DNA of 64,000 nucleotides from the IMG/VR virus record IMGVR_UViG_3300013426_000033; one strand, written 5' to 3'. Positions within the stretch are counted from its first letter, which is position 1, and every line of letters begins with the position of its first letter. This document shows, piece after piece, positions 1 through 64,000 of this stretch. Source of the stretch: an uncultured virus (IMG/VR IMGVR_UViG_3300013426_000033) (taxonomy: Duplodnaviria > Heunggongvirae > Uroviricota > Caudoviricetes). A model generated the notes under the pieces. That model was not told where the DNA came from and made no database searches. It worked only from the letters and a program-made list of their open reading frames with translations. The translations under genes and the position numbers were made by a program.

Positions 1-8551: not shown

Positions 8552-8636
8552 TGGTGGGTGAGGAAGGTGCCGACCCTTCTACTCCGTTAGGAAACAAATT
8601 TACAGTCTGTCGTGTTTGCCGATTCACTACTCACCC
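8552..8636 (-). tRNA. tRNA-Tyr(GUA)
   Basis: ACAGA-CT GTA AA-TTTGT, variable arm, CCA. Confidence 0.88.
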
Positions 8637-8664
8637 ATTTAATTATTTCTCTTTTAGAAAGGGG

Positions 8665-8728
8665 CTAGACGCTTTTGTGTATTCTTATTTAACAGATAAG
8701 TACATTTAAAATTGCTGTAAGCGTCTAC
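8665..8728 (-). ncRNA. ACAGCAA scaffold copy 7 carrying an isolated Asn(GUU)-like anticodon arm
   Basis: TAGACGCTT/AAGCGTCTA; CTTAT-CT GTT AA-ATAAG. Confidence 0.75.
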
Positions 8729-8767
8729 TATAATGAAATCATATTACAAAATTAGCATTTCTGCTAT

Positions 8768-8892
8768 TGGTGCGTCTGGAGAGATTCGAACTCTCGATAC
8801 CCGCATTATGGGGTTGGATATAAGTCTTGAACTTATCGAGGCCCTAATGCTATCCAACAAAGTGCGGTGCCTTACCACTTGGCCACAAACGC
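8768..8892 (-). tRNA. tRNA-Lys(UUU) with 50-nt tRNA-like insert (8809-8858)
   Basis: CCGCA-CT TT[insert]T AA-TGCGG; CCA. Confidence 0.8.
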
Positions 8893-8899
8893 ATAAATA

Positions 8900-9027
8900 C
8901 TAGAGACATTGTAGTTATGGACTCCTGCCTTGCCACTTGGCTACACTCTTCAACCGAAGGTGCTCGGATTCGAACCGAGGGATGGGAGTTTGGCTTATTA
9001 ACTTTCAAAATTGCTGTTAGTCTCTAC
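8900..9027 (-). ncRNA. ACAGCAA scaffold copy 8 with circularly permuted tRNA
   Basis: ACTCC, T arm CTCGG-TTCGAAT-CCGAG, loop-closed acceptor, D arm GCC-AAGTGGCAA-GGC, GGAGT. Confidence 0.85.
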
Positions 9028-9202
9028 TTTACAAATATCATCTTATTGAAAGGAAATTATTCATATCAGATAGAGAAAAAGGAGAAGTAGCATTTCGTCA
9101 AGTACTAAATCTTTAGCCCTTTGATAGATTTAAGTTCCCCTCATTTAACTCCGATAAAACTTACTCACACTATCATAAGAACGGATTTCTGATTTGAACA
9201 AA

Positions 9203-9278
9203 TGGTGATGGGTGCGGGAGTCGAACCCAGCGTTTAGGACGTGAAAGGCCCTCGTCTTAGCCACTTGACTAACCCACC
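9203..9278 (-). tRNA. tRNA-Glu(UUC)
   Basis: AGGGC-CT TTC AC-GTCCT; CCA. Confidence 0.88.
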
Positions 9279-9288
9279 ATATTATAAC

Positions 9289-9406
9289 CTAGACTCTTTT
9301 GCGTATTATTCACCACAGAGCGCCCTCTGACGAGAATCGAACTCGCTAATGATTGTTTTCAAGACAATTGTGTTAACCTTTTAAGGAATTTGCTGTAAGA
9401 GTCTAC
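9289..9406 (-). ncRNA. ACAGCAA scaffold copy 9 with tRNA permuted at the D loop
   Basis: ATTGT-CT TGA AA-ACAAT, T arm GCGAG-TTCGATT-CTCGT, CAGAG-GGCG-CTCTG. Confidence 0.8.
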
Positions 9407-9444
9407 TTTTCAATTACTTTTCAGGAGGTTTAGCCTATATTTTT

Positions 9445-9473
9445 ATTATAACACATCATTCATAGAATGTCAA
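9445..9473 (-). promoter_or_regulatory. SigmaA-type promoter
   Basis: Perfect TTGACA-N17-TATAAT with TG. Confidence 0.8.
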
Positions 9474-9549
9474 CCACTTTTTAAAATTTTCTTTTGTACT
9501 TTTTGAGAAGATTTATTTTTATTTTTTATTCTTCTCTTAAGATGTATTT

Positions 9550-9578
9550 ATCTTACCACATTTTTAGATTTCTGTCAA
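9550..9578 (-). promoter_or_regulatory. SigmaA-type promoter
   Basis: TTGACA-N17-TAAGAT with TG. Confidence 0.65.
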
Positions 9579-9598
9579 GACTTTATTAGAATTTTCTT

Positions 9599-9880
9599 TT
9601 ACTCAACAGCCTCATTATAAGTCATCTTCATAATATCAGGCTTAACGGGATAGAACTCACCTTTAATTCCCTTAACGATATAATCACCAACAGAAGCGTA
9701 ATGGTCTCCCTCAAGGGTATTAATGATAAGATTAGTTACAGTACCATTAATAGTATGCTGAGTAGTAACACAACAATGAGCACCAACAAATTCCATAATT
9801 TCGGTTTCATTAGTACCATCCCAAATAACGGCTTCAATAGTAACTGGCTTCTTAGTATACTTTTTAATCATGAATTTCAC
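9599..9880 (-). CDS. Conserved small phage protein (KKPV.IEA / TLEG / GDYI / GEFYP family)
   Basis: Recognisable motif pattern; function not assigned here. Confidence 0.8.
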   Translation of the reverse strand: MKFMIKKYTKKPVTIEAVIWDGTNETEIMEFVGAHCCVTTQHTINGTVTNLIINTLEGDHYASVGDYIVKGIKGEFYPVKPDIMKMTYNEAVE

Positions 9881-9904
9881 CTTCTTGTGTTTTTAAAAAT
9901 TTAA

Positions 9905-9952
9905 CCACAAGATATAGTGGCTAAGATTTTTTTAAACCCCAACATATTGTGG
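9905..9952. promoter_or_regulatory. Tandem NrdR-box-like operator
   Basis: CCACAAGATATAGTGG (9905) and CCCCAACATATTGTGG (9937), 32 bp start-to-start. Confidence 0.65.
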
Positions 9953-10258
9953 TTTAAAGATAAATAAAATGATGATTTTATTTTTACTTTTAATGGGAGC
10001 TTAACGTACTCCAAATGAGTAAAACAACGGATTTCTTGTTTTTGAGTAAAGCATCAAGAAATATCTAACCCTACTGCTTTATTGGCAACGGAGTTATTTA
10101 TACTCTCATCCGTCATTCGAGTTTGTTGTCGGCGCTCAGTCCACCATCTGGGCGAACAACTCCAAGTTCGTCGATGCGAAGACAAACTCCAAGGGTCACA
10201 TCACTTCCGATGTGATAACTACAATAATACCACCACTACTATTGTAGCATATTGCCCC

Positions 10259-10350
10259 CCCCCCATAATTGGATTCGAACCAACTTCCTCTCCCGATGTG
10301 GTGTTTACTCACTATCAGTTAATAAGAATGCTCCATTACACTAATGGGGA
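10259..10350 (-). ncRNA. tRNA-like RNA with elongated anticodon arm (pseudo-tRNA)
   Basis: CCCCAT/ATGGGG acceptor, D arm, T arm GTTGG-TTCGAAT-CCAAT; no canonical anticodon loop or CCA. Confidence 0.5.
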
Positions 10351-10679
10351 TATAAATGTTATAGACCTTTTAACTATAACTCACAGGTTCTCCCTTATAC
10401 AAACAAGGTGACGGGACATTGCTGTGTTTTTAAAAGAAAGCCCTTGTTATACTTTTTCTTTCAAGGATTTAATGGTAAGAACATTTCTTGACCTATAGGT
10501 GTTCTCAAACCTACTCCTTCACCATACATCCAAATGTACTCGCAGGTATACATTGAACATCTCATCCTTAAGGTCAACTGGGGAATCATAAAGCCGTTCG
10601 GTTTATTTTTAATTTGAGTAAACCTTCCTCAAACGCCCCTTCATCCGCTTTTTTAGAAGGATACGGAATCCACGAGTTT

Positions 10680-10770
10680 TGGCGAAGTGGACTGGACTCG
10701 AACCAGTACAGTCTTACAACTTACTACTTGTTTAGCAAACAAGGTCCTTACCAATTAGGATTACCACTCC
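10680..10770 (-). tRNA. tRNA-Ser(GCU)
   Basis: CTTGT-TT GCT AA-ACAAG, long variable arm. Confidence 0.9.
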
Positions 10771-10783
10771 ATAAATGAGCAAT

Positions 10784-10907
10784 CTTGGCACTTTTTTCTA
10801 GCCAACCACGGTTAACCATTCCTTGCTCAAGGGATACGTTAATAAGGAGTCGAACCTTACACGACGTTATTCCAAAAACATAAAATAAATTTGCTGTGAG
10901 TGTCAAC
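10784..10907 (-). ncRNA. ACAGCAA scaffold copy 10 with T-arm cargo
   Basis: TTGACACT/AGTGCCAA; TAAGG-TTCGACT-CCTTA and CGTGGTTG shared with copy 5. Confidence 0.7.
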
Positions 10908-10926
10908 TTTTTAAATTTGTATCTGC

Positions 10927-11004
10927 TGGTGAGAGTAACAGGACTCGAACCTGTAAGCCTCCGCCGTGTAAAGGCGGCATTCTAACCAGTTGAACTATAC
11001 TCCC
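10927..11004 (-). tRNA. tRNA-Val(UAC)
   Basis: CCGCC-TT TAC AC-GGCGG; CCA. Confidence 0.92.
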
Positions 11005-11137
11005 ATATAATATTGGTTTTTCCGCCAAATGCCAAAGGACTTTCGTATTTTACCAACAAACCTCACGTTACTTAATTTATTTATAGACGTTGAGTAATTA
11101 CGTCTCAACAACACATTTTTTAGAAAGGAAAACTATC

Positions 11138-11584
11138 TTAACCCACAGCTTCTTCGGATGGACTATCCTCAGAAGGGATGGTATTGCCAGTGTTATCGAC
11201 AGAGTCATCTGAAGGAACAGGGTTCTCAGTCTGTGCCAAACTCTCCTTTAACTTTTCATCATGAAGCTCACGGTTTACCTCGTATACAGCGGCTTCAATA
11301 GCCTTACGGACTTCATCTGCATCAAGAGTAATACCAAGAGACTCCATCTGCTGATTAAAATACTTTGTTGCTTCCTGCAAACGCTTTTCAATCTCCCGTG
11401 GATACATCTGCTCAACAGCTCGAACAGCAATTAGAGCATACTTCTGAATTAGTTCTGCTGTATTAAGAGCTTCATCAATTTTATCCTGTCCAACCTTCTT
11501 ACGAAGATAAGGAATAAGAAAAATTGTAATAGCCAGAGCACAGAGACCAATTACAGCAACTACAATAGGGGTAATGTCAGTCAT
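11138..11584 (-). CDS. Putative holin (LL-H-like)
   Basis: N-terminal TM helix, AVRAVEQ, IEAAVYE motifs. Confidence 0.65.
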   Translation of the reverse strand: MTDITPIVVAVIGLCALAITIFLIPYLRKKVGQDKIDEALNTAELIQKYALIAVRAVEQMYPREIEKRLQEATKYFNQQMESLGITLDADEVRKAIEAAVYEVNRELHDEKLKESLAQTENPVPSDDSVDNTGNTIPSEDSPSEEAVG

Positions 11585-11662
11585 TTTTGTACTTCCTTTT
11601 TTACATTTTGAATTATAACATCTAACAAACGCTTTATCAAGTGTTTATTAAATAAAATTTAA

Positions 11663-11796
11663 TGGAGCAAGATACGAGATTCGAACTCGCCCTTACGGTT
11701 TTGGTCCTTTAAGTAAGACTTGAACTTACATCAATGGTTTTTCATTAAACTATTAAAGGGGAAGACCGTCGTGCTAACCGCTAACACTAATCCTGC
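11663..11796 (-). tRNA. tRNA-Gly(UCC) with 58-nt tRNA-like insert (11702-11759)
   Basis: ACGGT-CT TCC[insert]AA-ACCGT; U73 CCA. Confidence 0.82.
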
Positions 11797-11946
11797 ATAT
11801 ATGATACCACCCACGTATGAATGGTATCAAACTCCATGCTCCGTAGAGACCTCATGCTAGCCTGATAGGTTTCCTACTAAGATACCAGTAAAGTAATGAG
11901 CTTAACCAGACAAACGTAGACTTAACCAATGGAGTATCTAGCTTAA

Positions 11947-12417
11947 TTAATATTCAAGAACATCCCATTCATGATATTGAATATAATGACTCATAAGATA
12001 AGAGCTAAGAATTTCTTCCTCAGATTGATTTCTAAGTTTCTCAATTTTTTGCTCTAAGTCCTTAATATAAAAACTTCTCTTCTCAATCTCTTTTGTATAT
12101 TTACGAAGTTTCGCTTCTACTTCTTTAAGTAAAATATAAAGACGCTTTTGCTGGTCATCAGAAAGAGTTTCTAATGAATCCAAAGATTCCATTAAATCAT
12201 TCTTTCTCAGACAATATTCTTTATGTTGTTCAATATAAGGCTGTCTTTCTTTTTTAGCAATCGCTACCTTGTCTGTAAGATATTTAATATCTTCATAAAG
12301 TTTAACACTTGCTTCAAGAAAATAACTTTGTTTATCTTTAAGCATAGCTTCTTCCGTCATTACAGCATCAACAGAAGATTCTTCATACCAACCCGTATAC
12401 TTAAGCCAAACTTTCAT
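11947..12417 (-). CDS. Coiled-coil hypothetical protein
   Basis: 156 aa ORF in operon. Confidence 0.65.
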   Translation of the reverse strand: MKVWLKYTGWYEESSVDAVMTEEAMLKDKQSYFLEASVKLYEDIKYLTDKVAIAKKERQPYIEQHKEYCLRKNDLMESLDSLETLSDDQQKRLYILLKEVEAKLRKYTKEIEKRSFYIKDLEQKIEKLRNQSEEEILSSYLMSHYIQYHEWDVLEY

Positions 12418-12419
12418 AA

Positions 12420-12893
12420 TTACCTTTTCACAGAAGTCACACCATTAAAATCATACAAACGTACAATATGGCTTAAACCCAAAGTGTCTGAAATATCAGC
12501 ACTAATGATAGACCAATCTCCACCAGCAAGACCGCATCCAATCATATAAGGCATAGCAATTTCTTCTGCCAGAGGAACCATTTCACGAATCTTAAGAAGA
12601 CACTCATGAAAATATTTATAGTTAGTATTTACATTTGGTCCACCAATACCGACTTGAGAGAACATGTTAAGAAAAATTTTATCTTTGTTTTCCTCAATTC
12701 GAAGAACTTTACCATAAAGTTCTTCAGGAGTATGATAACTACAAAACTTATTATACTCCAAAAATACATTAGGATAATTCTTTTTAATTTGAAAAGCTAC
12801 ACCAGCGCCCATTGCACCAAAGGTATTAACTTGATGACAAATATATTTTGCTGAAGTCTTAAGCACATCACCCTGAATAATAGACACTGACAT
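12420..12893 (-). CDS. Macrodomain protein (ADP-ribose binding/hydrolase)
   Basis: GDV, HQVN..G.MGAGVA, MPYMIGCGLAGGDW. Confidence 0.88.
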   Translation of the reverse strand: MSVSIIQGDVLKTSAKYICHQVNTFGAMGAGVAFQIKKNYPNVFLEYNKFCSYHTPEELYGKVLRIEENKDKIFLNMFSQVGIGGPNVNTNYKYFHECLLKIREMVPLAEEIAMPYMIGCGLAGGDWSIISADISDTLGLSHIVRLYDFNGVTSVKR

Positions 12894-12904
12894 AATCTTC
12901 TCCT

Positions 12905-13213
12905 TTATTCTTCTTTGTTTTCCATGAATTTCTTATAATAATAATGATAAAAATCAAAATATTTAAGAAGAAATTCTTTATAAGCTTTAGCAGTATAATT
13001 GTCAGAGCTTACAGGGAAATCTAATCCCAAATCTTCTGCAATAACATCTACAGCTTTTCTCAAAGGCTCAGGTGGACTATTCGTCAACTTAAACTTCTTA
13101 GTCTCAGAATCACTATCACACCAAGCCTTACCATTAACAACAGTTAAAAATCTAATGGAAGGATTCTTAGAAAGTTCCAACTTGTGTTCCTCACTTCTCT
13201 TATATGGTAACAC
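12905..13213 (-). CDS. Hypothetical protein
   Basis: 102 aa ORF, start uncertain. Confidence 0.5.
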   Translation of the reverse strand: MLPYKRSEEHKLELSKNPSIRFLTVVNGKAWCDSDSETKKFKLTNSPPEPLRKAVDVIAEDLGLDFPVSSDNYTAKAYKEFLLKYFDFYHYYYKKFMENKEE

Positions 13214-13299
13214 AGACGATTAAATCTGTCAAGTATTTAATAAAAGAAATTTTTTATTTTTATTTTCTTTGCTTTCCATTTTAAGCATATTATTTTTTC

Positions 13300-13375
13300 T
13301 GGTACGCCTACCGAGACTCGAACTCAGAACTAATCTTTAGGAGAGATTTGTTTTATCCAGTTAGACTATAGACGC
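13300..13375 (-). tRNA. tRNA-Arg(CCU)
   Basis: AATCT-CT CCT AA-AGATT; CCA. Confidence 0.9.
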
Positions 13376-13380
13376 ATACC

Positions 13381-13818
13381 TTATTTTTTCTTCTTGGGTA
13401 CAGCTTCAGCTACAAAAAGAATAGGGTCCTCATTTTCATCATATGTAACTAAGGCTTCCATTTCAGCTTTTACATTAAAAGAGGCTGTTTTTAAATACAT
13501 AGCACAAAATTCCCCAGAAAGATTAGAAAGATTTTCATAACTATAATCCAAGTTATTTTCTACCCTAATCCCCATAGTAGCTACTGTGATAAATACATCA
13601 TATTTTTCTTTAGGCTTTTCTGCAAAGCCAGTATATCCATCACATTTGTATCTAATATAAATAGGTAAACCATTATTTATACCTAAATCAACAAAACTCA
13701 AATCGTAAAATTTTGTATGACAATAAGGGCATTCATAATTAGAATTAACCGAATACTTTTGATGACAACGAGGACAAACAATCTAATTATTACGATATCT
13801 AAAATTCTTTTTAGACAT
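13381..13818 (-). CDS. Zn-ribbon hypothetical protein (one TAG=Gln)
   Basis: ATG 13818 after GAGG; NN(TAG)IVCPRC...CPYC in frame with track ORF. Confidence 0.7.
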
Positions 13819-13826
13819 AATTTACC

Positions 13827-14189
13827 TCACACTGTAAAACAAGATACAGGAATCTTTGTAGGATTCTCTTCTTTCATAATGTAAAAAGAAACATTCGAAA
13901 GTTTAATATTGTTCCACTCTTCTTTAGTTTTAGAAGAATACTTAGGCCAAAAGAGACCTTCAAAAGTTACAAAATTATTTTCGGGGTCAACATAAAGAGT
14001 CCTTACAAATCCAATAATTCTATCTACAACCAATTCATTTTTATAAGTTGCTTCTTCACAAATAGGAGTTCTAAAGCAATCCTTAAGACCTTCCCACATT
14101 GCGTCTGTAAGCCAATCTCCCAACTCATCTCGCTTAAGAGTAAATTCTTGAGTTAGAAACTTTTCATCAGGAGTATAATTCTCAGCCAT
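13827..14189 (-). CDS. Hypothetical protein
   Basis: 120 aa ORF. Confidence 0.65.
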   Translation of the reverse strand: MAENYTPDEKFLTQEFTLKRDELGDWLTDAMWEGLKDCFRTPICEEATYKNELVVDRIIGFVRTLYVDPENNFVTFEGLFWPKYSSKTKEEWNNIKLSNVSFYIMKEENPTKIPVSCFTV

Positions 14190-14493
14190 TATTCATTTCC
14201 TCAAAAGGAGTAGTATCCTTAGTAGGAGTACCAATAACACTCAGAACAGGAGTAAGATTGCCCTCAACATCAGAGCAGTAATAAAGCCAACCATTCATAT
14301 CAACAACAATATGATAAACACGATTCTGTTCATTCTTAACCATATAACCAGTATCAGTAAAACCAACAGGGACTTCACTTGCATCAACGCTGACACTATT
14401 CTTAGTATTATTACAACCAGACAGTGCCAAGATTGCAACAAAAGCAACAATAACAAGAAGTCCAGCAACAAACTTATTCCAACTCTTCTGCAT
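14182..14493 (-). CDS. Putative lipoprotein
   Basis: Signal peptide ending LSGC lipobox. Confidence 0.65.
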   Translation of the reverse strand: MQKSWNKFVAGLLVIVAFVAILALSGCNNTKNSVSVDASEVPVGFTDTGYMVKNEQNRVYHIVVDMNGWLYYCSDVEGNLTPVLSVIGTPTKDTTPFEEMNNG

Positions 14494-14525
14494 AATTAAT
14501 TCCTCGCTTTAAAAATAGATTTAAA

Positions 14526-14599
14526 TGGTCGGAGATGTCCGATTCGAACGGCGATTCTGCCTCCCAAGGGCAGCGTGTTCCCATTACACCACATCCCCG
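14526..14599 (-). tRNA. tRNA-Pro(UGG)
   Basis: CTGCC-CT TGG GA-GGCAG; C1:G72. Confidence 0.85.
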
Positions 14600-14687
14600 A
14601 AATGTGAACGAGTTATAAATCAATTCGTAGTACAGGTACTACTGTTTTCTAACTTCCCTCGCCTAAAGTTTGTTCCGCAAAAGCGAA

Positions 14688-14775
14688 TGGTACGGGTGGC
14701 GGGATTCGAACCCGCACGGTATATTTACCGAAAGATTTTAAGTCTTTTGCGTACTGCCTGTTTCGCCACACCCGC
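14688..14775 (-). tRNA. tRNA-Leu(UAA)
   Basis: AAAGA-CT TAA AA-TCTTT, variable arm. Confidence 0.9.
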
Positions 14776-14814
14776 ATATTTTTTATTGTTTGTCTTTTCC
14801 CTTTCAACATGATA

Positions 14815-14843
14815 ATCATAACATACAATCATCAAGTTGTCAA
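14815..14843 (-). promoter_or_regulatory. SigmaA-type promoter
   Basis: TTGACA-N17-TATGAT with TG. Confidence 0.7.
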
Positions 14844-15067
14844 GACTTTAATAAAACTTTCTTTTTATTTTATTTTCTTTAGAGTGTTTATTTAGATGTG
14901 TACCCAAAACCGTTAAAACGGTACACTCGCTACCTTTTAATTTTATAGTTGGGAAGGTGTCTTTTGGCAACATATTACGCACCCTGAGTAAGCAAGGCCG
15001 TTGAACCACATTTCTCTATGAGTTATCTTACTTTTCTCACAGCTACCGATTAACCAACTGTATATTT

Positions 15068-15096
15068 ATATTACCACACAAACACTATTTTGTCAA
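15068..15096 (-). promoter_or_regulatory. SigmaA-type promoter
   Basis: TTGACA-N17-TAATAT with TG. Confidence 0.7.
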
Positions 15097-15100
15097 TAGT

Positions 15101-15406
15101 TTAATACTAAAATTCTGACTTTTTCAATGTAGGAGTAATATCTAAATTAGAATTTGCACTTGTACGAGTATAAGTAGAACCAGCCCAATCAGACCCCCAG
15201 ATGTCAGCCTTGGTAGTAACATACTTCTTATATTTGCAAGAAAGTTTTACAGAAAGGCACTCAGGATAATCTTTAATACTTTTTTTGAGTTCATTAAAAG
15301 ATTCTTCTGCTTTGACCACATCATCTGTATACTTACAAATTGCTTCGTTTTCACATCCTGAACAAACACTTGGAATATATTCTCGACCTGTATTAAGTAC
15401 CATCAT
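15101..15406 (-). CDS. Cys-rich hypothetical protein
   Basis: Track ORF extended through TAG 15107 to TAA 15101. Confidence 0.6.
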
Positions 15407-15920
15407 TATTTTCTTCTCCTTCCTTATAATATTCTTGCAGAATCAAATTATAGCACAGAGTATTAGGATGATAATATGGATTATCATAAATCTGGCTATC
15501 ATCCCCAGTAAAACATTTCATAATACCAGCACAGACACCAGAAGAACGACTAATACCAGCATTACAATGAACAATAATTACATCAACCTTATCATACCAT
15601 TTATTGACAAAATCAATAACTTTCTTAGCATCTTCTTTTGTCATCAGTTGATAAATACGAGATTCGTAAACAAAGTCATCCGAGTTTGTAGAATTTTCTA
15701 CAATTAGACCTTCATCCTTCTTCCAATATTGCATCCCCTTATATGGCTGAATATCATCAAAGAAAAGAGAAAGCTGTCCTTTAATGTTATTATAATAATT
15801 AATATAATTATGAGGGATAGCATCTACAGAGTCACTAATACTAATGACAACAGATTTTTCATCGTGAGACTGATAGCTATACTTAATACAATCTCTACGA
15901 CTAAGAACCTTAAACTGCAT
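15393..15920 (-). CDS. Tyrosine/dual-specificity phosphatase-like protein
   Basis: HCNAGISRS (HCxxGxxRS) P-loop. Confidence 0.85.
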   Translation of the reverse strand: MQFKVLSRRDCIKYSYQSHDEKSVVISISDSVDAIPHNYINYYNNIKGQLSLFFDDIQPYKGMQYWKKDEGLIVENSTNSDDFVYESRIYQLMTKEDAKKVIDFVNKWYDKVDVIIVHCNAGISRSSGVCAGIMKCFTGDDSQIYDNPYYHPNTLCYNLILQEYYKEGEENNDGT

Positions 15921-15934
15921 AATTTTCTCCTTTC

Positions 15935-16384
15935 TTAATCTAATTCATAATCTTTTGTCCTACGTCTATATCTACATTCACGAACGAACCAATCTTGTAA
16001 TTCTTTTACAGTCATTGGCTGTGGAGGTGGCTTTAATTCATATTCTCCCTTTTCATTTAAGGGCTGACCAGTATAACAATAAGCTCTAACATAGCATTCT
16101 GCCGCAGGAACCATATCTTCTGGATTCTTCACATAATGGTCAGCTATAAATCCGACTGCAAATTTCCCAGCAGTAGTATAAGTCTTCACGTGCCTTGACA
16201 GACAAAGATACTATCCCCTTTCCATAGCCTTATTGTTATATTTATATTCTCCTAAAGCACAACCAACATCCCATAATTCCATATAATAATCTGTATCTGT
16301 AGGATAAATTTTTGTGCCTTTTACATTTAAGCCACTAAAGTCAATTAACTACTTTGCTCTTGCAATATTTTTAAACAGACTCAT
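15935..16384 (-). CDS. Hypothetical phage protein, possibly PD-(D/E)XK-like (two TAG=Gln)
   Basis: MSLFKNIARAK(TAG)LIDFSG...PTDTD...GEYK...G(TAG)Y continuous with track ORF. Confidence 0.65.
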
Positions 16385-17195
16385 TGGTAAATACCTTTTG
16401 ACTAATAAAGTCTTTGCCTTCTTCACTTGTTAAGATTGGCATTTCATAATCAAGAATCCATTTATAACGAGTAACTTCCTGACCATTCTTACCAATAACA
16501 GTAGTGGGAATACGATAAGCACAAGTACCACGTTTCTCTACTGTTGTATAATCGTTCCAGTTTACACCCTTTTCAGTAAACATCTTATCCTGCAATTTGG
16601 TTGTATTGATACCATGCATCTCGCGCTGAGAAAACAAAGTCTGAGCAACTGCCTGAATAGAGTTGCGAGTACAATCCTGCTGTCTCCACACAAAATAATT
16701 ATGTACTTCAAAAGCAGGGACAACAAATACTCGACTATCAAATGTAGGCATTTCTTGACCTTTGCGAACCATCTTCCAGTCATAAGAATCTTGGTCCATA
16801 TTATAGATATCCAAGGGTGTATCAATAATAGTATTCTCAGCAAAATAATTATTAAACCAAAGAGTACAAAGAGCAGCAGATGTGCTAACAATTTTCTGAA
16901 TGTTATTGTCAAACCAAGGCTGAGAATTTCTTTCACTCTGAATCATAACAAGAGAAATTTCATCAGACTCAACGTAACCGAATTTAACATTAGGAATAAT
17001 TTCACAAAGTTTAAGCATTGTCTGTTGCATGGTTTTAACGAAAATAGGGTCAAAAGGCTTCTTCATACCACGACAAAATGAATGAAAGTGAGCGCCGTCA
17101 TTTCTCATAATAACAGGAAGATTCTCAGGAAGATAATTACGATATTTATTTTCGTAAGCTCCTTTCATTCTGTCACTTAAAGTCTTATACTCCAT
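16371..17195 (-). CDS. thg1: Thg1-like 3'-5' nucleotidyltransferase (tRNA-His guanylyltransferase family)
   Basis: RNDGAHFHSF, KPFD, SDEIS, FDSR, YFVWRQQDCTRNS, KRGT. Confidence 0.92.
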   Translation of the reverse strand: MEYKTLSDRMKGAYENKYRNYLPENLPVIMRNDGAHFHSFCRGMKKPFDPIFVKTMQQTMLKLCEIIPNVKFGYVESDEISLVMIQSERNSQPWFDNNIQKIVSTSAALCTLWFNNYFAENTIIDTPLDIYNMDQDSYDWKMVRKGQEMPTFDSRVFVVPAFEVHNYFVWRQQDCTRNSIQAVAQTLFSQREMHGINTTKLQDKMFTEKGVNWNDYTTVEKRGTCAYRIPTTVIGKNGQEVTRYKWILDYEMPILTSEEGKDFISQKVFTNESV

Positions 17196-17667
17196 TTTCT
17201 TTTCCCTCTTTTTCTTCTCTCATTTTTCTCAAGTCATCAACATAAACAGGATAACCATTATCATCAAAATAAACTAACTTCCTATAATCTTTAACTTTTT
17301 TTACATAATTAGCATCCAAAGTCATATCAGACCTGTTATTGTAGGGACAGAAGATTAAAGCAACAGGAAGATTTTCCATGTCTACTTGAATATTCTCAAC
17401 TTCATTTCCTTCTACAGTTTCAGCAAAATAAAAAGTACAAGGAATAAGTTCAATATATTCAATCTTATAATCTTCATCTAACTGTTTACGATAAACAAAA
17501 CTTACATTAGAGGTGTGACATTTTTCAATGATTTCTTTTAGTTGTCTATTATTAAAACAGTAATCTCTAAAACCTTTCTTAAGAGAACCAACAACTGAAT
17601 CTTCCAAAGAAGGAAAGTCAGAAGGCCAACTAAAAGTCATACATTCTGTAGTCTGAATATCTTCCAT
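17185..17667 (-). CDS. Hypothetical protein
   Basis: 160 aa ORF. Confidence 0.65.
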   Translation of the reverse strand: MEDIQTTECMTFSWPSDFPSLEDSVVGSLKKGFRDYCFNNRQLKEIIEKCHTSNVSFVYRKQLDEDYKIEYIELIPCTFYFAETVEGNEVENIQVDMENLPVALIFCPYNNRSDMTLDANYVKKVKDYRKLVYFDDNGYPVYVDDLRKMREEKEGKENGV

Positions 17668-17672
17668 TACAT

Positions 17673-18425
17673 TTATCCTTTATTATATAAATCTTCTTCT
17701 GGATTATATCTAAATCCTTGTTGATATTTTTCTTCCGCTTCTTGTCGAGCTTTTACCGCTTCTTCAAAAGTATCAAAACGCTTATTTAATTTAGTTTCTT
17801 TATTTACAACTAAAGAAGCAACCCATTTTCTTCTGTTTTTATCATAACTTACACCTTTAACGCCAGAAATATTATTGGTATAAATTTTACAATGTCCAAT
17901 ATTTTGATAATGTTCCAAAGGTCTTAAATTTTCTTTTCTACAATCATAAGGGACATGGTTTTTATGGTCTACATCTATTTTAGGGTCAGTAATATCTAAA
18001 ACAAATCTTTTCAAATGTAAAAAATGTGGATGATTATTTTTGTAAACCGTTGCAACAGGATATTTATCCTTGTTATATATCCAAACATATTCTTTTATTT
18101 TGTCATAATCTTCCAAATCAAAATAAAAAGGCTCATCTTTAGAAGTATATCCTATTCCATACTCTCCACTTAAATCATATCTATTTAGCTTTCTTCTTTT
18201 CTTCCCACTTTCAATAGTAGATTCTTTTTGTAAACAACCACAAGACCTTGTATTACCAGAAGTCAAACTGTGAGTTAAAACATCAAATTCTGTTTTGTTT
18301 TCACATTGACATTGTACATGCCATAAATTAGCACGTTTCCGATTTGGGCCTTGATACTAATAATCACATTTATATAAGACCTTTAAACGACCAAAAACAT
18401 CTCCAACTTTTACGGGTTCTTTCAT
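17673..18425 (-). CDS. HNH-AP2 homing endonuclease (one TAG=Gln)
   Basis: GDVFGRL, SGNTRSCGC, VDHKN..DCRKENLR, SGVKGV AP2 domain. Confidence 0.85.
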
Positions 18426-19670
18426 TTATTTAATCTCCACTAAATATCGAATAGTTACTTGGTCAGGACGATAGAAAATAATTTCAGGATTGCGAAGCAT
18501 TCCCTTTTCAGGAGAAGCATAAACGCAATGACAAGGAGGATTCTTTTTCTGAAGCACATCAAAATTAAAATGATAACATTCAGAAGTATGCTCATAAACA
18601 GTATAAGGATTACCATAAGCCACTTCAAAAATACCCATAAATCCAGTGTTGCTATTTCCTCTTGCCCAATAAGAACCGCTGACACTTGTATAACCAATGC
18701 TCTTTCGAGCCAAAGTGCTAAAATATAAGCCATCGCTGAACATTGAACCTGTATAGACAGCATTTGCAGGACGAATCTTCAAGCCCATCTTAAGAATGTT
18801 AAAGAAATTTTGAGACCTACTACCATGCCACATGAACTTAGTATCTGTAATATTATAATCCTTAACAAAAGAATTAAATGCTTTGTTAGTCTCTAAATTA
18901 TTAACACTCCATGCTTTTACGAATCTATCAGAATCTCGCCCAAGCATCTTTTTAATTCTAGCAATTTCATTCTGAGTAACATCTTCCATAGTGATACCCA
19001 TCTTCTGCAAAATGCTTTCAGAAGCTTTAATCTCAGAATCAGTGTCGGCAATTTTTGCCTTGGGCTTATAAACCTGACCAGCCATAGTATCTAGCAAACT
19101 CTGTTCTTCAGAAAGCTTATTATCATATTCAGAAGAATTAGAAACAAGGCAATCAGAGACACGTTTCATCTTACGAGGAACAATAATAAATAATTCATTT
19201 AAATTCTTATTAAACTCCTCAACAGACCAATCTTTATAATTCGCTGCAATATAATCAATTTTTTCCTGAGCAGCGTCAATCATAGCCTGAGTAACAGCTT
19301 CGGCACGAACAGAATAAGCGGATTGAATAGTCTTATTAGCATAATCCCAAAGACGCTTAATAATTTCACGAACAGACAAATTCTGAACAAGGCCAAATTC
19401 ATCTACACCGTTAGACCCATCTTCAATCTTAGAATCTACAATAATTTCCTGCATCAAATCAGAACGGTCAACATAACCCTTCTTCAATTTAGAGGAGAGC
19501 GTAGAGTTCCATTTGGACATAGGATAAATTTTAGTCTGAGGAGTTGCGCCAACACGACCGAACTCTACTGTGAAAGTGTCTCCATTTGAAGTCATACGAT
19601 AATACTTATTTGAATCAACGCCCTTATTATCAGGACTGACAAAGATTAAATATTTGGGAGTATAATCCAT
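18426..19670 (-). CDS. PARP-like ADP-ribosyltransferase with WGR domain
   Basis: NKYY..FGRVG (WGR); WHGS, GSMFSDGLYF, KSIGY, NPEIIFY (H-Y-E triad). Confidence 0.9.
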   Translation of the reverse strand: MDYTPKYLIFVSPDNKGVDSNKYYRMTSNGDTFTVEFGRVGATPQTKIYPMSKWNSTLSSKLKKGYVDRSDLMQEIIVDSKIEDGSNGVDEFGLVQNLSVREIIKRLWDYANKTIQSAYSVRAEAVTQAMIDAAQEKIDYIAANYKDWSVEEFNKNLNELFIIVPRKMKRVSDCLVSNSSEYDNKLSEEQSLLDTMAGQVYKPKAKIADTDSEIKASESILQKMGITMEDVTQNEIARIKKMLGRDSDRFVKAWSVNNLETNKAFNSFVKDYNITDTKFMWHGSRSQNFFNILKMGLKIRPANAVYTGSMFSDGLYFSTLARKSIGYTSVSGSYWARGNSNTGFMGIFEVAYGNPYTVYEHTSECYHFNFDVLQKKNPPCHCVYASPEKGMLRNPEIIFYRPDQVTIRYLVEIK

Positions 19671-19703
19671 AATTTCATCTCCTATAAGTAAATCTCTATG
19701 ATT

Positions 19704-19732
19704 AGATTACCATAGAGATTTACTTTTGTCAA
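19704..19732 (-). promoter_or_regulatory. SigmaA-type promoter overlapped by a 14-bp inverted repeat
   Basis: TTGACA-N17-TAATCT; AGTAAATCTCTATG/CATAGAGATTTACT. Confidence 0.6.
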
Positions 19733-19772
19733 GAGTTTATTCAGTTATTTTTTACTAATCTAATCAGTTAAA

Positions 19773-20489
19773 TTACTGGTAGCAAAAAGCAATATTAATC
19801 TTATAGCCCTCGGAAATTTCTCCTGCTTCATCAGCTTCATTAATTGCATTAGCAAAAGTGCGAATAATCATAGAACGTACATCTTCCCAATTTAATTTGC
19901 CCTTCCCACAACCAATAAAAGGCATAGCAAGATAAGAAATTTCCTCATTAACACAATACTGTGCAAGGTCTTCAATACAATGTTCAAGATTTGTCATAGT
20001 AATAGATTCATATTTCCTATTTGCAATCATAAGCAAAAACAGATTCCGAATCCAAATTGCTTCGCCAACACATCTGTCTTCATAATCATCTTCAACCTTT
20101 TCAGTAAAATGATAATAGGACTCAAGGCGTCTTGCTGTATCGCTACCCAAAGAAAGGTCGGCAGGAATACCATAACAAATGTTGTAATACGGAGGCATAT
20201 CAAGCAAATCTTTTTGTACCTCTTCATAATTTACATAAGTCTTATTAAGGTTGTCTTCATCATAGTCTTCATCAGCGAACTCAAGTTCACCATCATGCAT
20301 GACAAGAGGACACCCACAATCAGGGCAGTGCATTACTTTTTGATTCAAAACAGAAACATAACCAGAAGAAGCAATGAGTTTACCATTTTCATCAGTAGAG
20401 GCAACTGCGGTAGTAAAATAATCTTTGTCCTGAGTAGAAGTTACCTTTGGCTCATCGACCTTGTAATTGCGACTAAAAATATTAGCCAT
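19773..20489 (-). CDS. Protein with degenerate C-terminal macrodomain
   Basis: ADLSLG, LAMPFIGCGKGKLNW; N-terminal CPDCG. Confidence 0.7.
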   Translation of the reverse strand: MANIFSRNYKVDEPKVTSTQDKDYFTTAVASTDENGKLIASSGYVSVLNQKVMHCPDCGCPLVMHDGELEFADEDYDEDNLNKTYVNYEEVQKDLLDMPPYYNICYGIPADLSLGSDTARRLESYYHFTEKVEDDYEDRCVGEAIWIRNLFLLMIANRKYESITMTNLEHCIEDLAQYCVNEEISYLAMPFIGCGKGKLNWEDVRSMIIRTFANAINEADEAGEISEGYKINIAFCYQ

Positions 20490-20509
20490 TTTAAATACTC
20501 CTTTTATAA

Positions 20510-20746
20510 TTAATTAATTTTTTCGCCAAGTATTTTATCTAATTCTTTTGGACATGCATCAGTCCAATTTATAATTTGATGACCGTCATAAGAACAAACA
20601 AAAATCTTTTTTTTCTTTCTGACTTTCAATCCTTCCTCATTATATTCCCAATCAACTGTTCCATCCATATAAGGGAAATAAGGACAATTAGGAGTACAAC
20701 CTTTACATTCAATCTTAGCCATCAAATAATCCTTTCTTAAAAGCAA
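20510..20746 (-). CDS. Small Cys-rich protein
   Basis: ORF in operon. Confidence 0.55.
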   Translation of the reverse strand: MLLRKDYLMAKIECKGCTPNCPYFPYMDGTVDWEYNEEGLKVRKKKKIFVCSYDGHQIINWTDACPKELDKILGEKIN

Positions 20747-22431
20747 GCGGTATTTTTAGTAGTAGTAGTTGTTTTAGAAGGTTCTTTAACAAGATATAAA
20801 CCTTCTTTTGCACGAGTAGTTGCAATATAACTTAAATTCTTTTCCTGAACATTTTGCTCTTTACTATTTCTAAAATCAAAATTAATTTTTGCTTCGTTCA
20901 AAACAAAAACATTCGTAGCTTCAAGCCCTTTAGCTTTATGGATACTACAAAGTCTGACACAATCAGGAGAAGGAGTGGTATTTAATAGTTTATCAACAAA
21001 AGCTGAGAATTTAGAAACACTATCAGAAGAAGCATGATTTTCAACATATCCTTCCAAAATCTCTAACAAAAAGCTCGTGTTATCTATCTTAGAATTTGTC
21101 TCCGCCACGGCTTCCAAACGCTCCTCCTCGTGTCCCCCCTCACGGACATTTTTTGAAACGATTTCAGAGAGTTTTTTATTATAATTACTTATTACTTTTT
21201 GGAGGAATTTTTCGAGTGTGCCAACTGAGGTGCATTTGGATGATAAAATCTGTCTTTTAATTGCTCCTACCATCTCTTTATCTTCAATAAAAATAGATGT
21301 CCCTTTTCTCGCTAAATCAAGCACTACCTCTGCAAGCCATTTGTTCTTTCTTGAGATTACCATGTCTCCTGCTTTAGCATACTCTGAAATTTTACTCTTC
21401 TCAATAGTCTTAACAAATCCCATTGGAGCATCATCACGAGGAAGAATAGGAATTCCATATTCTCTATTTACTCTACTGAGATGAGACTTAGCACAACGAT
21501 AACAAATAGGTAAATCAAAAGTTTCTACAGGAGCAAACATCTTAGGGATTTGATTGAAAGCTTGTGCATTTGACCGACAAAAATTATAGATGGCTTGATG
21601 GAAATCCCGTATAAAGATATATCTACCTTTAGCTCTCTTAATGAACTTTAAAAAATTTAATTGAATGTTTGAGAAATCTTGAACTTCGTCTGCATATATA
21701 TTAGTATACAAAGCCCAATAAGGAACTTCCCAATTATCATATTTCAGTTTATTAAAAGTAATCCAAAGCATATCAGTAAAATCAATTACACCTTGAGTTT
21801 CAAATTGCTGTCTACTTTTAGTGTCAAGAATCTTCAATGTAGAAGTAATTTCACTGATATCAGGCGCAGAATAACCTTCATCCCCATAATACAAAAATAA
21901 TACATGGTCATCAATTAAACGAGACACATCTTTATTTGAAGACATATCTGTAAGAGTTAATCTACATAAATTATAAAGATTTACATAATTATCTTTCAAA
22001 AAAACTCTCTTGGCAAATTCAATGTATCTACCATAGCGTTTTGTAATTTCTTCATCAAGAATCTTATGCGGTTTAAAGTTATCCAAATTTACAGCTCTCT
22101 TAGAACGCTGAGAACCAAAACCTTTTGGTTTATCTTCTGAATCCTTAGACTCTTGCTCCACATTATAAAGCATAATGGAATATGCTAAAGAATGCATTGT
22201 CATAACTTTAGTCTTGGGATTCTTAATCTTCTTCTTAAACTCTTCAACTACACTTGCATTAAATGCAATATATAAATCAGAGGTCTTTGAATACTCAGAA
22301 AGCATACAGGCAGTCGTTGATTTCCGACTCCGCGCAAGGGCATTCACAAGCATATTACTTTGAGGATTATTAAGAAAGAAATCTAAAATATCTTGTTGAT
22401 ACGTGCTTGGCTTAAAGCCCATTGCAATCAA
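20737..22431 (-). CDS. UvrD/Rep-like SF1 helicase (four CGG at Gly motif positions)
   Basis: ALA(CGG)S(CGG)KST, DEVQD, I(CGG)DFHQAIYNFC(CGG), SIHKAKGLE, YIATTRAK. Confidence 0.92.
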   Translation of the reverse strand: MIAMGFKPSTYQQDILDFFLNNPQSNMLVNALARSRKSTTACMLSEYSKTSDLYIAFNASVVEEFKKKIKNPKTKVMTMHSLAYSIMLYNVEQESKDSEDKPKGFGSQRSKRAVNLDNFKPHKILDEEITKRYGRYIEFAKRVFLKDNYVNLYNLCRLTLTDMSSNKDVSRLIDDHVLFLYYGDEGYSAPDISEITSTLKILDTKSRQQFETQGVIDFTDMLWITFNKLKYDNWEVPYWALYTNIYADEVQDFSNIQLNFLKFIKRAKGRYIFIRDFHQAIYNFCRSNAQAFNQIPKMFAPVETFDLPICYRCAKSHLSRVNREYGIPILPRDDAPMGFVKTIEKSKISEYAKAGDMVISRKNKWLAEVVLDLARKGTSIFIEDKEMVGAIKRQILSSKCTSVGTLEKFLQKVISNYNKKLSEIVSKNVREGGHEEERLEAVAETNSKIDNTSFLLEILEGYVENHASSDSVSKFSAFVDKLLNTTPSPDCVRLCSIHKAKGLEATNVFVLNEAKINFDFRNSKEQNVQEKNLSYIATTRAKEGLYLVKEPSKTTTTTKNTACF

Positions 22432-23546
22432 CTCCTAACCATTTCATAACATTCATGCAAAGCTCTTGCAGTTTCGATTAAATCTTCAACTGTATTCTGA
22501 TTTTCATTCATAGAAATTCTAATTTCTCCACGAATATAATCTTCTGGAATATTCATAGCTCCCAACACAGCAGAAGCATTCATATCACCACTATTGCACG
22601 CGCTTCCAATTCCAACATAGATATCTTTTTCATCTAACATAGACTGAAGAATTTCTCCTTCTACATTATGAAAACAAATACATACTGTAGAACTAATACT
22701 GTTTGCAGGAGAAGCAACTATATAATCATCAGCGCCAAATAATTTACCAAGCTCTTCAAGAAAAGCTCTCTTCATTTTCTTACAAGTTAATTCCTTTTCT
22801 TTTTGATGTGCAACCGCACTGTCAACAGCTAAAGCTAAAGCATGAATATAGGGAATATTTTCAGTGCCAGCCCTGCGATTACTTTCTTGGTCTCCACCAT
22901 AAATCAAAGGCTTAATCTTCTCAACAGGAAAAGTGTCCTTAGAGAAATAAATAAACCCTACTCCTTTTGGACTATGCGCTTTGTGGCCACTAAAAGTTGC
23001 AATATCACATGATTGCTTTACATCAATGGGAACATTACCTAAAGCTTGTGTCATATCACAATGATAATACATATTAAGTCTATGAGCTAAATCCATAAAC
23101 TCACGAGGGTTAAAAATTTCTCCCGTTTCATTGTTTACATACATCCAAGACAAAAGAAATCCACTATAATCCCCAAGCAAAAAACCCAACTCTTCGTTTT
23201 TTTCAGTAACTTTGACAGCATCAATAAGATAATTTTTGTCAATAATTACAGACTTTGGGTTTTCTGTGATATTATGGTGCTCATAAGGGCTACATAAGCA
23301 TTTATTTTTCTGAGCTAAAGCCCACGCATTACCCTCGCTACTACCAGAGGTAAAATAAATTTCTTCTGGAAGAACACCCATAATATGTGCAATTTTTGCA
23401 CGACTTTCTTCAATTAAATCTTTACTCTTTCGTCCTAAACCATAAGTCGTACTTGCATTACCCCAATATTCAGTTAAATCATCTTTGATGACATCAATAA
23501 TATCAGGCAATACAAAAGTTGTTGCCGCATGGTCTAAATAAATCAT
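22428..23546 (-). CDS. iscS: Cysteine desulfurase (IscS/NifS)
   Basis: YLDHAATT, NNETG, SGHK, RAGTEN, GSACNSG. Confidence 0.92.
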   Translation of the reverse strand: MIYLDHAATTFVLPDIIDVIKDDLTEYWGNASTTYGLGRKSKDLIEESRAKIAHIMGVLPEEIYFTSGSSEGNAWALAQKNKCLCSPYEHHNITENPKSVIIDKNYLIDAVKVTEKNEELGFLLGDYSGFLLSWMYVNNETGEIFNPREFMDLAHRLNMYYHCDMTQALGNVPIDVKQSCDIATFSGHKAHSPKGVGFIYFSKDTFPVEKIKPLIYGGDQESNRRAGTENIPYIHALALAVDSAVAHQKEKELTCKKMKRAFLEELGKLFGADDYIVASPANSISSTVCICFHNVEGEILQSMLDEKDIYVGIGSACNSGDMNASAVLGAMNIPEDYIRGEIRISMNENQNTVEDLIETARALHECYEMVRS

Positions 23547-23740
23547 TTATCTACCTCATATTTAATAAAAGCAGTATATCTTTCTCTGCCTAAAACTTCA
23601 TCATATCTTGTAGTAAATTGAATATCTATAATATTCTTTTTAGAACTACTAAGCCACATATTTAAACGAGATTCAAAAATTAACGAATCATACGTCAAAA
23701 CTTTTACTCTTTTCTTACTCATATTAATCCCACAAATCAA
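23543..23740 (-). CDS. Hypothetical protein
   Basis: Short ORF in operon. Confidence 0.5.
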   Translation of the reverse strand: MICGINMSKKRVKVLTYDSLIFESRLNMWLSSSKKNIIDIQFTTRYDEVLGRERYTAFIKYEVDK

Positions 23741-24320
23741 AGAAAATTGGTTTCATCATATCCAAAGCTTTTTCAATCTCAGATTGCATATAATTGTCAA
23801 TTTCAATGCATTCTTTATAATACTGTTCTTTTTCTTCTTCAGGAATCTTATTTGCCCATCCATCATACTTCTCAAGAACAGAATTTTTCTTAGGACAAGT
23901 CTCTTCAACAGAATTACGAATATGAATTGCAATTTCTTTTAAGTAATCTTCCCATGCTTTACATTGAGCTTCTTCTGCGGCTTTATATTCTTCATCAGAA
24001 TTAAATTTTTCTCTCGTAAGTTCTTTCCAATCAATATATTCTCGCTTACCAGTCTTACGAGTTTTATCAAAATCAACCATGGGATAACCAACATGGGTCT
24101 TAGCCAATTCTTCTAGCATGTCTGGAATTACTTGCTGAAACCAATTATCAAAATTCCAAATATCTCTATTACACCAACCTTTAACAGCTCTATCTTTTCT
24201 CTGCTTGTGTACAGGATAAAGGTCTTTTAAATTTTTTGGATGTAAAAAAGGCAAGCCTTTATAAGATTTATTTAAATAGCTTAAATTAACCCAACTGTAA
24301 TTCTTTTTACTCATCATCAT
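23724..24320 (-). CDS. Hypothetical phage protein
   Basis: 198 aa ORF. Confidence 0.7.
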   Translation of the reverse strand: MMMSKKNYSWVNLSYLNKSYKGLPFLHPKNLKDLYPVHKQRKDRAVKGWCNRDIWNFDNWFQQVIPDMLEELAKTHVGYPMVDFDKTRKTGKREYIDWKELTREKFNSDEEYKAAEEAQCKAWEDYLKEIAIHIRNSVEETCPKKNSVLEKYDGWANKIPEEEKEQYYKECIEIDNYMQSEIEKALDMMKPIFFDLWD

Positions 24321-24570
24321 TTACCTTATAAAATTCACAAAAATCCGAATAGCTACCATAATCCACATTATAAACTCCTTCTGGAGTAACATGACAATTA
24401 TAATAATAACTCTTAAATCCTTTATTGTCAACATATTTTTTAATCAGTTTAAAACATTCAGGATATTGTGCTCCAAAAATAATATCAGTTCCCTTTTCCT
24501 TTACACGTCCAAGAGGAACAACCGCCTTATTACCCTTTTCATAATGGTAAGCATTAACTTGACAAATCAT
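24307..24570 (-). CDS. Hypothetical protein
   Basis: ORF in operon. Confidence 0.6.
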   Translation of the reverse strand: MICQVNAYHYEKGNKAVVPLGRVKEKGTDIIFGAQYPECFKLIKKYVDNKGFKSYYYNCHVTPEGVYNVDYGSYSDFCEFYKVNDDE

Positions 24571-24827
24571 TTTACATACACCTCAAAATCTCCCTCTAAA
24601 CATTTTCCGTTTAGCCCATACACAAACCTAAACTCTTCATTAATTAATTCAATAGATTCTACAAATTCAACAATTTTCTTTTTTTTGTTCTTAAAAGGAT
24701 TAATAGTCCTAACTACATTAACTTTTACGACACATTCTTGGTCATAACAATCATTTACTAAATCATGTACCCACACAGTATGACCATCCATATTTTGAAG
24801 AGCAACGAAGCTCAATTTTCTTTTCAT
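24567..24827 (-). CDS. Hypothetical protein
   Basis: GAGGTG RBS, downstream of TTGACA promoter at ~24867-24896. Confidence 0.6.
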   Translation of the reverse strand: MKRKLSFVALQNMDGHTVWVHDLVNDCYDQECVVKVNVVRTINPFKNKKKKIVEFVESIELINEEFRFVYGLNGKCLEGDFEVYVK

Positions 24828-24903
24828 GTTTCACCTCATATTAAAAATATGATTCTACCTATAAATAATATATCATAGGCAGAACCATATTGTCAATACT
24901 TTT

Positions 24904-25455
24904 TTAAATTATTTTTTGGACAAATTCAAGATAATCATGCGCCCAATGTCTAAGATTATCTAAATCAGAACTATTACTAATAATGGTATCATAATGGAAT
25001 TGCCCAACATCTCTATCAGCAGGGTTAGAAATAATTGGCCTCACATTTGCATTAACAACAAGCATAGTCGAACAAGGAAGCCCAGTCGCTTTCTTATTTT
25101 GTTCAATAAAAGTTTTGATATTTTCTGGTTCGCGGATATTTACAAAAAATAGCCAATTCTTTTTGCCAAGCATATCATTATCAATAACAGCATTGATTTG
25201 GTCAAAAACTTTCTGATTAGGAGAATTATCCCATTTCTGCAAGGCCATCTTTAAGTTATAAAGAAATTCTCTATCTTTTTCTTCCTTACGACCATTCCAG
25301 CCAGCAAATTGAGCTACAGCTTTAACCCAGTCAACAGTGGATAATTCCAAAACATCCCAATTAGGAATGTCTTCCAAAGATTTCTTACACAGTTCAATAA
25401 AAGTAGACTTACCACTTCCACCAGAACCGTTAATTATAATTATTCTTGAGTCCAT
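24904..25455 (-). CDS. P-loop nucleotide (dNMP) kinase-like protein
   Basis: IINGSGGSGKST, IREPE, YDTIISN. Confidence 0.75.
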   Translation of the reverse strand: MDSRIIIINGSGGSGKSTFIELCKKSLEDIPNWDVLELSTVDWVKAVAQFAGWNGRKEEKDREFLYNLKMALQKWDNSPNQKVFDQINAVIDNDMLGKKNWLFFVNIREPENIKTFIEQNKKATGLPCSTMLVVNANVRPIISNPADRDVGQFHYDTIISNSSDLDNLRHWAHDYLEFVQKII

Positions 25456-26216
25456 AACTTATCCCTCAATTCTTCACGAGTAGGATATCTACCACAACAT
25501 TTATCTCCCTCTGGACACCAAAGAAGATACTGACAATGAGGAACAAGTTCTTTAGCAAATACAGGATTAATCCCTGCAATCTGTCTCTTCATTTCAACAG
25601 CAATCTTACGAATAGGTTCCTGAGCACGAGTGCATAAACGCTTGTGCATAAATGTAATCAAAGCTTCGGGAGTAAAACCAATCGCTAAAGTAGTATTAGT
25701 AGCTCTTGGCAAAACAAAATTTGCATCTTCTACTGCGGCATGAACATCAATACCATTTTCAGTAAGAATATCACGAATAAGTCTACGAGTGGTATCAATA
25801 TTACTCATAAGATTCTGATATAAAGCCTTTGCTTTTTCATTCTTTTCAATATTACTCGGAATAATATAAGTAAAGTTATTCTTATCAATATACCTGAATG
25901 AAGCAAGATTTTTAACAATTTCATCAGGACTTACACGAGGGATTGCTTCAATCAAATCCATATAAGCATACTTATCCTGATTATCATAGCGCACTCCAAT
26001 TTCAGAACGCATCATCTGTTCCAAAGTACCTCTATCTGCTTCAATTTCAAATTTAATATATTCACAACGAGAGCCACTCATGTGACCTGAGTTTTCACAA
26101 TTCTTACCTACTCGTTCAGCATACTTCTTATTTGTACCATAACATTCACAAGCAAACTCACCGTGATTTTTATACAAATCTTCAAGTACAGTAGGATTCA
26201 AAAGGGTTACTTTCAT
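25440..26216 (-). CDS. thyx: FAD-dependent thymidylate synthase (divergent)
   Basis: SFRY, ANFVLP, RLCTRAQEPIR, C-terminal CPE..CG. Confidence 0.75.
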   Translation of the reverse strand: MKVTLLNPTVLEDLYKNHGEFACECYGTNKKYAERVGKNCENSGHMSGSRCEYIKFEIEADRGTLEQMMRSEIGVRYDNQDKYAYMDLIEAIPRVSPDEIVKNLASFRYIDKNNFTYIIPSNIEKNEKAKALYQNLMSNIDTTRRLIRDILTENGIDVHAAVEDANFVLPRATNTTLAIGFTPEALITFMHKRLCTRAQEPIRKIAVEMKRQIAGINPVFAKELVPHCQYLLWCPEGDKCCGRYPTREELRDKLWTQE

Positions 26217-26827
26217 TATGCCTTTGTTTCTCCCTTCTTATATTTCATCAAAAGATATTCAAATGTCTGTGGAGTATAATTCATATAAGGCATCATACAA
26301 CCAACATTAATCATTTGTGCTCTATTTAAGTATTCATTTTCATTAGATTCTTCTAATTTCTTTTTTGCCATTTCAGCAAAATCTACTACTAAATCTTGTT
26401 CCTTAGTAGTATGAGTATGTCCATGTAAATGAAAACAATTATCATAGCAAGACCCATAATAAGAAAGAATAGCAAAGTGAGAAAGAATTACTCGATAAGG
26501 TTTACCATCAATTGTTTCAGTTACTTCTTTATAATGACAAATTTCAGACAGCTTTTTCTGCACCCCAGTAGAAAAATGTTTCGGGTCATGATTACCAAGT
26601 ATTAAATGAATATTTCCTTTTAATTTATTTAAAATACGAATCCATTCATTTGATTCAGCTTTCCATAAAAAGTCACCTAATACATATACGTGGTCTTCAT
26701 TTGAGACTTGACTATTCCAACGAAAGATTAAATCAAGCTCCATTTCTTCTGTTGTATCATATGGGCGGCGGTCAAAACTAAGAATATTTTTATGTCCGAA
26801 ATGTAAATCTGAAATATATTAATTCAC
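26216..26827 (-). CDS. Calcineurin-like metallophosphoesterase; in-frame TAA at codon 3
   Basis: GTG AAT TAA then YISDLHFGH, LGD, GNHD, HGHTH. Confidence 0.75.
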
Positions 26828-27096
26828 TGACTTAAACACTCCAAACTATGTCCAGCAGAGGATTCTTGGAACCATCTTGTATCAACAACAGCAGGGTCTC
26901 CTAAAAATTCTACATAAGTTTCTGTAACTTTAGTAATTACACCAGCTAAAACATAATCTTTACGAACAGGATTATAACTAAGAATTGTCCAGTTTAATAA
27001 ATTAGACTGAGCATCTTCAATATTATCTTCTTTTCTACTAAATCTATATTTTAGCCACTTGGTAGATTCTAAAGGTTGTTTTGTTGGTAGATTCAT
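26824..27096 (-). CDS. Hypothetical protein
   Basis: 90 aa ORF in operon. Confidence 0.55.
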   Translation of the reverse strand: MNLPTKQPLESTKWLKYRFSRKEDNIEDAQSNLLNWTILSYNPVRKDYVLAGVITKVTETYVEFLGDPAVVDTRWFQESSAGHSLECLSQ

Positions 27097-27362
27097 TCTT
27101 TTTCCTCTTCTTTCCAGAAAGGATAATTATCTCTCTTTTTACAAGACCTTTCATATTTACAAGAAAGCTCACATCCGTAAACCATATAATGATTATCACA
27201 ATGTTTACAAACAACTTGCCCATAAGGATTGCTTAATTCTTCAAGCATTAATACAGCTTTTTTCCCATCAATCCCATCAACACATTTTCTTTCATGTAAG
27301 TAGCATTCATCTAAAGACTAAAACTCTTTGCCACACTTTTCACAACAATATTTAATTGTCAT
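27093..27362 (-). CDS. Zn-finger-like protein (one TAG=Gln), absent from ORF track
   Basis: MTIKYCCEKCGKEF(TAG)SLDECYLHE...; fills operon gap with ATGA overlaps at both ends. Confidence 0.7.
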
Positions 27363-27802
27363 TTTCCGTAAACCTCTTTCTTTTTATTTTCATAAAACTT
27401 GTTCAACCCTGCAAGGTCAGGTGCATTTGGACAAGTCTTTTCACCCATAAATGTAGTAATCATATTAATAATTCTCTTATTCCTATGATTGAGAGGTGGA
27501 ATAGAGGGGTCCTTAAAAGCAGAACAGATAAAACGAGAACAAATTTCAGGTCTTACTTCATAAATCTGACACTTATTTTCCTCATTCAAAAAAGGACAAA
27601 TATCCTTAAAACCTTTATCCAAAGCGGTATTGCGATTAATCATTTTTACTTCTGGATGCTGCCCAAGATACTTCTTAATCTTTTTTACTTCTGCATCACT
27701 TACACAAAGAATTGCAGAACAACAAGCTCCACATCCAGAACATTTACCATCAACAGTATGGTCTACTTTATTAGCCATCTGATTATTCATATTACTTTCC
27801 AA
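27359..27802 (-). CDS. YkgJ-like Cys-cluster (Zn/Fe-S) protein
   Basis: CSGCGACC, CPFL, CQIYEVRPEIC. Confidence 0.8.
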   Translation of the reverse strand: MESNMNNQMANKVDHTVDGKCSGCGACCSAILCVSDAEVKKIKKYLGQHPEVKMINRNTALDKGFKDICPFLNEENKCQIYEVRPEICSRFICSAFKDPSIPPLNHRNKRIINMITTFMGEKTCPNAPDLAGLNKFYENKKKEVYGK

Positions 27803-29780
27803 TCCTTTTTAAAAATTCTTCTTCGCTCATAATAGGAGTTCCTAATTCAGCAGCTTTCTTGGCTTTAGAAGAACCACTATTAGCTTCATTAGTCAAAAGA
27901 TAGTCGGTTTTCTTAGAAACAGAACCAGTTAACTTACCACAATTATCAGTAATAATTTTTTCAATTTCAGAACGCTTCATAGTATTAAAAGCACCTGTAA
28001 CACAGAAAGTCTTACCATTGATAAACTCATTTGTAGCAATCTGTGCTGGCTTATCCCAAACCAAATTCAACTCAAAGATAAGATTTGCAAACAACGTATC
28101 TTCACTATTCCACCAATTATGTAAAGCCTGAGACATTGTTTCGCCAAATCCATCTAAAGTGGAAAAATCAAAATTATCAAAATCAAGGGCTTCCTCAAAA
28201 GCCATCCAATCTCCATTAAAATGCTTACTAATTTCTTTAGCGGCTGTCTTACCAATATTGGGAATGCTCAAAGCGACAAGAAGATTTTCAAGCTTAACAT
28301 GACGTGACTTTTCAATAGATTCAATCAGCTTATTATAAGACTTTTCACCAAAGCCATCCATCTCAACAATTTCATCCTTGTACTTGTCAAGATGATAAAG
28401 GTCTGCATACTTCTTAATATATCCAGCATCAATGAATCTCTTAAGAGTGGCTTCACTCAAACCATCAATATTCATTGCTGGCTTAGATACAAACTGGACA
28501 AATTTAGCCAAATTCTTTTCAGGACAGTCAGGATTTTCGCACCAAAGAGTTTCTGCACCGGATTCAGAAATCTTAGTTATAGTAGGCTTACCACAACAAG
28601 GACAAACCTTCGGAATTTCAAAATCAGCATCTCCGTCTTTATTACAAAAAACAATCTGAGGAATAATCATGTTCATTTTTGCAACTTTGACAGTACAATT
28701 CTTTCTTAAACCAAGAGACTTAATAATGCTAATATTATGAACAGATGCACGACTTACTTCTGTATTATCAAGAATAACAGATTCAAACACAGCCGTAGGA
28801 GTAATTACACCAGTCTTACCAACTGCCCATTCGATATCTCTAAGAATACTTCCTGCCGTTTCATCTTCATACTTAAAAGCCAAGCTCTTACGGAAATGAT
28901 GTCCTGTATTACCAAGACTTAAGCCATAAGCAATATCATCATAAGTAATAACACAACCATCAACAGGAATGCCCTTTTTATCAGCGATTTGCTTCAACTT
29001 AACAGTTAAATTTTCAACTTCATAAAGGTCAACATTATCCCCATTGAAATAATTGCAAGGAACAATAGTAAAACCTAAAGACTGAAGCTTATTCATATCT
29101 CTTTTGAAGCTGCCAGTAGTCCCCTCAATCAAACTCCAAGCCCAAAACTGAAGACCTCTCTGAGAAGCAATCTTATTATCCAAAAGAGAAAGACTACCAC
29201 TTGCAAGATTGCGCTGAGTAGCATATTGTTCTCCATCAGAAAGCTCTGCATTGATTCGTTCAAAATCTTCTCTAAGAATAATACACTCTCCATCAATAAC
29301 AAGAGTTTCCTTATTATCAATAGTCAAAGGTAGATTCTTCATAACCTTGGCATTATTAAGAACATCAGTTCCTTCAACACCATTACCACGAGTTTCAGCA
29401 GAAATAAGTTTTCCATTTTCATATTTGACAGACATAGTAAGTCCATCTAACTTCATAGACAAAGCAACTTCTTTGTCCCCAGCAAAACTAAGCAAATCTT
29501 GACAACTCTTAGTCTTATCAAGAGAAAGCATCAAATGGTCATGTTTAACCTTCTTAAGCGAATCAACAGTTTCATAACCAACTGTCTGAGTAGGAGAGTT
29601 TGAAAGAATAAAATTCTCTTCCCACTCCAATTCACACAATTCATCAAACAGCTTGTCATACTCTGCATCAGAGACCAAAGATTCACTGTAATTATAATAC
29701 TTATCTCGATATTTATTTAGTAAACTTGTTAATTCTTTAATACGTGCAATATTTTCATAATTATTCATATTAATCTCCAT
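27792..29780 (-). CDS. ligA: NAD-dependent DNA ligase
   Basis: KLDG, TRGNG, Zn finger, HhH, BRCT. Confidence 0.95.
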   Translation of the reverse strand: MEINMNNYENIARIKELTSLLNKYRDKYYNYSESLVSDAEYDKLFDELCELEWEENFILSNSPTQTVGYETVDSLKKVKHDHLMLSLDKTKSCQDLLSFAGDKEVALSMKLDGLTMSVKYENGKLISAETRGNGVEGTDVLNNAKVMKNLPLTIDNKETLVIDGECIILREDFERINAELSDGEQYATQRNLASGSLSLLDNKIASQRGLQFWAWSLIEGTTGSFKRDMNKLQSLGFTIVPCNYFNGDNVDLYEVENLTVKLKQIADKKGIPVDGCVITYDDIAYGLSLGNTGHHFRKSLAFKYEDETAGSILRDIEWAVGKTGVITPTAVFESVILDNTEVSRASVHNISIIKSLGLRKNCTVKVAKMNMIIPQIVFCNKDGDADFEIPKVCPCCGKPTITKISESGAETLWCENPDCPEKNLAKFVQFVSKPAMNIDGLSEATLKRFIDAGYIKKYADLYHLDKYKDEIVEMDGFGEKSYNKLIESIEKSRHVKLENLLVALSIPNIGKTAAKEISKHFNGDWMAFEEALDFDNFDFSTLDGFGETMSQALHNWWNSEDTLFANLIFELNLVWDKPAQIATNEFINGKTFCVTGAFNTMKRSEIEKIITDNCGKLTGSVSKKTDYLLTNEANSGSSKAKKAAELGTPIMSEEEFLKRIGK

Positions 29781-29857
29781 TACTTATCAATTGTGCTCAT
29801 AATAAGCAAAGACAAAGCAACCCAAACAACTAAAATACCAATTACTGCATAACTCAT
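29780..29857 (-). CDS. 25-aa membrane peptide
   Basis: MSYAVIGILVVWVALSLLIMSTIDK, translationally coupled on both sides. Confidence 0.45.
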   Translation of the reverse strand: MSYAVIGILVVWVALSLLIMSTIDK

Positions 29858-30681
29858 AATTTAGTCTCACTTTCTAAAAGTTCTTTCTTTAAAGAATGTG
29901 CAATCATTGTTCTTTGTACATTTTTCAAGACTTCTTCTACGTCTTTATCAGTCTCAAAATGCTTATCCATTACATATTCATCTACCAAAACTTCTGCTTC
30001 TGTAATTAGGATTTCTGCAACTCTTTTTGCATCTTCAACAGGAAGTGGAGCAGTTTTATAACTAATTAACAATTCAGGGTCTGTAGGAACTAAAATCTTT
30101 TCATAAGTTTCATTTTCTGCAATATATCTTTTAATGAAATCAGACAATCTTGCAATATGGTGAAAATCTTTCAACCCATAACCGTAATTGTCAATATCAA
30201 ACTCGTTATGTGGTGCTCGATGAAGCATCTGCTTATACTTAGTCTTCATATTACCATACATTGTCAATACAGCTTTCTGAGGACAATAATGAGCAATAGC
30301 TTCTCTATTTTTAATAACTGCTCCAAGCCACATACCAGTATATTCTGGATTAAGTTCAAAATATTTAGTAAACAAAGTTTCAATAAAATTGATGTTTTGC
30401 TTTAAATAGCTGTTAAACATCAAACGAATATCTTTTACCTCTGAATGAGACCCATCTTTTTCCACTATTAATTTATTTACACAATTTTTACTATCAATCA
30501 CATCATCAAAAGAGGGTAAGACTATTGTTTTTACATCTATATCTGAATTTAAAGTGTCTAAATTATAATTGCCCGAACCAAAGTAAAAAACTCCCACGAC
30601 ACGAGTTTCGCCATATTCTTCTATGGCTCTTAAATATCTATTTCTTATTTCTAATCTTACACCTTTTTCGTTCAACATCAA
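29854..30681 (-). CDS. Pol-beta-superfamily nucleotidyltransferase
   Basis: GSGNY..SDID, KQNINFIETL. Confidence 0.8.
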   Translation of the reverse strand: MMLNEKGVRLEIRNRYLRAIEEYGETRVVGVFYFGSGNYNLDTLNSDIDVKTIVLPSFDDVIDSKNCVNKLIVEKDGSHSEVKDIRLMFNSYLKQNINFIETLFTKYFELNPEYTGMWLGAVIKNREAIAHYCPQKAVLTMYGNMKTKYKQMLHRAPHNEFDIDNYGYGLKDFHHIARLSDFIKRYIAENETYEKILVPTDPELLISYKTAPLPVEDAKRVAEILITEAEVLVDEYVMDKHFETDKDVEEVLKNVQRTMIAHSLKKELLESETKL

Positions 30682-30683
30682 TT

Positions 30684-31736
30684 TTATTCCTTAATTAAAT
30701 ATTTGGTAGTTTTAGGATTTAAATCTTCTATGGTTATTTTATGCAATTTACTAAAAGGAATTCTAATCAGCGGAATATTATTGCTTAAACAAAAATCGTT
30801 TTTTATTTTATCATATTCCTATCTTTTTTCAAATTTTCCATCTTTGTCCCATTTAGTGTTGTGCTTGTAATAATGTTGCGACCCATCAAATTCTATAATA
30901 TAAAAGCTATTCCCCTAATATACAATAAAATCAAAAAAAGCAAGATGTCCTGATGGAAAACGCAATTTATAACTTTGATTGTTCTTAAATTCTATTTTAT
31001 TATCTCTTAAAATTTGAGAAATCTCTTTTTCTCCTATAGATTTAATACAGCCACAGCTCTAAGTCCATTGCGAAGTCAACTTGCTTGCTCTTACTCCTAT
31101 TTTATTCCCACAATCACACAAGCAATTCCAATAAACTTCGCCACATTGCAAGGTTAATTGTTCATCTATATTTATTGCGGTTAAATTTCCAAATCTTTGC
31201 CCAGTTAAATCACGTCTTTTTTCTATGCCCCTCTCTTTTTTCAAACAACCGCAAGATTTCGAATGCCCCTAAGTTAAATTAGATGCTAATTTTAAAACGG
31301 GCTATGAACCACAATCACACTAACATAAACACAAGTGTTTCCCTTTTTCCATATGGTCAGAAATGACTGTTAATTTTCCAAATTTCTATCCAATTAAACT
31401 TTCCATCTCAGAGCCTTTATTAGCTAAACACCCGCAGCTTTTTATTCTTCCATGCATTAAATCTGTACGACGCAAAGCTAAATTTTTCTTCCCACAAGAA
31501 CAATCACAAATTACGAAAATAGAAAAACCATCATCTTCCACTACAGTTAATTTCCCATAAATATTCCCTATAAGATTTGTATATTCTTTTTTTAAATTGT
31601 TCTATTTAACAAAACGATAAATTAAATCTGAGCAGCAATTTAATTCTTGACTTATTTTTTTACAAGTCCAATGTTTATAGCAATAGTAGTTTTTTATTAA
31701 TGACTTTTCTTCGTTAGAAAAGACTCTCTTATTCAT
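30684..31736 (-). CDS. Homing endonuclease-like protein with repeated CxCxCG modules (many TAG=Gln)
   Basis: Open from ATG 31736 to TAA 30684 with TAG read-through; GQRFGNLT, SCGC repeats, IIEFDGSQH. Confidence 0.8.
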
Positions 31737-31776
31737 TATAGCTCGCCTCCCTTTTTATCTATTCTTACTTAATGAC

Positions 31777-31805
31777 ATTATAACAGACTGATTCTATCTT
31801 GTCAA
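31777..31805 (-). promoter_or_regulatory. SigmaA-type promoter
   Basis: TTGACA-N17-TATAAT with TG. Confidence 0.8.
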
Positions 31806-31844
31806 GAAGTTATAATGAAAAAGTTGAAAGGGGTATAATACCCC

Positions 31845-32054
31845 TTAATCAACTTCTATCTTTTTGTATTTCCCGCAATTACATTCACCAGCATAGTTTT
31901 GTTCTTTAAAGGCTTTGCAAATACAAACCATATCATCAGTTTGAGTTAAACCGCATGGGCAATACTGTTTTCCATATTTCTCTTTCATTTCTGCAAGTTG
32001 GCGATTAGTTTCTTCTACTAATTCTTTGTCATCATTTAATACAATTTTTAACAT
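31845..32054 (-). CDS. Ferredoxin-thioredoxin reductase catalytic-subunit-like protein
   Basis: YCPC, CIC, CNCG. Confidence 0.7.
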   Translation of the reverse strand: MLKIVLNDDKELVEETNRQLAEMKEKYGKQYCPCGLTQTDDMVCICKAFKEQNYAGECNCGKYKKIEVD

Positions 32055-32548
32055 TAAGATATCCTCTCTGCATACTGATTATCAGAAGCCAAAGTAATTT
32101 TAAGAATTTCATCAAAATGACTGACAGAATTTGGTTTATATCTGCCATATTTTAAAATTACATTGGGATACTTTTTTAATTGCTTAATTTCTTTTTCTAT
32201 TTCTTCTTTATAATACCCCGTATAAATTATAAAGTCATCATTACAATTTTGTTTTCTAAAATAATCCAGCAAAGACAAAACTTCTTCAAATTGTAACATA
32301 GGCTCTAAACCTCCTATTACGACTGCCTTTGTAATTTCGTTGTCTATATAAACTTTATAAATAGAAGAAATCAAAAATTCTTTCGTAGCTTGTCTTACCA
32401 CAGGTTCGTTTTGACATACAGTAATTGGAATATTAGCTTCATGACAACATTTCCAATCACATTTACAAGTGATAAGGAAGAGGGAGGGCTTCGCATAATT
32501 AACAAAGTCCTCCATGACAACACCTTTAAGATGAATCTTCTCTTCCAT
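32054..32548 (-). CDS. nrdG: Anaerobic RNR activating radical-SAM protein
   Basis: EDFVNY, CxxxC..C, GGLEP, YTGY, ASDNQ; next to nrdD. Confidence 0.85.
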   Translation of the reverse strand: MEEKIHLKGVVMEDFVNYAKPSLFLITCKCDWKCCHEANIPITVCQNEPVVRQATKEFLISSIYKVYIDNEITKAVVIGGLEPMLQFEEVLSLLDYFRKQNCNDDFIIYTGYYKEEIEKEIKQLKKYPNVILKYGRYKPNSVSHFDEILKITLASDNQYAERIS

Positions 32549-32552
32549 AAAT

Positions 32553-34481
32553 TTATCCTTTCATGATAGAATCTGCATCTAAAACATTATACCAACGTCT
32601 TAAATTAAATTCCTTTTTTCTAATCTTTTGATAACTACTTACAGGGGTATAAAATCCTACTACTCTTGCATATTGGTCCGCCACAGGCTTTCCACAAATA
32701 GGACATGTTTGAGTTCCAATGAAAGAATGTTTATCTTCACAAACATTAATTTTAGTTGTAAACGCAAAATAAATTACACCTTTAGAAGCAATGTAATTAA
32801 GCATATCCCAAGCACTTTCTTTTGTTGCAAAACGATTTTCAATATCAATATGAGCAATGCAGCCTCCGCCACATTTTTCATCAAGTACGCTTCCTAAACG
32901 ACACTTTTCTTTAATAGTGCATTGTTCGGTTAATGAGACCCACTAATTTGAGTAAATAAAATATTTATTTTGCTCAAACAAGAGATTATCTGCGGTACAA
33001 ATTACACCAGCACAATTTTCCCGAGGGATAGATTCAACATTAAAAGAAAAATCACATTCAAAACTATCTTTTACTTCATTGATAGTATCAAGAATCTAAC
33101 AAGCAAATTCCAACCCTTCTTCTGTATAATATTTATTACCAAACTCGTCAGTATTAATTAATCCAAAAGAATCAATAACTTCATACATTCCAAGAATACC
33201 AATAGTACAATATTGCTTGTCAAGTTCGACTGCTCCTTCTTGATAGTTGGGTAGCAAACCTTTTTCTATATTACGCTCCAAAATATGACGCATACTAGTT
33301 AATGCCTTACAATCCAAAAGTACTCGGTCTTTAAGAAGTTCAATATATTTCTTTTTGTTAAATTTAGTCTCATATGCAATACGCATAAGATTAATTGTAC
33401 TTACACGACAAGACCCAACAGACAACGCTGTACCACCAATAGAATTAACAAAAGCATCAAGCTTTTGAGTGTCAGAAAGTAAACGGCAACAATTTGAAAG
33501 CACTCCAACATTATCAGATACAAAGAAATTAGAATCAGACCACTTAATGTTATGATAACAAGCCCATCGAGCAGTTTCTTCATCTTCAAATTTACCGTCT
33601 TTATAAAGTAAAGAATAAGTTAAAACAGGGAAAGTAAACATGTTTTCACTACGAATATCACTTACTACATCCATAAACAAACGCTGGCACTTCATAATTT
33701 CTTCAATTTGGTCAATAGCGAAAGACCCATCTGGAAATTCCAAACCACCAAACAAAGATTCAAGATAAGGACGGTCAAAAATACTTACATTTGTAAAAGC
33801 GCACTGGTCAATTCTAAGGAACGGCTGATTTAATCTATAAACAAATTTCTGAAAATATTGTCTTAAATAAGTATCAGGGTCTTTAAAATAATGCCCGTTT
33901 TTTATATCCATTTTCCAGAAATAATAAGCCCAAATAATTACATTTGGGAGGCCAACGGCCCGAGATTGACGGTTACTGAGGAACGAAACAAACTCAATAA
34001 CATCATCAAAATATGTGTCCAAATGTTTAGGAGGCTGATTATTATATCCTCCAAGGAAAAACAATCCTTCTCTTGCCAAACGAGTTAAATCATTTGCCCA
34101 ACAATAGGGAAAATAACTTGCCGTAGCAGAATCGTTAAGATAAAAACCCTTGCTAAATTCCTATTCTAACCAAGCTTTAGCAGTGCGCAGTCCCCATTTT
34201 TTCTTAATTTCAAGGAAAATTTTATTTAAACCAAAAAGCTTATCTTCACTCTTCCCCTTTTCAGTCATAAAAGAACGAATATCTCTATGGCTAGCATTTG
34301 CATTAGGGTCGATAGTAGCATCTGCCATTGTGCTTTGATTTACGAATTTATCTAAGAATTCTGAAAAATCTAACTAACTAGAATGAACCCCATTAATATA
34401 TTCGAAATCTTCACCATATTTCTTTTTTAAGTCTTCAAGACATCTTTCAAAATCTTTTGTTAAACGAAGTGAAATGTCCAT
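32553..34481 (-). CDS. nrdD: Anaerobic ribonucleoside-triphosphate reductase (TAG=Gln, CGG at Gly sites)
   Basis: PPKHL, TFPV, SNCCRL, YSN(TAG)W, RVVGFY glycyl-radical motif. Confidence 0.92.
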
Positions 34482-34499
34482 ATAAAATTTTCCTCCTTT

Positions 34500-34703
34500 T
34501 TAATTATTATTAATCCATTGATTTGCTTCATTGAAAGCCATAATTTCTCCATCAACTTCAAGTAATGGAGCAGAAGCAAAACCCTTTTTAATCATTTCCT
34601 TTACATCGAAATCAGTTCTGGCTTCAAATTCAATTCCCTTTTGTTTAAGTTTCTTTTCCAAAACAATACAACGAGGGCAATTAGTAGTATACAAAACAAC
34701 CAT
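34500..34703 (-). CDS. Glutaredoxin/NrdH-like protein
   Basis: CPRC, APLLEVDG. Confidence 0.85.
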   Translation of the reverse strand: MVVLYTTNCPRCIVLEKKLKQKGIEFEARTDFDVKEMIKKGFASAPLLEVDGEIMAFNEANQWINNN

Positions 34704-34726
34704 AACATCAATCTCCTTTTGTCCTT

Positions 34727-35269
34727 TTATGTAACATCTAAATTACCATCAGATAATTTAACTAACTAATTATATAATTTCATACAACCCCAAGTATCTG
34801 CATCTGCACTATGAGCATTTTCTAAGGTATAACCAAAATGTTCAAGCAAAGTCCCTAATTTATAATTAGCTACCTCTGTTTTTGGAATTAAGCGCTTTGC
34901 ATTTTCCAAAGTGCAACAAACAGCATGATTTGGAATTGGAATATGATATCTTTTTAGTTCTGGATAGATTACTTTATTAGCATCATATTTAGCATTATGA
35001 AAAATCCAAACACTGTCTGTCATATAATCTTTTATTTTTTCCCATACTTCATCAAAGGTGGGGCAATTTTTTATAGTATCATAGGTAATACCATTGACTT
35101 TAGATGCTCCACTTTCAATCTATGCCTATGGATTTACTAATATATATTTATCAGCAATTTTCTTGCCATTTTCATATACTAAAATTGCAATACTAACAAT
35201 TCTATTCTCTTTAAATCCAGTTGTTTCAGTATCACCTATAACGAGCTTATTATAATTAGGGAGAGCCAT
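34727..35269 (-). CDS. DEDDh 3'-5' exonuclease (TAG=Gln)
   Basis: GDTETTG, HNAKYD, AHSADAD. Confidence 0.88.
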
Positions 35270-35271
35270 AA

Positions 35272-35715
35272 TTACTCTCCCTCTACAGCTTTATCAGATT
35301 TCAGAGCATTTGCTCTCGCTGCTTCAATAGTGTTATTTTCATCCTTAATAGACAAAATTTTCTTCATCTTATTAAAAGCTTCTAAAATATATTTCAAAGA
35401 ACCAGATAAACATACTCCCAAAGTTGCCACTGTTGAAATAACAATGCTATATTCAGCAGGAATAGGAAGATTGTTTTTATTTGCCCAAGGAATAATTAAA
35501 GAGGTAGAAAGTACAAGTAGCATTGTACCACCCGCAAAAGCCAAAATTTTATAAAGACTGTTTAACAATCTTTGCTTTTCAAAAGTTTCTCCTGCGATTT
35601 TAATATTATAATATAAAGAGAAACTAACATTAGAAAGATATGCCATGCCAAAAATAGAAAATCCCACTAAAGCCGCTAAAAGATTTTCCAAGGCTAATTT
35701 CCAAAAATCCTACAT
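35272..35715 (-). CDS. Membrane protein (holin-like topology); TAG at codon 2
   Basis: GGAG RBS, ATG TAG GAT..., three hydrophobic segments. Confidence 0.6.
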
Positions 35716-35733
35716 AACTTTCTCCTTTAAGTT

Positions 35734-36216
35734 TTAATTACCAGAACTTCCAAATCCACCAGCACCACGCTCAGTATCAGGAAGTTCTTCTACTTGTTCA
35801 AAAGTAGTGGGAAGCACAGGAAGAATCATAGCTTGAGCAATTCTATCTCCGTGTCTAATAATTTGTGTTTCGGCACTATCGTTATGAAGAGCAACAATCC
35901 ACTCGCCACGATAGTCTGCGTCAATTACACCCACACAATTTGCAGGACGCAAGCCTTGCTTAGTAGCTAAACCACTACGAGCAAAAACTGCACCCCAATA
36001 TCCAACAGGAATTGCAGTTGCGATACCAGTCTTTACCTTTACAGTCTCATGAGGACGAATCTTAATTCCTGCAACATCTTTCTGAACATCCCAACTGTAA
36101 TAAGTATCATCAGGACAATCAGCATAAAGGTCAAAACAAGCATCTGTTTCGTGAGCCTTAAGAGGCATCTTAGCTGTCTTAGACAGCAACTTAATCTTTA
36201 CATCCATATTTGTCAA
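35734..36216 (-). CDS. dut: Trimeric dUTPase
   Basis: FDL, RSGLA, GVIDADYRGE, RIAQ, RGAGGFGSSG. Confidence 0.95.
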   Translation of the reverse strand: MTNMDVKIKLLSKTAKMPLKAHETDACFDLYADCPDDTYYSWDVQKDVAGIKIRPHETVKVKTGIATAIPVGYWGAVFARSGLATKQGLRPANCVGVIDADYRGEWIVALHNDSAETQIIRHGDRIAQAMILPVLPTTFEQVEELPDTERGAGGFGSSGN

Positions 36217-36269
36217 TCCTTTTTTGTCTAATTTTAATTTGTTTCTTTATATATAAAAATGGTGGAAAG

Positions 36270-37628
36270 TTACCCTTCCACCATAGAGTTTTTAAAACGC
36301 TTTAAGTTGTTTAGGGCTTTTGTAATTTCAGAATATTTGTAGCAAAACTGTTTCTTCAACAAGAAATCGTTTTCCTGTCCAAGATATTTGGTCTTTGTTC
36401 TGCCCTTTAATACTTTAGGAAGTTTGTCCATCCAAAGCATTGCTTCTTTCTTATCATTCCAAAAGTCTACACACTCTGCATTTCCTTTAATTAAAATTTT
36501 ATCAATTAACTCTTTATAGAGATTAAGATATTCATGAACAGTATTGTAATACTGCATAATTAATTCTCTATACGCATCAGGACACTTCGCTAAAAAATCA
36601 TCAAATCTGTCTTCGTGAATAGCATTAACAACTGCATTAGGAGAAATATTTTTAGATAAAGCTTTATGCATCAGGACATAATCCGATGTTTTAATTTTAC
36701 ATCTAAAATGATTTTTGTATCCATCAACCATATCAATTACCCAACCTTCTTTTTCAGAAGAAAGATAATTGTCAGTATCAGCTAAAATGCTAAATAAAGT
36801 AGCATTATAATACCATTGAGTCATTTTAGAATCATATTCCTCAGCCATATCACTCAGAATATCAAAAGAAACTTCTTTGCCGTCCTTAACATCTCTTGCC
36901 GCAAGTAAATATAAACCTTCTTGAGATTCATCGTACTTAACCACAATGGGGTTTTTAGGAGAAATATACTCAAAAATAAAAGTATAATCAGGATAATCCT
37001 TAATTAATTCTTTCTGTCCATCAGATAAAAGTTTATACCCTTCTGCAAGTCTCCAAGATTCAGCGGGGTCTAATGCCTGAGAACCAGAACCCAAGATTCG
37101 GTCTTCATCTGCAATATATCTATACTGCTGATAAGAACCATCAAGCTTGTTGGTAATAAAAACTTCATGAGCAAAATTATACTTAGACCCAATATTTTTA
37201 GGAGACCAATCACCGTCATCCTCACCGTAGTTTTTAAACTTTGCTAAAGATGCCAGAGCAATTTCATCATTCTTTAAATCAAAAACACAAGAACGACATT
37301 CCCTATAAAGACCATCATATAATTCAAAGAAAGAACTTAAATTATAATCATCAGATAATTCAATAAAACCTTTATACTTAAATAATACATAATGGTCATA
37401 ACAAGTAATCTGAAGAGGGTCAAAAATCTTGTTTAACTTCTCATTAAGTTTAGGAGTAATATTTCCCCATACTTCAAAAACTCTATCAAGCCAATCGTTA
37501 AAATTATAATTTTCAGGACAAGGTTCATTGTTAAGGAGAGTATAAGACTGGATATATTTTCTCTTTACAGTCATAACATACTGATAAAGAGGATGCCAAG
37601 TAAAATTTTTATTGAAACTAAATTTCAT
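36270..37628 (-). CDS. T4 Rnl1-like RNA ligase
   Basis: RECR, KFKN, KLDGS, FEYISP, EGWV, KIK. Confidence 0.85.
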   Translation of the reverse strand: MKFSFNKNFTWHPLYQYVMTVKRKYIQSYTLLNNEPCPENYNFNDWLDRVFEVWGNITPKLNEKLNKIFDPLQITCYDHYVLFKYKGFIELSDDYNLSSFFELYDGLYRECRSCVFDLKNDEIALASLAKFKNYGEDDGDWSPKNIGSKYNFAHEVFITNKLDGSYQQYRYIADEDRILGSGSQALDPAESWRLAEGYKLLSDGQKELIKDYPDYTFIFEYISPKNPIVVKYDESQEGLYLLAARDVKDGKEVSFDILSDMAEEYDSKMTQWYYNATLFSILADTDNYLSSEKEGWVIDMVDGYKNHFRCKIKTSDYVLMHKALSKNISPNAVVNAIHEDRFDDFLAKCPDAYRELIMQYYNTVHEYLNLYKELIDKILIKGNAECVDFWNDKKEAMLWMDKLPKVLKGRTKTKYLGQENDFLLKKQFCYKYSEITKALNNLKRFKNSMVEG

Positions 37629-37664
37629 TTTAAACTCTCCTTTACCAATTATTCATCTTCTGAT

Positions 37665-38630
37665 TTATTCCTCAGAAGTTCCGCTTGCAATCTTATCACA
37701 CTCATTAAACAGAAAAAGTTTATCAAGGTTTTCTTTTCCCATAATCTTTTCCCATTTAGCTTTAGATTTTTCAGTTTCAAGGAAGAAAGGAAGCATATGG
37801 AAGTTAATATAAAACAGACATTTTAAAATGTCATCCATATTAGTAAATCCAATACAATCCAGATTTGCTAAAAGGTCATATGTTCCTATATTATGATGAC
37901 TATAATATCTATAATCACCAGAACCATCTTCTTTCGGCTGTCCAGTAGTTAATTTACCTAAATCATGAATCTGTGCGGCTCTATAAAGAACCTTATCATC
38001 AGTTCTCTTAGCTACTTCTTCAGCACAAATCCTACAATGCTCATCTAAAGTATATTTATGATGATGAGTCTTCTGGTCAAAACCTTTCATCAAGTTCGTA
38101 ATATAATCATCATCAGTAGTCCAATTGGACTGAGGAACAATTACTTCAAACTGATTAAAGTTCCAACCAATCAAATTGATAATATCAAAACCTTCCTCAT
38201 AGAAAGGAATCTCAAACTTACCAACCTGTCTATCAATTACTTCTTCAGGAACAGTACGAGTTCTTGCTTTGTTCTGTCGCTTACAAACTGCCACAGGAGT
38301 AGTCATAACATAAGCAACCTTATTGACATTCTCTCTATTGCGAACAATATCAAGTAAACTTCTACGAGACTTAACATTAATATTAGTTGCATCAACAATA
38401 ATATTCATCTTGTCAATGCAATTATTAATACGACGGCGGACTTCTTTAAAGACTTCCTCATTATGAGTCTGGTCATTTACATCTCCAAAAACAGTTTCAC
38501 GAATTTCATCCGACGAAATAATCATTGTAGGCTGACCCATTTTAGTCAACATGTTTTTAAGATTCTGAGCAAGAGTAGACTTACCACTTGCCACAACTCC
38601 AATCATCATCATAAAATTCGTGTGTTCCAT
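37665..38630 (-). CDS. Polynucleotide-kinase-like P-loop + HD-domain protein
   Basis: GVVASGKST, SSDEIR, DATN; HH..TL.EH, HDLGK, HM. Confidence 0.85.
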   Translation of the reverse strand: MEHTNFMMMIGVVASGKSTLAQNLKNMLTKMGQPTMIISSDEIRETVFGDVNDQTHNEEVFKEVRRRINNCIDKMNIIVDATNINVKSRRSLLDIVRNRENVNKVAYVMTTPVAVCKRQNKARTRTVPEEVIDRQVGKFEIPFYEEGFDIINLIGWNFNQFEVIVPQSNWTTDDDYITNLMKGFDQKTHHHKYTLDEHCRICAEEVAKRTDDKVLYRAAQIHDLGKLTTGQPKEDGSGDYRYYSHHNIGTYDLLANLDCIGFTNMDDILKCLFYINFHMLPFFLETEKSKAKWEKIMGKENLDKLFLFNECDKIASGTSEE

Positions 38631-38641
38631 TTTTGTTCTCC

Positions 38642-64000: not shown

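Follow-up and report, generated by a model that had tools for sequence, protein, structure and literature searches.

The tRNA-Lys(UUU) gene of an uncultured gut-type phage is interrupted, between U35 and U36 of its anticodon, by a 50-nt insert that imitates the acceptor stem, T arm and CCA end of a tRNA and, since the same design recurs in many related viruses, this insert looks like an undescribed kind of intron. The gene lies on the minus strand of a 64,000-nt stretch of DNA (hereafter the window), which is a fragment of a large low-GC phage (about 33%). We consider it likely that the insert is removed at the RNA level, and fairly probable that it is a tRNA-mimic intron for which RNase P would make the 5' cut and a nuclease the cut after CCA, the exons being then joined by a phage ligase. 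With a little less assurance, we lean towards regarding these elements as a distinct intron class, apart from group I, group II, spliceosomal and bulge-helix-bulge (BHB) introns, whose spectrum would run from nested tRNAs through 44-nt mimics to homing forms, and which would be widespread in large gut phages.

Anatomy and borders of the insert

Read from 5' to 3', the insert consists of an acceptor strand, a linker, a T arm, the second acceptor strand, a discriminator C and CCA (Table 1). When the exons are joined without it, the loop reads CU-UUU-AA, which places the insertion site at 35/36. The insert is a genuine feature of the gene: the acceptor and T-arm element reported at this site in the preliminary description is borne out by the sequence and by Rfam, which scored the whole of 8771-8892 (55.1 bits) as a tRNA whose anticodon loop contains a large insertion. 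The linker reported there is present as well, but it measures 15 nt, and reaches the 13 nt originally given only when the two bases at tRNA positions 8-9 are not counted. The insert was found, identical or with one change, in 5 of the 28 viral loci retrieved by a pattern for the 5' exon, and in the five aligned relatives the linker segments AGC, UU and GGGCCU are all conserved, possibly as the remnant of a D loop.

Table 1. Positions in the window of the split tRNA genes, the parts of the Lys insert, the candidate splicing enzymes and neighbouring elements
Feature	Position	Strand	Remarks
5' exon of tRNA-Lys(UUU), positions 1-35	8859-8892	minus	ends in CCGCA CUUU
50-nt tRNA-mimic insert (putative intron), site 35/36	8809-8858	minus	
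Insert acceptor stem, 5' strand	8852-8858	minus	GUUGGAU; 7 bp; G+1 is the putative RNase P site
Linker in place of D and anticodon arms	8837-8851	minus	AGCAUUAGGGCCUCG; 15 nt
Insert T arm	8820-8836	minus	AUAAG-UUCAAGA-CUUAU; 5 bp, UUCAAGA loop
Insert acceptor 3' strand, discriminator and CCA	8809-8819	minus	AUCCAAC 8813-8819; C 8812; CCA 8809-8811; 3' border after final A
3' exon of tRNA-Lys(UUU)	8768-8808	minus	starts with UAA UGCGG; own CCA encoded
tRNA-Gly(UCC), site 36/37	11663-11796	minus	58-nt insert 11702-11759
tRNA-Thr(UGU), site 34/35	5896-6059	minus	88-nt insert 5938-6025
tRNA-Ile(UAU), site 36/37	3758-3893	minus	59-nt insert 3798-3856
T4 Rnl1-like RNA ligase, candidate exon ligase	36270-37628	minus	motif KLDGS; PF09511 E 1e-12; TIGR02308 below cut-off
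P-loop polynucleotide kinase fused to HD domain, candidate end-healing enzyme	37665-38630	minus	adjacent to ligase
Circularly permuted tRNA-like RNAs	about 8905-9000, 8310-8400, 9300-9385	minus	
Thg1, PARP-WGR, macro-like and Acb2/Tad1-like genes (listed jointly)	16371-17195, 18426-19670, 19773-20489, 1100-1465		

Thermodynamic folding alone gives no preference for the nested Lys fold, which at -31.7 kcal/mol lies 4.7 kcal/mol above the minimum free energy structure (-36.4 kcal/mol); the precursor has a z of -1.5, and its inner acceptor stem a pairing probability of 0.18. The Ile and Gly precursors, unlike that of Lys, adopt the nested fold.

Three further tRNA genes of the window carry inserts, and in all four genes the removal of the segment from +1 to CCA leaves an anticodon loop of 7 nt. 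The nested structure detector found these 4 genes in the tRNA array of the window (about 2.6-14.8 kb, minus strand), as opposed to none in 100 dinucleotide shuffles of the array. Their anticodons, Lys(UUU), Gly(UCC), Thr(UGU) and Ile(UAU), are missing from the 16 plain tRNAs given by ARAGORN, which made no call of the intron-bearing tRNA-Lys(UUU) gene and missed all four insert-bearing genes. As standard tRNA finders miss such genes, phage tRNA inventories would be undercounted, notably for Lys(UUU) and Ile(UAU).

Alleles with and without insert were compared among the nearest record (G001) and the relatives G005-G029. The closest complete relative among the records compared is G005 (216 kb), whose intron-less Gly and Gln genes are identical to the joined exons of the window Gly gene and of the Gln gene of G009, respectively; the Glu genes of G006 and G007, with and without insert, are near-identical, and G033 carries, with no insert, a Lys anticodon arm (CCGCA-CUUUUAA-UGCGG) identical to that of the window. 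An intron-less junction of 22 nt was found among the fetched loci for 16 of the 75 genes tested, which represent about 8 independent families, some of them weak and matching unrelated tRNA bodies; all 16 fit a cut from +1 to CCA, and none fits any non-equivalent alternative out of the nine alternatives tried. These allele pairs indicate that the borders of the insert are tRNA position +1 and the CCA end, even though exact borders could record the way of insertion and not that of removal. Shifted cuts would yield Ile(UAU) or Gln(UUG), both already encoded in the window. In the 54 genes kept by a strict filter, which also threw out real Gly and Glu genes, Y32, U33 and R37 are always present and the two loop parts can always sum to 7 nt, across four sites. 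ARAGORN is no guide to the borders, because it accepted 51-54 of these 54 genes after almost any in-silico cut.

In the same slot, relatives with a different Lys body either have no insert (G014) or carry one of 67 nt at 34/35 that ends in CCG (G022 and G023), and the alleles taken together indicate that the insert has been gained and lost between close relatives. In the tRNA-Ile(UAU) genes of L003, L022 and L352 (G007, G008 and G023), the insert sits at 32/33, not at 36/37, in the same slot and in a different tRNA body, which may be read as one gene invaded independently again, or swapped.

A class of tRNA-mimic inserts

Viral, metagenome and genome collections were scanned with patterns and the matches passed through the structure detector, which removed many raw matches that were plain tRNAs or chance; the class counts given here are those among the matches listed. 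At least 119 distinct insert-bearing genes were kept from the fetched phage and metagenome loci, and at least 111 distinct inserts of 44-907 nt are found among the matches listed. In 117 of the 119 genes listed, the discriminator is followed by a 3-nt tail (CCA in 112, CAA in 2, CCG in 2 and UCA in 1), the share of CCA being inflated because the patterns used to fetch most loci required it; the two others end at the discriminator and with a 1-nt tail. The former, the sole such gene among the matches listed, holds a Lys insert with a window-like linker (L353:7616-7737, in G029) and may be a classical RNase Z-type variant.

The insertion sites in the 117 genes listed are 35/36 (52), 36/37 (34), 34/35 (29) and 32/33 (2). 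Host tRNAs span at least 15 anticodons, headed among the matches listed by Lys UUU (26 of 117), Ile UAU (20) and Gly UCC (17), in a search whose patterns are biased towards tRNAs that have A37-A38 and a short variable arm. In the genome collection, 5 of the 120 loci among the matches listed are true nests, and these lie in MAG contigs of Bacilli, Acutalibacteraceae and Paludibacteraceae, which may be phage-derived.

Four inserts among the matches listed are complete, canonical tRNAs with an anticodon unlike that of their host: Gly within Asn (twice), Asn within Lys, and a CUA suppressor within Ile. Most inserts are degenerate and have kept the T arm and a beginning that resembles a D arm. While acceptor stem, T arm and CCA are retained, the middle of the insert may be anything between 9 nt and an ORF of 800 nt. 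The Lys insert of 50 nt, which contains no ORF, belongs to the reduced forms of this class. It had originally been proposed to define the minimal excision signal, of which a part holds: the insert is a mimic of the tRNA top half, its ends coincide with the excision borders given by the intron-less alleles, and for the 5' cut RNase P is the obvious candidate. However, it is not the minimal form, as inserts of 44-45 nt with linkers of 9-10 nt exist, together with a 47-nt relative without CCA.

In the five Lys-type inserts all 12 pairs are kept (60 of 60 cells paired), with two two-sided changes, from G-C to A-U in the acceptor stem and from U-A to C-G in the T stem; the covariation score was reached in 26 of 500 shuffles, so that the covariation of this subfamily alone is modest. 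Across 52 sequence clusters, 4-6 pair types are found at every acceptor position, the first acceptor pair is G-C, C-G or G-U in 51, and the base at -1 is U in 40, which is no surprise because anticodons are U-rich. The outer tRNA bodies have perfect stems in 86 of 103 cases, a perfection that for inner and outer stems alike is partly built in because the detector partly requires pairing, and CCA is encoded in 94 of 103. No intact Lys(UUU) pattern was found in any of the five intron-bearing records at least 96% complete. Taken together, these patterns indicate that the acceptor stem, T arm and CCA of the insert are under selection and that the split host tRNA is intact.

Judged from their sequences, the inserts form a conserved and widespread class that fails the tests of the known intron types. 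Group I introns occur in bacterial tRNA anticodon loops, some of them with homing endonucleases, and share with the window class this location, a precise removal that restores the tRNA and an optional endonuclease ORF; however, only the window class is a tRNA mimic. Rfam gave no group I match in the window or in the ORF-bearing loci L151 and L153, the P3-P7 core is absent (the 50 bases of the Lys insert being too short for it), and in place of the terminal G of group I introns the end is CCA in 112 of the 119 genes listed, with a CCG tail in only 2. Group II introns, with their GUGYG start, AY end and domain V, were rejected likewise, as the starts vary with the acceptor stem and Rfam gave no match. 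Archaeal and eukaryal tRNA introns depend on cutting of the BHB by EndA and on ligation by RtcB or Trl1. They resemble the window class in their removal from the anticodon loop by cutting and ligation, in their variable positions and in the possible presence of an ORF. However, the recognition element of the window class would be the acceptor stem, T arm and CCA. Folds inspected by eye contain no bulge-helix-bulge, the junctions lying on either side of an internal loop that lacks a central helix of 4 bp; moreover, the canonical 37/38 site is used by none of the 117 genes listed, and RtcB was found in none of 28 intron-bearing records.

The closest published relatives are the "enigmatic" tRNA introns of the Lak megaphages, one of which (Thr UGU) possibly encodes a tRNA (Devoto et al. 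2019, PMC6784885). As in the window, these are anticodon-loop inserts of phages with intron-plus and intron-less alleles (PMC6784885), and the Lak phages, like that of the window, are gut phages that have recoded TAG and encode a T4-like RNA ligase. According to Table S6 of that work, the Lak introns place a tRNA-like acceptor and T arm in the anticodon loop, as the window insert does. By eye, however, the Tyr, Phe, Thr and Gly introns of that table begin with a hairpin leader of roughly 30 nt and end near the discriminator without CCA, whereas the window inserts start at +1 and end with CCA, and for this reason the Lak introns look like a sister type. The accessible part of PMC6784885 gives no mechanism, class definition or ORF-bearing member. 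In the open-access literature, with subscription journals and bioRxiv supplements outside the scope of the search, no description of the class was found beyond this study, and the word "intron" does not occur in PMC7162821 or PMC10879173.

Excision, ligation and the competing explanations

The intron would bring no splicing catalyst of its own: by posing as a pre-tRNA, it would be excised by end-processing nucleases, and a phage repair ligase would close the tRNA. RNase P is guided by the acceptor-T helix, the T loop, a 3' NCCA and a strong first pair, and the insert offers a 7-bp acceptor on a 5-bp T stem, a T loop, CCA and a strong first pair; the discriminator of the Lys insert is C, not a purine. 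We are moderately confident in the RNase P route, in which the host enzyme would read the 5' exon as a leader and cut at +1, exon 1 keeping its 3'-OH. An endonuclease would then read the 3' exon as a trailer and cut after CCA. The tRNA halves would stay paired through the anticodon stem, and 3'-OH and 5'-P ends held in this way are a substrate of ATP-dependent RNA ligases; that of the phage would join them, with the kinase healing an end where needed. Mimics of tRNA recruit RNase P and RNase Z in mascRNA and menRNA, in mitochondrial tRNA punctuation and in engineered tRNA-gRNA arrays, where a longer RNA is likewise cut at both ends of the mimic. However, signals of the mascRNA/menRNA type release their flanks, whereas the flanks of the window insert would be religated, and the 3' cut would come after an encoded CCA.

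The enzymes were surveyed in 28 intron-bearing phage records of more than 100 kb and in 8 control records. An ATP-dependent RNA ligase and a polynucleotide kinase are both present in 27 of the 28 intron-bearing records and in 3 of the 8 controls (a ligase, with or without kinase, in 5 of 8), a co-occurrence that is suggestive only, given the relatedness of the records and the small, unmatched set of controls. These enzymes serve tRNA repair in any case. Rnl1 is found in 12 records and a DRB0094-like ligase in 14 others, with a further ligase of that type in G026; the kinase is present in 27, and one 84%-complete record has neither. No nests were found in the 4 controls scanned end to end. When the complete protein sets of 9 intron-bearing records and 4 controls were compared with each other, the kinase was the sole non-homing family present in all nine, and no shared nuclease candidate besides homing-type ORFs was found across these nine records. 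The same types of healing and sealing enzymes act in T4, where Pnkp and Rnl1 repair the anticodon loop of tRNA-Lys broken by the host nuclease PrrC at 33/34 (PMC3025547), whereas in the window the break would be programmed by the insert itself at 35/36.

The model is weakest at the nuclease that would make the 3' cut. The best candidate would be an RNase Z cutting after CCA, as the tRNase Z of T. maritima does, even though CCA generally inhibits other RNase Z enzymes (PMC3161902). The second would be a beta-CASP RNase (TTHA0252/CPSF73-like) limited to the clade of the window, where it is found in 8 of the 28 records. This ribonuclease (L332:1399-2847 in G014, and 7 further clade records) resembles TTHA0252, Cas14 and CPSF73.

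Rather unlikely, in our estimation, is that the insert is spliced with one or both cuts made by another nuclease, of phage or host, that recognizes the tRNA shape, such as this beta-CASP enzyme or a metal-independent RNase that leaves 5'-OH ends, or by attack of the 3'-OH of exon 1 after CCA. The ends left by RNase P and RNase Z need no healing, and yet the kinase is present in 27 of 28 records and in all nine that were fully compared; being near-universal, it leaves room for a cut that leaves a 5'-OH. Also in favour of another nuclease are the TTHA0252/CPSF73-like RNase encoded in the clade of the window and the hairpin leader of the Lak introns, which precedes the tRNA-like part, so that their 5' border would not be an RNase P site (Table S6, by eye). 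However, the allele pairs place the 5' border exactly at +1, the first pairs are of the G/C kind, the beta-CASP gene is absent from 20 of the 28 records, and neither group I nor group II models match the window or the two ORF-bearing members.

That the insert is not spliced at all, whether as a scar or selfish cassette at the DNA level in a tRNA gene that is dead, or as part of an unspliced RNA acting as a tRNA decoy, seems improbable. Phage tRNAs are often dispensable, and the presence/absence polymorphism and endonuclease-like ORFs fit a mobility at the DNA level. The expression material, assembled Logan contigs from 4 of 13 runs, contains an RNA-library contig covering 8013-8894 that retains the Lys insert, though it may be DNA or precursor; no Lys exon-exon junction was found among the joints listed, and no spliced RNA was seen in these contigs. 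A joint skipping 11702-11759, the Gly insert, was found in X3 and in X1, which is probably DNA (entered as "between: not known"), and is no evidence of splicing because DNA alleles without the Gly insert exist. Against an unspliced insert stand the absence of any second Lys(UUU) gene among those found, the compensatory changes in exons (L385 and L426), the lack of target duplication and terminal hairpins, and borders that fall on tRNA-processing sites at four loop positions. A replacement-tRNA cassette was rejected: the Lys insert has no anticodon and so replaces nothing, the complete inner tRNAs differ in anticodon from their host in 4 of 4 cases and are therefore no replacements, and the shell is intact.

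The link to PrrC-type anticodon nucleases drawn in the preliminary description was not supported. Lys(UUU) is the commonest host among the matches listed (26 of 117), these phages carry Pnk and Rnl repair genes, and phage tRNAs have been proposed to evade host tRNases (PMC10264068), but it is very improbable that the insert serves to defeat such nucleases, either by a precursor that hides the Lys loop or by a freed, CCA-ended mini-tRNA acting as decoy, since PrrC cuts 5' of the wobble base, that is, at 33/34 (PMC3025547), a site used by none of the 117 genes listed though the search patterns permitted it, at least 15 anticodons are hosts, the loop would be ordinary once spliced, and close relatives carry intron-less alleles.

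If excision by RNase P and a 3'-end nuclease followed by phage ligation is true, it would represent a new splicing route in bacterial cells and provide a testable mechanism for the "enigmatic" Lak introns, phage Pnk and Rnl genes would gain a housekeeping role besides anti-defence repair, and complete nested forms would give two tRNAs from one gene. A removable cassette of 44-50 nt tolerating large cargo would also be a possible tool, for instance for conditional tRNA expression.

Origin, mobility and genomic setting

The class probably goes back to real tRNA genes that lay within anticodon loops, as the existence of complete inner tRNAs suggests an origin in nested genes whose maturation freed the host halves. 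Its spread probably takes place by homing, through members with an ORF or through free-standing endonucleases nearby. An ORF of about 180-280 codons, endonuclease-like, is present in 20 of the 111 inserts listed, with GIY-YIG- and HNH-like motifs labelled by eye only, and in all 20 the stop codon of this ORF falls inside the T stem of the insert, its first base lying 27 nt from the 3' end. Moreover, an ORF lies directly upstream of the window-type Lys allele in 4 of 7 clade records, as opposed to 0 of 3 with the other allele. The patchy presence, the ORF-bearing members and this upstream ORF all suggest homing. On this view, a short insert would also shield its own gene from the endonuclease, as in collaborative homing.

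Several other features of the window deserve mention. A free-standing GIY-YIG gene (2878-3660; Pfam, split over two ORFs) and a gene HNH-like by eye (4958-5836) adjoin the intron-bearing Ile and Thr genes. BLAST against the INPHARED phages gave only 3 short generic tRNA matches, and the phage therefore has no cultured relative. ARAGORN gave a CUA suppressor tRNA at 2635-2709, and window ORFs such as 4958-5836 and 30684-31736 contain TAG read-through, which together indicate a code-15 phage; the TAG codons are concentrated in endonuclease-like and structural-looking genes. Beside the tRNA array are genes for a Thg1 tRNA-His guanylyltransferase, a PARP with a WGR domain and a macro-like domain, plus a weak Acb2/Tad1-like match. 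Within the array, the "Ile(GAU)" called by ARAGORN (10259-10350) is an RNA of distorted tRNA-like shape (22.6 bits with Rfam), and tRNA-Arg(CCG) (4605-4680), with a loop of 8 nt and UUGG as its T loop, is conserved among relatives in these features.

Ten matches to AGACNCTNACAGCAA, with up to 2 mismatches, lie on the minus strand between 2850 and 10905 (for example at 9011-9025, 8408-8422 and 9390-9404), where 1.5 would be expected. Most of them form the first strand of a stem whose second strand is a complementary GTCTA/GTCTC segment located 60-130 nt downstream, and these stems enclose circularly permuted tRNA-like RNAs in which the 3' half precedes the 5' half. The permuted RNA directly upstream of tRNA-Lys has a compensatory anticodon-stem change in G014, G022 and G023, and the copy at 8302-8400 gave a weak YrlA Y-RNA-like score (37.4 bits, below cut-off). 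No TROVE domain was found in the five records searched. A DUF2828/DUF7788/VWA protein, which we take to be Ro60-like (L469:3414-5177 in G005), is present in 5 of 9 intron-bearing records and in 0 of 4 controls, and is a possible partner of the permuted tRNA-like RNAs.

Follow-up and report, generated by a model that had tools for sequence, protein, structure and literature searches.

The introns described so far depend for their removal on a ribozyme of their own, on the spliceosome or on a dedicated splicing endonuclease, and bacteria are not known to splice tRNAs by means of proteins. Group I introns occur in the anticodon loops of bacterial tRNAs, some with homing endonucleases (Azoarcus is one case). 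The tRNA introns of archaea and eukaryotes lie in a bulge-helix-bulge or at 37/38 and are cut by EndA/TSEN. In tRNA punctuation, tRNA-like elements direct RNase P and RNase Z cuts, as in mitochondrial transcripts, mascRNA and two-piece tmRNA. Phage tRNA clusters also contain free-standing homing endonucleases of the T4 SegB type. Devoto et al. 2019 (PMC6784885) described inserts in tRNA genes of Lak megaphages as "enigmatic" introns and noted for one of them that it might "encode a possible tRNA".

In the window, by which we mean the whole 64,000-nt stretch of uncultured-virus DNA that was analysed, a tRNA-Gly(UCC) gene is split by a 58-nt insert that itself has the shape of a tRNA. Like the Lak inserts, it lies in an anticodon loop, contains a tRNA-like element, has alleles with and without it and belongs to a TAG-recoded phage (PMC6784885). 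The extra 5' hairpin segment of the Lak type was not found. In the available parts of the Lak report, the inserts have about 30 additional 5' bases, forming this hairpin, ahead of the tRNA-like part and are CCA-less, whereas the window insert starts at the first base of its inner element (inner +1). The same parts of that report contain no mechanism, boundary rule or endonuclease cargo (PMC6784885).

The insert and its family share with group I introns the anticodon-loop site, the need for exact excision, GIY-YIG or HNH genes in a dispensable loop, and the short intron that results when this cargo is lost. They differ in having no ribozyme core and a frame that mimics a tRNA, for which 44-90 nt suffice in the family. 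The P3-P9 core of group I, usually longer than 200 nt, was absent from these 58 nt (44 nt in the shortest family member), and in place of the omega G the insert ends in CCA, at a junction fixed by empty alleles. A group II intron was rejected because its six-domain core with domain V was not found and the insert is too small. Rfam scans of the window for group I and group II introns gave no match.

With EndA/TSEN introns the insert would have in common cutting by protein and sealing by a ligase, both proposed here, as well as varied loop positions. However, the signal here would be the intron's own tRNA fold, the setting is a phage, and RtcB is absent. Classification as an archaeal or eukaryotic tRNA intron was discarded because the predicted fold contains no bulge-helix-bulge and the family occupies sites 32, 34, 35 and 36 rather than a fixed 37/38. 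No EndA match was obtained among the 66 window proteins. As in tRNA punctuation, a tRNA-shaped module would set two exact cut sites, but the flanks of punctuation elements stay unjoined, whereas the insert here would require rejoining and is probably mobile. Like SegB-type systems, the family involves related GIY-YIG/HNH proteins in tRNA clusters, with close relatives that are free-standing. It differs from them in that the gene lies inside a tRNA, with a tRNA-shaped frame around it and its stop codon in the T stem. In the literature, with subscription journals mostly outside the search, we found no paper on tRNA-mimic introns, their mechanism, an endonuclease-bearing form or a CCA rule. The mechanism proposed below would be categorically new, although the inserts themselves were glimpsed in the Lak phages in 2019.

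The insert in tRNA-Gly(UCC) and its empty alleles

The window is AT-rich and phage-like, with almost all genes on the minus strand and a tRNA cluster at 2.6-14.8 kb. Reading TAG as Gln fused many short frames into full genes. The nearest record (G001) was a 24%-complete fragment, and DNA similarity to GenBank phages was confined to generic tRNA matches. A structural parser recognized exactly four nested tRNA genes in the window (Table 1) and none in five mononucleotide shuffles of the 64 kb. Apart from two weak matches, all that the covariance model R1 detected in the window were ordinary tRNAs and the four inserts; a further free-standing copy was not found.

Table 1. Features of the nested tRNA-Gly(UCC) gene and of related genes in the window
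Feature	Position	Strand	Basis or remark
tRNA-Gly(UCC) 5' exon, positions 1-36, ends after anticodon	11760..11796	-	Equals empty allele in L164/L173
58-nt tRNA-shaped insert, putative intron	11702..11759	-	Structure parse, Rfam, empty alleles
Inner acceptor stem, 5' strand	11753..11759	-	5' junction at its first base; RNase P predicted to cut there
Inner D-like arm	11737..11750	-	With two preceding bases, 15/15 identical to endonuclease-bearing L219, L429
7-nt linker replacing anticodon arm	11730..11736	-	Sequence read
Inner T arm	11713..11729	-	5/5 pairs
Inner acceptor stem, 3' strand, with discriminator A and CCA	11702..11712	-	3' junction at its last base; RNase Z-type cut predicted there
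tRNA-Gly(UCC) 3' exon, position 37 to CCA	11663..11701	-	Equals empty allele
tRNA, anticodon CUA	2635-2709		Accompanies TAG-as-Gln recoding
tRNA-Ile(UAU)	3758..3893	-	59-nt tRNA-shaped insert (3798-3856) after position 36
tRNA-Thr(UGU)	5899..6059	-	88-nt tRNA-shaped insert (5938-6025) after position 34
tRNA-Lys(UUU)	8768..8892	-	50-nt tRNA-shaped insert (8809-8858) after position 35
ATP-dependent RNA ligase of 452 aa, T4 Rnl1-like; candidate for sealing	36270..37628	-	PF09511 E 1e-12, over cut-off; phrog_562 E 2e-33
Polynucleotide kinase + HD domain, possible end-healing	37665..38630	-	Adjoins ligase

The presence of a 58-nt tRNA-shaped insert splitting tRNA-Gly(UCC) at 36/37 was confirmed. 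All seven pairs of the inner acceptor stem are Watson-Crick (11759-11753 with 11712-11706). Two linker bases separate it from the D-like stem, whose GTTT and AAAC strands close a 6-nt loop, and the inner CCA occupies 11704-11702. The 58 nt are wholly accounted for by tRNA parts. The Rfam tRNA model matched the insert itself (11705-11759, 41.6 bits, cut-off 29), and together with the minus-strand read it bore out the acceptor stem (CCTTTAA/TTAAAGG-A-CCA), D arm and T arm given in the preliminary description. The outer cloverleaf encloses the insert in a 134-nt precursor (11663-11796). Folding z-scores were modest, with -1.87 for the insert and -1.99 for the precursor. The 7-bp inner acceptor stem was present at the junction in the predicted fold, and the minimum-energy fold of the 58-nt form preferred an alternative hairpin over the D stem. 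A promoter scan placed a site directly upstream of the Gly gene, but the nine sites found compare with 9.3 by chance.

Anchoring on the neighbouring holin revealed 14 close syntenic relatives among 17 loci. Eight of the 14 had a 69-nt insert in the Gly slot and two a 58-nt insert, while three were empty with the same exons and one held another Gly allele. Taking out the 58 bases yields the empty allele (L164, L173) with 0 mismatches and in one register, from inner +1 to inner CCA. Because the same exons occur without the insert, both junctions are fixed at these points. The empty alleles of Glu36 and Gln35 also fix one register, inner +1 to inner CCA, and that of Thr34 allows two, this one among them. 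No target duplication was seen at the insert sites. The Gly exons have two variable positions over eight alleles, and the insert varies in length and in sequence outside its paired ends; its presence among close relatives is patchy.

If such genes are spliced, many phage tRNAs would go unrecognized or be misassigned by annotation tools. The Gly(UCC) gene is given as SeC or not at all: plain ARAGORN misses it, and the intron mode calls SeC. Because the empty alleles with identical exons fit a single register, the host is tRNA-Gly(UCC) and the site is 36/37, as had been claimed, and the identities SeC/UCA and Trp/CCA obtained from ARAGORN with introns were ruled out.

The insert had also been called anticodon-less. 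This describes the 58-mer correctly, but not its original state. The linker slot is 11 nt longer in eight relatives and forms a small tetraloop hairpin there (the 69-nt alleles), and other members hold an endonuclease ORF in it. The lack of an anticodon is thus derived, as the eight relatives keep a vestigial hairpin and other members a whole endonuclease gene at this place. A replacement tRNA was rejected as an identity for the inner element, which has only the 7-nt linker and no anticodon arm with a 7-nt loop, the 69-nt alleles having just the tetraloop hairpin. When the structure was compared directly with that of the tRNA-Ile insert, the architecture was the same, in agreement with the preliminary description. 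Its assertion of a fully different acceptor stem proved too strong, since four of the seven pairs are identical. The other three are swapped, and the compensatory change it had noted is general across the insert family.

The 11 RNA runs all had small shares (0.05-0.15), giving no evidence of habitat or expression. In contigs from four runs, one RNA contig covered 11546-11770 unspliced. No joint at the insert was among the joints listed for the four runs, whose contigs had small shares.

The insert family, its endonuclease cargo and its 3' ends

Pattern scans parsed 29 of 122 generic viral loci, 43 of 49 loci in a second scan and 79 of 121 in metagenomes. Most of the search patterns prescribed an inner CCA and a TAA in the T stem. 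Nine more of 25 re-examined generic loci parsed with longer inserts allowed, and the remaining ones were attributed to chance, repeats or tRNA 3' fragments. In cellular genomes one locus parsed among at least 120. This sole parsed case among the cellular-genome matches listed was a Leu(UAA) gene interrupted after 34 in a Paludibacteraceae MAG contig (L309:1154-1224), which may be phage DNA. The pooled family comprised 128 gene variants with 116 unique inserts of 44-907 nt in 66 end-clusters. These fell into 22 host/position classes at positions 32, 34, 35 and 36, and the host tRNAs were Ile, Lys, Gly, Glu, Thr, Gln, Asn, Arg, Leu and CAU.

Pairing was preserved through sequence change. Among 21 short inserts, two-sided change affects all but one of the 12 stem pairs, and pairing holds in 99.2% of cells, a value to be read with the fact that the parser itself demands pairing. 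The D stem, which the parser ignores, was paired at 4/4 positions in 49 of 58 inserts against a shuffled mean of 11.8. The outer stems were perfect in 124 of the 128 gene variants (also parser-biased), and the outer anticodon stem of L593 was broken. The inner sequences were highly variable except for the maturation determinants, and the anticodon arm was the part most freely lost. In seven whole or nearly whole records, none of the 12 interrupted genes had an intact copy; this "sole copy" argument is weak because phages usually have one gene per anticodon.

Some members were unusual. The inner elements at L114:250-324 (Gly UCC within Asn) and L135:341-414 (Asn GUU within Lys) resemble complete tRNAs, and could possibly be ancestors of the family or give two tRNAs from one gene. 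At L084 and L123, the 3' half of a second tRNA comes immediately after a whole tRNA, and a matching 5' half was not parsed within 3 kb.

Twenty-eight inserts measured 586-907 nt, and in 26 of them a long ORF replaced the inner anticodon arm. In 26 of the 28, the longest ORF terminates within the T stem at a distance of 24 nt from the insert end, its TAA lying in the 5' strand of the inner T arm; the TAA was part of the search pattern, and the frame of the ORF was not. The cargo matched GIY-YIG (E 6e-13) and HNH_3 (E 3e-9), with GIY-YIG at Gly35 and Arg35 and HNH at Lys36. By motif, HNH-like cargo was also present at Asn35, Lys35/36, Ile35 and Glu36, and NCBIfam gave no endonuclease match for three motif-only HNH-like proteins. 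A search with the cargo protein matched only distant endonucleases. Many close relatives of the cargo proteins are encoded next to tRNAs as free-standing genes. An ORF tail persists in inserts of 106, 158 and 185 nt, deletion relics that show the loss under way.

The window insert is identical to endonuclease-bearing members at up to 15 of 15 D-side and 18 of 20 T-side bases. The 58-mer itself has no endonuclease ORF, whereas 26 family members at other sites have one, and the family scans found no endonuclease-bearing member at the Gly36 site. Because the 26 long inserts hold the ORF in the anticodon-arm slot, the 58-mer has the appearance of a mobile element stripped of its endonuclease.

In a scan that left the insert end open, 39 of 101 loci parsed and gave 23 unique inserts. 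Twenty of these had a 4-nt tail (18 of them NCCA), all in CCA-encoding outer tRNAs, and the other three, with a 1-nt tail, all lie in outer tRNAs that lack CCA (Fisher p 6e-4, for loci that are not phylogenetically independent). A protein-anchored check free of patterns found a stop in a T stem at 10 of 159 endonuclease loci. Six of the ten run on to NCCA and the host 3' half, while four end at the discriminator, three of these four in hosts that are themselves CCA-less. The intact tRNAs of G051-G053 are mostly without CCA, and the inserts there are discriminator-ended with one 2-nt exception. The correspondence failed for the Thr genes in the window and in G091, CCA-less hosts with NCCA inserts, and the imperfect tails UUCA, ACUA and CCCU and one 2-nt tail were seen. 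Avoidance of a C(-1)/G73 pair (0 of 10 against about 2 expected) was not significant.

These ends can be compared with the published behaviour of RNase Z, for which a T. maritima case is also on record (PMC3161902). In the available parts of one study, the RNase Z of B. subtilis and two archaeal counterparts cut a CCA-less precursor mainly after the discriminator and a CCA-containing precursor right after CCA (PMC7479834). The 3' junction of the family, after NCCA in CCA-encoding tRNAs or after the discriminator in CCA-less ones, matches these cut-site classes in the alleles and scans.

Proposed excision route and its alternatives

The anatomy, the exact junctions, the presence/absence alleles, the covariation, the endonuclease cargo and the ligase genes were observed directly. 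From these we infer how the insert may be cut out, ligated and spread by homing, and by which enzymes. For RNase P an acceptor stem and T arm suffice, and the ends left are 3'-OH and 5'-P. We propose that the insert is a tRNA-mimic intron, and that in the precursor the inner element folds as well as the outer tRNA. Host RNase P, guided by the T arm and acceptor stem of the inner element, would cut at inner +1, so that the 5' exon ends in a 3'-OH. At the inner 3' end, an RNase Z-type endonuclease would cut after CCA if this is encoded and otherwise after the discriminator, giving the 3' exon a 5'-phosphate. RNase P may act first, because long 5' leaders hinder RNase Z in the available parts of the study (PMC7479834). 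The outer stems would hold the exons paired while a phage ATP-dependent RNA ligase seals the loop, giving mature tRNA-Gly(UCC). Homing would spread the family through its long members, whose inner anticodon arm holds a gene of GIY-YIG or HNH type. The 58-mer would be a member that has lost this gene but retains the frame needed for excision. Exact splicing of the putative intron seems to us very likely. For excision by RNase P and an RNase Z-type cut with sealing by the phage ligase, we would put the probability at roughly 0.68.

The TIGR02308 match of the window ligase fell below its cut-off, and no PDB relative was found by sequence. An ATP-dependent RNA ligase was encoded in all 32 insert-bearing records longer than 100 kb, and RtcB in none of them. 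The absence of RtcB beside an ATP-dependent ligase fits 3'-OH/5'-P ends. The ligase was Rnl1 in nine of the 32 and a phrog_968 RNA ligase in the other 23, and Rnl1 was thus rejected as the sole explanation. RNA ligases also occurred in 20 of 37 control records, in 11 of 17 near-complete ones and in 3 of 10 in a weaker first control. In G090, a later record that is 84% complete and has two nested inserts, neither ligase nor RtcB was found. The link with ligase is therefore real but not specific, since controls also often encode a ligase and G090 is without one. PNKP_ligase matched in no record and was uninformative.

The same junctions might be spliced with other enzymes making the cuts, such as a phage nuclease that reads tRNA shape or an RNase E/Y-like enzyme, the kinase/HD protein possibly healing the ends before ligation. 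In the available parts of the respective papers, CCA inhibits the B. subtilis RNase Z, which may not be the phage host's enzyme (CCA precursors were cut 1520-fold more slowly in Mg2+ and 5.8-fold in Co2+; PMC7479834), and E. coli RNase E can cut right after CCA (PMC5291269). The kinase/HD gene next to the ligase is common to six of the seven whole records, and the extra 5' hairpin of the Lak inserts, so far as the available parts of the report describe it, would not be removed by RNase P alone. However, a 3' junction that switches with CCA status is RNase Z behaviour. In families common to at least four of the seven whole records, moreover, no RNA endonuclease besides an RNase H-like protein was recognized by eye from N-terminal sequence. 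Metallo-beta-lactamase matches, weak and partial, occurred in only 3 of 36 records, which leaves a phage RNase Z unsupported as well. Cutting by other enzymes is in our judgement unlikely.

More drastically, a tRNA-wrapped endonuclease could have landed in the anticodon loop as a selfish cassette and killed the gene, the outer halves being unspliced relics. The free-standing cargo relatives beside tRNAs and the broken L593 would agree with this, and phage tRNAs may be dispensable. Yet an insert without an anticodon cannot replace the gene, and the junctions of this one coincide exactly with tRNA maturation sites, where no target duplication was seen. The frame outlives endonuclease loss across the 66 end-clusters, with compensatory change, and near-constant Gly exons beside a variable insert are not what relics should show. 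We consider gene death by such a cassette very unlikely. Another thought is that the released mini-tRNA or the unligated halves are a useful product, for instance a decoy against tRNA-cutting defences, with splicing incidental or absent. Phage tRNAs reportedly counter anticodon nucleases, and U34 anticodons are enriched, in 57 of 66 host clusters against 51 of 99 intact tRNAs. The complete-tRNA-like inner elements of L114 and L135 point the same way. A useful product would, however, hardly vary so much outside its maturation determinants or lose its anticodon arm so freely, and the patchy presence among close relatives is as expected of a mobile parasite. We give a useful product hardly any weight, and retain excision by RNase P and an RNase Z-type enzyme as the preferred reading.

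Taken more broadly, we lean towards a new mobile intron class, in which a homing endonuclease would be disguised as a tRNA anticodon arm and excised exactly from any anticodon-loop position by host tRNA-maturation nucleases, with closure by a phage tRNA-repair ligase. No ribozyme or dedicated splicing nuclease would be needed, and the 3' end would adapt to the phage's CCA habit. Such a class, with a core of 44-60 nt, would be widespread in large phages, and the Lak inserts would be a variant of it. If true, removal by RNase P and RNase Z through tRNA likeness would be a further route of intron removal and would explain the Lak phage tRNA inserts called enigmatic in 2019. Phage RNA ligases would also gain a housekeeping substrate beyond repairing defence cuts. 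The 134-nt precursor, with cut sites predicted to the base, is testable in vitro with standard enzymes, and a 45-60 nt module with scarless excision and tolerance of 800 nt of cargo could, if true, become a tool.

Other elements of the window

The minus strand between 2850 and 10904 contains nine copies of a GAC..ACAGCAA motif, against 0.33 expected. With each copy begins a helix whose closing strand resembles GTC(TAG), and several of the helices enclose circularly permuted tRNA-like RNAs (8295-8425, 8895-9030, 8105-8228 and 9295-9408). Rfam YrlA matched 8302-8400 at 37.4 bits, under its cut-off of 69. These elements possibly represent a second ligase-dependent tRNA route or a Y-RNA-like family. 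An unusual element at 10259-10350 (22.6 bits) resembles tRNA-Ile(GAU) and has a run of G at the 3' end. The segment 5835-5898 after tRNA-Thr and the stretch just downstream of 3758 after tRNA-Ile resemble HDV-like theta ribozymes when judged by eye against their consensus; a simple fold of 5835-5898 gave a z of 0.5, which is not significant.

Two endonuclease genes adjoin nested tRNAs, namely a free-standing HNH-like gene (4958-5836) and a GIY-YIG gene broken into two frames (2878-3675). Both have a C-terminal domain in common with the intron-borne endonucleases. The genes for DNA polymerase III alpha and DnaB are in pieces (41607-47088 and 50406-53245), with LAGLIDADG-like ORFs between, and no Rfam intron reached the gathering score in this region. 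The window further encodes an Acb2/Tad1-like protein (1100-1465, below cut-off), a Thg1-like guanylyltransferase (16371-17195), PARP and macro-domain genes (18426-20489), and a nucleotidyltransferase (29854-30681) of a family common to six of the seven whole records.
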